Shown: positions 1 through 63,704 of the stretch, in pieces
Layout: every line of letters starts with the position of its first letter
Position numbering within the stretch: the first letter of the stretch is position 1
Origin: Promethearchaeota archaeon
GTDB lineage: Archaea; Asgardarchaeota; Lokiarchaeia; Sigyniarchaeales; SOKP01
Direction of reading: 5' to 3'
DNA: 63,704 nt
Assembly: GCA_011364975.1 (NCBI GenBank)
Contig: RDOE01000007.1
Coordinates: forward strand, 1-63,704
Made by a program: the position numbers and the translations under genes
The notes under the pieces: generated by a model
Seen by the model: only the letters and a program-made list of their open reading frames with translations
Database searches by the model: none
What the model was told of the DNA's origin: nothing

Positions 1-223
1 AATATGGAATCTCTAAATCATCTAATAGCCTTGCAAATGGTGTTTCATCAAATTCCTTCATGTTTACTAAGAAATCTACGGTAATAAAGTCAACTTTTTT
101 CCCTTTTAAAAATTCTACTAATTTAGACGTATCTGTGTTTTGAAAGTATTTTGCATCTTCTTTTGAGGACATATACGCAATAATTTTTTTAGTTTTCACA
201 GGCTTTATTTCCAACACTTCCAT
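1..223 (-). CDS. Hypothetical protein, N-terminal part (runs off the left edge)
   Basis: Manual translation from ATG at 223: MEVLEIKPVKTKKLLRICPQKKMQNTFKTQIRLNLVEFLKGKKVDFITVDF..., open to the window edge. SD-like GAGGTG just upstream; divergent from the hydrogenase locus. Confidence 0.6.
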   Translation of the reverse strand, partial: MEVLEIKPVKTKKIIAYMSSKEDAKYFQNTDTSKLVEFLKGKKVDFITVDFLVNMKEFDETPFARLLDDLEIPY

Positions 224-540
224 TATGTCATACACCTCTTTATTATTTTATTTTTAGAGAGTAATTTCTAAGTAAATATTCAAATAGTTATAATATAAAG
301 AATTTGACAAGAAGAATTCTAAATGTTTTGATAAATTAAATTATCAAAAATTAATGTTACACAATTTTTTTAGTTAGGCGAAATTCGTCATCATATGTTA
401 TATTTCAAAGAAGTCATGATCAATTTGATATGTTTATATGCTTGAAAAACATTTCATCACTTGAAGAAAATAAAATTTGTCATAAAAAAAATTTAGTAAA
501 TTTAGTTGATTAAAATAAGTAGGAGTTGAAATGAATAAAG

Positions 541-3087
541 TTGGACATTTATTCTATTTTATCTCATTCTATGAGAAGAAAGATATTATATCTTCTTGAA
601 AAAGAAGGTTTTATTTCTTACACAGACTTAATGGATAAATTAAACCTTGAACAAACTGGCCAATTAAATTTCCATTTAAAAAAACTCAATAATTTAATTG
701 GAAAAGATAAAAAATCTTATTTCTTAACTGATGATGGAAAGCAAATTTTAAGGATTTTAAGTATAAATAAACGAATTTTATCAGGTGAAGATCTTGAATA
801 TTTAAAATCTAAAGGTAGTGAAGTAAATAGGATTGGAGTTATTATCTGTAATTGCAATACCGAAATATCTAATGTTTTGAATATAAATTCGTTGGAAAGT
901 TATGTAAGTAAGCTTAATAATGTTGTCTCTGTGAAAATACTTAATAATTTATGCCAAGAAAGAAATCAAACTAAGATAAAAAACTGGATAACGGAAAATT
1001 TTATAAACAAAATTGTAATCGCAGCATGTTCTCCGAGGACCCACCAACATATTTTTGAACGTCTATTTCAAGGCATTATTGATAAAACTAATCTAGATAT
1101 CGCAAATATAAGAGAACAGTGTTGTTGGGTACACTATTCAATGAAAGATCAATTAGACAACCTTATAATCCTTAAAAAAGCTCAATTAATTATTGAAGCC
1201 ACTGTAATAAGATGCAGTTTACAAAAGGAGGTTAAAATAAAACGCGTAGAGGTTGAAAAAAGTTGTGTAATTTTAGGAGGAGGCATTGCTGGAATGAGTG
1301 TCGCTTTAAATCTATCTCGGGCAGGCTTTAAAGTATATCTTATTGAAAAATCTCCTACTTTGGGAGGCAAAATAGCACGATGGCATAAAATTTCTGAAAT
1401 GGGAGATTGTTCAATTTGTTTTACCTCTGAAGTAATTGGAGAACTCGTAAGAGAAGAAAATATTGAAATATTGACTAATACGCAGATATGCGACATTTCA
1501 GGAGAGATAGGTAATTTTTCTATTGAATTAATTAAAAATCCTCGCTATGTGGATGAACAAAAATGTACTGGCTGCACTCAATGTGTCGAAGTTTGCGCTA
1601 AAGAAGCAACAAATGAATTTGATTTTGGATTATCCACTAGAAAAACTATTTATTATCCATTTCAAAATTGTTATCCATATGTACCTGTTATTAACGAGGA
1701 GGATATTAATTATTGTTTAGAATGCAGAGTTTGTGAACGTGTGTGTGTTAATGGTGCCATAAATTTAGAAAAAACAGAATCTAAAATAAAATTAAAAGCT
1801 GGAGCAATTGTATTAGCTATAGGATCAGATATTTATAATAATTTAGATGATTACAATTACAATCCAAAAAATAATATTATTAACTCCGCTGAATTTGAGC
1901 GCATTATTTCCTCAGATGGGATAACTGAAGGAAAAATAGTTAAGCTTTCAAATGGAAAACCTGTTCAGACAATATCAATTATTCAAGAGGTTGGACCATC
2001 AAACTATTTATGTGATTATATGGATGAGGTAGCCCTTAAATATATCAAAATTATCGAAATGAAAAATCCTGGTTGTGAAGTCAATGTTTTTTATGACCTA
2101 AATAAATTAAAAGAAAAAGACGAAATAATACTTAGATATACTCATCCTCGATTTCTATATGCGAATGAAATAAATGTATCTACAAATGGTAAATCTAATT
2201 ACGTTATAGCAGATTCGATAGAATTTCAGAGTGATTTAATAATTTTAAATGCGAAATTTATTCCTAATCGCGATCTAAAAAACCTAAGAAAAATCATTGA
2301 TTTCAATTTAAATGAAAATGGATTTATAATAGAAGGAACTCTCGCTTCAGGTATTTTTGGAGTTGGTACTGTTTACGGGCCATTAGATTATAAATCAACA
2401 ATATCTACAGTTAATAATATTACCTTAAAAATAATATCTCTATTATCCAACGATTTTTTATTAGCAGAATATACTGGAATTGAAATAGATGAGGAGAAAT
2501 GTGGTTTATGTAATCTATGTATCTTATCTTGTCCTTATAATGCAATTATTATAGATTCTGAAAAAATAGCTATCGATAAATTCAAATGTAAAGGATGTGG
2601 CATGTGTGTTAGTGCATGCCCCACCAACGCTATTGAGATGAATCTTAATTCTTCTGAAAAGATCATTAAAACAATTGAAGCATTTTCGAAATTTAATAAA
2701 AGCCCCAAAATAATTGCATTTTGTTGTCAATCATGTGGTTATGCTGCTGCTGATGATGCAGGATTGAAAAGGATACTATATAGTCCCAACATTTTTATAA
2801 TTTCTGTTCCATGCGCAGGAAGGGTCGATAGTGAATTTATACTTAAATCTTTCGAGATGGGTTTTGATGGAGTAATGGTGATTGGTTGTAGAAAGGATTC
2901 CTGCAGATATTATGATGGTATAGAAAAGGTTAATAAGAAAATTCTAATATTAAAAGGAATTATCGGTCCTAAACTAAATAAAAGGATAACTTTGAAGAGG
3001 ATTAACTCTGTAGAAGGTCACAAATTTGCAAGAATTTCAAATAATATATATCAATTTATTTTAGAGGAGATGAAAAATGAAACTTAA
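541..3087 (+). CDS. hdrA: ArsR-like winged HTH fused to heterodisulfide reductase A-like flavoprotein and MvhD domain
   Basis: aa1-75 wHTH (LSHSMRRKIL...LNFHLKKL...YFLTDDG). HdrA motifs IGVIICNC, AACSPRTH, NIREQCCWVH, FAD motif GGGIAG, DCSIC, two 2x[4Fe-4S] ferredoxin modules. C-terminal MvhD (FCCQSCGYAAAD, VPCAGRVD, GCRKDSCRY). TTG start. Confidence 0.9.
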   Translation: MDIYSILSHSMRRKILYLLEKEGFISYTDLMDKLNLEQTGQLNFHLKKLNNLIGKDKKSYFLTDDGKQILRILSINKRILSGEDLEYLKSKGSEVNRIGVIICNCNTEISNVLNINSLESYVSKLNNVVSVKILNNLCQERNQTKIKNWITENFINKIVIAACSPRTHQHIFERLFQGIIDKTNLDIANIREQCCWVHYSMKDQLDNLIILKKAQLIIEATVIRCSLQKEVKIKRVEVEKSCVILGGGIAGMSVALNLSRAGFKVYLIEKSPTLGGKIARWHKISEMGDCSICFTSEVIGELVREENIEILTNTQICDISGEIGNFSIELIKNPRYVDEQKCTGCTQCVEVCAKEATNEFDFGLSTRKTIYYPFQNCYPYVPVINEEDINYCLECRVCERVCVNGAINLEKTESKIKLKAGAIVLAIGSDIYNNLDDYNYNPKNNIINSAEFERIISSDGITEGKIVKLSNGKPVQTISIIQEVGPSNYLCDYMDEVALKYIKIIEMKNPGCEVNVFYDLNKLKEKDEIILRYTHPRFLYANEINVSTNGKSNYVIADSIEFQSDLIILNAKFIPNRDLKNLRKIIDFNLNENGFIIEGTLASGIFGVGTVYGPLDYKSTISTVNNITLKIISLLSNDFLLAEYTGIEIDEEKCGLCNLCILSCPYNAIIIDSEKIAIDKFKCKGCGMCVSACPTNAIEMNLNSSEKIIKTIEAFSKFNKSPKIIAFCCQSCGYAAADDAGLKRILYSPNIFIISVPCAGRVDSEFILKSFEMGFDGVMVIGCRKDSCRYYDGIEKVNKKILILKGIIGPKLNKRITLKRINSVEGHKFARISNNIYQFILEEMKNET

Positions 3088-3835
3088 ATTGATTATAACT
3101 TCATTATCATCCTGTAGTGGTTGTATTTCCACATTACTTACTCTAGATATATTTCCTCAATTTTTTGAACGGACTGAAATTGAATATTTTCCTTTTATTT
3201 CTGATAATATAGAAATCTATGATTGTGATATTGCGTTAATAGAAGGGTCTGTTACAGAGCAAACACAAATCAAATATTTAAAAGAAATAAGAAAAAATAC
3301 TAAAAAGCTATACGCTCTAGGCACCTGTTCAGCATTTGGAGGTATTGTGAGTTTATCTACTAAAAAATTTTCGCAACCAATCTCAGACTTCGTTGAAATC
3401 GATGGAATGATACCTGGGTGTCCTCCTCCATCAATTTTGCTTGGAAATAATATGATCCGATTAATCGAAAATAAAAATATCATTTTAGATGAAAAAAACA
3501 TGTGTTCTACATGTCCACTTCGCTATTCTTTAAAAATACCTACACTCTCACAAGTTGAGAGGCTTATGCCTAAAAACAGTGATATAGATTTTCCAGAAGG
3601 CAATTTAATATGCTTTCTTAAGAAAGGAGTCCTATGTATGGGGCCAATTACTCGAAATGGATGTGAGAGTATTTGTATTAATCAAGGAATTCCTTGTGAA
3701 GGGTGCATGGGTCCAATTTCGAAAGAATTTACTTCTAATTTAGTAAACTTTCTTAGTCTTTTTAATATCAATGAAGAACTTAGAACATATGAAGGAATTT
3801 TTTATAGGTTTTCAAAACCCAAACTGAAGAGGTGA
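3077..3835 (+). CDS. mvhG: Group 3 [NiFe]-hydrogenase small subunit (MvhG-like)
   Basis: SCSGC, IEGSV, LGTCSAFGG, IPGCPP, CMGPITRNGC...C...PCEGCMGP. Overlaps the hdrA stop. Confidence 0.85.
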   Translation: MKLKLIITSLSSCSGCISTLLTLDIFPQFFERTEIEYFPFISDNIEIYDCDIALIEGSVTEQTQIKYLKEIRKNTKKLYALGTCSAFGGIVSLSTKKFSQPISDFVEIDGMIPGCPPPSILLGNNMIRLIENKNIILDEKNMCSTCPLRYSLKIPTLSQVERLMPKNSDIDFPEGNLICFLKKGVLCMGPITRNGCESICINQGIPCEGCMGPISKEFTSNLVNFLSLFNINEELRTYEGIFYRFSKPKLKR

Positions 3836-5142
3836 AAATAATGGATAAAGTTATAGATATTTGTACTAGGGTTGAGGGTCATGGTAATTTGAATTTTGTT
3901 TTCAAAAGTGAAGAATTATCTCATACGGAATTTACATTTTCTTTATATCGAGGATTTGAGAATATTTTAATTGGTAAAAAACTCTGTGACGTGCCAAAAA
4001 TAGTATCCCGAATATGTGGTTTGTGTTATTCTTCTCAAACAATTGCTAGCTGTAAGGCAATAGAAGATATTTATGGAATTGAGCCATCAATTCAATCTAT
4101 ATTGTTAAGAAAACTATTAATGACCTCAGAGTTGATAAAATCGCATCTATTACATTTTTTCTTTCAAACTCTTCCCGATCTTCTCAAAATTCTTGATATT
4201 AATGGACATATTAATAATGCCTACGATATATTTAATTATAATGACCAATTTACATCTAATGTATATAATTTATTGAAAATTAGCTCAGACATTAACCGAT
4301 TAATAGGAGGTAGAGTGATTCATCCAATCACGGTTATTCCTGGAGGAGTAATTAACAACCCAGAAAAAAAAAATCTCCTTTTAATACAAAAATATCTAAA
4401 ACGAGCCAAAGATTATGCTCAAGATTTAATCGAATATTTTATCACCCTTTTTTCTAAATATAATCCTCCGAATGAATATGATCTATCAAAATTATCATTT
4501 TTAGGGCTTTCAAATGAGAATATACATTCCAGATATGAGGGAGACATTATTATAAAACAACTTGAATCGAAACCACAATTATTTGCACCACACAATTATC
4601 AAGACTTTTTTAATAAAGATCAAGAACTATATGGCATCAACTTTCATACAATAAGAGGTAGCAAGGTCTTAACTGGGCCCTATTCTAGATTTAATATTAA
4701 AAGGGATTATTCCAATGACATAATATCCGATTACGTAAACCAATTTGAAAAACCCTGGAAAAAAAGTCTTTTATTCATGAATTTACTACAATTAATTGAA
4801 ATCTTTCTCGAAATCATTCAAAATTTAGAGACTATAAATGATGACTTAATTTCAAGTAAGTGGAATATTACCTCTCTTAAAGTTATTAAAAATAGAGATG
4901 GAATTGGAGTAGTAGAAGCCCCTAGGGGGTTATTAATGCATCATTATCATATTGATAACAATCAAAGAATTGACGGCGTGAAATTATTTATTGCAACTGA
5001 GATAAATTTACCGATTATTAACGAGATGATCGCTAAATATGCGCAAGAATTATTTTTAAAGCATGATATTAACACTGTTAAAGACAAAGTTCAAATAATG
5101 TTAAGAGCTTTTGATCCATGCATTTCCTGTCTTTCACATTAG
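3832..5142 (+). CDS. mvhA: Group 3 [NiFe]-hydrogenase large subunit (MvhA-like); probable ATG start at 3841
   Basis: TRVEGH, RGFE, L1 motif RICGLC, GGRVIHP, EAPRG, L2 motif RAFDPCISCLSH followed directly by the stop. Confidence 0.88.
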   Translation: MKIMDKVIDICTRVEGHGNLNFVFKSEELSHTEFTFSLYRGFENILIGKKLCDVPKIVSRICGLCYSSQTIASCKAIEDIYGIEPSIQSILLRKLLMTSELIKSHLLHFFFQTLPDLLKILDINGHINNAYDIFNYNDQFTSNVYNLLKISSDINRLIGGRVIHPITVIPGGVINNPEKKNLLLIQKYLKRAKDYAQDLIEYFITLFSKYNPPNEYDLSKLSFLGLSNENIHSRYEGDIIIKQLESKPQLFAPHNYQDFFNKDQELYGINFHTIRGSKVLTGPYSRFNIKRDYSNDIISDYVNQFEKPWKKSLLFMNLLQLIEIFLEIIQNLETINDDLISSKWNITSLKVIKNRDGIGVVEAPRGLLMHHYHIDNNQRIDGVKLFIATEINLPIINEMIAKYAQELFLKHDINTVKDKVQIMLRAFDPCISCLSH

Positions 5143-5175
5143 TAAAAATGTAATATTTAATTTAACTTTACACCT

Positions 5176-6204
5176 ATGGAGAAGTATCAGATAATGAACG
5201 AAGAAAAAAGCTGCAATTTTGCTAACTTATGTGAAATCTATCTCCTTTATTTTGATGAGGTTATTGGACATGTATTTCTATTGACTTGCCCAGAAGATAT
5301 AATATCTATTGATCCTACAAAAAAAAGTATTATCATGCATCATCCTATCTGGTTTTTAGAACTTGAAGATGATAAAACAATAAATCGAATAGATTTAGAG
5401 TATAATGAAGTTATGTATTTTGCGAGAAAATTTATAATAACTTCAGGAAGAACTAAAAAAAGAGCCGGTTCAACGGAAGAACAAAATGAAACAATAATAT
5501 TAATAATAACTCTTTCAGCTAATCTTGATATATTTGGAGGAGAGTTATTAAATCTATTAACTAGTAATCTTATGCATGAATTTAAGGACACACTTTATGA
5601 AGTAATAGAATCAGAAATAGCAAAATTAGAAATAATTAAAACTACAAAGATTATGCAAAAGATCGAAAAAGGAGATCAAATAAAGAAAAGAATAAAAATC
5701 ATAATTAATTCCGTTTGCGAAAATTATTTTTCTTCCATAATCAAACAGACTGATGCAATCTCTATTAAGCTCCAAAAAGCAATTTCTTACTTAATATTCA
5801 AGGGGATAGATATAGATCATATAGTTAGACAGTCTCATACTAAAGAATTCTCCAATATTAGATTATTCGATTATGATAAAATAAAAAAAAGTGATATTGA
5901 AACAAAAGAAAAATTTGAATTAATAAGCATTAACCCAATTAATGATTGTCAAGAATTTGAAATATTAATAAAAAATGTTTATTACAAGCCTTTAAATAAT
6001 TTAAGAGCTAAGGTTAGTTATATTCAAGATTTTTTCGAACAAGAAATTCTTAATGAAGGAATAGAAAAGTGCTTACCAGATGAGGAGTTACTCTTAGTTG
6101 TTCCGATTCCTAAAAAAATAAATGAATATATTTTTTCAATTATTAAAGATTCGACAAAAAAGAAATTATATTCTCGTAAACTAAATTTAGATTTAGATTT
6201 TTAA
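5176..6204 (+). CDS. Hypothetical protein with putative N-terminal longin/uDENN-like domain
   Basis: 342-aa ORF. IYLLYFDEVIGHVFLLTCP resembles the first beta-hairpin (F-D/H-x3-G-x5/6-P) of uDENN/NPRL2-type longin domains. Domain call is inference. Confidence 0.5.
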   Translation: MEKYQIMNEEKSCNFANLCEIYLLYFDEVIGHVFLLTCPEDIISIDPTKKSIIMHHPIWFLELEDDKTINRIDLEYNEVMYFARKFIITSGRTKKRAGSTEEQNETIILIITLSANLDIFGGELLNLLTSNLMHEFKDTLYEVIESEIAKLEIIKTTKIMQKIEKGDQIKKRIKIIINSVCENYFSSIIKQTDAISIKLQKAISYLIFKGIDIDHIVRQSHTKEFSNIRLFDYDKIKKSDIETKEKFELISINPINDCQEFEILIKNVYYKPLNNLRAKVSYIQDFFEQEILNEGIEKCLPDEELLLVVPIPKKINEYIFSIIKDSTKKKLYSRKLNLDLDF

Positions 6205-6216
6205 ATATAACATATG

Positions 6217-7173
6217 TTATATTTCATAAGTTGTTAGAAATTTTTTAAGATTCTCAAAATCTTTTCCCGTTAGTGTATTTAATACCATATTAAAAGAATC
6301 TTCCTGCTTATTTTTGGTTACAGCCATTAAGACTGAGCCATTACTTACTTCCTTTACCAAAATATAATTATTATCACTCTCATAGATAACGGTAGTTAGT
6401 TCTAATGGTGAAACTTGTTCATTTAAGAGTTCTTTGATTTTAGTAAAAATTTGATATATATTAGAATCAAGAGTGGACATTTCAAATTTTAAAAATTGAA
6501 GTGGTTTACTCTCAAATTTACCTAACGTAGAGGCTATTAGTAAACCATCTGGTTGGTTGAACAATAAATATTCAGAAAGAGTATTAAGTTTTAATTGGTC
6601 TAATAGATGTCTGACTTTTCCAAGACGTTGTAACGCTAAAGTATTTTGTTGTATCTGATAATCAAGAACCTCAATTAATCTATGCTGTGCACTTCCCTCT
6701 TTCACAGAAACAGGTGTAAATTCAAGCTTCAATTTTAAATCATCATTTATCCCTTCAATTAACTCCTCATATATTTTATCTTCTTTAGAGTTTTGAAGAT
6801 CAATTTTATTTAGGAGAACATATACTTTATTAATCTCTGGGCTAAATTCAAATATGTATTTAACAAAATTATCAAAAGTATCTTTAGTTTTTGAATCTTC
6901 AACAGAAGAATCAACCATAAATACTGCTGTAGAGACTTCTGAAAAAACTAACTCACGTTGTGATTCTGAAAAATATCTTTCCATATATGTTTCTTGTCCA
7001 CCTAGATCCCAAATTGAAAGTTCCATTATTCCTCGGAAAATAAAATTTTCTCTAGAAACTCCCTTTGTTGGTTTTAAATTAAGGACCTTCATGAAATTAT
7101 AGCCTAAACAAGTAGTTCTCATTAAACTTGTTTTACCAGCACCAGCAGGACCAAAAAGAAGTACTTTAATTAT
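6217..7173 (-). CDS. Rag/Gtr1-like small GTPase with C-terminal roadblock domain; start extended upstream to ATA/ATT
   Basis: Frame extends 17 codons upstream of the ATG at 7122 and gives IIKVLLFGPAGAGKTSLMR (G1). G2 PTKG, G3 WDLGGQETYMERYF (RagA-like), G4 NKID. C-terminal DGLLIAST...ILVKEV...VLMAVT roadblock pattern. Confidence 0.85.
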   Translation of the reverse strand: MIKVLLFGPAGAGKTSLMRTTCLGYNFMKVLNLKPTKGVSRENFIFRGIMELSIWDLGGQETYMERYFSESQRELVFSEVSTAVFMVDSSVEDSKTKDTFDNFVKYIFEFSPEINKVYVLLNKIDLQNSKEDKIYEELIEGINDDLKLKLEFTPVSVKEGSAQHRLIEVLDYQIQQNTLALQRLGKVRHLLDQLKLNTLSEYLLFNQPDGLLIASTLGKFESKPLQFLKFEMSTLDSNIYQIFTKIKELLNEQVSPLELTTVIYESDNNYILVKEVSNGSVLMAVTKNKQEDSFNMVLNTLTGKDFENLKKFLTTYEI

Positions 7174-7176
7174 GTA

Positions 7177-7181
7177 TCACC
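7177..7181 (-). promoter_or_regulatory. Shine-Dalgarno-like GGTGA upstream of the putative ATA/ATT start of the Rag-like GTPase
   Basis: Minus strand reads acGGTGAtacATAATTaaagta. The TGA is an in-frame stop that bounds the ORF. Confidence 0.5.
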
Positions 7182-7404
7182 GTTATAGTTTTAAATCAGA
7201 ATTAAAGTGATAATTGAATTTATTATATTATAATTTAATCTTTTTGTTTAAATTATAACTCATTCTTTATTTAATTTTTTCTAATTTTTAAAGTATTATT
7301 TAGGGTCGAAGAGAAATACTCACATAGACGATTTAATTAAATATAACTTTTAATTACCAATATTAAGGTAAATAAATACATAAAATCAATATTGGAGACT
7401 TATA

Positions 7405-7906
7405 ATGGATTTATTAAAATATATCAGAAATGTACCTGATTTTCCTGTAAAAGGTATACAATTTAAAGATGTTACTACTTTGGCTAAGAATTTCCCTGCT
7501 TTTAAAGAATCATGTGATTTAATAATTAAAAAGTATAAAAAGAAAGGGATTACTAAAGTTGCAGCAATTGAAGCCCGAGGTTATGTTTGGGGCGGTGTAA
7601 TTGCTTATCAGTTAGGTGCAGGTTTTGTCCTTATGAGAAAACCGGGAAAACTACCTGCTGATACATTGAGTGAGGAATATGAACTTGAGTATGGGACTGA
7701 TAAAATAGAAATGCATAAAGATGCTATATAAAAAGGAGAAAAAGTCTTACTTTTTGATGATTTATTAGCCACTGGAGGTACATCAAAAGCAGCGTGTAAC
7801 TTAATAGAAAAAGCAGGAGGGCTTATTTACTGGAAGTTTACATGGGAGGGATAAACTAGAAGGGTATGATGTTATGAGCCTTCTTGATATCCCAGTAGAA
7901 GAATAA
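7405..7906 (+). pseudogene. apt: Adenine phosphoribosyltransferase, disrupted (in-frame TAA at 7729-7731 plus deletion/frameshift near 7820)
   Basis: PDFPVKGIQFKD, EARG, RKPGKLP, YELEYGTD. After the TAA the same frame continues [17 protein letters not shown] (PRPP motif)...EKAGG; the +1 frame then gives [22 protein letters not shown]-stop. Confidence 0.85.
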
Positions 7907-8030
7907 TAAAAATAAAAACTCTGATATAAGAACCCACTTTTTTCCCTTAATTTTCTCTTTATTTTTTATGCTTAAAACTTAAATAATTCTCTGTACTTTA
8001 TACTCACAGTATCAAATTTCACACATTTAA

Positions 8031-8036
8031 AGGTGG
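8031..8036 (+). promoter_or_regulatory. Shine-Dalgarno-like AGGTGG upstream of the putative ATA/ATT start of gcvT
   Basis: AGGTGGgtatATAATTagagaaactaag. Confidence 0.5.
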
Positions 8037-8040
8037 GTAT

Positions 8041-9129
8041 ATAATTAGAGAAACTAAGAAAACTCCCTTTTACGAGATACATATAAAATTAGGGGCACGA
8101 ATGGTTGAATTTTCAGGATTTTTAATGCCTGTGCAATATGATAGCATTATAAAAGAACACAATTCTGTTCGTAATAACGCGGGAATATTTGATATTTCTC
8201 ATATGGGTGAGTTCATGCTTGAAGGGAAGGACGTTATACCTTTTCTTCAGTATATAATGATCAATGATCTAAAATTACTTGAACCATCTAAAGGACAATA
8301 TTCTATTATGTGTTATGAAAACGGAACTGTTGTTGATGATCTTGTATATTATGAAGAAAATCCCGAAAGATTTCGAATGATCGTCAATGCAGGAAATATT
8401 GAGAAAGATTTTAAATGGTTAAATGATCACATTTCGGGTAAAAATGTTAAAATTACAAATTTATCTGATAAGAGATGTAGAATTGCCTTTCAAGGACCAA
8501 ATTCTGATGACCTACTTCAAAAGCTAATAAATATTGATTTAACTAAACTTAATCGTTTTTACTTTTCTCACTGTGATTTAAATGGAGTTCCTATCTTTAT
8601 TGCAAGAACAGGCTATACCGGAGAGAGAGGGTTTGAAATATCATTTGAATATAAATATGCTGAAAAGGTTTGGAATGATTTGACTAGATTAGGTGCAACT
8701 CCTGCGGGTTTAGGCGCAAGAGATTCATTAAGATTAGAAGCGTGTTATTCTTTATATGGTCATGAGATTAGTGATAAAATAACTCCAATTGAAGCTGGTT
8801 TAAATTGGTTGGTAAAACCTAAAGAGGGAATTGACTACATCGGGAAATCAGTATTAATGAAGCAAAAAAAGGAAGGGCCTAGCAGAATTCTCGTTGGATT
8901 AAATCTCATTGATAAGGGAATAATGAGAGATAATAACAAAATATACAAGGATAGTGAAGAAATAGGCTTTATTACCTCTGGAGGTTTTTCTCCTACTCTA
9001 GATAAAACTATCGGATTAGGTTTAGTTAAAACCAGATTTAGTGAAATAGGTACGGATGTAGAAATCGAAATTCGCAATAAATTACTAAAAGGAAAAATAG
9101 TAGCAATACCATTTTATAGAAATGTTTAG
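8041..9129 (+). CDS. gcvT: Glycine cleavage system T protein (aminomethyltransferase); start extended upstream to ATA/ATT
   Basis: Upstream in-frame IIRETKKTPFYEIHIKLGAR matches the GcvT N-terminus. FDISHMG, RTGYTGE, GARDSLRLEA, LYGHE. Confidence 0.93.
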   Translation: MIRETKKTPFYEIHIKLGARMVEFSGFLMPVQYDSIIKEHNSVRNNAGIFDISHMGEFMLEGKDVIPFLQYIMINDLKLLEPSKGQYSIMCYENGTVVDDLVYYEENPERFRMIVNAGNIEKDFKWLNDHISGKNVKITNLSDKRCRIAFQGPNSDDLLQKLINIDLTKLNRFYFSHCDLNGVPIFIARTGYTGERGFEISFEYKYAEKVWNDLTRLGATPAGLGARDSLRLEACYSLYGHEISDKITPIEAGLNWLVKPKEGIDYIGKSVLMKQKKEGPSRILVGLNLIDKGIMRDNNKIYKDSEEIGFITSGGFSPTLDKTIGLGLVKTRFSEIGTDVEIEIRNKLLKGKIVAIPFYRNV

Positions 9130-9144
9130 ATAAAGTGAAAAAAA

Positions 9145-9540
9145 ATGGATTATAATATTCTTGATAACTTAAAGTATACCCAAACTCATGAATGGGTTAA
9201 AATAGAAGGAATAAATGCTATTACAGGTATTTCAGATTATGCTCAACACCAATTAGGTGATATTGTATATATAGAACTCCCTAATATTGGTGAAACTATT
9301 GAGAAGGGAAGTTCTGCTGGAGAGATAGAATCTGTTAAAGCTGTGGGTGAGTTTTTAATGCCGTTAACAGGAAAGGTAATACAAATTAATAATCTTCTTT
9401 CAGAAAACCCTGAAATAGTAAATCAATCACCATATGATAAAGGATGGCTAATTAAAATTGAAATTTTAAATCTTAAGGAAGAAAATGAGTTAATCTCAGC
9501 AGATGAATACAAGAACATCATAGAAAGAGAAGATAAATAA
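9145..9540 (+). CDS. gcvH: Glycine cleavage system H protein
   Basis: YTQTHEW, GISDYAQ, lipoyl-lysine motif ESVKA, PYDKGW. Confidence 0.95.
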   Translation: MDYNILDNLKYTQTHEWVKIEGINAITGISDYAQHQLGDIVYIELPNIGETIEKGSSAGEIESVKAVGEFLMPLTGKVIQINNLLSENPEIVNQSPYDKGWLIKIEILNLKEENELISADEYKNIIEREDK

Positions 9541-9597
9541 ATTTTTTTCTAATCTAAAATTTTATTTTTTAACTTGAAAATTAATTTGTGATTTAAT

Positions 9598-10944
9598 ATG
9601 GAATTCATTCCACATGATGATCAGACAATTATAGAAATGTTACGCACAATCGGTGTTGAAAATATTAATGATTTATTCAGGGATATTCCTAAAGATTTAT
9701 TAATTGAATCATTAGGCTTACCTACTGGTTTATCAGAGCCTGACTTGTTAAAGACAATGAAACAACTCTCCGAACTAAATCATGTATATGATAGTTCATT
9801 TATAGGTGCAGGATGTTATTTTCATTATATTCCTTCCTTAGTTGATTTTATAATTAACCGCTCCGAATTCTATACATCATATACCCCCTATCAAGCAGAG
9901 GCTAGTCAAGGTTATTTACAAGCAATTTATGAATATCAAACTATAATCTCTCAATTAACGAAAATGGATATTGCAAATGCTAGCATGTATGATGGATCTA
10001 CAGCTTTAGCTGAAGCAATTATTATGGCGTCAGGAGTTAGGCAGAAAACTACTATTCTTATAATAGAAGGAATTCATCCGGAATACATTAATGTTATCAA
10101 AACTTATTGCTGGGGTCATGGGTTAAATTATAAAATCCTTAGAATAGAAGATCTAAATTTGGAATTAACTGATGATATAGCAGCAGTTGCATTTCAAAGT
10201 CCGAACTTTTTTGGGGAAATTCAAAATATTGAGAAATTAGTTGAAAAAGTCAGATTAAAATCACCTTCTTGTCTTATTATTCAGGTTATGACTGATCCAA
10301 CTTGTTTGGGATTGTTAAAACCCCCCGGAGAATTAGATATTGATATATTTGTAGCAGAAGGACAATCCTTTGGAATTCCTCCATCATTCGGTGGACCAGG
10401 GCTAGGGATATTCACTGCAAAACAAAAATATCTAAGAAAAATTCCCGGACGATTAGTGGGGAAAACTAAGGAACTCTTTGGTGATCAAGAAGGTTTTATT
10501 TTGACACTACAGGCTAGAGAGCAACATATACGAAGAGAAAAAGCAAGCTCTAATATATGCACTAATCAAGCCTTATGTTCTTTATCAGCACTTATTTATC
10601 TTCTTTCAGTAGGTAAAAGGGGATTAGAAGAAATTGCGAAGCAGAATTTTCAAAAATCAAATTTTTTAAAAAAAAATCTTGCGAAGATACCGGGTTATGA
10701 AATTAAGAGTAAAAATCCAACCTATAATGAATTTGTGATTAAGTGCCCTAATCTTGATGCACTAATAGATGAATGTGAAAAGGTTAATATAATGCCTCCA
10801 CTAAAACTAACTCATTATTACCCTGAAATGAAAAACTTAGCTTTAGTTTGCGTTACAGAAATAAATACTTTTGAATCAATTAAAGCTTTTCTCAAAGCGG
10901 CAAATACAGCAATAAATATAGGAGGAGTTAAGGATGGGTTCTGA
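9598..10944 (+). CDS. gcvPA: Glycine dehydrogenase (decarboxylating) subunit 1
   Basis: SEFYTSYTPYQAEASQG, NASMYDG, REQHIRREKASSNICTNQ. Confidence 0.95.
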   Translation: MEFIPHDDQTIIEMLRTIGVENINDLFRDIPKDLLIESLGLPTGLSEPDLLKTMKQLSELNHVYDSSFIGAGCYFHYIPSLVDFIINRSEFYTSYTPYQAEASQGYLQAIYEYQTIISQLTKMDIANASMYDGSTALAEAIIMASGVRQKTTILIIEGIHPEYINVIKTYCWGHGLNYKILRIEDLNLELTDDIAAVAFQSPNFFGEIQNIEKLVEKVRLKSPSCLIIQVMTDPTCLGLLKPPGELDIDIFVAEGQSFGIPPSFGGPGLGIFTAKQKYLRKIPGRLVGKTKELFGDQEGFILTLQAREQHIRREKASSNICTNQALCSLSALIYLLSVGKRGLEEIAKQNFQKSNFLKKNLAKIPGYEIKSKNPTYNEFVIKCPNLDALIDECEKVNIMPPLKLTHYYPEMKNLALVCVTEINTFESIKAFLKAANTAINIGGVKDGF

Positions 10945-12370
10945 GCCAGTATTAATCTTCAGCAAGCAAGTTAAAAAATCTCAAAAAAATTTCATCCCAA
11001 AAATGGATTTGGAAGAGGTTTCACTTGAAAATATTCTTCCAAAAGAATATCAAAGGACTGACTTAAACATACCAGAAATACCAGAAATTGAAATAGTTCG
11101 ACATTATATTGGGTTAAGTAAGAAAAATTATGGAGTAGATACTGGAATATATCCTCTTGGCTCTTGTACTATGAAATATAATCCTAAAATCAATGAAGTA
11201 ATAGCTAGACTACCTGGTTTTGCTAATATCCATCCATTACAAACAAAGAATGAAGGTGCTTTGACATTAATTTTTGAAATGGCTAAATTATTAGGCAAAA
11301 TTACAGGAATGGACGGTTTTACAATGCAACCGGCAGCTGGAGCTCATGGAGAATTAACGGGATTATTCATTATGAAAAAATATTTTGAAAATAAAAATAT
11401 AAATAAAACTAAAATTATTATCCCTGATTCTGCTCACGGTACAAATCCTGCCTCAGCCGCAATCGCAGGCTTTTCTATAATTGAATTAGAATCTAATGAA
11501 TCTGGTGAAGTTCCAATAGATCAACTTGAATTTGCCATGAAAGAGGGAGATGTTGCAGGAATAATGTTAACAAATCCAAACACTCTTGGAGTTTTTGATT
11601 CTCAAATATTGGAAATAACAAGAATAGTACACAAATATGGGGGATTATGTTATTATGATGGAGCTAATCTTAACCCTGTTTTAGGTATTTGTAGACCAGG
11701 AGATATGGGCTTTGATATTGTTCATTTGAACCTACATAAAACCTTTTCTACTCCTCATGGTGGAGGTGGTCCGGGATCAGGTCCTGTTGGAGTCAAGGAA
11801 GAATTAATTCAATTTCTACCAGAGCCCTGCCTCATTTCTACTCGTTCTGGAATATATTGTCGTGAAAATAGCAATACTTCTATTGGTTATATAAAAGCGT
11901 TCTGGGGTAATTTTGGTATAATTGTTCGAGCATATGCTTACATTATAGCATTGGGTGCTGAAGGACTCAAAAGAGTAGGACAGATTTCAGTCTTAAATGC
12001 GAATTACTTGAGAGTCTTATTAAAAAGTAAATATAACCTTCCATATGACCGATTATGTTTTCATGAATTCATTCTTACTGATAAAAAGATACCAAATGGA
12101 GTTACTACTGAAGATATTGCAAAACGAATTTTGGATTATGGATTTTATGCTCCTACAATTTATTTTCCGTTAATTGTTAGTGGAGCGATGATGATTGAAC
12201 CTACTGAAACAGAAACGAAAACATCTTTAGACCAATTTTATGATGTCTTAATAACGATATATAAAGAAGCAGAAAGTACACCAGAATTACTTAAAAAAGC
12301 ACCGTTTAATACCCCAATAGGGCGATTAGATGCAGTTTTGGCGGCAAGAAAGCCAGTACTAAAGGAATAA
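10934..12370 (+). CDS. gcvPB: Glycine dehydrogenase (decarboxylating) subunit 2
   Basis: YPLGSCTMKYNP, SAHGTNPAS, PLP lysine motif HLNLHKTFSTPHGGGGPG, IEPTETE. Confidence 0.95.
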   Translation: MGSEPVLIFSKQVKKSQKNFIPKMDLEEVSLENILPKEYQRTDLNIPEIPEIEIVRHYIGLSKKNYGVDTGIYPLGSCTMKYNPKINEVIARLPGFANIHPLQTKNEGALTLIFEMAKLLGKITGMDGFTMQPAAGAHGELTGLFIMKKYFENKNINKTKIIIPDSAHGTNPASAAIAGFSIIELESNESGEVPIDQLEFAMKEGDVAGIMLTNPNTLGVFDSQILEITRIVHKYGGLCYYDGANLNPVLGICRPGDMGFDIVHLNLHKTFSTPHGGGGPGSGPVGVKEELIQFLPEPCLISTRSGIYCRENSNTSIGYIKAFWGNFGIIVRAYAYIIALGAEGLKRVGQISVLNANYLRVLLKSKYNLPYDRLCFHEFILTDKKIPNGVTTEDIAKRILDYGFYAPTIYFPLIVSGAMMIEPTETETKTSLDQFYDVLITIYKEAESTPELLKKAPFNTPIGRLDAVLAARKPVLKE

Positions 12371-12401
12371 ATCTTAATTAATAATTTTTAATTCATTTTA
12401 T

Positions 12402-13265
12402 TTATAAGAGAGCATCTTTAAGAGAATGATGACAAGAACAATCTCTTCTCGTATCAAGCTTTTCTAGAGCTAATTCTAATAGTTTCTTCAAATTTTCTGC
12501 ATTTTGAGTCATCGTTTCCAGAACCTCTGGTACATTAACGGATAATTCATCAACAACACTACCACATTTATAACAACGTAGCGCATATTCTACAATTCCA
12601 CAATTGGGACATTTACCGGCCCAAACATCTAAATCTGTAACCATAGCAATGCAACAATAACATATTTCCTTTTCAGCAGCTAAAACAACTTCTGGATATG
12701 TTGTCATTCCAACTATATCGCCTTCCCAACGGCGAAACATTTTTGATTCAGCTCTGGTCGAAAACCTGGGACCTTCAATGCAAACATAGATGCCTCCTTT
12801 TTGAATGGTTAATTTACTTTCTTTCCCTGCTTGATAAAAAATATCGTTTAAATACTCACAGTATGGATTTACTTGACTTATATGACATAATTGACCCCCT
12901 TCGTAAAATGTATCTTCTCTTTTTTTGGTTCTGTCAATATATTGATCAACTAAAATAAATTTACCTTTTGTATGTTCTTTCTTCAAAGAACCAACAGCTG
13001 ATGGTGATATTAAAAATTTGACTCCTAATTCTTTCAAAGCCCAGATATTGGCTCTAAAATTGATATTATGAGGAGGAATAATATGACCTTGGCCATGTCG
13101 GGGAATATATGCTACATTCTTTCCTTTAAAGTCCCCTATACTAATTGTCGAAGATGGACTTCCGAATGGGGTATATACTTTTATTTCTTTGAGATTATTT
13201 AGTGCTATATCAGAGCCCGTTCCACCAATTAAACCAATTTCAATATTTTGTTGTAATTTTTCCAT
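12402..13265 (-). CDS. mtnP: 5'-methylthioadenosine phosphorylase family, with zinc-ribbon-like insertion
   Basis: IGGTG, PRHG, NFRANIWALK, EGPRFSTRAES, GMT, VTDLD. Inserted CPNC...CYKC; C-terminal CSC. Confidence 0.88.
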   Translation of the reverse strand: MEKLQQNIEIGLIGGTGSDIALNNLKEIKVYTPFGSPSSTISIGDFKGKNVAYIPRHGQGHIIPPHNINFRANIWALKELGVKFLISPSAVGSLKKEHTKGKFILVDQYIDRTKKREDTFYEGGQLCHISQVNPYCEYLNDIFYQAGKESKLTIQKGGIYVCIEGPRFSTRAESKMFRRWEGDIVGMTTYPEVVLAAEKEICYCCIAMVTDLDVWAGKCPNCGIVEYALRCYKCGSVVDELSVNVPEVLETMTQNAENLKKLLELALEKLDTRRDCSCHHSLKDALL

Positions 13266-13363
13266 AATTAATTTATATTATTTTTATTTTTTTTTAGATA
13301 AAATAAAATAAAACTTGAAAAATTTTAAAGATTATAAATAGGAAAATTATAAAAATAAAAATA

Positions 13364-14122
13364 GTGAACAATATGGTTAAAATTGGAATTATTGGAGGTT
13401 CCGGATTGGATAATCCAGATATTTTAAAAGAAGCAAAAGATATTGAAGTGGATACTGCTTATGGTAAACCAAGTTCTTCACTGAAGGTAGGCAAAATTCA
13501 TGACATCGATGTGGTTCTTCTAGCAAGACATGGAAGAAACCATACCATACCTCCAACACAGGTAAATTACCGAGCAAATATACAATCTTTGAAAGATCAG
13601 GGATGTAGTCATATCTTAGCGACTACAGCATGTGGAAGTTTAAGGGAAGAAATCGGAAGAGGGGATTTAGTAATTCTTGATCAGTTTATCGACTTTACTA
13701 GATTAAGAAAAGTGAGTTTTTTCGAAGAGTTCCCTCCAGGCGAGGCAAAACATACAGCTATGCCCTATCCTTATTCTGAAGAACTTAGAAAAATACTTAT
13801 TGAAACTGCTAAAGAATTGAATCTAAAGTATCATGATAAAGGAACTGTTGTTACAATTGAAGGACCCAGGTTTTCGACCAGAGCTGAATCGGAAATGTTC
13901 AGAATCTGGGGAGCTGATGTAATTAATATGAGTATAGCTCCCGAGACAATTCTTGCTAATGAAGCAGGAGTTCCATTTGCAGCAGTTGCTATGTCCACAG
14001 ATTATGATTGTTGGAAAGATGATGAAGCGCCAGTGACTTGGGATGAAATTTTAGAAATTTTTAGTCAAAATGTTAACAATGTTATTGCTTTATTAACAAA
14101 TACGATAAAAAAGATAAAATAA
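13364..14122 (+). CDS. mtnP: 5'-methylthioadenosine phosphorylase, second paralog (probable ATG start at 13373)
   Basis: KIGIIGGSGLDNPDIL, ARHG, TTACGSLREEI, EGPRFSTRAES, INMS, TDYDCWK. Confidence 0.92.
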   Translation: MNNMVKIGIIGGSGLDNPDILKEAKDIEVDTAYGKPSSSLKVGKIHDIDVVLLARHGRNHTIPPTQVNYRANIQSLKDQGCSHILATTACGSLREEIGRGDLVILDQFIDFTRLRKVSFFEEFPPGEAKHTAMPYPYSEELRKILIETAKELNLKYHDKGTVVTIEGPRFSTRAESEMFRIWGADVINMSIAPETILANEAGVPFAAVAMSTDYDCWKDDEAPVTWDEILEIFSQNVNNVIALLTNTIKKIK

Positions 14123-14277
14123 ACAATTTAATTAAAGAATTCAATTTGGACTTTTATTTTCCTAACTTATTTTTTATTTAAATTTTAATTATAATAAAAA
14201 CATTGAAATTTCTTGCTTGTTTAAACTAGGTAATATCATTTCAGATATGAATAAGAATATTTTGACATTATCCATTT

Positions 14278-15582
14278 ATGCCTAAAATCACCTTTCTAGG
14301 AGCTTGCAGAGAAGTTGGACGTTCTGCAGTTCTAATTGAATCAAATTCAGGAACTCAATGCATTTTAGATTATGGGGTTAGATTCAATGAAGAAGAGAGA
14401 CTTCCAGTATATAGTAACCTAAATAGACTTAAAGCTGCGGCATTGACGCATTGTCACATAGATCATTCCGGGGCAATACCATATCTTTATAAAAATAATG
14501 AAATCCCCCTTTTTACTAACCCTATAACTCTTAGAGTATCTGAAATCTTATTAGAAGATATGATTAAAATATCTAATTATCCTTACCCTTTTGGTTATAA
14601 AGAATTAAAAAGATTAAAGCAACATAGTTTTTTTCTTAAAAATGGAGTACGTCAAAAAATAGATAATAATTTTTACCTCACCTTCTTCAATGCAGGTCAT
14701 ATTCCTGGAAGTGTTTCAATTTTAGTGCAAGTTGACAATAAGAAAATCTTATACACTGGGGATCTTAATACAATTCCTACTAACCTCATTGATCCAGCTC
14801 AACCGAATTCTATGCCTGAAATCGATGTTTTAATTATTGAGTCAACTTATTCAACAACAGAACATCCCGCAAGAAATACATTAGAAAAAAAGTTTATTGA
14901 CAATGTGGTAAATACTATTGAAACGGGAGGCAATGTATTAATACCTGCATTTGGGGTTGCTCGTTCGCAAGAAATTATGCTTATTTTAAAGAAATATGGA
15001 TATAAAAATAAAATATTTTTCGATGGTTTAGCTCAGAAAGTAGCAATCACATACACGAATTTCCCAGATACAATAAAAGACTTTAATTTTTTTAAAAAAG
15101 CATTAAAAAGTGTTGAATTTATTTCAAGGAGAAATAGACTAAAAATTGCAAAATCTGAAAAAAATGTAATTATAGCACCTTCCGGTATGTTAAAGGGTGG
15201 CGCGGCAGTTGAACATCTCCATCATATCATAAATGATCCATATTCAGCAATCTATTTAGTAGGATATCAAATAGAGGGAACACCAGGAAGAAAACTATTA
15301 GATGAGGGTATATTTGAATTAAATTATAATCAAAGAAATACAAATTTGCAGGAACCGATTAAAATTAGAGCGAATTGTGATATTAATTATTTTGATTTTT
15401 CTAGTCATGCTGATAAAATTCATTTATATCAATATATTAACGATTTGACTTTAAATAAAAACTCCAACTTCATTTTTTGTGTTCATGGGGATGAAAAAGC
15501 AACAACAAATTTTGCAGGAGATTTGAGTAATAATGGCTTTAATTCTATTGCTCCTGAAATAGGAGAAACTTATCAAATTTAA
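14278..15582 (+). CDS. Beta-CASP metallo-beta-lactamase ribonuclease (aCPSF family, no KH domains)
   Basis: LGACREVGRS, HCHIDH, AGHIPGS, YTGD, ESTY, SGML, VGYQ, FSSHAD, VHGD. Confidence 0.9.
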   Translation: MPKITFLGACREVGRSAVLIESNSGTQCILDYGVRFNEEERLPVYSNLNRLKAAALTHCHIDHSGAIPYLYKNNEIPLFTNPITLRVSEILLEDMIKISNYPYPFGYKELKRLKQHSFFLKNGVRQKIDNNFYLTFFNAGHIPGSVSILVQVDNKKILYTGDLNTIPTNLIDPAQPNSMPEIDVLIIESTYSTTEHPARNTLEKKFIDNVVNTIETGGNVLIPAFGVARSQEIMLILKKYGYKNKIFFDGLAQKVAITYTNFPDTIKDFNFFKKALKSVEFISRRNRLKIAKSEKNVIIAPSGMLKGGAAVEHLHHIINDPYSAIYLVGYQIEGTPGRKLLDEGIFELNYNQRNTNLQEPIKIRANCDINYFDFSSHADKIHLYQYINDLTLNKNSNFIFCVHGDEKATTNFAGDLSNNGFNSIAPEIGETYQI

Positions 15583-15601
15583 AATCAGAAATACTAAATT
15601 A

Positions 15602-17104
15602 TTAAATCTTCAATTGCCTCTTTACTATTAAATCGCAATTATCTAAAAACTCACTGATTTTACCAATAGGAACCTTAGTTCCAGCAGCAGGTGGATGACC
15701 ACCACCTAATGCATTTAAGTGGCAAAGTTCCAAAGCTTGCCTTATAACTTCAGAAAGATTTACACCTTTGTTTACTATATCTTCATGTGCCCTTGCCGAT
15801 ATTTTATACACTTCTTCCCCTTCTCTTTTTGCACATCCAAAAATCGGTTTGCATTTATCTATTATGCCACTTTTATCAAAAATCAACATAGAAGCTATAG
15901 TTCCTATAATATTTTCAGAAATTACCTCTTCACCAAAAAAGTATTGAATATTCTCTTTAAATTGTATTTTTTGATTATCCTGAATCCAAAGCAATGCTTC
16001 TTGTATTGTTCGTTTGTATGTTATTAATTGTTCTTGAGCTTTTCTGTAAGCAACTTTGCGGTCTCCCATTGCAATAGCAATACCTAATGAGCCGTTATTA
16101 CTTCTTCCACATGAATTCAATAAATTAGAAAAATCATTAAGATCATGAAGTTCCGAACCTATTATTTCATGTTTAAGTACATATCTATTAACAATTAATT
16201 TAGAAATGATTTCTGCTGGTTCTATATCTAACTTTAAGGAAACAAATTCTATAATTGCTGAAGAGATTTTTTGTTTCTCATCTTGAGTTAAATCATTCAA
16301 TGTCTTTATATTCCCTTGTGAATTTTCCATTAAAATACCTAATTTTTGCAAAAATTTTAAGGTTTTACTTGTATTTCCACTAAGTCCGGGCAAATTAATT
16401 TCAGAAGAATAAGCAATCGACTCATTTAATGGTTTAATTGGTGAAAAATTCAAATCATCAATTACTTCAACTAAATCAGCAACAAGCGCATCATTTAAAA
16501 TCAAGCTATTCAAACCAAAAAAAGTATTATTTGGCCCTTGATTTTGAATATCACCAGTTGCCCCAACAAGAGCTATTGAAGAGAGATCTATATTTTTATT
16601 ATTGAGGGTTTTTGCAAAATAATAACAAATACCCGCCCCAGATACTTCATTACTCCCATCAATGTCATAAAAATAGGGATTAATGTGCCATGGTGTTGAT
16701 TTAAGATATACCTCTCTAACTTTTTCATCGGTTTTATTTACAACTTCCTGAGGTAGATGGTGATCAAGTATCAGATATGGTATATCTTTTGATAACTTAG
16801 TTTGAAGTTCTAAATATTGTCCACTTCCAAAATCGGAAAAAATTAAAAAAGTTTTATTGTTACTATTTTCTGCAATTTTTGTTATTTCTTCTCTCTCCAA
16901 TTGCTTTAATATGGAAATTTGAAATGAGACTTTTTCTCTATAGAGCGCTTTTCCGATAATCGCTCCCGAAGTTAACCCATCAGCATCAAGATGAGTATAA
17001 ATATGCACAGAACCTTCAATACTATTTAAATGATTATAAAAAAATTCTTTTGTTTTAATTAAATCTGAATTGAGATGATCTAATTTAGTATTTATTTGGG
17101 TCAT
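15602..17104 (-). CDS. RecJ/GAN/Cdc45-like DHH-DHHA1 nuclease
   Basis: HLDADG, DFGSG, LDHH, GATGD, NSCGR, KISAR, GGGHPPAAG. Probable ATG at 17104 (ORF open from TTG 17128). Confidence 0.88.
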   Translation of the reverse strand: MTQINTKLDHLNSDLIKTKEFFYNHLNSIEGSVHIYTHLDADGLTSGAIIGKALYREKVSFQISILKQLEREEITKIAENSNNKTFLIFSDFGSGQYLELQTKLSKDIPYLILDHHLPQEVVNKTDEKVREVYLKSTPWHINPYFYDIDGSNEVSGAGICYYFAKTLNNKNIDLSSIALVGATGDIQNQGPNNTFFGLNSLILNDALVADLVEVIDDLNFSPIKPLNESIAYSSEINLPGLSGNTSKTLKFLQKLGILMENSQGNIKTLNDLTQDEKQKISSAIIEFVSLKLDIEPAEIISKLIVNRYVLKHEIIGSELHDLNDFSNLLNSCGRSNNGSLGIAIAMGDRKVAYRKAQEQLITYKRTIQEALLWIQDNQKIQFKENIQYFFGEEVISENIIGTIASMLIFDKSGIIDKCKPIFGCAKREGEEVYKISARAHEDIVNKGVNLSEVIRQALELCHLNALGGGHPPAAGTKVPIGKISEFLDNCDLIVKRQLKI

Positions 17105-17188
17105 AATTTTATAAAATTTTAATATCAACTAGCCTTAATATATTAAAATAAGAAATTAATAATAAATACTCAATTAAAAAACTTTAAT

Positions 17189-18190
17189 GTGAAAAAAATG
17201 CATCAAATAAAAATTAATCAACTAGCTTTAAACCTAGTCAAAAAATTAATTGATAATAAGGATTACTACAAAGCAAAAATTCAGAAATTGGAAAGTGGCG
17301 CAACGGTTATAGATATGACAGATGGTTCTTGGGATGGTGGTAAATTAGTCGGAGAGATTTGTATGGGGGGATTAGGAACAGTGGAATTTTCAAATTATAA
17401 TTTAGGTAATCACTTTTTTCCAGCAGTTAACGTATACACTTCTTATCCTATAATTTCTTGCTTAGCATCACAATTAGCGGGATGGAGTGTTAAATTAAAG
17501 AAAGAAGTAGAAAAAGATGGAAACATAAAAAAAAAAGTTGTATTTCAATCATTAGGGTCAGGACCTGCTAGAGCAAAAGCTAAAGGAGAAAAATTGTTTG
17601 AGGAAATCAATTATAATGATGACTCTGATTGCGCTGTCATAGTTTTTGAAACCCGGGAAATGCCTAATGAAGAAGTAATGTCAATAGTAACTGAAAAATG
17701 CAACGTTAGCGCTGAAAATACATATGCCGTCTGTGCTCCTACAGCAAGTTTAGTCGGATCTATTCAAGTTGCAGCTAGAATTGTCGAAACGGGTATTCAT
17801 AAGCTTCATGAAATTCATTTTCCTTTAGACATAATAATGGATGGATTTGGAACAGTTCCAATAGCACCTATTGCTAAAGATGATTTTGCAGCGATGGGCC
17901 CCCCAAATGATGCAATGTTTGCAGTGGGTAAAACTTTTTATACAATTAAGATAGAAAAAGAAAAGGAAGAAGAAATCTTTAATATCATTCAAAAGGCTCC
18001 AGCAAGTACGTCATCTAGTTATGGTAAACCATTTAATGATATATTCAAAGAAGCAGAATATGATTTTTATAAGATAGATCCTGGATTATTTGCCCCTGCA
18101 ATTTATACGATAAATAACATTAAAACAGGAAAGAATTTTACTGTTGGAACTAAAGATGAGAATTTGTTAAAATTATCTTTTAAATTATAA
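17189..18190 (+). CDS. mch: Methenyltetrahydromethanopterin cyclohydrolase
   Basis: EICMGGLG, SQLAGW, LGSGPARA, PTASLVGSIQVAARIVETG, YGKPF, FYKIDPGLFAPA. Confidence 0.92.
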   Translation: MKKMHQIKINQLALNLVKKLIDNKDYYKAKIQKLESGATVIDMTDGSWDGGKLVGEICMGGLGTVEFSNYNLGNHFFPAVNVYTSYPIISCLASQLAGWSVKLKKEVEKDGNIKKKVVFQSLGSGPARAKAKGEKLFEEINYNDDSDCAVIVFETREMPNEEVMSIVTEKCNVSAENTYAVCAPTASLVGSIQVAARIVETGIHKLHEIHFPLDIIMDGFGTVPIAPIAKDDFAAMGPPNDAMFAVGKTFYTIKIEKEKEEEIFNIIQKAPASTSSSYGKPFNDIFKEAEYDFYKIDPGLFAPAIYTINNIKTGKNFTVGTKDENLLKLSFKL

Positions 18191-18212
18191 TTTTTTTATT
18201 TAAAAAAAATCT

Positions 18213-19409
18213 CTAAAAATTAGTCAATTCCTCTTGATACTTTATAATTTCCGCATCAGAAATATCTCTATCAAATTTAATTTCCTTTTGAATACCTAAA
18301 TAAGCACATGCTATCTTTGCTGCAGCTGCAACTTCAGCTTTTTTAAGCGTAATAGAATAATCTTCAACTGGTCTGGAATGAGTATCATATCCTGATGTTC
18401 TGTAATATCCGTCACTTAATGGTTCATCATTGGAATAAGACGTGTTATAATACTGTTCACGATCATGTTTATGTTCTGTCATTTGTAAAGCTCTTTCAGA
18501 TTTCATTTTATATAACAAGGATGCCATTTTATCAGCCACCTTAAAGGGAAGTTGATTTTTAACAATTAAACGGATGATATTATTAATGTCAAAATAATTC
18601 AAGGTATCAAATTTAACCCGTAAAAAACTCTTTAAATTTTCAGAATCTTTTTCACATTCAATTTCTGTCCAATCATGAATCGCTAATCTCCTTCGGAAAA
18701 AAAATAGTTCCCAATCTATGCCTAATTCTTTTAAAAACTCTAATAACTTTTCATCGTTAGGTTTACGGGTCTCTATTGTAATGAAGAGCTGAAGTCCATA
18801 ATATTTATGTTCTTGTTGTAGAAAATATCCCCGTTGCTGCATAGACGCTAATATCTTTATCTTAACATAAAAGATATTCTCTGAGGGATCTTTTTTTTCA
18901 CATTTTAGATATACAACATTACCTTCTTCGTTGATATATTCTGCATCTAAAAACCCCAAAATACTATCATCATTATCCTTTATAAACTCTCTTAAGCCAC
19001 TTAGGGTGGGTTTTACATCATATTTTACTAAATCACTGTCTCGAATTGTCACATAATCTCTTTTACTGCTTCCAATTGCTAAACGTATAGCTCTTACTTT
19101 TAAATCTTTCTCTTCGCCAAATACATTTTTAAATGCATCGATAAGTGGAAATATTTCATCCTCTAATATTTTAATACTTGCCATAGAGCTTTCATAGGGT
19201 TCTGCTTCACTTATAAATTTATTAATGACGGGTGCTTCTGAAGCTTCAACTTCTATCTCATAATCTTTAGCGAGATTTTTTCTAATAACACAAATAGATC
19301 TCTTTTTTTCATTATACATATATAGTGAAGTTGAACTATCTAAAACTGCTCGAAATTGCTCTTTTAATTTATCCTCAGCATTTTTTGATTTTAATTTTCT
19401 GCTTCTCAT
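18213..19409 (-). CDS. Hypothetical protein
   Basis: 398-aa ORF, no recognised motif. Confidence 0.7.
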   Translation of the reverse strand: MRSRKLKSKNAEDKLKEQFRAVLDSSTSLYMYNEKKRSICVIRKNLAKDYEIEVEASEAPVINKFISEAEPYESSMASIKILEDEIFPLIDAFKNVFGEEKDLKVRAIRLAIGSSKRDYVTIRDSDLVKYDVKPTLSGLREFIKDNDDSILGFLDAEYINEEGNVVYLKCEKKDPSENIFYVKIKILASMQQRGYFLQQEHKYYGLQLFITIETRKPNDEKLLEFLKELGIDWELFFFRRRLAIHDWTEIECEKDSENLKSFLRVKFDTLNYFDINNIIRLIVKNQLPFKVADKMASLLYKMKSERALQMTEHKHDREQYYNTSYSNDEPLSDGYYRTSGYDTHSRPVEDYSITLKKAEVAAAAKIACAYLGIQKEIKFDRDISDAEIIKYQEELTNF

Positions 19410-19606
19410 GTTTATTTAAAACAATCAAATTATCTCTATGTCTATTTTTAAATAAAAAAAATAATCTTATAATCTTATGGATATCAAAAAATAAATTGTC
19501 TTTTGATTAACAAATTTCTAAATTTAATAAGCAAAAAAATAATTTAAAAACCAGTATAGTTCAATGATTTACTGAAAATAAAAAATAAATTATCCAAATA
19601 TCCTGA

Positions 19607-19786
19607 TTATTTTATCTCTTGCTCTAAAAAATAGTTGTCTCCTTTTTTTATATAAATCATTGTTGAACCAAAATTATTTCTTACAGTAATTTTATTCCCT
19701 TCAACGTTTAAAATTTCTATTGAATAGGGTAAACGTCTACCTTTCATAATTTCTTCAGCTATTTGCTTCTCTTCTTCGTAATCCAT
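19607..19786 (-). CDS. Small hypothetical protein
   Basis: MDYEEEKQIAEEIMKG...; protein-like composition, fills the gap between genes. Confidence 0.6.
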   Translation of the reverse strand: MDYEEEKQIAEEIMKGRRLPYSIEILNVEGNKITVRNNFGSTMIYIKKGDNYFLEQEIK

Positions 19787-19856
19787 AATTAACAAAGTTA
19801 AGTATTAAAAAAAAATTTTATGATTTTAAATTATACTATAAAAAAAAACTTCATCC

Positions 19857-20339
19857 TTAGTTTGATGCCTTCCCTGTAACCTCTTCTACTTCTAATCTCA
19901 TTATCAACATGTTATAAAATACATCATTATTGGATAAAAATTTCTTTCTCAAAGCAGAAGGATTTTTTTCTAAATGAGTAAAAAGGATATTTAATGCATG
20001 CCTCTTCTCTTCTAAATCCTCAATAATAAGAAGCTTCCCCCAGAACACAACAGAACGATAAGCATGAGAGCATTGGTTATTTTTATATCCTAAATCTTCA
20101 ATAATAGTCCCGCAAGCAACAGGATTGTTTTTTAAAAAAATAAGTTTTGCTCCTTGTTTTGCAGTGTGGAAATATAAACAATTTTGTAGCAGATCATATC
20201 CATAACTTAAAGTAACGATATATGGCTCATTATCATTACATAATGCTAGCGTTGTATATTTTCCGTTTTTGATTATTTCAGAGATTATATTAGGACTAGT
20301 AATTTGTCTTTCAGATTTTTGCATATGATATTTTTTCAT
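19857..20339 (-). CDS. Pyridoxamine 5'-phosphate oxidase-like flavin-binding protein (NimA family)
   Basis: PYIVTLSYGY, LYFHTAKQGAKL, YRSVVFWG, TGK C-terminus. Confidence 0.85.
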   Translation of the reverse strand: MKKYHMQKSERQITSPNIISEIIKNGKYTTLALCNDNEPYIVTLSYGYDLLQNCLYFHTAKQGAKLIFLKNNPVACGTIIEDLGYKNNQCSHAYRSVVFWGKLLIIEDLEEKRHALNILFTHLEKNPSALRKKFLSNNDVFYNMLIMRLEVEEVTGKASN

Positions 20340-20563
20340 TTTATTGCATCTCTCAGTAGCTAAGATAATAAGATTAATTTATTTAAAAATTATTTACTTT
20401 GTCCCTCTTATCATTTTCTCGTTTTTCACATTTAAAGTTTAGGATTTTCATTATAGTTATTAAAAAACGCCCGAAATTTTAATAAAAGATCAATTTTAAA
20501 ATATAGATACACTTTTAATTAAATATATAATACGATTAATACTATTAAAAATAGCTGGGGAAT

Positions 20564-21811
20564 ATGGCTAAACAGCAACTAGATATTGGGTTTTTTTCTG
20601 CAGTTTATAGCCAGATTAACGGACATGCCCACGCAGTAAGATTTTTATCAGAAGCTATAGCAAAATTAGGGCATAATGTTCATGTATTTGCTCCTAGAAT
20701 CCAAGATGGATATGAGAAGCCTAAAACTCTACATTTTCATGATCTTGGGGGAGCTATCATAGGAAAAAATACAGGATTTGTTTTAAGTGCGCCCCTGCAA
20801 AAAATGTTTTTTTGTCAAGAAGATTATCTCGATATAGCACATATTCATACCCATGCAACGATAGGTACTTTAGCAATTAACTGGGCAAAATACCTTGGAA
20901 TTCCAATGATAGGCACTCATAATAGTCCAATGGTGTATTACACTGCTCAATACGTACCTCTTATAGGAAAACTACTCACTAAATCAGACTTTATATGGAG
21001 ATATGAGCGTCATATTTTGGATAAATATGATTTAGTCCATGTACCAACGGAATCCAAAAAGCAATTACTACGAGATCATCGATTTAAGGAGCCAATGGTC
21101 TGTTTTACTAACGGGATTCATGATTTGTACTATTCTGATGTCAAAGAAAATGGTATACGCGAGAAATATAATATACAAGATAAGAAAGTTTTATTATATG
21201 CTGCTCGATTATCTACTGAAAAACATCCAATAAGTATAATAAAAACCTTCAAAGAAGTTCATAAAGAAGTACCGGATGCTCATTTACTTTTAGTCGGAAA
21301 TGATGGACCTTCAAAAGAACATGTTAAAAGATTAATTAAGAAAAAAGGATATCGAGATTTTGTTTCATATATTGGTAGAGTATCCTTTCCAGATTTGTTA
21401 AAGTTATATAATACCGCGGATCTAACAGCCTTATGGTCTTGGGTCGAAGCTGAAGGTCTCGTAATTCTTGAAGCTATGGCTCAAGGAACACCGAATGTTG
21501 GCGCTAATGCATGTGGGATTAGCAATCTTATTAGACATGGAAAAACTGGTTATCTCGCTAATGACCTAAATCAATTTAAAGATTATGTTGTTAAATTGTT
21601 AAAAGATGATGATCTACGTGAGGAGTTTGGCAAAAATGCCAAAGAAGTAGCTCAACAATATAAGGTAAGTGAAATAGCTAAAACATGGATAAAAATATAC
21701 AAATTTGCTATAAATGAATTATATCCTCTCCGATATAAACGTGAAGAGAGAAAGAGAAGAGTAGAGCTTGTTAAGGAATTTGCTCATAAAATACCGAATA
21801 TAACTTTTTAA
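20564..21811 (+). CDS. Glycosyltransferase family 4 (glycolipid glucosyltransferase-like)
   Basis: INGH, HIHT, ARLSTEKH, EAEGLVILEAMAQG (EX7E). Confidence 0.88.
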   Translation: MAKQQLDIGFFSAVYSQINGHAHAVRFLSEAIAKLGHNVHVFAPRIQDGYEKPKTLHFHDLGGAIIGKNTGFVLSAPLQKMFFCQEDYLDIAHIHTHATIGTLAINWAKYLGIPMIGTHNSPMVYYTAQYVPLIGKLLTKSDFIWRYERHILDKYDLVHVPTESKKQLLRDHRFKEPMVCFTNGIHDLYYSDVKENGIREKYNIQDKKVLLYAARLSTEKHPISIIKTFKEVHKEVPDAHLLLVGNDGPSKEHVKRLIKKKGYRDFVSYIGRVSFPDLLKLYNTADLTALWSWVEAEGLVILEAMAQGTPNVGANACGISNLIRHGKTGYLANDLNQFKDYVVKLLKDDDLREEFGKNAKEVAQQYKVSEIAKTWIKIYKFAINELYPLRYKREERKRRVELVKEFAHKIPNITF

Positions 21812-21992
21812 AATTAATAATTATACGAAATGACCGCATTTAATTGGTATTTACTTTTTTTTGAACTATTATATTAACATCTTTAAGGCATAGATTCAAA
21901 TCTTTTTATTTAAAGAATATAGTTATTAGGTATTTAAGCAATCCATAATTTATCTTCTAAATTATAACATAAACAATAACTTATTTTTTATA

Positions 21993-23051
21993 ATGCCAGA
22001 AAATTCAACGAATCATCAAACAAATAATATTGAAACTGGAGAAGAAATTACTCAATCCAGTGAGGGTACTAAAGAACTTATCTCTAAAGAATTTGTCCCT
22101 CATTTTTTACCTACATACCGGATTAGAACATTATTATTTCCTATACCAATAATTTTAGTAATAATTTTTGCGGGATTATTAGCATATCTTACATATATTA
22201 TCGCTGGGATACAAGTAGATGGTAGTTATTTTCCTGAAGAGGAATTTGGAGCTGCTGCGGTTTTCTTAAATGCTGTTATATTCACTTCAATGGCTGCAGT
22301 ATCAGCATTCATTATAATTTTTTTAATAAAAAAAATTGGTATAAAGGTTTTAAAATATATATTTGGGTTGAGTTTTGGATTTATAGGCTTTTTCCTGACA
22401 TATATGTTTGCTGAGGTTATTACCTTTTTAATTTTTATTCAATTTCAAGAAACAACATTATTAGTTAATCTATATGGTTTAATCATTAACATATTTTTAC
22501 CGTTCTTTATTGGGCTGTTCGTCTTTTATCTTCTTTTCAAATATTTTACTTCAAAATCAATTATGGTCAAAAATTCTATTGTCTTATATATCAGTCTATT
22601 AATTAGTGCATCAATGAGTATAATTCTACCACTTTGGACTACTATTGCAATTTTAATAGGAGTATCTTTGTGGGATATATTTGCTGTTCTTTATAAACGT
22701 GGACCAATCAAAGAAATGATTGATCTTGCTTCAACTCAAGATGAATATGATAATACTATGGAGGAAGAAATAAAAGATAAGATAGAAAAAGGTGAAGCCC
22801 TCTATGATACATCTAAATTAGAAATCGGTATCGGAGATCTAGCTTTTTATAGTTTACTTACATCAAGTATTCTTATTCACACCAAAAATATTTTTCTAAT
22901 GACGTTTTCAACTATAGCTATAATAATCGGGACAGCTATAACAATTTCAGGTTTGAAGCGAAACAAAATTCTTCCTGGGCTCCCCATCTCAATATTCTTA
23001 GGAATTGGTACATTTTTGATATCGCAATTAATTTTTAGTCTTTTATTTTAA
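21993..23051 (+). CDS. Presenilin-family intramembrane aspartyl protease (A22)
   Basis: About 9 hydrophobic segments. Catalytic WD (WDIFAVL...GPIK), GxGD (IGIGDLAFYSLL), PAL-like LPGLPISI. Confidence 0.88.
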   Translation: MPENSTNHQTNNIETGEEITQSSEGTKELISKEFVPHFLPTYRIRTLLFPIPIILVIIFAGLLAYLTYIIAGIQVDGSYFPEEEFGAAAVFLNAVIFTSMAAVSAFIIIFLIKKIGIKVLKYIFGLSFGFIGFFLTYMFAEVITFLIFIQFQETTLLVNLYGLIINIFLPFFIGLFVFYLLFKYFTSKSIMVKNSIVLYISLLISASMSIILPLWTTIAILIGVSLWDIFAVLYKRGPIKEMIDLASTQDEYDNTMEEEIKDKIEKGEALYDTSKLEIGIGDLAFYSLLTSSILIHTKNIFLMTFSTIAIIIGTAITISGLKRNKILPGLPISIFLGIGTFLISQLIFSLLF

Positions 23052-23133
23052 TTATCATCAAAAATTAATAACAATTAGTTTATAAGCGATTTAATTTAAT
23101 TTTAAATTAATTAATTGTGGAAGTAATAGTAAA

Positions 23134-24277
23134 ATGGATAATATACAAAAGATAAAAGTTTTTACAGTTATAGGAGCAGGAACTATGGGAAGAGAAATAG
23201 CTCAAGTTGCTCTAATGTCTGATTTATTCTCAAAAGTTTACCTAAATGACATTAATGTTAAAAGCCTTGATGATGCATCAACTTTCATTAAAAATGGTTT
23301 ACAAAAAATTGAATCAAAAGGAAAATTATTTCAAGGTTTAACAGCATCTAATTTAATGAAGAAATATTGTTGAAGCCATTCCAGAAGTTATGGAATTAAA
23401 ACAAGAATTATTCAAAGAATTGAGTGAAAAATCAACCCAACATGCCATTCTTGCAACAAATACTTCTACAATGAGTATTTCAGGAATTGCTGAAGCGTCC
23501 ATTAAACCAGAATTTATAGTAGGTATGCATTTTTTCACACCTATTCCTATACTGCGCTTAATCGAAGTAATTAGAGGAGAGAAGACATCAGATCATACAT
23601 TTGAAACCGCAATTTCGCTAGGTCAAAACCTTCCTGCTCTAAAGGGAAAGAGGTATATTGCTAAAATAAATAAAGAAAGTCCTGGTTTTATCGTGAATCG
23701 TTTAACAATAGCTAGCGGACTTTTTTTTAATTGGTTACTAGATATGGCATATGAAAAGGGTATCCCCATCGAGGAGATCGATAATGATTATGCTAATCCC
23801 CCAGAGTTAGGGCCTTATGCAAAATGGGACTACCTTGGTTTGGATATAATCCATGATACCTTTAAATATTTTTCAGATAAAGTTTCTCCTCAATTTAAAC
23901 CAGGAAAAACTTTGAACAATCTTATTAAGCAAGGAAATTTGGGTAAAAAAACAGGTAGAGGAATATATGAATGGATCGATGGGTTACCTAAACGAATTTC
24001 TTCAAAAAAAGCAAATCTCTATAATTTAGAATATTATTTTGCCATACAATTAAATGAAGGATGCAGACTTTTACAAGAAGGAATAGTTTCTAATTATAAA
24101 GTTATTGATGATACTATGCTTGCAGGGATGGATATGCCAGGACCCTTTGCTGCGGGAAAGAAAAATTACGAAAAATGGTCCGAGCTTCTTGAAGATTTGG
24201 TAAATATCACGGGATTGGACTACTTTAAACCATGTGATTTAATGAAATCGGGAGAATTTTTAACCATGAGAAAATAA
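23134..24277 (+). pseudogene. 3-hydroxyacyl-CoA dehydrogenase, split by deletion/frameshift near 23365
   Basis: First ORF has GAGTMG. The +1 frame resumes IVEAIPEVMELKQ, ATNTS, GMHFF, PGFIVNR, GKKTGRG. The segment normally preceding 'IVEA' appears missing. Confidence 0.85.
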
Positions 24278-24293
24278 TTCTATGAAATTAACT

Positions 24294-25535
24294 CTATAAC
24301 CATATATTGATATTTGAATTTAAAATATAGTCTGGAATTTCTTTAACATTATTTCCTTCTAAATCCAAATACTCCAGTTTAGTTAAATATCTCAAAGAAT
24401 TAGGCAGTTTTTCAATCTGATTTCCCATTAGATCAAGTTTTTCGAGAGATAGGAGATTATTAATAAACTTGGGTATCTTTTCAATGTTTTGATGTCTAAT
24501 GATCAATTCCTTTAAATGTTTTAATGTAAAAAATTCATTTGGTATGTTCTTAATCTGGAAACTGTAATAGCCATATAAATAAATCCCTGTTATAAATCCA
24601 GATTCATTAATTTTATAATTACAAGCATATAGTTTATTTATCTCCTGTTTATTTTCTAATTTTTCAATCTTTTGTCCAATCATAACTTCTAGGCTAATTA
24701 AAGCAAGAACATCTTCCTTATTAACACCTTCTTTTATATATTTCATTGAAAAATTTTGCATTAATAATTGACGAAAAGAGATCTCATCTAATTTTAAGTC
24801 AAGATTGTTTGTTAGCGTCAACTTATTGAGGGATTTTAACCTTAACCAATCAATCTGTGGAATTCTAGCAAAATTATTCCAGTCTAGAAATAATTCTTCT
24901 AAATTAGATAATTGTTGGAATGTTTTTGGTAAGGTGCTTAGATTATTATTCCACAAATTAAGGGAGGTTAAATGCGTCAAATGTCCTATAGAATCGGGGA
25001 GATAATCAAGATTCCATCCTGCTAAATCTAGTTTTATTATGTGATTGTTTTTAATCACAGGTTTAAAAAAACCTAACTCTTTTGTTTCTTTCATACATTC
25101 TAAATTTATTAAAAATTCCATTTCTTTAGGGTAAATCAAATATGATTTAGCATGTTTGTTAATGAATTTATCATATAAGCTATTTGAGATATCGCAATTT
25201 CGATATTTTAAAGCATTTATTAGTCCTTTAATTACCAAAAGAGAGCTCTCATTTTCAATAATATATTTTAAAGCATGTGTACCATATTTTATGAAATCCT
25301 TAACAATTAAGCTTACTGCTTCGGCTCTTATTACCGAATTCTCATCACTTATTACAATATTTTCTAAAATTTCATAAACTTCTTTATTTCTTATACCAAA
25401 TTGCTCTATTGCCTTTAATGAAGCAACTCTAGTTTTTAGAATGTCACAATTTTCTAAAAATGAAATAATTATCTTCTGAGCCTCTGCTTTACTCGGATTA
25501 TCCCTTAATTTTTCTGCAATAAAAGTAGAAGTCAA
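24294..25535 (-). CDS. HEAT-like repeat plus leucine-rich repeat protein
   Basis: Repeated LxxLxLxxNxL units (LTSLNLWNNNL, LEKLDLMGNQI, LEYLDLEGNNV). N-terminal HEAT-like DENSVIRAEAV. Confidence 0.85.
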   Translation of the reverse strand: MTSTFIAEKLRDNPSKAEAQKIIISFLENCDILKTRVASLKAIEQFGIRNKEVYEILENIVISDENSVIRAEAVSLIVKDFIKYGTHALKYIIENESSLLVIKGLINALKYRNCDISNSLYDKFINKHAKSYLIYPKEMEFLINLECMKETKELGFFKPVIKNNHIIKLDLAGWNLDYLPDSIGHLTHLTSLNLWNNNLSTLPKTFQQLSNLEELFLDWNNFARIPQIDWLRLKSLNKLTLTNNLDLKLDEISFRQLLMQNFSMKYIKEGVNKEDVLALISLEVMIGQKIEKLENKQEINKLYACNYKINESGFITGIYLYGYYSFQIKNIPNEFFTLKHLKELIIRHQNIEKIPKFINNLLSLEKLDLMGNQIEKLPNSLRYLTKLEYLDLEGNNVKEIPDYILNSNINIWL

Positions 25536-25676
25536 ACTTTTCTCATAAACAAGTGTTAAATATCATTAAAATTAACAATTTAATTATATTTATGGTTGAT
25601 GGTAATAAACATAAATTAATTTCACTTATTCATATATATAAATTAAGAACAATCAATTTAATTAATAAATCTGAAA

Positions 25677-25955
25677 ATGACTAACTTAGTGAAAACGGGT
25701 TTTGAGAAAATCATTGATTTTTTCAACGATGAACTTGAAGTAAATCAACCAATTGCTATTGCAGAGGTAGTTGAAAAGACTGGTTTTTCATGGAGTTTCA
25801 TTAAGAAAACTTTAGCCAAAATAAGCAATGATTATGATGGATTTCATTTCGAAAAATCCGGTAGTACCTGGATTACTTGGAAGGATAGAGACCATATTAT
25901 TCCTAAACTAGAAAATACTTGTTCTCGCTTTTTAGATGATGAAGACGAATGCTAG
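25677..25955 (+). CDS. Small putative winged-helix protein
   Basis: IAEVVEKTGFSWSFIKKTL helix-turn-helix-like pattern. Confidence 0.55.
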   Translation: MTNLVKTGFEKIIDFFNDELEVNQPIAIAEVVEKTGFSWSFIKKTLAKISNDYDGFHFEKSGSTWITWKDRDHIIPKLENTCSRFLDDEDEC

Positions 25956-25982
25956 GTTATAAATAAATCCATATCTTTTTAT

Positions 25983-27092
25983 CTAATTTTGCAATTTGAA
26001 TGGGTTCTTTTTTAATTTTTTCCCAGCAAGATATAAAATACAACAACCAGGGCATATTGGCATAAAATAATTCCTCTCCATAAATTCTCTGAACTTCTTA
26101 TAGTTAGCCCCGTTCCAAATTTCAGAAATACTGTTCTCATTCAAATTACCAAGTATTAAATCGTAAAAGATATGACAAGGCGCTACTTCCCCTGAAGCAA
26201 CAATATCTGCGGATATCCATGGAATAAAGCACTTTTCATAAAGATCAGACATTTGACCCCAATTAGACATAAGATATGCTTCTAAATTATCTGGAGAAAA
26301 AGTAGGTGGAAGAAGCAACACGCTTTTATTTTGACTACTATAATAGTTTCGAACTTTATTAACTTGTCTCGATAACTCGCTTTTATCTATTCCATTAAAT
26401 TTAGATGGTGATTGAACTATACCTCTCCAATATTTATCACTTTGGATTCCAAATTCTGAAATAAGTAGTTTTGCATATCTCTCTCCCATGTCATTTGTAA
26501 GATAATTCTGCATCTGAATTGTTATTTGGTTTATTTGTGAAATATTAATATCCTGTAAGAAAAATTGTTCTACATCTTTATAATTATCAGGAGTTACGGT
26601 ATAAATTATATCGATTAAAGGTTTTTTTACTCTTTTTTTCTCTTTTAGCTCAAAAAGATGATTTATTCCATTTATTGCTTTTTCATAACTACCTAAGCCT
26701 CTCTGATTATCATTGATCTCTTGAGGTCCATCAATAGAAACCCTTACCAAGTCAAATTCTTTATTTACCATTAATTCTGCATTATCAAACAAAAGAGTTC
26801 CATTTGTTGGAGTGTCAACAAAACTTTTATACTTTTTAATCTCATCAATTAGTTCTTCAAAACATGGATAAAGTAGAGGTTCACCCCCGAAAAGAGAATA
26901 ATTTGGTGTACTGGGAGCCAGATCCTTTATAAGATTTTTAACAATTTTGAAATCTAATACTTTAGGTTTATTTTTGACTTTAGAATCTATATATGCTCCA
27001 TTTTCACCCCAATAATAACACATTTTGCATCTCAGATTACACATTTCAGTTAATTGAAGTGTAATAAAGCGGGGCAAATTAAGATTCTGCAT
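25983..27092 (-). CDS. Radical SAM/SPASM domain protein
   Basis: CNLRCKMC, GGEPLL, VSIDG; SPASM CFIPW...PC...CPGCC. Confidence 0.9.
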   Translation of the reverse strand: MQNLNLPRFITLQLTEMCNLRCKMCYYWGENGAYIDSKVKNKPKVLDFKIVKNLIKDLAPSTPNYSLFGGEPLLYPCFEELIDEIKKYKSFVDTPTNGTLLFDNAELMVNKEFDLVRVSIDGPQEINDNQRGLGSYEKAINGINHLFELKEKKRVKKPLIDIIYTVTPDNYKDVEQFFLQDINISQINQITIQMQNYLTNDMGERYAKLLISEFGIQSDKYWRGIVQSPSKFNGIDKSELSRQVNKVRNYYSSQNKSVLLLPPTFSPDNLEAYLMSNWGQMSDLYEKCFIPWISADIVASGEVAPCHIFYDLILGNLNENSISEIWNGANYKKFREFMERNYFMPICPGCCILYLAGKKLKKNPFKLQN

Positions 27093-27195
27093 AATAATAA
27101 TCCCTCTTTTCCTTTTTATGAAATCTTTTCGATCTATAAAACTTTATTGTTAATAATTATTACTTATCCAAGAATAAGAGTTATTGAAGCAAAAA

Positions 27196-27684
27196 TTATA
27201 GCGCATCTATTACTTCAAATCCTTCTTTTATCAGTGCTAAGACGCTACAATAATTAGTAAATTGATTTTGCATCCTATCTATTAATTCTTCTGGAACCTT
27301 TGATCGAGGTTTACCATGTTTAAGATCATTCTTTATTCTTTCTTTAGCTATTTCTGGAGTAACCTCGAATAACTTTGCCCTCAAGTTGCATTTCGGGAGG
27401 TTTTCAATAAATAGTTTCCTATAATAATAATTCACATTAGTCGCATCAAGAATAACGTTTTTCCCATCTATTAATCCATTAAATACTCGTTTTTTAGCTT
27501 CACTCCATACGATCTTATCTTGGCTCAAATCAGAGATGTTCCCAGTTATTTCTTGGCGAATTTCATCTGGACTTATCACTTCATAATTCATTGCATCCAA
27601 TTTCTTTTTATTAACATTAATCCAATGAGTTTTTCCACTACCGGGTATTCCAATTAACATTAAAAAAGTAGGAGAATTTTGCAA
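27196..27684 (-). CDS. P-loop kinase (polynucleotide-kinase-like, AAA_33)
   Basis: GIPGSGKT, ISPDEIR, ILDATN. Confidence 0.82.
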   Translation of the reverse strand: MQNSPTFLMLIGIPGSGKTHWINVNKKKLDAMNYEVISPDEIRQEITGNISDLSQDKIVWSEAKKRVFNGLIDGKNVILDATNVNYYYRKLFIENLPKCNLRAKLFEVTPEIAKERIKNDLKHGKPRSKVPEELIDRMQNQFTNYCSVLALIKEGFEVIDAL

Positions 27685-28004
27685 AATCTAAATCTACTCT
27701 TCTATAGGATTTAGTCTTTTAAGATATATTTTATAGGTTTTTTATACAATTAATAAGTATGATTACTGAAATAATTTTTTGATTTTTTCATTACAGAATT
27801 TTTTGGTTTAAACAATTATCAAATTAAGCGTTATTTTCAGTTTGATAATTATTTTAAAATATAATTTAAGATTCGGGATTCCTTTTTAAGGGGTTATAAA
27901 ATAACTTCGTCTATATCGAGAGTACGAAATTTCACACTATCTTTATATTTTATGGGCTATTTTACTAAGCATCTTATTAGTTAAAGTTTAAAGTGTAAAA
28001 TTTA

Positions 28005-28946
28005 ATGAAAGTGGAAAAATCATCACAAGATCTTGAAAATGAAGTAATATACGCAGGATTATGCATACATTGTGGCAGTTGTAACGCTTTTTGTCCGCAT
28101 ATGGATTTTAACAAGGAGACTGGTGAGGCTTACGTGGTAGATGAATGTGCAGAAACAGTAGGATTATGTTACAATGCTTGTCCTCGAAGTTTTCTTCCAG
28201 TATCGGAAATTGAACAAAAACTTTTTGGTCAAACTCGAGTTGATTTAGCTGTTGGAGTTTATAAGGATATTATTCAAGTTAAATCAAAAACTAAAGATTA
28301 CATTTTATACAATTTGGTATTAGCTGCTTTTGAATCAGGAGTTGTTAAACACTTCGTGTTAAGCGAACCTAAAAGTAAAAAACCGCCTGTTGCGTTCCCT
28401 ATTGTTGTTGACAATGCTAAAGACGCTAAAAATTATATCCCCGAAAAAACAATGGATAATGCAGGCCCATTGATTACAGGTATTGGTCAAGCTTATCTTG
28501 ACAAGAAACGGGATATTGGAATTCTTGGAAATCCTTGTCATCTTCAAGGACTCGCAAAAATAATAACTAGTGATTTTAATACAGGCGCTGAGAGGACAAA
28601 CTTCAAGTTAGCCTTCGCTTGCAGTTCTGGCGGAATGACAGGCTGTAAATATTGCACTGATTTTTCAGGAGAATTCTCAGATGTCTCGTACAGCCCATGG
28701 GGTGCCCCAAAAGGCTCAGGAGAAGCATTTCTAATAATCAGAACCGATGTTGGTAAAAAAGTAGTAGACCATGCAATAAAGAAAAAGTATATAGAAGTCA
28801 CCAATAAAGAACCTGATCTTAGTGAAATGAAAAACTTCCTTAATAAAAAACGTAAGAAAAATTTCCTAACCTTAGTTGGGAAAGACAAAATCACTGCAAA
28901 ATATCTTCAGATAGATGTAAATGAACTTAAGGATTTATTAGAATAG
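28005..28946 (+). CDS. Coenzyme F420 hydrogenase/dehydrogenase beta-subunit-like (FrhB/FdhB family) with N-terminal ferredoxin
   Basis: GLCIHCGSCNAFCP, GLCYNACPR, GNPCH, GCKYCTDFSGEFSDVS, IIRT. Confidence 0.8.
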   Translation: MKVEKSSQDLENEVIYAGLCIHCGSCNAFCPHMDFNKETGEAYVVDECAETVGLCYNACPRSFLPVSEIEQKLFGQTRVDLAVGVYKDIIQVKSKTKDYILYNLVLAAFESGVVKHFVLSEPKSKKPPVAFPIVVDNAKDAKNYIPEKTMDNAGPLITGIGQAYLDKKRDIGILGNPCHLQGLAKIITSDFNTGAERTNFKLAFACSSGGMTGCKYCTDFSGEFSDVSYSPWGAPKGSGEAFLIIRTDVGKKVVDHAIKKKYIEVTNKEPDLSEMKNFLNKKRKKNFLTLVGKDKITAKYLQIDVNELKDLLE

Positions 28947-28993
28947 TTATTGAATAACTTATTTTACATTTTTATTTTTTATTATTCTTTATA

Positions 28994-29542
28994 CTAAAAT
29001 TTCATATTTAAAATTAAGTCACAGAGAGTTTCAAAAAGATTTTCCACGTTTTCTCCCGATTTTGAGCTAGTTTCAGCAAAATAAGAGATTTCATTCTTTA
29101 ATGCAAAATTCTTAGCATCTTCAATCTTTACTGTCCTTTTAGAATTGCTAAGATCCAATTTACACCCCACTAAAATAAATAAAGGATTATTAGCATGCAT
29201 TTTTGCCAAATCATACCATTCTTGTAAATTTTGGAAACTTGAATATCTATTAATATCATAGCATAATAAACAACCTAAAGCTCCTCTTGCATAATTAGGT
29301 AAGAAAAACCGAAAGCGCTTTTCACCAGCAAAGTCCCACAATTGAAACTTGATGTTCTTATTTTCCCTTGTTGTCTGCCAAGTTGCCAAATCTGTCCCAA
29401 TTGTTATGCGCATTGGTATAAATTGTCCTGTAATTAATCTCTGAATCATAGTACTCTTGCCAACTCCACCATCTCCAACGACAATAATTTTAAAAAGATA
29501 ATTCTTGACTTCAACTGCTTCTTCAGTCATGATAATTTCCAT
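28994..29542 (-). CDS. Rab-like small GTPase
   Basis: FKIIVVGDGGVGKS, TIG, WDFAGE, YARGA, GCKLD, ETSSK. Confidence 0.9.
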   Translation of the reverse strand: MEIIMTEEAVEVKNYLFKIIVVGDGGVGKSTMIQRLITGQFIPMRITIGTDLATWQTTRENKNIKFQLWDFAGEKRFRFFLPNYARGALGCLLCYDINRYSSFQNLQEWYDLAKMHANNPLFILVGCKLDLSNSKRTVKIEDAKNFALKNEISYFAETSSKSGENVENLFETLCDLILNMKF

Positions 29543-29586
29543 AAAATAAAAATTACATAAATAATAAATTGCGTTTTTATAAATTT

Positions 29587-30465
29587 TTATTCTATATCAT
29601 ATAATGCTCGAGATTTAGTATTTATTTTTTTTAAATTATTAATTACCCGCGATCGATTTTCTTCCGGGAGTGCTTTCAAAATATGAATAAGTTCGAATTT
29701 ATTTAATCTAATAATATCTTTATATGCAGCAATTAAAGAAATAATAGAAATCAATGGAAAAATTACTAGTATTATAAATATCGTAAAGGCAAAAATTAAG
29801 GGTTTAGAACCTTCAATTCCGGTACCAGGTAAATAAACTTCAATCCCATACATAAAGTTAACTTCTATTAGAAATTGAAGAGTAATATTCATCAAATTTA
29901 GAATTAGAAACAATAAAAAATTACTAAGTGTTAAGAATTTAAACTTTCTATATTTTAAGCTAGACAAAATAATATTATTTGTTTCCTCTGTAGAATGATC
30001 TTCAGATGATACATTCACCACGATATTGCAATTTTTCCAAATATCAATGAACATCCAATAAAACCCAAAAGCGTAAATAAAGGCAAATAAACAATTAAAA
30101 TAAAAATTATATTCATTTATCAACTGGGGATGATAAATTGACTCCGCACCGAGCCAAAAAACTAAAATTAATTGAAATAAACTAATAAAATTCAACCTAT
30201 TTGCATGTCTTTTTTCTGAGCCGAGTGGATTATATGAAAGTTGAGAATTCAGAGTATAAATTTTATTTTTATTTATACTTATTATCCTAAAAAATAAGGA
30301 GAACGCAAACGAAATCATTGGAAAAGAAAGCAAAAACAGGTTCTGCCAATTTTGAGAAATAATAAATAAATATAATGATATAAAAATAATCAAATCTCTT
30401 AATAAAGTCTCATTAAACACTTCCCTAAGTTTCAAATATCGCTGATTAGAATTATGTTCACTCAT
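29587..30465 (-). CDS. Hypothetical membrane protein
   Basis: About 6 hydrophobic segments. Confidence 0.7.
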   Translation of the reverse strand: MSEHNSNQRYLKLREVFNETLLRDLIIFISLYLFIISQNWQNLFLLSFPMISFAFSLFFRIISINKNKIYTLNSQLSYNPLGSEKRHANRLNFISLFQLILVFWLGAESIYHPQLINEYNFYFNCLFAFIYAFGFYWMFIDIWKNCNIVVNVSSEDHSTEETNNIILSSLKYRKFKFLTLSNFLLFLILNLMNITLQFLIEVNFMYGIEVYLPGTGIEGSKPLIFAFTIFIILVIFPLISIISLIAAYKDIIRLNKFELIHILKALPEENRSRVINNLKKINTKSRALYDIE

Positions 30466-30566
30466 TTTTATATAAAATTTAGCATTAATAATTAAACTTA
30501 TATACTCTATAGTTATATAAATTCTGAATTTATATTACAAATGAAAGAACTTCAGCTAATCTTGTT

Positions 30567-32732
30567 ATGAAATTTTGTCCTAAATGTGAAAATCTACTAC
30601 AATATCATAATGGTAATTTATATTGTAAATTTTGTGATAGATATTGGCATCAGTATAATGATGAATTGAAACTTACATTAAATCAAACTCTTAATCAAAA
30701 AGATATAAAGTTATTAGAAAAAGAAGAAAAAATTGAGAAAGTTAGTGAAACCACAAATTTTAAAACTCTAACTTACCGTAATTTTTTTCCATACGAGGAA
30801 TATAGACAACATCAAGAAAAAATTATCAAAGATATAGAATTAGCTTCCCAAGAAAGAAAAAATACATTATTAGTTGCCCCAAATGGCACTGGAAAAACAA
30901 TTGTGGCCTTAAGTGCCTTTTTACCTATAGCAATTAATAAGAATTTGAAAATTATCTATCTGTGTAGAACTCATGCTCAAAATTCAAGAGTTATAAAAGA
31001 ACTAACAAAAATTTCAAACTACCTTGAAAGCACCAACCCGAATTTAAAAGTAAATGGTCTCTCTATTAGAGGGAGGAATGAAATGTGTCTAAACAAAACT
31101 TTAGTATCTCTTAAACTCAATCCTAACGAATCTATGGCAGTATGTACCGATTTAAGAAAAAATCGAAATTGTAGTTATTTTTTAAACCTACTTAAGAAAA
31201 AAGGTCAAAATGATAATCCAATTAATATTGCGCCAGATCTTTTAAATAAACCTGTTGATGCGGGAGAGTTAATTAAATATTGTGAGGAAAAAAAGTTATG
31301 TCCTTACTTTTTAAGTAAGTATCTTTTGAGCGAAATGCGATTAATAATATGTAATTATCAATGGATTTTCCATCCATTTATTAGGGAAAATTTTCTTGCT
31401 TTTATAGAGAAAGAACTTGATGATTGCATTTTAGTACTTGATGAATGCCATAACATTATCGATATGGCTACAGATATTAACTCTGATTCGATCTCACCTT
31501 ATTCATTGAGAATTTGCCTAAGAGATTTAGAATTATATCGTTCTCCAATATTAATGCAAAGTTTCATTAAAATTCTGTTAAATCATTTAGAAAAGAAAAA
31601 GAAGCAATTAAATATAGAAGAAAAAGAAATAGATGCTGAAAATTTTTTATTTCAAGTTTATACAAGATTGGGTTTGTCAGACTTAAATAGTTTTAAAAAC
31701 TTTATAAAAGAATTACATGAGTTTAGCGTTTCAATCCATGATGAAAGAATAGCGAATGGTGAAATATCAAGAGATTATATCGGAGCCTTAGCAGAGTTTT
31801 GGCTAAAATGGATCAGATGTTATACTCTGGAGAATTACTTTTTCTGTTATACATCCAGAGAAATAAAAGGAAAGAATGCTATTTTCTTAGAAATTGTGGC
31901 TTTAGATCCAAGAGAAGTGGTTATCCCTGTTTTAAAATCATGTTATACTAGTTTACATCTTTCTGGAACGGTTAACCCTTATGTTTATAATAACCTGATG
32001 GGTTTACAAGAAACGGGTAAAAAATTTAAGGGAATTGTAGCCGATTCACCCTTTAAAAAAGAAAATATTAAGGCAATAATTACAGATGGAGTTAATACCA
32101 GAAATGAGAATCGGACCGCTTTAACATACAAAAAGATGTTATCTAAAATAAATGAGGTTATAGCATCAACCCCTGCTAATATAGGCATTTTTTGTGCATC
32201 ATATACTATTTTAAAAGATTTAATAGCAAATGGCCTCACAACCATAGCTATTAATAATAACAAGCAGCTATTCATTGAAGAACAAGGACTTTCAGCATCT
32301 GAAAATGCGTCATTAATAAACGAATTCAAATCAATGGCACTTGCCCCCAATAACGGTGCCATATTATTAGGGGTTTGTGGAGGTCGCAATTCAGAAGGGG
32401 AGGATTATCCTGGACCCTATATGAATGCAGTAATAATAGCTGGTTTTCCTTATCATTTACCCACTCCTCGAGTAGAAGCTAAAATTAACTATTATGATAA
32501 GGTATTTAATAAGCAAGGATGGAATTTTGCATATCTTTATCCCGCAGTACAAAGAGCTAATCAGGCATCAGGAAGACCTATACGTAAACTCAAAGATAAA
32601 GGGGTAATTATATTTATGGACTCCCGTTTTAAACAAAAATATAAATGGATCTCTGAATGGATAAGAAATGAATTAGAAATTGCGCAAGATAGAAATGGTG
32701 CATTATCTAAAATGTTAAGTAATTTCTGGTAA
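30567..32732 (+). CDS. xpd: XPD/Rad3-family Fe-S DNA helicase with N-terminal zinc ribbon
   Basis: Q motif FPYEEYRQHQ, APNGTGKT, RTH, Fe-S cysteines, CPYF, DECH, SGT, SEG, QASGRPIR, DSRF. Confidence 0.9.
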   Translation: MKFCPKCENLLQYHNGNLYCKFCDRYWHQYNDELKLTLNQTLNQKDIKLLEKEEKIEKVSETTNFKTLTYRNFFPYEEYRQHQEKIIKDIELASQERKNTLLVAPNGTGKTIVALSAFLPIAINKNLKIIYLCRTHAQNSRVIKELTKISNYLESTNPNLKVNGLSIRGRNEMCLNKTLVSLKLNPNESMAVCTDLRKNRNCSYFLNLLKKKGQNDNPINIAPDLLNKPVDAGELIKYCEEKKLCPYFLSKYLLSEMRLIICNYQWIFHPFIRENFLAFIEKELDDCILVLDECHNIIDMATDINSDSISPYSLRICLRDLELYRSPILMQSFIKILLNHLEKKKKQLNIEEKEIDAENFLFQVYTRLGLSDLNSFKNFIKELHEFSVSIHDERIANGEISRDYIGALAEFWLKWIRCYTLENYFFCYTSREIKGKNAIFLEIVALDPREVVIPVLKSCYTSLHLSGTVNPYVYNNLMGLQETGKKFKGIVADSPFKKENIKAIITDGVNTRNENRTALTYKKMLSKINEVIASTPANIGIFCASYTILKDLIANGLTTIAINNNKQLFIEEQGLSASENASLINEFKSMALAPNNGAILLGVCGGRNSEGEDYPGPYMNAVIIAGFPYHLPTPRVEAKINYYDKVFNKQGWNFAYLYPAVQRANQASGRPIRKLKDKGVIIFMDSRFKQKYKWISEWIRNELEIAQDRNGALSKMLSNFW

Positions 32733-32757
32733 AACCAAAATCTAGTAATTACTACAA

Positions 32758-33948
32758 CTAACTTTTAAAACTAAGTATAATTGAACAAACAGATATTAAT
32801 GGAAAAAACATCAATATCCACATAAAAGCATAATAATTTGGATTAAAAAGTAATAATAAGCTGAGAAACAACCCCCCTACGAAACCACCTGAGAAAAAAC
32901 TAGACTGCGCATATCCAAGATATTTCCCTTTATTTAATGGATTTGTTTTTTGTGCTATATAAATTTGAATAGCATTCCAAAATAATGCAAAAGAAAAGGA
33001 AACCATAATTTGACTTAATAAAAATCCAAAAAATTCAGTGGAAACCATATACCCAAAAATAGCTACACTACTCAACAGAAATCCAATGACAATAATTATC
33101 TTTTGATTCTTATTTGTTATTATTTTCCCTGTAATAAGCATAAGAAAGAACTGAAGGAGTGGATTAAATCCTAAAAGAAATCCAATTTGAGTATCGCTTG
33201 TTAAGTGAAAAGACATTAACACTGCTAGAATCGTGATTATCGGTCTTACTCCAAAGTGTCTGAAAAAAAGCGCAAAGTAAAGTGCTCTTGAAACACCTTT
33301 TTCTATTACTCGATTATTTGAATTATTTTCATAAGAATCGTTGATTTTCAAGAATTCGTTCCGCTGTAAAATTTTCGAACGTTCCTCCTTTATAAAAATG
33401 ACGAAAAAAATATTAATTAAAGATGTTATCAGAATAAAAATTAGTACTGAGGAAATCTCAAATAAATCTAAAAATATACCACCAATCTGAGAACCTAAAA
33501 ACCACCCAAAAACAGAAACCGCATTGTAATAAGAAACATACTTGGGATCATTCTCTATTAATTCTTGATATAGCGAAAATATAACTCGATAAAATGAGGC
33601 AAATACTGCATAGAAAATTAAAATAGATGTGATGATCGCTATATTTGTTGAAAATAACAATAGTAAAAAAAAAGTACTAATTCCTATAGAACCTGTTAGA
33701 ATAAAATAATACCGATTTTGCAATTTATCGGACAATTTACCTAAAAATGGAGGTAGAAAGGTAAAAGTAAAAGGATATAACGTGGTAACGAATTGTATTA
33801 CTGATAATTCATTTCCTAGATTTAACAAATAACGAGGAAGATAATATATCAAAGCCATTCCTGCAGTTCCATTCACTAGAACTGAAGCTAAGATAAATAT
33901 TACTGAATTCTTAGAAATGATCAAATAATTACACCGATCTATTTCCAT
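32758..33948 (-). CDS. MFS transporter
   Basis: About 12 TM segments; motif A GKLSDKLQNR. Confidence 0.85.
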   Translation of the reverse strand: MEIDRCNYLIISKNSVIFILASVLVNGTAGMALIYYLPRYLLNLGNELSVIQFVTTLYPFTFTFLPPFLGKLSDKLQNRYYFILTGSIGISTFFLLLLFSTNIAIITSILIFYAVFASFYRVIFSLYQELIENDPKYVSYYNAVSVFGWFLGSQIGGIFLDLFEISSVLIFILITSLINIFFVIFIKEERSKILQRNEFLKINDSYENNSNNRVIEKGVSRALYFALFFRHFGVRPIITILAVLMSFHLTSDTQIGFLLGFNPLLQFFLMLITGKIITNKNQKIIIVIGFLLSSVAIFGYMVSTEFFGFLLSQIMVSFSFALFWNAIQIYIAQKTNPLNKGKYLGYAQSSFFSGGFVGGLFLSLLLLFNPNYYAFMWILMFFPLISVCSIILSFKS

Positions 33949-35725
33949 GAATTACTTTAAAATATAAATCTGATAATTTTTGTGAGACTTTCTTCCACGT
34001 AAAATTCTTTTTAACTCTTTTGTAACAATTTTCTTGAATTTTATTATAATAGTTTGAGTTTAAAAGTACATTTGACTTAACAACTTCATCTGGAATTTGA
34101 TTTATAATCATTAAAAGCTCCGGATTAAAAATAGTGTGATCTGGTGTTAATTTCACTTTTTCAAAAACTTCAAGCGCTTTTAATAGAGAAATTAAGGCAT
34201 TAGCGAAATGCTTTGGGTTATCTTTATCTATTAGAATTCCAGTACCAATATCTGAATAATATCTCAAATCTATTATTGTTTCTTGAAGACCACCAACTTT
34301 TGTTGCTATTATCGGAATTTTTGATGCCATTGCTTCTAATGCCATAATTCCAAAAGGTTCCCACCGTGATAATGCGCAGTATACATCAGCACAGATATGC
34401 CCAAGATAAAAAATGTCAGGTGCTACTCCAAAAATTATTCTTATATTATTAGGAAATTCTTTTACGTATTTAGAATAAGATTTAATCTCATTTAGGCTAT
34501 AATCAGTTGGTAAAATTAGAAATAAAAATTTAACATTGGGAATACGCTCTATTATATCAGGAATTGCTTCAAAAATCGTTTCAAATCCTTTTTGAGGAGA
34601 TATTCGCCCTGTAGTTAAAACTAACGGGCCAGCTTCAGAAAAAGCTTTGATATTACCATTTTTAATAAAGGGATTCCCATTAGAAATTTCATTAATAGCT
34701 TCTAAAACTCTCTGAGAACTAATTAATGGACTTTGTACCAAATTACCAATTTTATATTCTAATAAAAACTTTTTCAATTCTTCTCTTGTATAATTATGAG
34801 AGATTTGAGTATTAAAGTAATTCATAAGTTCAATTTGATGATTCTTTGTCACTTCTTTAAAAATATCCTCATATTCCCAATCACATCCGTCCCAGATAAA
34901 ATCCGTTTTAAATTCAATTAATTCCTTACCACAATTTGGAATAATATCTGATTTTAAGTATGATTCACTTACTGTTGTTACTAAATCAGAAACAATTGCA
35001 CCTATTCTCTCAACAGTTGGAATAGCTTCTTCGGGATACTTGGCAAGATGAAAAATTTCATCTATCCGTAAAGATTGAGGACCTTTAGATAATACTATTT
35101 TAATTGGGGTATTGTCAATACCACATAATGTATAGAAGAAAAATTCATACCTAGGATAGGTTAATAAGTGGATTGTTATTATTGCTGGAATTTCAAGTCC
35201 ATTTTGAGTTAGAATTTGTTTCATACTGATAAATGACATAACAACATGATAATCATGCATGTGCACTAGTTCTGGGATCAAATGACTCTCATTTTCCAAA
35301 AAGAATTTAACTAAACTGCGAATACCAATTGTAAACAGACATATTTTGCCCATTATCGTATCAGGATTATAAACCGTCCGATCATCAATAAATCTGGAAG
35401 TAAATTCATTGTCTCCCGCTAAGACCACAACTTTAACATTTCCTACTTCAAATTGATAATAGGATATTTGATAAAAGGATTCTGAATATTTATTACTGAA
35501 ATACGAAGCGTTAATCAGTCCACTGCAGGAATATGCTATCTTTACCCAAGGATATCTTTCTTTTAACTTTTGGATCTGACCATGAGATGGCATAAAAGCT
35601 GTAATATCAAAATAATTTGATAAATGTTTTGCTTGATTTGCTGGTACTTCCCCTAACCCACCTACTTTAACAACCCCAGCATATTCAAAAGTGAATATCC
35701 ATACTTTCTTTTTAGTCTCTGTCAC
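33929..35725 (-). CDS. glgA: Glycogen/starch synthase (GT5)
   Basis: KVGGLG, HMHDYH, TTVS, GRISPQKG, SRWEPFG...EAM, VGGL. Confidence 0.85.
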   Translation of the reverse strand: MTETKKKVWIFTFEYAGVVKVGGLGEVPANQAKHLSNYFDITAFMPSHGQIQKLKERYPWVKIAYSCSGLINASYFSNKYSESFYQISYYQFEVGNVKVVVLAGDNEFTSRFIDDRTVYNPDTIMGKICLFTIGIRSLVKFFLENESHLIPELVHMHDYHVVMSFISMKQILTQNGLEIPAIITIHLLTYPRYEFFFYTLCGIDNTPIKIVLSKGPQSLRIDEIFHLAKYPEEAIPTVERIGAIVSDLVTTVSESYLKSDIIPNCGKELIEFKTDFIWDGCDWEYEDIFKEVTKNHQIELMNYFNTQISHNYTREELKKFLLEYKIGNLVQSPLISSQRVLEAINEISNGNPFIKNGNIKAFSEAGPLVLTTGRISPQKGFETIFEAIPDIIERIPNVKFLFLILPTDYSLNEIKSYSKYVKEFPNNIRIIFGVAPDIFYLGHICADVYCALSRWEPFGIMALEAMASKIPIIATKVGGLQETIIDLRYYSDIGTGILIDKDNPKHFANALISLLKALEVFEKVKLTPDHTIFNPELLMIINQIPDEVVKSNVLLNSNYYNKIQENCYKRVKKNFTWKKVSQKLSDLYFKVIHGNRSV

Positions 35726-35874
35726 ATTCTCTCAATATTGTAAAACGTTTATAAAATAGAATAACATTTGCTAAAATTATAATACGATTTAAATTATCAA
35801 TTGATTTAAAAAATTAGTTTTATTAAAATTTAATTAAAAAGATAATTTGTACGGAATAGTTAGAGCAATTAAGA

Positions 35875-37518
35875 TTAGATTTTTGCATGATGTTTCAATA
35901 TCTGCCCATTTAATGCTCCAGTATGTTGACAATTAGCAAATGTTATTTCACCATTTACTATGACATATTCTATTCCTTCTGGTTCTTTACAACCATTTTC
36001 TAAGGTACCTTTTTCGTTTATTGTCTCAGGATCAAATATAACTAAATCAGCTTTATACCCTTCTTTGATGATTCCTCGATCTTTGAGTTTTAATATTGAG
36101 GCGGGCAATGAGGTCATCTTTTTGATCATTTCCTCTAAAGAAATTATTTCTTGCTCTCTAACCCATCTAGCGATAGCCCTTGGAAATGCACCATATGCTC
36201 GAGGATGGGTATTACCCCCGATAATTAAAATGGCATCAGAACTAGGAACAACGTATTTTTGTAGAAATAAAGGAATAACACTTTTTTTTTCATTTTTTTG
36301 TTGAATTCGAATCATAATTCCCCCTTCTTCATCAAGAATATAATCTAATAATGCATCTTCCAAGTTTTTATAGGGATATAAAATAGTTAAAGCATCATAT
36401 AATGTTTTTCCCTCTACTTTGTGATTATTTAAAGCATAAATGATAATTACTCCTTTACTTAGAACTGGAATTATTTTTTTTCTAAGTAGAAATTTAGGGA
36501 TCACTTTCATCTTTAATGGTGCATCTGAAAGAAACATGGAATATAACTTCGCAAATATTTCGTTTTTAATTTTTTTTCTCGTTTCTGAGTTTGTTAAATT
36601 ACCTTTAAAATCATTATATACCCATGTAGGTAATAGAACAAACGATAGGCTGGTAAACCCGTCATTATATACTACAACATCCGCAGTTATTTCTAACCCT
36701 TGTTCCCTAGACTTATTTACAAGTTCTATTGCTTTTTTAGTCAATTCTTCATATTTATATTGACTAATTACGCTCCAGTGAGATATATGAGCCCTTACAT
36801 TTGCTTCCTGGGCAATTCTTATCAATTCTTTCATACCAATATCAATAACCCCTGCACCTTCATTTCGCATATGTGAATCATAGATTCCATCAAATTGACT
36901 TACCATTTTGGAAAGCTCTATTAATTCTTCTGTTGATGTTACTGATCCAGGAGGATAAACTAACCCTGTAGACAATCCAAAAGCACCTGCTTCCATATTT
37001 TCTTTAACTATTCTCTTCATCTCTGCTAATTCAAGATCAGTTGCAGGTCTTGTCTCTGTGCCTAAAACACATGCTCTAACATTACCTTGAGGGATTAGAA
37101 ATGCTAAATTGATAGAGATACCTCTTTTCTCAATTTCATTAAAAAAATCATTAAGATGATCATATAACTCCGGAGAAGAGCAAAATGCTTTATTTACAAA
37201 ATTAAGGTAATAATCTTTTACTTTTTTATTTGCAGGAGATACTCCAATTCCACATAAACTAACTAAAATTGTGGTCATTCCTTGTGCTATAAATGCTTCA
37301 GCATCAGTTGCTTCAAGAATAGTCAAATCTGCGTGATTATGTAAATCAATAAAACCTGGACAAACCACTTTATCCCTAGCATCTATTACTTTAGCTCCAT
37401 TTGAATCAATATTCTGCTTGATTTCGATAATTTTGTCATCCTTAATTAATAAATCAGATCTAATGGCTGGAGAACCAGTACCATCTACTAAAAACCCATT
37501 CTTAATTAACAAATGCAT
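35875..37518 (-). CDS. N-acyl-D-amino-acid deacylase family amidohydrolase
   Basis: PGFIDLHNHAD, GLSTGLVYPPG, SHMRNE, HISH, SD, HPRAYGAFPR, GYKADLVIFD. Confidence 0.88.
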   Translation of the reverse strand: MHLLIKNGFLVDGTGSPAIRSDLLIKDDKIIEIKQNIDSNGAKVIDARDKVVCPGFIDLHNHADLTILEATDAEAFIAQGMTTILVSLCGIGVSPANKKVKDYYLNFVNKAFCSSPELYDHLNDFFNEIEKRGISINLAFLIPQGNVRACVLGTETRPATDLELAEMKRIVKENMEAGAFGLSTGLVYPPGSVTSTEELIELSKMVSQFDGIYDSHMRNEGAGVIDIGMKELIRIAQEANVRAHISHWSVISQYKYEELTKKAIELVNKSREQGLEITADVVVYNDGFTSLSFVLLPTWVYNDFKGNLTNSETRKKIKNEIFAKLYSMFLSDAPLKMKVIPKFLLRKKIIPVLSKGVIIIYALNNHKVEGKTLYDALTILYPYKNLEDALLDYILDEEGGIMIRIQQKNEKKSVIPLFLQKYVVPSSDAILIIGGNTHPRAYGAFPRAIARWVREQEIISLEEMIKKMTSLPASILKLKDRGIIKEGYKADLVIFDPETINEKGTLENGCKEPEGIEYVIVNGEITFANCQHTGALNGQILKHHAKI

Positions 37519-37654
37519 ATATTATTCCCTTAAAACATTTTTATTTTAATTAATAATAAATTTTTAACTCTATTAAGTTAAATTATAGCATTAAACCTTT
37601 TATTATATGTTCTCCTAAAGTTATTAAGAACCTAACAAGTAAAGGAGAATTAAC

Positions 37655-38845
37655 ATGTGCGATACTTATGTATGCTTATCCACATCAACTTTAGACGGAA
37701 GTGTGATTTTTGGGAAAAATAGTGATAGAATCATTTCAGAAGCGCAATTAATAACATATTCCCCTCGGATAAAATACTCTAAGGGAGAAGAGCTAAATTG
37801 TACTCATATATCAATCCCACAAGCTTCTGAAACAGCTGCTGTAGTTTTAAGCCAGCCTTATTTCATGTATGGTGCAGAAATGGGTGCTAACGAATATAAT
37901 GTAGTGATTGGAAACGAAGCAATTATAACAAGGGAACCTCTGAGAGATTCAGGTCTTATAGGAATGGATCTTCTAAGATTAGGTCTGGAACGTGGTAGAT
38001 CAGCAAAACAAGCACTCGATATTATTATAAAATTATTAGAAGAATATGGTCAAGGTGGGTTTCATAATCTAAAAGGCATTAATTACCATAATTCGTTTTT
38101 AATAGCAGACAATAAAGAAGCTTACGTTTTAGAGACTGCTGGTGATTGGTGGATTGTTGAAATTGTAAAGGATTTCCGTTCTATTTCAAATGATATTACA
38201 ATTAGAGGTAAAGGAGATATGAGGCGAAAAGGAATAATAGATCATGCAATAGAAAAAGGATATTGTAAGGATGAAAACGATTTTGATTTTGCATTAACTT
38301 TTTCAAGCCAAAACGCCTTACCTTCATATGTAGAATGCTCGACTGGGCAGTTAATAAGAAATAACCGAAAAATTACTCCCTCTTTAATGATGAATTTCTT
38401 GAGGAATCATGAGGGAAATATCTGTCGCCACAAACGCGCTGATTTAACTGTTGGTTCTCAAGTATCTCACTTACGAGGGAGTAATAAGAATGCGATCCAT
38501 TGGTTCACAGGAAGTATGTTACCATGTCAAAGCATTTTTAAACCCTATGCTTTTCCTATTAGAACGCAAAATGTCCAAGATTCTAGGCCTAAATCAGAAA
38601 CAAATTCTAATTGGTTCTGGATGAAACATGCTGATTTTGTAAGATCATACATAAAAAATCCTACAACTGAAAAACCAGAAAGAGAAGAATTTATATCCAA
38701 ATCACAAAAAATAGAGGAAGAAATAATCACTAAAATAAATACTTTAATTTCAAAAGAAGAATTAATTGAACCTGAACAATTTATTAACCAAATTGAAACT
38801 ATTAACTTATATTCTTGGCAGAAAGCTGAAGAGCTAATTAAATAA
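37655..38845 (+). CDS. Peptidase C69/secernin-like Ntn hydrolase
   Basis: N-terminal MCDT nucleophile, GKNSDR, GAEMGANE, GMDLLRLGLER. Confidence 0.9.
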   Translation: MCDTYVCLSTSTLDGSVIFGKNSDRIISEAQLITYSPRIKYSKGEELNCTHISIPQASETAAVVLSQPYFMYGAEMGANEYNVVIGNEAIITREPLRDSGLIGMDLLRLGLERGRSAKQALDIIIKLLEEYGQGGFHNLKGINYHNSFLIADNKEAYVLETAGDWWIVEIVKDFRSISNDITIRGKGDMRRKGIIDHAIEKGYCKDENDFDFALTFSSQNALPSYVECSTGQLIRNNRKITPSLMMNFLRNHEGNICRHKRADLTVGSQVSHLRGSNKNAIHWFTGSMLPCQSIFKPYAFPIRTQNVQDSRPKSETNSNWFWMKHADFVRSYIKNPTTEKPEREEFISKSQKIEEEIITKINTLISKEELIEPEQFINQIETINLYSWQKAEELIK

Positions 38846-39065
38846 TTATTTGAGAAATCAATATCAGATAGATTTTGGTTATTATTTACTCCTCTGTTAG
38901 CGACTTAATTGAGTTAAAACTGGCAATTCTGAGATTAGTTCATATATGAGAGTGAAAAATTTAGGTAATGACAATTGCTTGATTGATTAAAAAAGATTTA
39001 CTACCAAAATTCAAAAATTAAGGGTGAATTTTGAAATTAATCCCAAAAAAATCATCTAAAATTTA

Positions 39066-40454
39066 CTATTTTATTGATTCTAATAACTTGATTACTCCAG
39101 CTTCAATATAAGCACCACAAAGAGGGCTAAAGCACATAAATGGTTCATAACCTCCCTCTCCAGTATACGTTTCTATTGTAAATAAATAACCTATCCAATC
39201 TTGGCAATTTTGGAAAATGAATGTATCCTCCTCATTAGTAGGTGATAGTTTTAATAATTCTTTACCAATATCTTCAAATAATTCACCTGGTATAGTTAAA
39301 ATGCTAAAATTTTTATCCCCGGTTACTCTGAATTTTATATATTGAATGTATGTTTTCCCATACTTTTTTAACCCTTTTGATTCTATCGTGAAAAAGGGAA
39401 AATTAACAGCTTTCTTATCAAATTTAGCGATTTTCATTAGGAAATATTTCTTTATTATCCACTTTAATTTATTTGAAAACCATACTTTTGAATAATATTT
39501 TGCGTCCTTTTGAGGAATAAGTATTGTTTTCATCGAAATATCAATTTCAATATTAGCAGAGTAATCTTCTTCGGGAATAGAATTAACCAGTTTCAACGCT
39601 TCCTCAGCAATAATGTACCCAATTTTTTCTGTATGCTCATAAATTCCAATTTGATCATAAGTTAGGGTTTTATCCTCATCAATCTTCTCAAAATCAGTTC
39701 CTGAAGTAGTTATTGGATTTAAGTCCCCAGATGGACCGTTAAAGTAAATTGTTTTAACACTATTATTTGTTAATTGATCCGTTTTGTAGATAATTCTTCC
39801 AGGATAATCCGCAGATAATTTACTATTTTTATAAGACAAGGTGGTAGGATGACATGCATAATTAATGATAAAACCAATTAGATTATTATCCTCCCTATTT
39901 TTAAAAGATATGACTCCTAAATCTGGTAAAACTTCTCTTTTAGGCCATCTTCGATTAATTACTATTGCTGGGTTAAATTTCTCTTGCTTCCAAGACACTC
40001 TGCATGGCTTTAAATCTTCAAATAACTTATATACCATATTAACTATTCGATTAGCCATCCAAACAATGTATTTATCGCTTTTATTATCTGCAAACATCAC
40101 TCCTTTCATAAAAGCTAATGCTCCACCGGGAAAATAAAATTCTCCTGTAAGATCAAACGAAGCATGAGTGTGCGTAGCATGTAATAGAATATTTTCCGAT
40201 TTTAATACTGGATTTTTTACCATAAGCCGCTTTTTTACATAATCAACAATAGATAAGGGTAATTTTAAAATATCGATCGAAATTAATAATAGGTTTCTTT
40301 CTTTCCCCTCTTCATTATTGTTGCTTATTAGTACACCATAAGCATGAATGTTATCTAAAATTCCTAAACATGGTTCTTTACGAGAATATCCCGCTAATGG
40401 TTTCCCTTTATAATCCTTAGGCGTAATACTAATACGATTAAACGCAACTTTCAT
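39066..40454 (-). CDS. Neutral/alkaline ceramidase-like hydrolase
   Basis: ITP, LAGY, ATHTHA, NYACHPT, SADYPG, NGPSGDLNP, PGELF, GY...YE. Confidence 0.8.
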   Translation of the reverse strand: MKVAFNRISITPKDYKGKPLAGYSRKEPCLGILDNIHAYGVLISNNNEEGKERNLLLISIDILKLPLSIVDYVKKRLMVKNPVLKSENILLHATHTHASFDLTGEFYFPGGALAFMKGVMFADNKSDKYIVWMANRIVNMVYKLFEDLKPCRVSWKQEKFNPAIVINRRWPKREVLPDLGVISFKNREDNNLIGFIINYACHPTTLSYKNSKLSADYPGRIIYKTDQLTNNSVKTIYFNGPSGDLNPITTSGTDFEKIDEDKTLTYDQIGIYEHTEKIGYIIAEEALKLVNSIPEEDYSANIEIDISMKTILIPQKDAKYYSKVWFSNKLKWIIKKYFLMKIAKFDKKAVNFPFFTIESKGLKKYGKTYIQYIKFRVTGDKNFSILTIPGELFEDIGKELLKLSPTNEEDTFIFQNCQDWIGYLFTIETYTGEGGYEPFMCFSPLCGAYIEAGVIKLLESIK

Positions 40455-40599
40455 TTGATCATAATATTAAATTAATCTTCAAAAATTTTGTGTTTTTAAA
40501 ATTTTAGATTTCTAACGCTTAAAATACGAAAATTTTTTATTTTTTTATTTATTTTTAGTCTTAATATTAAATTATTCCTAATAATTAAAGTGGTCTTTA

Positions 40600-40893
40600 A
40601 TGTCATCTAATAAATTAGAAATTTTAGGGATGGAAGGAGTTATTTCCAATTATAAAAGAGGACGTCATACAGTTCATCCTAAACATTGCATAATTATATT
40701 CCCTGATATCAAAACAAGAAAGGAAGCAAATAAGTTAATTGGTAGAACCGTTGTATGGGGGAGTCCTTCAGGAAAAGAACTTAAGGGCGTCATTACTAGA
40801 GCCCACGGTAATAATGGAGCAGTTAGAGCCCACTTTAAAAAAGCGGGTGTTCCAGGACAAGCCCTTGGAACAAAAATCCAAGTAATTAAATAA
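40600..40893 (+). CDS. rpl35ae: 50S ribosomal protein L35Ae (eL33)
   Basis: YKRG, GVITRAHGNNGAVRAHF, PGQALG. Confidence 0.92.
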   Translation: MSSNKLEILGMEGVISNYKRGRHTVHPKHCIIIFPDIKTRKEANKLIGRTVVWGSPSGKELKGVITRAHGNNGAVRAHFKKAGVPGQALGTKIQVIK

Positions 40894-41117
40894 ATTAATT
40901 TTTAATTACTTCTATAATATCAAGCCTTTAACCTTTTTTAGTGCATAAAAGCATTAAAGAACAGCTTATAATTTATCATTTTTAAGATTATATTTCAATT
41001 TTTAAATGATATTACACAAATAACATACTTATTTTAGTAGTAAATTTTGTCTACTAACTTTGATAAAGCGATTATATTTTGGTTCTCAAAATTATATACT
41101 TGGGTTTATAATTATAA

Positions 41118-43259
41118 ATGTCGGAACAACATATTCAAATCTGCAGATTTTGTCAACGTAATATTAAATTAGGATTTTATTGTGAAGATTGTGGTATCAG
41201 TTGTTGTTCTGATTGTTTAAATGAAGAAAAAGTTGACTACTTTTTATGTCAAAAATGTAACTCCAAGGATATTAATATCTTAGAGGATGGAAAGAAAAAA
41301 GTTTGTAAAGAATGCGGCGCAGAACATATTAATCAAGTTACACAACTTTTAAAATCTTGTCCTAAATGCCATTCTCATAAAATTATAAATGTATTTGAAA
41401 AAAAAGATGAATTAGAGAAAAATTTCTTGGATTTAATAAAAAACGTGCGTACTTTTATTGAACCTCTTCGTAGTGTTTCAAATGTGTTATATACGTTAAG
41501 ACAAAAGATAAATGATGCGAGAGCACCTCCTATAAAATGTTTTCATTATTCAAATATGGAAGCTGACTTATTATCTCTTTTTAAATTACTTATTTATGCA
41601 AAAGATAACTTACTTGGTAAGATTCGTAATCTAATTCAACATTTATCAATGAATAAAGATTATTTTTTCAACATTTATTCACAACCAAATTCAAATATAA
41701 GAATTATTGAAGATATATTAGGAAACCTTAATAGAACTTATAAATCAATTGAAGATTTCGTTGAAAGTAATGTAAATACAATAAATAAAAGTATAGAACC
41801 TTTTACAAAAAATCTCAATTTTATAGAAAAAATTACATTATATTTTAAAAAATATTTCAAGTATTTAAATCTCGCAGCTGAGGAAAAACCGGTATATGCG
41901 ATATATGCAAAATTGATAAATGGGTTAAGCACTCAAGATAAATATAAAAAAAATAAGGGCGTTCTTTTTATTACCAATTTTGATCTCTCATTTGTTCATG
42001 AATATGGTAGAATCAAAAAGAAGAAAGAAGGAATTTTTAAAGCTCCTGTGAAGGATTTAACAAGAGTAAAAATTGTTGGAAAAGTCTTCAAAAGATTATA
42101 TATAGAATTTCCTTATGGAAGATACGAGTTTACTTTACCTCCCAATACCATCTCTAAAGTAATGGATTACATCCTCCTCGCTAGAAGTTTTGATGAAACG
42201 ATTATATATGATGAAAATACTGCAAATAAATTATTTGATATTGAATTAGACCTTAGTGGTTTAACAAATTTTATTGAAGAAGCTATAAATTCATTCTTTA
42301 GTTTAAAATGTAAATACAATAACATTAATCAGAATGTGTTAATTTCTAATAATAATAATCTAAATAATGGATCATACCAAAATTTTAGCAATTATCCTAA
42401 TCTTAATCAACTTAATTTAGAAACCAATCGGTTCCAAATACCCCATAACCAATTCATAAATTCCCATCCTGTGTATACTAACCCACCTCCAAATAATTAT
42501 TATAATTACCTTAATAGACCCGAGAATCAATTTCTTTATCAAAAAAATAATCCGATTTTCCCTCAAGGAAATAATCAATTTCAGAATGCGTGGGATTTAA
42601 AATACTATCAGCAACCCATAAGATCCTCCTATCCTATCTCCTATGATGAAGATGACTTTTTCTTACAAAATTTCTATGATACTAGTCGAATTCAAAATTA
42701 TCGTCCTCCTAATTATTCAAATCCTCTAAATAATCCAATATCTGCCTTTGATGAGAAAAATTTATTAATAAGACAACTTGAAAAATTACAAAGACCAAAT
42801 CCTCATAATTTTCCCTCTTCTAATCCATATAATTCTCCAATAACTGATACAACGAGACTTAATCAAGACAATGTATTTAGGGACAAAAATGATAACTTTT
42901 CCTACTTTCAAGAATATTCTAGAAATCATCTTTCCGATTTATTTGAGTATCCTTACGATAATGGAGAAAACTCTCAAGATCTAAAAGGATATACGCCTAA
43001 AGTTGATAAAATAAAACAAAAGAAAAAATTCGAATTAGAACAAGAACGATATAGTCTTGAAGCAACACTAAAGGCATTAGATTCCAAATTTGAATCTGGA
43101 AATATTTCTGAAATTGATTATTTCAAAAATTTCAAAAAGTTACAAAAAGAGATTTACAAAATTGATAAGAAAATTGAAGATTTGAATGAAGAAATTAAAG
43201 AACGAGAATCAATCTCAAAATTTCCAAGAAATTTAGACCGAAGGCGTTATATTACTTGA
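41118..43259 (+). CDS. Multidomain protein: B-box/zinc fingers, coiled coil, PH/GRAM-like domain, N/Q/P/Y-rich low-complexity region, C-terminal helical hairpin
   Basis: CRFC...CEDC...CSDC plus three further CxxC pairs. GVLFITN...SFV (PH/GRAM-like). Asn/Pro/Gln/Tyr-rich aa ~400-610. C-terminal LDSKFESGNISEIDY. Confidence 0.75.
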   Translation: MSEQHIQICRFCQRNIKLGFYCEDCGISCCSDCLNEEKVDYFLCQKCNSKDINILEDGKKKVCKECGAEHINQVTQLLKSCPKCHSHKIINVFEKKDELEKNFLDLIKNVRTFIEPLRSVSNVLYTLRQKINDARAPPIKCFHYSNMEADLLSLFKLLIYAKDNLLGKIRNLIQHLSMNKDYFFNIYSQPNSNIRIIEDILGNLNRTYKSIEDFVESNVNTINKSIEPFTKNLNFIEKITLYFKKYFKYLNLAAEEKPVYAIYAKLINGLSTQDKYKKNKGVLFITNFDLSFVHEYGRIKKKKEGIFKAPVKDLTRVKIVGKVFKRLYIEFPYGRYEFTLPPNTISKVMDYILLARSFDETIIYDENTANKLFDIELDLSGLTNFIEEAINSFFSLKCKYNNINQNVLISNNNNLNNGSYQNFSNYPNLNQLNLETNRFQIPHNQFINSHPVYTNPPPNNYYNYLNRPENQFLYQKNNPIFPQGNNQFQNAWDLKYYQQPIRSSYPISYDEDDFFLQNFYDTSRIQNYRPPNYSNPLNNPISAFDEKNLLIRQLEKLQRPNPHNFPSSNPYNSPITDTTRLNQDNVFRDKNDNFSYFQEYSRNHLSDLFEYPYDNGENSQDLKGYTPKVDKIKQKKKFELEQERYSLEATLKALDSKFESGNISEIDYFKNFKKLQKEIYKIDKKIEDLNEEIKERESISKFPRNLDRRRYIT

Positions 43260-43333
43260 TAAAAATAATTTCTAATCTCAAATATTTCTGTCGAATTTAA
43301 TTAAATTTGGATAAAGAAAAAGTTATGAGATAC

Positions 43334-43987
43334 TTAGCTTCCTTCTAATTCTTTTCTTAATTTTTCAATTTCATCTTCCAACTTTGCTTTAGTTTTTAAT
43401 TCAGGTTCTTCTTCTAGCTCATCAAACTCAGAGATATATTGTAATTCATCTGCGGGTACCTCAGGCATTTGACCACCCTGTTCTAACAGCATCTCAGTCT
43501 CCAGTTGGTTTAACTCATCAGAAACATCTATTGCTAGGTCAATTTCAGGGTCACCCGCTAAAATGTCAGCAGATTCCTCAATCTCTGCTACATAGGATTC
43601 AGAGTCTTCTGCGATCTCAGCAATTTTCTCGGGGGCGGCTTTAGTAGCAATTACTTCTAATTCATCACGAATTCCTCCCATTAAATCGCCAGTTGTTGAA
43701 ATCATTTGTCCTTCTTCTATAGCTTCTATTTGTCTTTCAATTTTCGCGCGAATATTGTTAGCTCTATCAACTTTCATCTGATATTGTTTGAATTGAATTA
43801 AATAATTTTTAGCTCTCTCCTTTTCTCCTCGCTTTAGAGCAATTTTTGCGTTTTTTCGTGCAATTTCTGCTCGTTTATTATATGCTTTATTTGCTAAGGC
43901 TATCTTTCTAATATGAGATTTCGCCTTTATTACTAAATCTTCTTTTTCTTTACCTTTTCTAGGAAATAGCTTCTTTTTTAAGCCCAC
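43334..43987 (-). CDS. ESCRT-III subunit, Snf7 family (Vps20/32/60 class)
   Basis: Basic N-half (AKIALKRGEKERAKNYL), QIEAIE, EKIAEIAED, acidic C-half DELNQLETE...MPEVP. Confidence 0.82.
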   Translation of the reverse strand: MGLKKKLFPRKGKEKEDLVIKAKSHIRKIALANKAYNKRAEIARKNAKIALKRGEKERAKNYLIQFKQYQMKVDRANNIRAKIERQIEAIEEGQMISTTGDLMGGIRDELEVIATKAAPEKIAEIAEDSESYVAEIEESADILAGDPEIDLAIDVSDELNQLETEMLLEQGGQMPEVPADELQYISEFDELEEEPELKTKAKLEDEIEKLRKELEGS

Positions 43988-44139
43988 GTTAAGTTCACTC
44001 TTTTTAGTAGTATATTTTTATAGGATCTGTTTTATAATTAATATGATTTTTTTGACTTAAAAATTTGATAGAATTTAATAAATTAAAATTATTCCTATCA
44101 ATAAAACTTTCAGAGTCCAAACATTGAGGATATAAGATA

Positions 44140-45243
44140 ATGAAAAAAGTCATATTAAATTTTGAAGTTAAGGAAGAGAATTTCAATGATTTAGTGCAAG
44201 AAGCTTTTAATATGAATTTTACAGACTATTTAATTTCTCAAGAAACGGAATTTGAATTTAAAAACATTGAAAGGATCACTACTTACTCATATAACCCAAA
44301 TATTGAAGCGGATAATTTGATTCTCCTCACTAGTAATGATATACCATCTGAGGTAAAAACTGAAGCAAACCTAGGTCTTTATAGGGAAATATTGACCAAA
44401 AAAGATGAACGGAATATCATCGAAGATTCAAATAAGGTTAAAGTTAAATTTATTATAGTAAAAGCTAAAAATTGGAAAGTTATTCCCTTCGAAAATTTAA
44501 TCGCAGAACTACATAAAACAGATATCGATCTAATCGCTTCTGTAGAAACAATAAAAGAAGCTGAGCTAATGTTAAAAACTTTGCAACTAGGAACTGATGG
44601 AATTCTCTTCAAACCTCAGAATGTAAATGATATTATTGAGTTAAAACGTTTAGTTGTAACGGAATTTTCTATTAAATTAAATAAAGCAAAAATAACAAAT
44701 ATTCAATCTATCTCCGAAAGTGAAAGAGTATGTGTAGACACTACGTCTTTATTAAAAGAAGGAGAAGGAATGTTAATAGGAAGTACTGCGAAAGGATTTG
44801 TTTTAGTGCAAGCAGAAGTCTATGAAACTCAATTCGTTTCCTCTAGGCCATTTAGAGTAAATGCTGGAGATGTTTCTGCCTATATTTTAGTTCCTAGTGA
44901 TATCGAAAATCAAGAATATAAAACAAAATATTTAAGCGAACTAAAGGGAGGAGACAAAGTGATTGTAGTAAAGTATAATGGAGATGCTAGAATTGTCACT
45001 TTGGGAAGAGTAAAGATCGAAACACGCCCTATGCTTCGATTTGAATTAGAGTATAAGAAAGAAAATGAGATAGTAAAAGTCAATTATATAGGACAGAATG
45101 CTGAAACAATAAGATTGATTAAACCTGATGGTATAGCTGCATCTATTGTTGATTTAAAGGTTGGTGATGATATCCTTATTCATCTTGGACTAGGAGCTAC
45201 CCACTTTGGAACTAAAATTGATGAAAATATTATAGAAAAGTAA
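44140..45243 (+). CDS. 3-dehydroquinate synthase type II (AroB')
   Basis: WKVIPFENLIA, RVCVDT, GEGMLIGS, SRPFRVNAG, YLSEL, GRVKIETRP, QNAETIRL, HFG. Confidence 0.92.
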   Translation: MKKVILNFEVKEENFNDLVQEAFNMNFTDYLISQETEFEFKNIERITTYSYNPNIEADNLILLTSNDIPSEVKTEANLGLYREILTKKDERNIIEDSNKVKVKFIIVKAKNWKVIPFENLIAELHKTDIDLIASVETIKEAELMLKTLQLGTDGILFKPQNVNDIIELKRLVVTEFSIKLNKAKITNIQSISESERVCVDTTSLLKEGEGMLIGSTAKGFVLVQAEVYETQFVSSRPFRVNAGDVSAYILVPSDIENQEYKTKYLSELKGGDKVIVVKYNGDARIVTLGRVKIETRPMLRFELEYKKENEIVKVNYIGQNAETIRLIKPDGIAASIVDLKVGDDILIHLGLGATHFGTKIDENIIEK

Positions 45244-45263
45244 AATTGAGAATTACTTTTGAT

Positions 45264-45722
45264 TTAATCTTCATACGAGGCCATAGTGCTTTTACTTTCT
45301 TCTAAAATCACTTTAATATGCTTATTTGGGTAAATCTCCTTTACTTTTCCATGTATATATTTTGCCAACAGTTCACTAGTTGTAGCTCGCAATGGAAGGA
45401 ACATAGTATCAGATTTTGGAAAGACATATCGCTTTTTAGTTCTCGTTATGATCTCAATACTATCTTTATCTTCATATATCTCAAGATCTTGAGAGAGTTT
45501 AGGAATTAATACACAGTGATCTATAGGTTTTATAATAGATTTAACTTTTTTTTTTAATTCAATAAAATCTACTACAAAATAATTTTCATCTAATTCCGAA
45601 CTTAATTCTACCGTAACATAATAATTATGACCATGTAAACGAGAGCATTTGAAGGGTTCTTTTAAAAAATGAGATGCACTAAATTTTACTTGAGTAGAAT
45701 TAATAATAACTTTATAAGGCAT
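45264..45722 (-). CDS. queD: 6-carboxytetrahydropterin synthase (PTPS/QueD family)
   Basis: FSASH, CSRLHGHNY, VVDF, DH, TTSE. Confidence 0.88.
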   Translation of the reverse strand: MPYKVIINSTQVKFSASHFLKEPFKCSRLHGHNYYVTVELSSELDENYFVVDFIELKKKVKSIIKPIDHCVLIPKLSQDLEIYEDKDSIEIITRTKKRYVFPKSDTMFLPLRATTSELLAKYIHGKVKEIYPNKHIKVILEESKSTMASYED

Positions 45723-45917
45723 TATAACCCTAAATTATGAAAGCAATTCATTTAAAATTCTTATTCTGTTTTCAAATGCTTTTTTACAAATATATAGTTT
45801 ACGATTAAAAATCATAAAGACTTATATTGAGCAATTAAATGTTAAAAGGTTTATATTTCTTTTAAATTATATAGCTCAACTATAAATTGAGTATTATTAT
45901 ACTATACTAAGAAAATT

Positions 45918-47477
45918 ATGAAGGAACAAATAAAGATCGCGATCACAGGAGCAAACGGTTATCTTGGAACTAACACTATAAAAGCAGCAATAGAGAGAGG
46001 TTGGTTGGTAAATGCTGTGATAAGGAGAGAAGAAGTTTTTGAAGAAGTTAAAAATCTTGGCACAAAACCATTTTTAATAAGAAAATTCGATATCCCTCAA
46101 TTAGAAGCTGCATTTAAAGGATGTAAGGCAGTTATCCATTTTGCTAATATAGTATGTGGTAGTAAAAACCAATTTGAAAACGTAAATATTGAAGGTATGA
46201 AAAGTTTATGCATTGCTGCTAAAAATTCAGGTGTTTCAAGAATAATATATCCTTCAGGTCTCGGTGTTGATAAATATAAAATAGAGACCTGGGCAAATAA
46301 TAATTATTTTTATTCCAAAAATAGAGCAGAAGAATTGCTTATGAGCAGTGGTGTTCCTTATGTTATATTTCGGCCATCCTATATTTTAGGGCCTAATGAT
46401 GAATTGATCCCAGAAATTATAGAACAAATTTATGATGGGATAGTATACATTGCGGGAGATGGGACTATTCCGATGCAACCTATATTTATAAGGGATGCAA
46501 CGTCAGCTTTTTTAAATGCTGCTCAAGGAAATGGAAAGGATAACGAAATTTATAATCTAGTTGGACCTGAAACCACAAATATGGTTAATATAGTAGACCT
46601 TGTTATAAATAAAATTAAAGAAATGGGATTAAATTTGCCCGCTCCGGAAATTCGTCATATTTCATTTGATGAAGCTGCAAGATTTCTAGAAATTTGTCAA
46701 GAGATGGTTGATGTAATGAAATGTGATTTGATAAAAGATGGTAATGTAACTGCAAAATCATTAAATTTCACCTTATCTTCACTAAATTCTGCAATAGAAG
46801 CAGCAGTGTATGAAAAATTGGATATAAAACTAAATTATAATCAAAAGCAAGCGATATTATTACTATCTGGAGGCATTGATTCTACTACTGCTCTTTATTG
46901 GGCATTAAAACATAATTATGAAGTAATTGGACTTTCATTGAATTATAAATGGAGACCTGAAAAGGAGAAAGAAGCTGTAAAAAAATTAGTAGAACTTACT
47001 AATATTAAACTTATAGAAATACCAACACCCTATATAATGGTTGCTACCGATTTAAGATTAGAAAGTTATCCCGTACCTTCTGTAATTAATGCACCTGAAG
47101 GATATATCCCACTTCGGAATTTAGTTTTTTACTCAATCGCAGCATACTTTGCAGAAATTTATGGAATTACTACTATTATTGGTGGACATATTAAAGAGGA
47201 TTTTAAACGATTTAATGATTCAACTCCTGCTTTTTTCACAGCTCTTCAGGATCTAATTAATTTCTCTAAAAATAAGGGAGGGAAAAATAGAATAGATTTT
47301 ATCTTTCCGTTATCCGATTTGAATAAATCAGAAGTAGTAAAAATGGCACAGGAATTAAATGTACCTTTAAATCTAACCTGGAGTTGTTATAGCGATTTTG
47401 AAAAAGCTTGCGGAAAATGTATACCTTGTCAATCACGTGAAAAAGCTTTAAAGCAGTTAGCTGAAAGTAATAAATAA
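45918..47477 (+). CDS. queC: Atypical SDR (NAD(P)-binding) domain fused to 7-cyano-7-deazaguanine synthase
   Basis: N-terminal TGANGYLG, HFA, YFYSK, RPSYILG. From aa ~310: LLSGGIDST, YIPLRN, TWSCY...CGKCIPCQSR. Confidence 0.88.
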   Translation: MKEQIKIAITGANGYLGTNTIKAAIERGWLVNAVIRREEVFEEVKNLGTKPFLIRKFDIPQLEAAFKGCKAVIHFANIVCGSKNQFENVNIEGMKSLCIAAKNSGVSRIIYPSGLGVDKYKIETWANNNYFYSKNRAEELLMSSGVPYVIFRPSYILGPNDELIPEIIEQIYDGIVYIAGDGTIPMQPIFIRDATSAFLNAAQGNGKDNEIYNLVGPETTNMVNIVDLVINKIKEMGLNLPAPEIRHISFDEAARFLEICQEMVDVMKCDLIKDGNVTAKSLNFTLSSLNSAIEAAVYEKLDIKLNYNQKQAILLLSGGIDSTTALYWALKHNYEVIGLSLNYKWRPEKEKEAVKKLVELTNIKLIEIPTPYIMVATDLRLESYPVPSVINAPEGYIPLRNLVFYSIAAYFAEIYGITTIIGGHIKEDFKRFNDSTPAFFTALQDLINFSKNKGGKNRIDFIFPLSDLNKSEVVKMAQELNVPLNLTWSCYSDFEKACGKCIPCQSREKALKQLAESNK

Positions 47478-47830
47478 ATTAAAACTCTTAATAAATTATT
47501 ATAATAATATTATCTTCGGTTCACAATGGGGAATATTATTATATTCTCAGGACACATTTAACATTAATCATTCAAAATCGTTAGATATCGAAGAGCCTTG
47601 TTGTGATGCTATATCTTTATATCATACTTTTTTACTTATTGAATTAAATAAAATCACAAAAAAAATCTCACATCAATAACGTAATAATGATAACTAAATT
47701 ACGGAAACTTGATTAAAATAATAATAAACTATATAATTTCTAATTAATATATCACACAAGATATAAGCTTGAATTTAGAGTTCATTAATTTTATTAATTA
47801 AAAAAAAAATTTTCATTTAAATTCTATATA

Positions 47831-48949
47831 ATGACCGAAGAAAAAGAAGAGAAGCAGATTGTTAAGCATTGTGTATATTGTGGCGCAAAAGTCAAAAAAG
47901 ATCAAGCCTATTGTCCCCAGTGTGGAAAATTAGTGATAAAAATTAAAGGTAACTCAGAGAAAGAATCATCAAAAGAGATCACTCCCTCGATACAGAAAAC
48001 CCCAGTTAAATCAAGGAAATGTTCAAATTGCGGAGCGATTATTACATCCACTATTTTAGAGCAATGTCCAATATGTAATACGAAATTAGAGAAGCTTCCT
48101 AAAGAGTTGATCGCTACTACTACGATCTCCACACAAAAAAAAACAGGCTTCATTTTCTCAAATAAAAAATTAGTGCCTGAACAAAAATTTATCTTAAAAA
48201 AGGATATTTGGAATTTTCGAGAAGGAATTTCAGTTTTTGGAAATTCATTATTGGCTTATGTTACAATTCGATTTCTTATAATCCTATTAATAGCATTTCA
48301 ATTTGATCCTGAAGGAACAGGAACAATCGATCTCAACATCACTACTCTCATTTTAAGTCAAATCCCTGATATAATATTTGGAGTATATCCATTATGGTAT
48401 ATCTATTCAAAAAAGCATAATTTGAAGAAATTAAGCTTATATTTAAATCTAAAATCTTCTTTAAAAGCCCTTATGATTGGTATCATTGGTAGTATCGGGC
48501 TTATTCTTCTAGATAATTTTTCTTCTATCATTATTGAGTTTATGTATAATTCTGGAATGGATTTTTTTAATATTTTTGAATATTTGGGAGAAGAATATCT
48601 GGTAATTAAAAATGCAGATATATTTTGGATAATCCTTTTATGTATCTTATTAAGTTTATCCGTTATTTCAACAGAATTAGTATTTAGAGGCGTTTTACAT
48701 AATAGCCTAAAAGCACAGTTTGAAAATAATTTAATCGGGAGGATTTCTATTATTTTAATCGTTGCATTGATTTATGCAGGGTTATTTTTACTTTTTTCTT
48801 GGCCAGTTGGATTATATTTCTTCGCTATCAATTTTCTTGTTTTCATAATATTGGGCATCCTCTTTGAAATTAATGGTAACCTACTTAACACAATTTTAGC
48901 TAATGCAATTTACAACATCATCCTAGTTATCTTCATATTCATTTTTTAA
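47831..48949 (+). CDS. Double zinc-ribbon plus CPBP (CAAX protease-like) membrane protein with degenerate active site
   Basis: CVYC/CPQC/CSNC/CPIC. TELVFRG in place of EExxFR; His motifs absent (LANAIYN). Confidence 0.75.
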   Translation: MTEEKEEKQIVKHCVYCGAKVKKDQAYCPQCGKLVIKIKGNSEKESSKEITPSIQKTPVKSRKCSNCGAIITSTILEQCPICNTKLEKLPKELIATTTISTQKKTGFIFSNKKLVPEQKFILKKDIWNFREGISVFGNSLLAYVTIRFLIILLIAFQFDPEGTGTIDLNITTLILSQIPDIIFGVYPLWYIYSKKHNLKKLSLYLNLKSSLKALMIGIIGSIGLILLDNFSSIIIEFMYNSGMDFFNIFEYLGEEYLVIKNADIFWIILLCILLSLSVISTELVFRGVLHNSLKAQFENNLIGRISIILIVALIYAGLFLLFSWPVGLYFFAINFLVFIILGILFEINGNLLNTILANAIYNIILVIFIFIF

Positions 48950-49083
48950 CCACAACAAACAGATCCATTATTCTTTAATATATAAATTTAATAATAAGAA
49001 AAATCAAATATCTCTAGTGGTATTATTAATAGGTTTACCTCTATTATTTACGACAAATTCTAATCAATACGGAGATAAGCAGA

Positions 49084-49803
49084 GTGGTTAAAAAACGTTA
49101 TCGAAATAGAGGTAGTAAGGATAATATAATTATTTCAATTGCTGGTGCACATGGTATTGGAAAAACGACGATTTTCAATATTTTAAAAAAAAATTTAGCT
49201 GAAAATACGAAATTTAAATTTTTTCCTGAAAGATATAAGAAGATACCACCATTTCCATTTGGTTCAGGTGATAAACAAATTGCATTCCGAAGTGAAATAC
49301 ATTTTCTCCAGCAGCTTATTAAAAGAAACAAAAATATTACAAATTTTGATAACAGGTATAATGGAAGAGTCATTATCTTAGATAGAACACCAGTTTGTGT
49401 TTTAATTTATTCAAAAAGTTTAAATCTTAAGGAAAAAGATTATGAACTTATCTTAGATATGTATAATTCAGTAAAGTGGAAAGAAAATTACATAATCTAT
49501 TTAACAGCTAAACCAGAAACAATTTTAAAAAGAATTATACAAAGAGGAGCTATTGACAAAATTCGTAAGCATTGGAATGAACATGATAAAGAATATCTAT
49601 TAAAAATTCTCTCCTATTATAATGAATTTTTATTATCTAAAAATCAAGCTAAAAATGTATTAATACTTGAAACAGACAATCTCACCGCTGAAGATGTTGT
49701 AGAAGAAATAAAGAAAATAATTACAGATTTATCCGGTTATTCTTTTAGAAAGTCTGATAAATCTCCAAATACACAAAAGAAAATAAATGAATTTTTTGAT
49801 TAA
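49084..49803 (+). CDS. Deoxynucleoside/thymidylate kinase family
   Basis: GAHGIGKTT, PE, ILDRT, IIYL...RIIQRG. Confidence 0.8.
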   Translation: MVKKRYRNRGSKDNIIISIAGAHGIGKTTIFNILKKNLAENTKFKFFPERYKKIPPFPFGSGDKQIAFRSEIHFLQQLIKRNKNITNFDNRYNGRVIILDRTPVCVLIYSKSLNLKEKDYELILDMYNSVKWKENYIIYLTAKPETILKRIIQRGAIDKIRKHWNEHDKEYLLKILSYYNEFLLSKNQAKNVLILETDNLTAEDVVEEIKKIITDLSGYSFRKSDKSPNTQKKINEFFD

Positions 49804-49904
49804 ACGATAAAAAAATATATTAATATGGATTATTTGATATAAATTAATAAAATATAATTATAATTACATTTAATTTAATTAGAATTAAAGGTTCTTGATT
49901 TAGT

Positions 49905-50897
49905 ATGTCATCTCTTGTTCAAGATATTCGTGATAAAATGAGATCTATCCTCAAGATTGAAGAAGATAAGACAGATTTGGAAAATCTAGCAGTTTTATCC
50001 AGAGTTGGAATGAAAGTTGCATCCGCAATTTCATCTGAGTTAGATGCGGATGCTACATCCGCTTCAAGTACTGCTTTAATTGATTTAGGATTAAGATTAA
50101 GCGAAGCGACAGCACATGGGGCCTTAACTGAAATAATTCTTCATAATACTTCCGGATATAGTATACTTTTAGCGATAAATGATGAGTATATAGTTTTTGG
50201 GGGCCTTAAAAATGTATATAGAATAGGGTATTATTTAGGTTATTTAAGAAATTTAGCAAGAAAGCTAAATCGATTAATCTCTGGAGATCAATTAACCGAG
50301 ATGACTTTATCTTTAGAAGAATCTGAAAAAGCGAAATTACAGATTGAAGATAGTGAAGGATTAACTAGTATAAAATTACCAAGTACTGAACAGGATAAGG
50401 CTGCTTTAGATGATTTATTAGGATTTTTGGATAACTGGGAAAAGGAAGGAGCAGATACTGAGGAATTAGAAGCAAAAGCGGAAAATAACATTGTATCAAT
50501 TCCAAAATCAATGGGGATTGAATATGAAAAAGTTATGGAACATACCATGCATCAAGATGAGAAAGTATCACCAGCACCTCCTGCAGTTCAAGATACTGGT
50601 TCACAATTCAGAGTATACGATGATGAAATTCCCCCCATTCCCCTTGAAGATTATACTCCTATGGAAATAGAGGAAGATGAAACTGTTCAAGAACCCCAAA
50701 TTGTTCAAGAACCCCAACTTATACAAGAACAAGTTACAAGTACAAATTTACCTTCATTAGAAGAATTACCCCCCCCAGATTTTAATACAGACTTTATAGA
50801 AGAAGCTACAGAATACGATACTCAATTTGTTTTAGACAAAGAGTCGCAAACTTTTGAGAGTGTATTAAAAGATCTAGGATGGGATGAAGAAGATTAA
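49905..50897 (+). CDS. Roadblock/LC7-domain protein with long acidic disordered tail
   Basis: AVLSRVGMKVAS...SASSTAL...GALTEIILHNTSGYSIL roadblock pattern; E/D/P-rich C-terminus. Confidence 0.78.
   Translation: MSSLVQDIRDKMRSILKIEEDKTDLENLAVLSRVGMKVASAISSELDADATSASSTALIDLGLRLSEATAHGALTEIILHNTSGYSILLAINDEYIVFGGLKNVYRIGYYLGYLRNLARKLNRLISGDQLTEMTLSLEESEKAKLQIEDSEGLTSIKLPSTEQDKAALDDLLGFLDNWEKEGADTEELEAKAENNIVSIPKSMGIEYEKVMEHTMHQDEKVSPAPPAVQDTGSQFRVYDDEIPPIPLEDYTPMEIEEDETVQEPQIVQEPQLIQEQVTSTNLPSLEELPPPDFNTDFIEEATEYDTQFVLDKESQTFESVLKDLGWDEED
50685..50730 (+). repeat. In-frame 18-bp tandem repeat, about 2.5 copies (VQEPQI/VQEPQL/IQE)
   Basis: GTTCAAGAACCCCAAATT GTTCAAGAACCCCAACTT ATACAAGAAC. Confidence 0.8.
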
Positions 50898-51060
50898 TTA
50901 AATATCTTTAAAGTTAATAATATCATCCGTATGATTTACTCTATAGTTTTATTTATACTCTTTATATAATAATTAAGGAGAAAAATAGCAAATATTAAAT
51001 AATCTTCTCTCTAATCATTATTTAATTTTTATTTAAAAAAAATTATTAATGTGAACTGAT

Positions 51061-52404
51061 ATGAATCAAACAGAAGAAATTCAGCGAAATAGAACCACAA
51101 CTTTAAGAAAATTAAATTTTAGTCTACCACGACTCCCAAGCGCTATTGTTCTTGGAATAGAAGGATTTGTTTTATTTGCATTATATTATCTTGGATATGG
51201 AGTACCCTCAATTCTCGTTGGATTTGCTCAATCTATGGGATTTCTTTCAATTGCAGCAGGCCAATTCTTACTTGGTTGGATAAGTGACGCAAAATATACA
51301 AAATGGGGCCGGAGAAAGCCATGGGTTATTATATTTTCTCCTTTACTTGGTATTTCATTCATATTCCTTATGTTACCTGGTTTAGTATTGCCTGATCTCT
51401 CGAATAAGACCCTTCTCTTTTATTGGTTATTGATCTGGGATATTGTATTTAGATTTTCTTATTCTTTAACTACAGTTTATCAAGCATGGATGGCGGAACA
51501 GTTTCCAGTACAAGAACGACCCGCTGTTTCACAAATGCAGAATACAATGAATTACATTGGAAATGCAATTATGCTTATTTTTGGCTTGCTAATTTTTACA
51601 CCTGCATTTACTGTGATTAGTTCATATATTCCAAGCTCAGTTTTATACCCTATCTTAATATTTGGAATATTTGTTATAATTATATATATTTTAATCGTAT
51701 TTACTATGCCTACCGAACCGAATTTTAAAATGGATTCAAGTATTTTTAAAAACTTGATAACCATTGTAAAGAATAAAAATTATATGAGCATAGTATTAAT
51801 GCAGGGAATCGCAAGTTTTGCATGGTCAATAATTACTACTGTGATGTTAACTTTCATAGAATCTGTTTTAGGACTTAGTGGACTCAGTTATTATATTGTA
51901 GCAGTATGTTTAGTAATTGGATTTATTATTACGTTATATGTATGGCGAAAAAATATCCAAAGGATGGGAAAAAAGAGGGCTTTATTATTGTTATTTCTAT
52001 TTGCAATAATTCTTCTTCCAACTTCATTGATTGGATTAATACCAATTGCCACGAATATTATTTTTGGAATTATCTTTATTCTGATAATAGCTGCGTCATT
52101 AGCGGGATGGTCGCTTTTCCCTTATATATACTATGCTGATTTAGCTGAAGATGATGAAAAAAGAACGGGTGAATTGAAAGCAGGAATATATACTGGTTTC
52201 CCTAGTATACTTCTTAATATATTTCAAGCTTTTGGTCCTTTAATTATTGGAGCTATATTAATGCTTCCAGATATTACAGTCGGAACCTTGACATATTCTT
52301 TTGGTTTGGTTTTATGGGGCCCAATTTGCTCTTTAATACTTATTGCTACCTACTTTTATACGAAAAGATATGTTACCTTGGATTTTGAGTGGGAAGCAAA
52401 ATAA
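51061..52404 (+). CDS. MFS transporter, glycoside-pentoside-hexuronide (MelB-like) family
   Basis: GWISD...TKWGRRKPW; ADLAEDDEKRTG...AGIY. Confidence 0.85.
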   Translation: MNQTEEIQRNRTTTLRKLNFSLPRLPSAIVLGIEGFVLFALYYLGYGVPSILVGFAQSMGFLSIAAGQFLLGWISDAKYTKWGRRKPWVIIFSPLLGISFIFLMLPGLVLPDLSNKTLLFYWLLIWDIVFRFSYSLTTVYQAWMAEQFPVQERPAVSQMQNTMNYIGNAIMLIFGLLIFTPAFTVISSYIPSSVLYPILIFGIFVIIIYILIVFTMPTEPNFKMDSSIFKNLITIVKNKNYMSIVLMQGIASFAWSIITTVMLTFIESVLGLSGLSYYIVAVCLVIGFIITLYVWRKNIQRMGKKRALLLLFLFAIILLPTSLIGLIPIATNIIFGIIFILIIAASLAGWSLFPYIYYADLAEDDEKRTGELKAGIYTGFPSILLNIFQAFGPLIIGAILMLPDITVGTLTYSFGLVLWGPICSLILIATYFYTKRYVTLDFEWEAK

Positions 52405-52461
52405 TTAATTTTTTTTTCTTATTTTCTCCTTTTTTCATTTTACAAAATCTAATAATGTAAT

Positions 52462-52695
52462 TTAATATCGCCTATCCTTTACTAATACTTTTACATGTAA
52501 AGCTTCTGGACCTTTTTTTGAATCTGAATCATTTAAGGTAAATTCTACTTCATCCCCTGCATCTAATTTCTTAAAGCCTTCCATATCAATACTAGAAAAA
52601 TGAACAAATACATCTTGTTCTCCATCGGTTGTAATAAAACCAAAACCCTTTTTATTGTCGAACCACTTAACGATTCCTTTTTTCAATTCTGGCAT
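52462..52695 (-). CDS. Cold-shock protein (CspA family)
   Basis: GIVKWF, RNP1 KGFGFI, RNP2 VFVHFS, GP.A..V. Confidence 0.93.
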
Positions 52696-52880
52696 AAAAT
52701 AAATCCCAATTATCTTCTCTTTTTATTACTTTATTTAATTTATAAATAATAATCTTAATTTTCGTTTTAAAAACGAAATTTAAGAAAATAAGTAAAATTT
52801 ACTTTTAAAAGTTTTTTAATACCCTTTTTGCAAGACCTTAAAGACCAATAAAAACAAAAGGAATCATCAATTATGTACAT

Positions 52881-54245
52881 TTGAATATGACAATTTTTGA
52901 AAAAGTCTTGGAGATTTACCAAAAATATTACATTTGTACTCACTGTTTAGGAAGAATGTTTTCACTGTTAGCAACTGAAACAACTAATTATGATCGAGGT
53001 AGTTCAATATTACTAACAATTACCATGGAAAATCACAGAAAATACTTATCATCTAATAACAATGATGATAAAGATGCCATATTAATATTAAAATTAATAG
53101 CAGAAAACGCGAATTTCTCTCCTGCTAAACAAGTATTAGTTAATGAAGGAATTGACTTCAGAGTTAATAACACAACCCAAAAATGTTTTCTATGCGAGAA
53201 TATTTTTTCAAATCTTGAGCCGTACATTTTTGCTGCTAAGAATAAGGTCAATGGGATAGAATTTAATAACTTTTTAGTAGGATCCTCAATAAAGTCAGAA
53301 ATTATTAATAAAGAAGATTCATTTAAAGCTGAATTCAACTTACTAGACGCTGAATCATTTAAAACTCACTTTAATCGTGAAGTTGGTAAGCAATTATCAC
53401 TGATCATAAATAAACCCACTGAATTTGGGAATCCTGAAATGACAATTATATTTCATCTCAATTATAATTCTTTTCAGATTGATTTACTGATTAAATCATT
53501 ATTCATCTCGGGAAGATATAACAAATTTATAAGAGGAATACCTCAAACTCACTGGGAATGTCGAACATGCAGAGGGAAAGGATGTAAAGCCTGCGATGGA
53601 ACGGGAAAGCAATATATCAACAGCGTGGAAGAATTAGTTAATCCAGAATTTCTTATTACCTCAAATTCCACTGATTCAAAATTTCATGGAGCTGGAAGGG
53701 AGGATATTGATGTGAAAATGCTTGGAACAGGAAGACCTTTTATATTAGAGCTAAAGAATCCGAAGATTCGATCGATAAATCTTAATAAAATACAGAAACG
53801 AGTTAATCATAAAAATAAAAAAAAAATCAGAATAAGTAATTTACAATTTAGTAATAAAGATCAAGTAAAGATGTTAAAAGCTAATGCTGAAAGTACTAGG
53901 AAGACTTATAGGGCATTAGTGAGGTCGACCCAAAAATTAGATAAAAATAATTTTATAACTCTTTTAAATCAATTAAAAATAAGACTTGAAAATCAGAATA
54001 TTGACCAAAGAACTCCAATAAGAGTTTCTCATCGTCGAGTAGACAAATATAGACAAAAAAAAATCTTTGAAATTCAAGGTTTTTTTAAAAAACCGGATTT
54101 ATATGAATTTATTGTAGATACTCAAGGAGGTACTTATATTAAGGAACTCATTAATGGGGATAATGGAAGAACCAAACCCTCTTTTACAGATATCTTTGGC
54201 ATTAATCTTCAATGTGAAGAACTGGATGTTCTTAAAATCCATTGA
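52881..54245 (+). CDS. pus10: tRNA pseudouridine(54/55) synthase Pus10
   Basis: CTHCLGR, GRYNKFIRGIPQT, FHGAGREDIDV, QRTPIRV, GGTYIKELI. Confidence 0.95.
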   Translation: MNMTIFEKVLEIYQKYYICTHCLGRMFSLLATETTNYDRGSSILLTITMENHRKYLSSNNNDDKDAILILKLIAENANFSPAKQVLVNEGIDFRVNNTTQKCFLCENIFSNLEPYIFAAKNKVNGIEFNNFLVGSSIKSEIINKEDSFKAEFNLLDAESFKTHFNREVGKQLSLIINKPTEFGNPEMTIIFHLNYNSFQIDLLIKSLFISGRYNKFIRGIPQTHWECRTCRGKGCKACDGTGKQYINSVEELVNPEFLITSNSTDSKFHGAGREDIDVKMLGTGRPFILELKNPKIRSINLNKIQKRVNHKNKKKIRISNLQFSNKDQVKMLKANAESTRKTYRALVRSTQKLDKNNFITLLNQLKIRLENQNIDQRTPIRVSHRRVDKYRQKKIFEIQGFFKKPDLYEFIVDTQGGTYIKELINGDNGRTKPSFTDIFGINLQCEELDVLKIH

Positions 54246-54347
54246 ATCTTACTTCATTGACTAAAATCATAAAATAAATAAATTATAAAATATACAAATT
54301 CATACTTGAATCAATTTTAAATTTCAAAAAAATAAAGTGAAAAACTA

Positions 54348-54656
54348 TTGACAATTCATAAAGGATATAGAAATAAAACCAGAAAAAGACATCGAAAGAA
54401 CGTAAGAGATAAAGGTCTGGGCTCTGTAGATAAATATCTAATTGAATATAATGTTGGAGATAAAGTAGATATCATATCAGATTCGAGCAAACATAAAAGA
54501 GGCCTTCCTCATCGCAGATATCATGGAAGGACTGGGACTATTATTGGAGAGCGAGGACGATGTTATGAAATTGAAGTTAAACTAGGGAATTCTAAAAAAT
54601 TTCTTATAGTCGGAAAGGAACATATTAGAATAAATCAAGGGTCTATAAATAATTAA
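54348..54656 (+). CDS. rpl21e: 50S ribosomal protein L21e
   Basis: GYRNKTR, GDKVDI, PHRRYHGRTG, EHI. Confidence 0.95.
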   Translation: MTIHKGYRNKTRKRHRKNVRDKGLGSVDKYLIEYNVGDKVDIISDSSKHKRGLPHRRYHGRTGTIIGERGRCYEIEVKLGNSKKFLIVGKEHIRINQGSINN

Positions 54657-54681
54657 AAGCTTATTCTAAAAAGGGAAATAT

Positions 54682-55044
54682 ATGTCTGGAAGAAAAGTAG
54701 AGGAAAAAACAGTTTCAATTCCTGAAGTAAAAAAAATCATGGAAGAAGTTAAAAAAAAAATAGAGGAAATCGATTCTGAAGAGGGATTGTCCCATTTTCA
54801 AGAAATTACCTATAATTATGTCAACAAATTCGCTAAAATGAGCGAAAAAGATGCACAAAAAATAACTAAATTCTTAAAAGAAAAATATGAAATTGAAGAA
54901 ATTTATGCAATAAATATTGCTAATATTGATCCTAAATCTGTGTTAGAATTAAGGATGATTCTAGAAAAAAGTGTGGTTGGAAAATCATTCACTGATGATC
55001 AACTCCAAGAAGTTCTTTATCAAATAGAAGAGTTAAAATCTTAA
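54682..55044 (+). CDS. rpoF: DNA-directed RNA polymerase subunit F (Rpo4)
   Basis: VSIPEVK, YVNKFAK, IANIDP...ELRMIL; conserved position after rpl21e. Confidence 0.88.
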   Translation: MSGRKVEEKTVSIPEVKKIMEEVKKKIEEIDSEEGLSHFQEITYNYVNKFAKMSEKDAQKITKFLKEKYEIEEIYAINIANIDPKSVLELRMILEKSVVGKSFTDDQLQEVLYQIEELKS

Positions 55045-55203
55045 ACTTTCTATTTTAATTATAGGATGCCTAAAAATATTCGCTAATCAACGAAGAATTT
55101 ATAAATTCTAATTGGTTTAAATTTTAATGAGCATGCCTTATTAATAAAGGAATATTAAAAATTAAAAAAATTATGCATATCGGGAAAATAACTAATAAGA
55201 AAA

Positions 55204-55863
55204 TTGGTCGATATGGAAAGACGTCGGGAAGGATACAGAAGAACTCCTCAGCGCCCAAGATATCCAAGAGGAGAACCAAAACAAAAGAAACAATTTATAA
55301 AGAAGTTTCGAGAATTAGTTATTTTAGATTTACTTCCCCATGGCCATCCTGAAGATGATAAACCTAGCTGGTCGAGAGCACCAGTTGCTCAAGTATTAAC
55401 TTTTCCGGATTATGTGCTCTATGAAGTGAAATATAATAGAGATTCTGATCTTAAAGTTCAAGAAAAAAATGTTTATGAAGAATTTCTACAACAAAATAAG
55501 TTAAAAGAAGTTATAGACAAGATAGATTATAATAATTTAACTAATACATCAAAAGCCTTAATACAACCATTATTGGAAACTGAAATCTTAAATTATGAAG
55601 AGGATTTCATAAACTTCTTTAACAATTCTACCTCAATAACTCCTAGGATGCATGCTCTTAAGTTATTGCCTGGCATAGGGCAAAAACATATGTGGGAAAT
55701 ATTAGAAGCTAGAAATAGACAAAAATTTACAAATTTTCAGGATATTTCAGATAGAACAAGTATTGCTCATCCAGTAAGACTAATTGCCCAAAGAATTATA
55801 AAGGAATTACAGCGTGAAGGTGTTAAATATTACTTATTTTCTAAGACTCAAAAATATGAATGA
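55204..55863 (+). CDS. DUF655 family putative RNA-binding protein
   Basis: ILDLLPHG, FINFFN, ITPRMHALKLLPGIG, F.DI..R; conserved synteny. Confidence 0.88.
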   Translation: MVDMERRREGYRRTPQRPRYPRGEPKQKKQFIKKFRELVILDLLPHGHPEDDKPSWSRAPVAQVLTFPDYVLYEVKYNRDSDLKVQEKNVYEEFLQQNKLKEVIDKIDYNNLTNTSKALIQPLLETEILNYEEDFINFFNNSTSITPRMHALKLLPGIGQKHMWEILEARNRQKFTNFQDISDRTSIAHPVRLIAQRIIKELQREGVKYYLFSKTQKYE

Positions 55864-56723
55864 AAGATATGAATAAAAAGGATACTCTTCTTCTTCTTAA
55901 TAATTTAATGTTAAAACCCAGTAAAAAGTTAGGACAAAACTTTTTAATAGATGAGAATATTTGTAAAAAGATCTTAAATGAAGCTAACCTCTCCGTTTCG
56001 GATTCTGTACTTGAAATAGGACCCGGACTTGGCGCTCTATTAAAAGAAATACTTAAATCTGCTAAAAAAGTTTATGCATATGAGGTTGACTCTATTTTAT
56101 TTAACTATTTAAAAAAAGAGTTTTCTACAAATGAAAACTTATTTCTTTACAACGAGGATTTTTTAGGTATAGAACCCCCAAAAGTAGATAAAATCGTTTC
56201 TAATATACCATATACGATAACAGGACCTTTATTCGAAAAAGTTTTTTATGTTAATGATCCACCTGAAGGAATTCTTACAATTGAAAAATCTATTGCTGAC
56301 CGAATTTTTTATCCAAAAAAATATAAAAATCTTTCAAGAATTTCGATTACATTTAATGCATTCATGGAACCTATTTCTCATTATGACATCCCCTCCTCAG
56401 CTTTTTATCCAGAACCCAAAATTAAATTATCCTTAATTCATGTCAAATCAAGAAAGAATATTGATTCTTTTTTACTAAATCAAGAAACTAAACGATTTTT
56501 TCTCAGACTAATACAAGGAATTATGCCTTATAAGAATAAAGATATTGTTAATGCTCTCACACTTCATTTAAAAAACAATTTAAATTTACAAGCCCCTAAA
56601 CAAAAAATTCTTGAGCTCTTGGAAGAAAACAGCATAATGAATGGAAAATTCGCCCTTTTTAATATTGAATACTTTATTCGTTTAAGTAAAGTTATATGGG
56701 AATATATAAAGGATTTAAAATGA
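55860..56723 (+). CDS. rsmA: 16S rRNA m6,2A dimethyltransferase (KsgA/Dim1)
   Basis: KKLGQNFLID, LEIGPGLG, YEVD, VSNIPYTIT, FYPEP. Confidence 0.93.
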   Translation: MKDMNKKDTLLLLNNLMLKPSKKLGQNFLIDENICKKILNEANLSVSDSVLEIGPGLGALLKEILKSAKKVYAYEVDSILFNYLKKEFSTNENLFLYNEDFLGIEPPKVDKIVSNIPYTITGPLFEKVFYVNDPPEGILTIEKSIADRIFYPKKYKNLSRISITFNAFMEPISHYDIPSSAFYPEPKIKLSLIHVKSRKNIDSFLLNQETKRFFLRLIQGIMPYKNKDIVNALTLHLKNNLNLQAPKQKILELLEENSIMNGKFALFNIEYFIRLSKVIWEYIKDLK

Positions 56724-56733
56724 TGATTAAATA

Positions 56734-57423
56734 ATGGAAATCTTCTCAAGTTTGCCCGATCCATTAATAAAAAATGATTTTCAGACGGTTTATTCACCTT
56801 CTGATGATACTTATTTATTTATCGATTTTTTTAAGCAAAATGTTAATTATAATTATTTTGATGGAATAGAAATAAGTAAAATTAAAAAAATCCTCGATAT
56901 GGGAACAGGTACTGGAATTATTGCAATCTTTCTTCAAAAAATTAGCGATCTTATACCTCATTTTAATCCAGAAATATATGCATCAGATATTTTAGAGGAT
57001 GCGATTGAATGTGCCAAAATTAATGAAAAATTAAATAACATCAAAAATAGAATTCACTTTATTAAATCAGACTTATTTAGTTCATTTCCTTATGAATTAA
57101 AAAACTCTTTTGACATTATCCTCTTCAATCCTCCATATTTACCGTCACTAGAATACAAAGAATCGAAAAGAGCACTATTAAATAAGGATATTACTTGGAA
57201 TGGAGGATATAAAGGATTCGAAATTTTCTTAAAATTTATTAAAAATTTTAAAAATTACATTAATTTAAACCCACCTTCCTGTGTTTATTATACCAGCTCA
57301 AGTTATACGGATTTAGTTGAATTAAATAATAAGCTCAAAGAACAAAGTCTTTCAAGTAAAGTTATAGCTAAAAAACATATCTTTTTTGAAGATATATTTC
57401 TTAATAGGCTGCAATTAATATAA
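56734..57423 (+). CDS. HemK2/N6AMT1-like release-factor glutamine methyltransferase
   Basis: VYSPSDDT, LDMGTGTG, SDLF, FNPPYLP, WNGG. Confidence 0.88.
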   Translation: MEIFSSLPDPLIKNDFQTVYSPSDDTYLFIDFFKQNVNYNYFDGIEISKIKKILDMGTGTGIIAIFLQKISDLIPHFNPEIYASDILEDAIECAKINEKLNNIKNRIHFIKSDLFSSFPYELKNSFDIILFNPPYLPSLEYKESKRALLNKDITWNGGYKGFEIFLKFIKNFKNYINLNPPSCVYYTSSSYTDLVELNNKLKEQSLSSKVIAKKHIFFEDIFLNRLQLI

Positions 57424-57425
57424 CC

Positions 57426-58709
57426 TTAAAAGGGCCTACGTGTTCTTCGTTTTTCAATCAATGGAATACCATAACTCTTTAGAGTTCTTAACAAATTATT
57501 AAATAATAAATTTATTTCGGGAGTTTTAAATACCGCCCGTCTATGGGCTTCTATTTGCGGAATAGGTAGACCATAAAATTCATTATAGCTGGATATAGAT
57601 AATAAAATTGAGGATATTAAATCTGCCCTTCTTGCGGCGTCTTCATTCGAGGCACTTTCATCCATAAAGAATTCAAATCGACATGGAGTATCGTGCTGGA
57701 CAGTTTTAAGATAAAAAGCATAAAAGTTGAAGGGAAAATAATATGGAATTTCTTTTTTAATGCCTGTATCTCTAATTTTATCTATTTCACGTTTACAATT
57801 AAAAATACAGCTTCTCTCGTATTTTGACAAGATTCTATTGAATAAATCTACATCTGAAAAATAGTCTAGTATTTGGCGGTAATTTATTTTTATGAACTCG
57901 TTCAATCTTGCAGCATTTGGTTTTAACATTTGAATTGAACTTTTGAGGAGATGTGTAAGAGCAGAAGTACGAGTATCCTTTATTGAACCAATAAGGATTA
58001 TCTCTCTTTCTTTACAATTTAGGTAAAGTTTTTGATATTCTTTTAGAAGTTTATCATAAGCCTTTGAAATCTCGAAATCTTTAGCAAATAATAAATTAAT
58101 TGGCATTATAACGATAGATCCATCAATAACGATCAAGTCAATATCATCATTTCGTTCTAATAATTTATTTAAGAGATTTATCTCCATAAAAGTCATTTCC
58201 ATAGATATTTTCGAATCAATTGCGGATTCCTCTCTATTAATATAATTTCCCTGGACATAATAATTATTATATCCTGAAATATCCGGATAATAATTAATTT
58301 TAGAAACATTATTTTTCAAAAAATAGTACTTTACAGCAATTGCTTTTAAAAATGAGAAGTCTACATTCATAAACTTTTTTATAACACTACTACCATCAAC
58401 ACTTACTACATTTAAGCCTCTTATATTTGCTGCAGAAACTTCTTTTTTTAAGAAATTCTCTTTAATATTATAGTTTGGATACTTTAAAAACTCCGAAAAG
58501 TCCAGCTGATCCAAATTTTTTAAAACTTTTTTAACAAAATTATCCTTTAATTGTTCTATTTCAAGATATTCATTAGCGATATCTTTAAGATTAATTAAAA
58601 GTATTTGTTCTTTGGTTAGACCGGCATTATTTGGGTCTATAGAATTGATTATTCTCTCATATAATTTAGATTTTGAATTGTTTAACGAATTGTCTCTTAA
58701 AGTCATCAA
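57426..58709 (-). CDS. nurA: NurA-family 5'-3' nuclease
   Basis: VDGS, E...L, IDGSI, GSIKD, GLPIPQIEAH. Confidence 0.82.
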   Translation of the reverse strand: MMTLRDNSLNNSKSKLYERIINSIDPNNAGLTKEQILLINLKDIANEYLEIEQLKDNFVKKVLKNLDQLDFSEFLKYPNYNIKENFLKKEVSAANIRGLNVVSVDGSSVIKKFMNVDFSFLKAIAVKYYFLKNNVSKINYYPDISGYNNYYVQGNYINREESAIDSKISMEMTFMEINLLNKLLERNDDIDLIVIDGSIVIMPINLLFAKDFEISKAYDKLLKEYQKLYLNCKEREIILIGSIKDTRTSALTHLLKSSIQMLKPNAARLNEFIKINYRQILDYFSDVDLFNRILSKYERSCIFNCKREIDKIRDTGIKKEIPYYFPFNFYAFYLKTVQHDTPCRFEFFMDESASNEDAARRADLISSILLSISSYNEFYGLPIPQIEAHRRAVFKTPEINLLFNNLLRTLKSYGIPLIEKRRTRRPF

Positions 58710-58802
58710 GAGAATTAATAATAAAAATCAAAATTAATAATAATGAGATGTTAAATTTAATAATTTATAGTATTCTTAAACTAATTTAAAAATAATAAAT
58801 CT

Positions 58803-59456
58803 ATGACGCTAAATTTAGGAGCTAATCCTTTAATATTAATTCTTTTATCACTTTGTGAAGTTTTTTTTGTTATTATTCCTGCGCTTATAGCTTCAAGAAT
58901 TAGCAAAAAACCATTTTTAGAAGAAATTAAAAACATGGGATTTTCAAACAATTTTAGAGATTTTAAATATCTATTAACTAATATTTTGATAGGATTACTT
59001 ATTGGGGTTAGTTTGTTTCTAATAAGTGGTTTTTTAATGAATTTTATTCTCAATTTCTTAATTATACCAATTTTTGGAGTGGAATTTCTTCAAGAAGGCC
59101 TAAATAATGCTATATCTACTCAACCATATTATCCAACAGTAGCTGAATTTACTATAATTATAATCATTCAAATAATTATCATTGGACCTTGTGAAGAAGC
59201 ATTTTTTCGGGGTTTTCTTATTAACAAATTAAGTCTGAAAATTAAAATAGTGTACTCAATCTTACTCTCTTCATTTTTTTTTGCTTTATACCATACACCA
59301 CCATTTATAGTTCCAATTACCACAATAATAACCTTTTATTTCTATTATTTCATAATTGGACTAGTTTTTGCATTTACCTATATTAAGTTTAATCGCTTAT
59401 TAATGCCTTGTTTTGTTGCCCATTCAATTTTCAATATTTTAGTGCTTTTAATTTAA
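58803..59456 (+). CDS. CPBP family (CAAX/Abi) intramembrane metalloprotease
   Basis: EEAFFRG, FALYH, AHSIFN all intact. Confidence 0.9.
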   Translation: MTLNLGANPLILILLSLCEVFFVIIPALIASRISKKPFLEEIKNMGFSNNFRDFKYLLTNILIGLLIGVSLFLISGFLMNFILNFLIIPIFGVEFLQEGLNNAISTQPYYPTVAEFTIIIIIQIIIIGPCEEAFFRGFLINKLSLKIKIVYSILLSSFFFALYHTPPFIVPITTIITFYFYYFIIGLVFAFTYIKFNRLLMPCFVAHSIFNILVLLI

Positions 59457-59647
59457 TTTCTATCGTGAAAATTAATTACTTAAGAATAAGACTCCAAAAA
59501 AATAAAAAACAATACATTTATAATATTTTACAGAGATAAATATAATTAAATGTTGTAGCCTTTTTATTATTAAGAATCAAATTATATAATCTTAGCTGAA
59601 AATAAATAGAAAATCGAAATATTTATCGTTAAAAAGGGTTTAGGAAA

Positions 59648-60184
59648 GTGACAGATTACGATTATACATGGAAAATTATGATGCTAGGAGATGCAGCAGT
59701 AGGTAAAACCTCATTAACGATAAGATATATTTCTGGCTTTTTTCTCGAAGACCTAAAATTAACTATTGGTGTAGATTTCTATTCTAAAACAACTAATTTT
59801 AAGGGCAAGAAAGTAAAACTCCAGATCTGGGATTTTGGGGGTGAAGAACGCTTTCGCTTTCTCTTACATCAATATTGTAAAGGAGCTAACGCCGCTTTCT
59901 TTTTATATGATATAACCAATCGTCTTACATTAGACCACTTGCCGGATTGGACTCAGATTATTCGAGAACATGCTGGTGACATACCAATTATGTTAGTGGG
60001 ATCAAAATCAGATTTAGAACAATTTAGAACAATTTCTAGGGAAGAAGGAATAATAGCTGTAAAAAAGTATAACTTATCTTCATTTTTAGAACTTTCCTCA
60101 AAAACAGGTCAGAATGTGGAAAGAGCTTTTGATGTTATTACCGAAACTCTTTTTGAGCGATACATGCCTAGACAAAAGGTTTAA
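59648..60184 (+). CDS. Rab-like small GTPase
   Basis: GDAAVGKTS, TIGVDF, KLQIWDFGGEERFR, GSKSD, ELSSKTG. Confidence 0.92.
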   Translation: MTDYDYTWKIMMLGDAAVGKTSLTIRYISGFFLEDLKLTIGVDFYSKTTNFKGKKVKLQIWDFGGEERFRFLLHQYCKGANAAFFLYDITNRLTLDHLPDWTQIIREHAGDIPIMLVGSKSDLEQFRTISREEGIIAVKKYNLSSFLELSSKTGQNVERAFDVITETLFERYMPRQKV

Positions 60185-60271
60185 TATCAAAAAATTTAAT
60201 TTTTAGGTTTGATTTGGATCCATGATTATTTATTGTTTATTTGATTCTGGATATTATTTCTACCAACTTTT

Positions 60272-61678
60272 ATGACCGAACTAAAAACTTTGTTTAATCC
60301 AAGAGCGATTGGGATAATTGGTGTAAGTGAAAAAGCATATGGTGGTGGTTTTTTCTTAAGATCCTTACTTGACATGGGATTTAACAAGGAGATCTTCATA
60401 TTCAACCCTCGCCTAAAAGGAGAGGTAATTTTAGGTTTAAAGGTATATGGATCTATTCTGGAAATGCCCGATAATCATGAAATTGATTATGTTATAATTG
60501 CGGTACCCGCCGAAAAATGTCCGGAGATTGTTAAAGAAGTAGGAATAAAAAAGGTACCGTTTGTGACAATATTTACCTCGGGATTCTCTGAAATAGGTAG
60601 AAAAGATTTAGAAAATAAGATCTTAACTATTGCAAAGAAATACAATATACGAATCATAGGACCAAATTGTTTAGGTATTTTAGTACCTAAAAATAAAATT
60701 TCTTTCTCTTCAAGATTAACAGATTTATCAGGTAACCTTGGAATAATTTCTCAATCAGGAGGTTTGGCAATTCAATTATCTGCTATGGCTCAATATATTT
60801 ACGAAAATCCTCCCAATAAAACGATCTCAATTGGTAATCAGATTGACCTTACATTTAATGATTTCTTGGAATATTTCTACACTGATGATGAGATTAAGAC
60901 AATTGCACTCTATCTTGAAAATATTAAGACCCTAAATAATGGTCAGAATTTAATTCCAATACTGAAAAAGTTATCATTAAAGGGAAAACCAGTAATTATT
61001 TGGAAAGTTGGGTCTGGTATCTCTTCAGAAGCAGCAATTATGTCTCACACAGGCGGTTTATCTGGATCTCAACGAATATGGAAGGGTTTAAGTAAACAAA
61101 CGGGAGCAATTTTAGTCAAAAACGCTGATGAACTTCAAAATTTAGCTATGACTTTTCATAATCTTTTGGATTTACCTGTTAATAGAAAATTAGGTGTTAT
61201 TGCTGTAGGAGGGGGAGCCGCAATTCAAGTAACAGATATCCTGGAACAATATAATTTGATTCTTCCTGAATTATTAGAAAAAACCAAAAAAGATATTTTA
61301 AAATTCTTACCTGATGTGAATACCATAATTCGAAATCCCCTTGATTTAGGAAGTAGTGGGATTGATCCTGAAGTTTTTATAAAAACTATATTATCATTAG
61401 AACAAGACCCTAACATATCAGCCATAATATTTGCTTGGTTTTTTGATTTTGACGAAAAATCAATTAAACTAATTAAAAAGGCATATTATCAAATGACAAA
61501 ACCATTTATTTGCGTTTCATATAAAATCGCAGATGATACAGAGTACTATGCTCAGAAACTAAATTTTAAAAAAAAACTACTAAGACTAAAAATTCCCGTT
61601 TTCGAGTCTATAGAATTAATGGCAAGATCACTCGATAAATATTGTAGTTATAAGGAATTTATTGCAAACTTTTGTTGA
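60272..61678 (+). CDS. ADP-forming acyl-CoA synthetase alpha-subunit-like (CoA-binding) protein
   Basis: FNPRAI, TSGFSE, IIGPNCLG, SQSGG, IGNQ, phospho-His motif SHTG, NPLDL. Confidence 0.88.
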   Translation: MTELKTLFNPRAIGIIGVSEKAYGGGFFLRSLLDMGFNKEIFIFNPRLKGEVILGLKVYGSILEMPDNHEIDYVIIAVPAEKCPEIVKEVGIKKVPFVTIFTSGFSEIGRKDLENKILTIAKKYNIRIIGPNCLGILVPKNKISFSSRLTDLSGNLGIISQSGGLAIQLSAMAQYIYENPPNKTISIGNQIDLTFNDFLEYFYTDDEIKTIALYLENIKTLNNGQNLIPILKKLSLKGKPVIIWKVGSGISSEAAIMSHTGGLSGSQRIWKGLSKQTGAILVKNADELQNLAMTFHNLLDLPVNRKLGVIAVGGGAAIQVTDILEQYNLILPELLEKTKKDILKFLPDVNTIIRNPLDLGSSGIDPEVFIKTILSLEQDPNISAIIFAWFFDFDEKSIKLIKKAYYQMTKPFICVSYKIADDTEYYAQKLNFKKKLLRLKIPVFESIELMARSLDKYCSYKEFIANFC

Positions 61679-63671
61679 TTAACATCTTATTCGGCACTTT
61701 ATGCCAAACCTGCATTTTGTTAGCTCCACGATTGTTCCAGGCATAATACGGAATCGCACAAAATTGATAACCATTAGCAGTATTTCCATGAATTATATTT
61801 ATTCCATTTAAAAGATTTGGTTCATGCTGAACAATTACTTCTTGTTCTTTTACAATGAATTCATTAAAAATATCAAATGCTCTATTATCTTTTTGCTCAA
61901 AACAATAAATCAAAGGACCATTTTTTATAGCAACATGCCCTAAAGTATCTTTCCTCTTCCATGAGTTTTCTAAAAACACCGGTTTCATCCCAAAATCGAT
62001 TTCAATTTGATCATTATTCATCCAATTTCTTATTATTTCAGCATACTTTCCAATGGATAACTCATGTTCATATTGTATCCCATTGATTGAAAGTTTTGGT
62101 GCTTTGCTCCAGTCAGGTATTCTTAATAATAGAGAAAATTTATGATTTTGTGTTAATTGAAGTCTAATTTTTACCGTTCCTTGCCATGGAAAATCACTTT
62201 CTTGAAATATTTTTATTAAACGATTTTCTAATTCAATATTAACCTCAGAACCGATATATTGATGAATCCAGATTCCGTTTTGAGATTTACTATATATATA
62301 TTTTCCAATTGAGGCGATAGTCCTTGCAATATTAGGAGGACAACAAGCACAAAGAAACCATTCTGCTCTTCTATGTTTTCCGTTTGAAACTAGCGGATTA
62401 TCATAGGTATATCCTTTTCCATCAATTGATTGTCCAACTAGCATGGCATTATACATCAATCGTTCAATCAAATCAGCGTATTTACAATCACCAGTAATTT
62501 GAAGCATACGCCAATTCCACAGCATATTTCCAATAGCAGCGCACGTTTCAGAATAGGAAGTTTCTTTTTTCAATTTGAAATCTTTTTCAAATCCTTCAAT
62601 ACCTCTAATTGACCCAATACCACCTGTTATATACATCTTCGCACTAACCATGTTTAACCAACAATTTTCTAAAACACGTAATAATGTATCATCACCGGTT
62701 TCAGAATATATATCTGCCATTCCGCAATACATATAGGTGGCTCTTACAGCATGTCCAATCGGAGCTTTCATTTTTCGTACAGGCTTATTAATTTGATAGC
62801 ATTTTCCGTTTAAAATTGCTAGAATAAACTTTATTCGTTCCATTAATGTTAAATTAGAATAGAAATCCGCTATTTCATCCTGATCACCTCTCTCACTGGT
62901 GTATTCATCACTTAAGGCTTTTTTAAAGCGATTATTTATTTCTCTAGCCTCTTTCTGCGTAGATGACAAATTTAAAAATTTTTTTATTATATATCCGACC
63001 GAATTAGCAGATTTTCCCCGCCGATCAATAAAGTCCTTTGAGAGCGCAAAATAATTTACATTTTTAGTGATATGATGCAATTCCATTAATGCCAGTTCAA
63101 TCTCTTGATGTCCAGGAGCTTCTTCTCGGTTTTTCTCTAAAAAAAGATTAACAATCAACTTAGCAAACCTTTCAGCAACTCCTAATAAGATATCTGATCC
63201 TGTAGCCTGATAATGTGCAACCGCAGCCTGAATTAAATGTCCCCCACAATATAATTCATGCATAAACAAAACATTAGAGAACCTTTTTTGTATAAATTTA
63301 GTAGAATAAAAAGTGTTAATATAGCCATCTTCACTTTGGGCAGTCTTTATTAAATTTACAACCTCATCGACCTTCCTTTTTAATTCTGGATCCTCATGTA
63401 AATGTAAAATATAACACGCTGCTTCAAGCCACTTATATAAATCAGAATCGAAGTAGAATTCTCCTAATTGAGTTCCCTTTTTCATTCCCGCTGCAACCCT
63501 AAAGTTGTCGATATGATGATCTTTTTCGAGTTGTTCAAATTGATGATAAATTGCAATTTCGCGATTTATTTTTTGCCTATTAGCCCAGAAATCATCTGTA
63601 ATTTTAACGTGATAAAATGGGATAGGTTTTAACTTGTTAAAGGGAGAATTGCCTATATTCATATTATCCAA
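61659..63671 (-). CDS. Glycoside hydrolase family 127 (beta-L-arabinofuranosidase-like)
   Basis: FDSDLYKWLEA, HELYC, GHQEIELAL, GHAVRA, YSETCA, CACCPPN, IPYYAWNNRG. Confidence 0.92.
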   Translation of the reverse strand: MDNMNIGNSPFNKLKPIPFYHVKITDDFWANRQKINREIAIYHQFEQLEKDHHIDNFRVAAGMKKGTQLGEFYFDSDLYKWLEAACYILHLHEDPELKRKVDEVVNLIKTAQSEDGYINTFYSTKFIQKRFSNVLFMHELYCGGHLIQAAVAHYQATGSDILLGVAERFAKLIVNLFLEKNREEAPGHQEIELALMELHHITKNVNYFALSKDFIDRRGKSANSVGYIIKKFLNLSSTQKEAREINNRFKKALSDEYTSERGDQDEIADFYSNLTLMERIKFILAILNGKCYQINKPVRKMKAPIGHAVRATYMYCGMADIYSETGDDTLLRVLENCWLNMVSAKMYITGGIGSIRGIEGFEKDFKLKKETSYSETCAAIGNMLWNWRMLQITGDCKYADLIERLMYNAMLVGQSIDGKGYTYDNPLVSNGKHRRAEWFLCACCPPNIARTIASIGKYIYSKSQNGIWIHQYIGSEVNIELENRLIKIFQESDFPWQGTVKIRLQLTQNHKFSLLLRIPDWSKAPKLSINGIQYEHELSIGKYAEIIRNWMNNDQIEIDFGMKPVFLENSWKRKDTLGHVAIKNGPLIYCFEQKDNRAFDIFNEFIVKEQEVIVQHEPNLLNGINIIHGNTANGYQFCAIPYYAWNNRGANKMQVWHKVPNKMLINKSLQ

Positions 63672-63704
63672 AATTTATCTTCAATAATTTAGTTATCTGT
63701 TTTT

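What the first reader, a model, noticed from the sequence alone, without database searches (positions are those of the whole stretch)
541..5142. DNA-binding wHTH fused to HdrA-MvhD in an operon with a tail-less [NiFe]-hydrogenase: candidate H2/redox-sensing regulator complex
Seen: one 848-aa frame joins an ArsR-like winged helix to HdrA and MvhD, followed by overlapping mvhG- and mvhA-like genes. No hdrB/hdrC is present in the window. Known: in MvhADG-HdrABC, MvhD wires the hydrogenase to HdrA, and HdrA normally has no DNA-binding domain. Inference: the hydrogenase could load electrons onto a flavo-Fe-S sensor tethered to a transcription-factor domain, giving a one-component H2 sensor unlike the HupUV/HoxBC-kinase systems. 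That would suit an H2-exchanging, syntrophic Asgard lifestyle.
Basis: partly seen in the sequence, partly recalled or inferred. Interest (0 to 1): 0.85.

Follow-up and report, generated by a model that had tools for sequence, protein, structure and literature searches.

The report
DNA-binding domain fused to hydrogenase flavoprotein
Many Asgard archaea carry a hydrogenase operon whose electron-splitting flavoprotein subunit has a repressor-type DNA-binding domain at its front end, and a conserved palindrome sits in the operon's own promoter, so the enzyme probably controls its own genes.

Summary
Window 541-3087 is one 848-aa frame: an ArsR-like winged helix (Pfam DUF7347), a complete HdrA and MvhD. 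Overlapping mvhG- and mvhA-like genes follow. It is not an assembly chimera. About 100 protein clusters and 65 loci from many Asgard lineages share the architecture, and contigs from three independent studies bridge the junction.

New here: a 16-bp palindrome, GAYAA-N6-TTRTC, lies upstream of the operon in 39 of 65 loci. Shuffled sequence gives 0.26 hits on average. It often sits exactly 4 nt after a TATA box. It persists in divergent, GC-richer Asgard families and flanks only three gene families. The only DNA-binding domain that always travels with it is the fused winged helix.

Best reading, at about 0.55: this is an active Mvh-type hydrogenase/HdrA module that represses its own promoter through the tethered winged helix. 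It works like PutA-type "trigger enzymes". Redox or H2 dependence is inferred, not shown.

A dedicated non-catalytic H2 sensor is less likely. All HdrA and MvhD cofactor cysteines are invariant, some lineages add an FrhB-like subunit, and the tail-less large subunit is not universal (49 of 55). No hdrBC lies in the window, but many copies lie elsewhere in the genome. I found no description in print.

The parts
2..235 (-). 5' part of the divergent gene, cut by the contig end. It belongs to an Asgard-only family of about 205 aa with no Pfam match ('up78'). The likely start is the ATG at 223, with GAGGTG upstream.
   Evidence: Orthologues flank the palindrome in 32 genes and occur together with the fusion within the genus.
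305..310 (.). Half-site TGACAA, next to the TATA-like element of the divergent gene.
   Evidence: TGACAA/TTGTCA occurs in 44 of 65 upstream regions against 13.8 in shuffles.
330..345 (.). Perfect palindrome GATAAATTAAATTATC (GAYAA-N6-TTRTC) with TT...A flanks; the distal operator.
433..440 (+). TATA-like box TTTATATG of the fusion operon.
   Evidence: In relatives TTTAWATA lies 4 nt before the palindrome.
444..458 (.). Degenerate proximal operator GAAAA-N5-TCATC. It has two mismatches and a spacer 1 nt shorter than the TACAAC...TTGTC/TTATC copy in close relatives.
   Evidence: read directly from the sequence.
477..482 (.). Half-site TTGTCA, downstream of the proximal operator.
541..771 (+). 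Winged helix-turn-helix domain (residues 1-77; DUF7347, ArsR-like). The recognition helix T39-G-Q-L-N-F-H45 is invariant in the 30 homologues of alignment A1; in the 32-sequence A2, which adds more distant lineages, T39, G40, L42 and H45 stay invariant.
772..828 (+). Linker (residues 78-96). pLDDT is about 33 in the full-length model, yet N76, R78, L80, G82 and E83 are conserved.
829..2700 (+). HdrA body (residues 97-720): N-terminal Cys domain, FAD-binding GGGIAG, inserted and C-terminal ferredoxin domains. All cluster cysteines are invariant.
   Evidence: 8rvu_a E 1e-107; 5odc_A E 6e-103.
2701..3087 (+). Fused MvhD domain (residues 721-848).
   Evidence: 5odc_D E 6e-22.
3077..3835 (+). MvhG-like small subunit with Cys patterns for the proximal cluster plus two further clusters.
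   Evidence: 5odc_E E 7e-32.
3832..5142 (+). MvhA-like [NiFe] large subunit. It carries RVEGHG, RICGLC and DPCISCLSH-stop, with no C-terminal extension.
5176..6204 (+). 342-aa Asgard-only hypothetical protein, 33 nt after mvhA. It may be the last gene of the operon.
   Evidence: It lies directly downstream in 20 of 57 loci.

Best explanation
The locus encodes an Mvh-type (group 3c-like) [NiFe]-hydrogenase module in which HdrA and MvhD are one polypeptide. That polypeptide carries, on a roughly 17-residue tether, an ArsR-like winged helix. The complex is most likely a working redox enzyme. Electrons would pass from H2 through MvhA and the MvhG clusters to the MvhD [2Fe-2S] cluster and the HdrA FAD. 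From there they would go to ferredoxin and to a second acceptor supplied in trans (HdrBC) or, in some lineages, by an FrhB-like subunit encoded in the operon. The enzyme also acts as its own transcription factor. HdrA is a dimer in solved complexes, so it would present two winged helices. These would bind the palindrome GAYAA-N6-TTRTC, which lies 4 nt downstream of the operon's TATA box, and a second copy serving the divergent 205-aa gene. Binding there would block RNA polymerase recruitment and repress transcription. This is the logic of 'trigger enzymes' such as PutA. Shown: the architecture, its conservation, the winged-helix fold, the conserved operator and its confinement to this locus. 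Inferred: that the fused winged helix is the protein that binds the operator; that binding represses; and that binding responds to the redox or assembly state set by H2.
For: (1) The fusion is conserved: 108 of 322 candidates matched, 65 of 80 loci carry it, and 143 of 400 genomes of the phylum matched at E<=1e-15, the stronger matches lying mostly in frames of about 850 aa. Further fusion clusters exist at the 50% identity level (P0129, P0132, P0174, P0114).
(2) The winged helix is under purifying selection as strong as the enzyme's: mean column identity is 78% against 77% for the whole protein. T39-H45 is invariant in the 30 sequences of A1; T39, G40, L42 and H45 stay invariant in the 32 of A2.
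(3) Fold: the N-terminal model has pLDDT 89. The listed Foldseek matches are almost all DNA-binding winged-helix regulators (YodB, CadC, NolR with DNA, CggR with DNA, QsrR with DNA, CzrA, HlyU) at TM about 0.6-0.7. A profile search of PDB sequences finds a putative ArsR, 1y0u, at E 1.5e-4.
(4) Operator: the strict pattern gives 45 hits in 39 of 65 upstream regions, against a mean of 0.26 and a maximum of 2 in 300 dinucleotide shuffles. Control intergenic DNA gives 8 hits in 125 kb. A further 13 loci carry it about 1.3-1.5 kb upstream, in front of an FrhB-like gene that precedes the fusion.
(5) The genes flanking sites fall into three families only: the fusion (39 genes), up78 (32) and FrhB-like (13).
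(6) The own genome has only 31 strict sites, against 35-42 expected from shuffles, and 10 of them are intergenic. This is a local operator, not a global one.
(7) The motif persists upstream of the fusion in 11 of 18 divergent, GC-richer loci from other Asgard families.
(8) 38 of 83 sites have a TATA-like octamer 2-7 nt away, 28 of them at exactly 4 nt on the operon side. Only 391 of 13,200 random positions do.
(9) No other DNA-binding gene is conserved in the neighbourhood.
(10) Enzyme integrity: invariant Cys ligands and FAD motif and intact hydrogenase motifs.
Against: There is no experimental or structural evidence of DNA binding. The window's own proximal operator is degenerate, with two mismatches and a spacer 1 nt short, so autoregulation here may be weakened or rely on the distal copy. 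13 of 65 loci have no strict site within 1.6 kb, and 7 of 18 divergent loci have none. Related sequences are not independent, so the counts overstate the number of events. An unlinked dedicated regulator cannot be excluded. Winged helices also serve as protein-protein modules. The linker is conserved in sequence, which would also fit docking onto a partner. NCBIfam HdrA scores are far below the equivalog cut-offs, so the protein's redox partners and substrates are unknown. No RNA data were available.
Confidence: 0.55

Rival explanations
1. Dedicated H2 or redox sensor. The MvhAG/HdrA-MvhD module has no metabolic throughput. It only reports H2 through the reduction state of its flavin and Fe-S chain to the tethered winged helix, as a one-component counterpart of HupUV/HoxBC.
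For: The large subunit has no tail in the window and in 49 of 55 cases, as I recall for regulatory hydrogenases. There is no hdrBC in the operon in Asgard loci. The winged helix and operator are as described above. The cassette is accessory, present in 29 of 41 other species genomes of the genus.
Against: The full bifurcating cofactor set is strictly conserved, which is more than a sensor needs. An FrhB-like redox subunit lies in the operon in 13 loci. Hel and Jord relatives keep short tails. The closest solved relatives are catalytic MvhA, MvhG and HdrA, not group 2b sensors. There is no kinase or PAS partner. From memory, tail-less large subunits also occur in active enzymes such as Ech and CooH.
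Confidence: 0.13
2. The winged helix does not bind DNA. It is a structural or protein-interaction module, for dimerisation or for docking of an acceptor such as HdrBC, the up78 protein or the 342-aa protein. The conserved palindrome is bound by a separate regulator encoded elsewhere.
For: Winged helices are often used as protein modules in archaea and eukaryotes (established knowledge). The linker residues N76, R78, L80, G82 and E83 are conserved. 13 of 65 loci lack a strict site. The genome has other DUF7347 proteins that could be the regulator: C17, C156, C121 and C113.
Against: The motif is confined to this locus across distant lineages. The only DNA-binding domain inherited with it is the fused one. 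The nearest structural matches are DNA-bound repressors. The recognition-helix face is the most conserved part of the domain, and the basic wing residue K55 is invariant in both alignments.
Confidence: 0.2
3. Feedback on stoichiometry without signal sensing. Surplus, unassembled wHTH-HdrA-MvhD represses its own operon. Incorporation into the full complex hides or restrains the winged helix. The domain then tunes subunit balance and does not report H2.
For: This reading uses the same operator evidence. The start codon at the conserved first residue is often weak or non-canonical: 10 TTG, 4 ATA and 2 ACG of 65. That suggests tight control of dosage. The tether is flexible.
Against: Nothing distinguishes it from redox control with present data. 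The divergent up78 gene also carries the operator, which suggests a small regulon and not mere subunit balancing.
Confidence: 0.1

Closest known systems
MvhADG-HdrABC, the H2:heterodisulfide/ferredoxin electron-bifurcating complex of methanogens (PDB 5ODC and relatives)
   Same: The closest solved relatives of all four parts come from it: MvhA E 2e-49, MvhG E 7e-32, MvhD E 6e-22 and HdrA E 1e-107 to 6e-103. The NiFe motifs, small-subunit Cys patterns, FAD motif and HdrA/MvhD Cys ligands are present. Passages of PMC13580544 describe an HdrA dimer at the core.
   Different: There is an extra N-terminal winged helix. HdrA and MvhD are fused. There is no hdrB or hdrC in the operon. The large subunit has no C-terminal extension. 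The organism is not a methanogen, and the acceptor is unknown.
HdrA2 (HdrA-MvhD fusion) of Methanosarcina, and the HdrA-MvhD fusions reported in Lokiarchaeota and Thorarchaeota
   Same: The best NCBIfam model is HdrA2, covering residues 97-838. Passages of PMC11237513 report HdrA fused to MvhD and multiple hdrA copies in Loki and Thor assemblies.
   Different: The score is 554 bits against a cut-off of 1100, so this is not an equivalog. The passages of that paper that I read mention no DNA-binding domain. Its Table S2 and Fig. S5 were not seen.
Trigger enzymes, above all PutA (a proline dehydrogenase flavoenzyme with an N-terminal DNA-binding domain that represses its own put operon, with release on FAD reduction). 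Recalled knowledge; not retrieved here.
   Same: A redox flavoenzyme carries an N-terminal DNA-binding domain and there is an operator in its own promoter. This is the logic proposed here.
   Different: The folds are unrelated (ribbon-helix-helix and PRODH/P5CDH against winged helix and HdrA). Redox control of DNA binding is shown for PutA and only inferred here.
ArsR/SmtB and HxlR-type winged-helix repressors (CadC, CzrA, NolR, HlyU, YodB, QsrR)
   Same: The fold matches at TM 0.6-0.7. A profile finds the putative ArsR 1y0u at E 1.5e-4. The 'HLKKL' recognition helix and the short palindromic target are shared features.
   Different: Those are small stand-alone dimers whose sensor sites lie inside the domain. 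Here the 'sensor' would be a 750-aa flavo-Fe-S enzyme. The Pfam family is DUF7347.
H2-sensing regulatory hydrogenases HupUV/HoxBC with the HoxJ/HupT kinase (group 2b). Recalled knowledge.
   Same: The large subunit lacks the C-terminal extension, and a link between a hydrogenase and gene regulation is proposed.
   Different: There is no kinase or response regulator. The sequences group with Mvh. The signal would pass within one polypeptide to DNA.
HdrR, a winged-helix activator of hdrBCA in Methanosarcina barkeri (PMC11218639; passages read)
   Same: A winged-helix protein binds a palindromic element in an hdr promoter.
   Different: HdrR is a separate protein and an activator. Here the winged helix is part of HdrA itself and the operator position suggests repression.

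Membership tests
Mvh-type (group 3c) [NiFe]-hydrogenase | Large subunit with an N-terminal RxEGH...RxCGxC motif and a C-terminal DPCxxCxxH Ni-Fe ligand motif. | tested here: met
   RVEGHG, RICGLC and DPCISCLSH are present. The protein aligns end to end with MvhA 5odc_F at E 2e-49.
Mvh-type (group 3c) [NiFe]-hydrogenase | C-terminal extension of the large subunit, removed by a maturation protease. | tested here: not met
   The protein ends at the His, whereas 5odc_F continues 25 aa. 49 of 55 fusion-linked large subunits end at the His, 5 have tails of 5-11 aa, and 1 ends CISCLDA. A HycI-type protease gene exists elsewhere in the genome, on C191.
Mvh-type (group 3c) [NiFe]-hydrogenase | MvhG-type small subunit with three Fe-S clusters, plus an MvhD [2Fe-2S] subunit. 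| tested here: met
   The best solved match of the small subunit is MvhG 5odc_E, with aligned CSGC, GTC, GCPP and C-rich C-terminal motifs. MvhD is present as a fused domain, PF02662 E 3e-31.
HdrABC heterodisulfide reductase | HdrA with FAD and Fe-S ligands. | tested here: met
   GGGIAG and 28 invariant Cys are present in 30 homologues. HdrA structures match at E 1e-107. NCBIfam scores are below the equivalog cut-offs.
HdrABC heterodisulfide reductase | HdrB (CCG domains) and HdrC encoded with HdrA. | tested here: not met
   There is no CCG match on contig C180 and no HdrB or HdrC tblastn hit in the window. Among the loci that carry the fusion, only weak or distant hits appear in 8, and only the Bathyarchaeota locus L081 has strong adjacent HdrC and HdrB. 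HdrBC acting in trans remains possible.
ArsR-like winged-helix transcription factor (Pfam DUF7347) | Winged-helix fold and family HMM match. | tested here: met
   PF24038 scores 40.9 bits against a cut-off of 27.6. The model has pLDDT 89 with the order H-H-H-H(recognition)-wing-H. Foldseek matches to winged-helix repressors have TM 0.6-0.7 at E about 1e-3.
ArsR-like winged-helix transcription factor (Pfam DUF7347) | Sequence-specific binding to a palindromic operator. | tested here: inconclusive
   A conserved palindrome is specific to this locus.
H2-sensing regulatory hydrogenase (group 2b) | Sequence affiliation with HupUV/HoxBC and coupling to a histidine kinase. | tested here: not met
   The best solved relatives are MvhA and MvhG. 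No kinase is among the conserved neighbours.
PutA-type trigger enzyme | Flavoenzyme with a fused DNA-binding domain and an operator in its own promoter. | tested here: met
   The architecture is shown and the operator. This is an analogy of logic only; the PutA folds are absent.
PutA-type trigger enzyme | DNA binding switched by the redox state of the flavin. | not testable with these tools
   This needs anaerobic biochemistry.

The most novel reading that the evidence does not exclude
An electron-bifurcating hydrogenase complex that is itself the transcription factor. The reduction state of the HdrA flavin and Fe-S chain, set directly by H2 through MvhAG and MvhD, would switch the tethered winged helices on and off a conserved operator. 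That would give Asgard archaea a one-component H2 or redox sensor-regulator built into a metabolic enzyme. It would control its own operon and a small regulon that includes an uncharacterised Asgard-only protein.
Probability: 0.3. Interest if true: 0.85.

Novelty: new variant of a known kind. Interest (0 to 1): 0.68.

Why it matters
H2 exchange is central to current ideas of Asgard physiology and of the syntrophy that led to eukaryotes. Almost nothing is known about how these archaea regulate hydrogen metabolism. This locus gives a concrete, testable regulatory circuit: a defined protein domain (residues 1-95), a defined 16-bp operator, and a small conserved set of target genes across many Asgard lineages. 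If the winged helix binds DNA in a redox-dependent way, it would be the first flavin-based bifurcating enzyme, and the first hydrogenase complex, known to act directly as a transcription factor. It would also extend the 'trigger enzyme' principle to archaeal energy metabolism. Even if the role is only autoregulation, database names such as 'hydrogenase iron-sulfur subunit' or 'heterodisulfide reductase subunit A' miss a conserved domain and a likely function.

Tried and rejected
Assembly chimera: rejected on the homologues and on contigs from three studies that bridge the junction.

A different start codon: the ATG at 531 is out of frame and closes after 20 codons. The frame of 541 opens 6 nt after a TGA stop, and homologues begin at the same residue.

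A global regulator motif: rejected. The own genome has 31 strict sites against 35-42 in shuffles. The 10 intergenic ones show no coherent gene set, apart from one upstream of a Cys-rich 221-aa ORF on C138 that I thought might be MetV-like but did not test.

up78 or the 342-aa protein as hidden transcription factors: neither has a Pfam match. Atlas neighbours are Asgard-only hypotheticals. The only named lead for up78 was TraB/GumN at 0.81, which is below the level that counts.

Tail-lessness as universal: my first regex count (42 of 42) was biased by the pattern. The full count is 49 of 55.

Complex prediction on two copies of the N-terminal domain (alignment A2) gave 'no answer' (score 0.36, mark 0.42). 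It counts neither for nor against dimerisation.

The look-up of sequencing runs listed no RNA holder, so nothing can be said on expression or on the transcription start.

Literature: 0 papers for 'DUF7347'. 0 for Asgard + hydrogenase + winged helix + heterodisulfide reductase. 0 for Lokiarchae + HdrA + hydrogenase + DNA-binding. The 5 papers with HdrA + helix-turn-helix + fusion + hydrogenase + archaea and the 18 with Asgard + HdrA + MvhD + hydrogenase were seen as listings only, except for the passages read. None of the passages read mentions a DNA-binding domain on HdrA. Subscription journals and supplements were not searched. Table S2 and Fig. S5 of PMC11237513 and Table S4 of PMC11216029 may bear on this and were not seen.

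I did not test whether the abundant group 3c hydrogenase of cultured Asgard archaea is this cassette. I did not test gas-channel residues or build a phylogeny of the fusion clade.

Full report
**What is there**

The window begins with a divergent gene pair. On the minus strand, 2..235 is the 5' part of a gene cut by the contig end. On the plus strand a 305-nt AT-rich spacer is followed by four close-packed genes:
- 541..3087, 848 aa, TTG start
- 3077..3835, 252 aa
- 3832..5142, 436 aa
- 5176..6204, 342 aa

In the first protein Pfam finds a DUF7347 winged helix at residues 2-72 (40.9 bits, cut-off 27.6). It also finds Rossmann/FAD motifs near residue 243, two ferredoxin regions, and FlpD/MvhD at 724-838 (E 3e-31). 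NCBIfam's best model is HdrA2, the HdrA-MvhD fusion type, over residues 97-838 (E 4e-166). The score is 554 bits against a cut-off of 1100, so this is a relative and not an equivalog.

The closest solved structures are:
- HdrA, E 1e-107 to 6e-103 over residues 92-715
- MvhD, E 6e-22 over 721-839
- MvhG, E 7e-32
- MvhA, E 2e-49

The large subunit has RVEGHG, RICGLC and a terminal DPCISCLSH. MvhA 5odc_F continues 25 residues beyond that His.

**Is the fusion real?**

Yes. A search with residues 1-100, restricted to proteins of 466-1484 aa, returned 108 matches among 322 candidates. Nearly all are about 848 aa. By my reading of the table, 99 list PF24038 and 105 list PF02662. The nine without PF24038 are 589-821 aa forms that cover 70% of the query, and they look like calls from an internal Met.

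In one-genome-per-species contigs, 65 of the 80 loci kept match from residue 1-3 onward. They carry the names Promethearchaeota/Promethearchaeia, Hermod-, Hod-, Thor-, Odin-, Hel-, Jord- and Sif-archaea. One is a Bathyarchaeota chromosome, at 42% identity. Two are bins labelled as bacteria; at 73% and 66% identity to the window protein these are probably mis-binned contigs.

In a scan of 400 genomes of the phylum, 143 have the domain at E<=1e-15. The stronger matches lie mostly in open frames of about 850 aa. The counts are 91 of 134 in the window's family and 29 of 41 other species genomes in its genus, so the cassette is common but accessory. Genomes rated 100% complete also lack it.

Contigs from runs of three different studies run without a joint from the spacer through position 1157 or 1500.

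**Gene neighbourhood**

In all 58 fusion loci that hold DNA downstream, mvhG follows directly. mvhA follows in the 57 that reach that far. The 342-aa protein follows in 20. The divergent '78-aa' gene is, in full, a protein of about 205 aa with no Pfam family. Its Atlas neighbours are Asgard-only hypotheticals. It lies directly upstream in 29 loci (my count).

Within the genus it is inherited together with the fusion. Of the 29 other species genomes that have the fusion, 28 have a strong orthologue. In each case I checked (for example G246, G250, G233) it lies on the same contig next to the fusion. None of the 12 genomes without the fusion has one; there are only weak paralogue hits in 4. Because the genes are adjacent, a single deletion would remove both.

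Thirteen loci (by name Hod-, Hermod-, Thor- and unclassified Promethearchaeota) have a gene of about 380 aa between the promoter region and the fusion gene. The one I scanned, from L048, is FrhB-like (PF04432 E 9e-38, PF04422). In many of these loci a second, winged-helix-less hdrA lies on the other side.

HdrB and HdrC are not adjacent in Asgard loci. Only weak hits occur in a few, and only the Bathyarchaeota locus has a strong HdrC and HdrB, 3 kb upstream.

The window's genome has 41 CCG-domain matches on other contigs and many hdrA paralogues. It also has a second hydrogenase on C119, with the gene order vhuG-vhuA-hdrC-hdrB. No hdrA or mvhD lies in the 13 kb examined there.

**The winged helix**

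Thirty full-length homologues are 59-70% identical to the window protein. Every Cys of the HdrA and MvhD clusters, the GGGIAG motif and residues T39-H45 (TGQLNFH) are invariant.

In a 32-sequence alignment of the first 95 residues, mean column identity is 78%, against 77% for the whole protein. T39, G40, L42, H45 and the wing residues K55 and Y60 are invariant in that alignment too.

The AlphaFold2 model of the whole protein has mean pLDDT 76. It gives the domain a pLDDT of about 85 and the segment 78-94 a pLDDT of about 33, which suggests a tether.

The domain alone models at pLDDT 89 with the order helix, helix, helix, recognition helix, beta-wing, helix. Its listed Foldseek matches in the PDB are almost all DNA-binding winged-helix regulators: YodB, CadC, NolR with DNA, CggR with DNA, QsrR with DNA, CzrA and HlyU. 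TM is 0.6-0.7. E is only about 1e-3, as expected for so small a domain. A sequence profile finds the putative ArsR 1y0u at E 1.5e-4.

A profile search of 1.84 billion cluster representatives found 2079 proteins at E<=1e-3. Most of the 150 listed are small, at 90-450 aa. Four near relatives I scanned (P0115, P0116, P0117, P0122) also match the ArsR-type HTH_5 and HTH_20 families, three of them with two tandem stretches. Four further clusters (P0129, P0132, P0174 and the partial P0114) are again winged helix-HdrA fusions.

**A conserved operator (new in this analysis)**

Reading the upstream regions side by side showed a recurring inverted repeat. TGACAA/TTGTCA is present in 44 of 65 upstream regions, against 13.8 in shuffles.

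The strict pattern GA[CT]AA-N6-TT[GA]TC gives the following counts:
- The 65 regions are the window plus 64 loci. L039 was left out because only 22 nt upstream are held.
- There are 45 hits in 39 of these 65 regions of up to 400 nt.
- In 300 dinucleotide-preserving shuffles the mean is 0.26 and the maximum 2.
- The density is 1.73 per kb, against 0.064 per kb in 125 kb of other intergenic DNA of the same loci.
- Three of the eight control hits lie about 90 nt upstream of an up78-family gene that sits 4 kb away in those loci.
- Thirteen more loci carry one or two copies at -1319 to -1520, which is the promoter region of the FrhB-like gene heading the operon there.
- Thirteen loci have no strict copy within 1.6 kb. 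Several of these show one-mismatch versions on inspection.

Genes whose starts flank a site fall into three families only: the fusion (39 genes), up78 (32) and FrhB-like (13).

Flanks extend the motif to TT-GAYAA-N6-TTRTC-A. Of 83 sites, 38 have a TATA-like octamer (TTTAWATA, at most one mismatch) 2-7 nt away. In 31 of these it is on the side that points to the fusion operon, and in 28 the gap is exactly 4 nt. Only 391 of 13,200 random positions have one. From memory, a site between the TATA box and the transcription start is the classical place for archaeal repressors.

In the window's own 3.74-Mb genome the strict pattern occurs 31 times, against 35-42 in block shuffles. Ten of these are intergenic and have no coherent gene set. 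This is a local operator and not a global one.

The motif also survives deep divergence. In 18 loci from four other Asgard families, with winged helices about 45-60% identical and often GC-richer promoters, 11 have a strict copy within 450 nt upstream. That includes all five of one family at -55 to -61 and three of five of another at -142.

Kin are not independent, so these counts are not probabilities. Intergenic DNA between lineages whose proteins are 50-70% identical should nevertheless be randomised unless it is under constraint.

**The window's own promoter**

The window has these elements:
- a perfect distal copy at 330-345 (GATAAATTAAATTATC)
- a TGACAA half-site at 305-310
- a TATA-like TTTATATG at 433-440
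- only a degenerate proximal copy at 444-458 (GAAAA-N5-TCATC)
- a TTGTCA half-site at 477-482

In this organism control of the fusion operon may therefore be weaker, or exerted through the distal site.

**Interpretation**

The simplest account is that the fused winged helix binds this operator. It is the only DNA-binding domain inherited with the operator. Its recognition helix is nearly invariant wherever the operator is conserved. HdrA is dimeric in solved complexes (passages of PMC13580544), so it would present two winged helices to half-sites 11 bp apart.

The enzyme part looks fully functional, and an FrhB-like redox subunit joins the operon in some lineages. I therefore read the complex as a working Mvh-type hydrogenase/HdrA module that also represses its own promoter and that of the divergent gene. 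This is the logic of trigger enzymes such as PutA (recalled knowledge).

Tail-lessness does not settle the question. 49 of 55 fusion-linked large subunits end at the His, but Hel and Jord relatives keep 5-11 residues and the Bathyarchaeota one ends differently. A HycI-type protease gene exists in the genome. From memory, tail-less large subunits also occur in active enzymes.

**Literature**

Passages of PMC11237513 note multiple hdrA copies and HdrA-MvhD fusions in Loki- and Thorarchaeota. Passages of PMC11291895 and PMC11216029 treat Asgard group 3c hydrogenases as Mvh-like partners of HdrABC, with an unidentified heterodisulfide. They report high expression, and high protein abundance in one culture. 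PMC11218639 describes a separate winged-helix activator of hdrBCA in Methanosarcina. None of the passages I read mentions a DNA-binding domain on HdrA. Three targeted searches returned nothing.

**Verdict**

The thing is a new variant of known kinds: an HdrA-MvhD/Mvh hydrogenase, and a trigger enzyme. It is conserved across Asgard archaea and has a concrete predicted operator. Confidence in the self-regulating enzyme reading is about 0.55. Interest is 0.68.

Noticed in passing
window 541-543, and position 1 of the fusion gene in L027-L093: The codon at the conserved first residue is often weak or non-canonical. Of 65 there are 47 ATG, 10 TTG, 1 GTG, 4 ATA, 2 ACG and 1 GAG (Bathyarchaeota, with an ATG one codon upstream). 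The ATA and ACG cases have no in-frame canonical start before the upstream stop, yet the peptide upstream of the next Met stays conserved. Gene callers seem to start these at M31, giving forms of about 816 aa.
   Followed up: partly
G000 contig C119 (L025 7123-11432, minus strand): A second [NiFe] hydrogenase cluster has the order vhuG (438 aa, duplicated C-terminal Cys module), vhuA (434 aa, lacking the C-terminal CxxC motif, so probably split with a small VhuU-type peptide), hdrC and hdrB. hypC, hypE and hypD lie nearby. No hdrA or mvhD lies in the 13 kb examined.
   Followed up: partly
G000 contigs C145, C149, C69, C184, C155 (L002-L007): There are many hdrA and hdrA-mvhD paralogues. Several have in-frame TGA codons (6 in one match on C145). 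These may be selenocysteine, as the title of PMC11227280 on Asgard selenoproteins (seen as a listing) would suggest, or gene boundaries.
   Followed up: no
window 5176-6204 (+) and 6217-7122 (-): An Asgard-only 342-aa hypothetical protein is conserved right after mvhA in 20 loci. It is convergent with a Gtr1/RagA-like small GTPase (PF04670, E 6e-19), which is itself conserved only in the closest relatives.
   Followed up: partly
L027 5308-6039 (-), L048 15896-16513 (-), G000 C22:34734-35270: The up78 family has paralogues. One is a tandem 243-aa copy in L027, another lies 6 kb downstream in L048, and a 41%-identical copy lies elsewhere in the window's genome. The only named lead is TraB/GumN at Atlas score 0.81, which is weak.
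   Followed up: partly
L048 5773-6891 and 2099-3217; L037, L043 and similar loci: FrhB-like genes (PF04432 and PF04422 in the one scanned) sit next to HdrA and MvhD modules. One of them heads the fusion operon in 13 loci. This hints that F420 or a similar cofactor is a partner of this complex in those lineages.
   Followed up: partly
G000 C113:15973-16194 (L017 1462-3222): Another DUF7347 winged helix is fused to a long C-terminal region (587+ aa, running off the locus) that I did not characterise. Smaller DUF7347 proteins lie on C17, C156 and C121.
   Followed up: no
L029 and L087: Contigs that carry the Asgard cassette, at 73% and 66% identity, sit in bins titled Nanopelagicaceae bacterium and Deferrimicrobium sp. 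They are probably mis-binned.
   Followed up: no
L027 559-1407 (+) and 4241-5254 (-): In the closest relatives, methylene-H4MPT dehydrogenase genes (Mtd, PF01993, E 5e-106, and an Mpt_N-domain protein) lie within 6 kb upstream of the cassette. This links the neighbourhood to the Wood-Ljungdahl pathway.
   Followed up: no
L079/L111 (Sifarchaeum-type) and L112-L115: Where the recognition helix differs (TGRLTFH; SGKLNFH) the strict palindrome is missing. An everted pair, TTGTCA-N18-TGACAA, or degenerate GACAA elements appear instead. This may be co-variation of helix and operator, but there are very few cases.
   Followed up: partly
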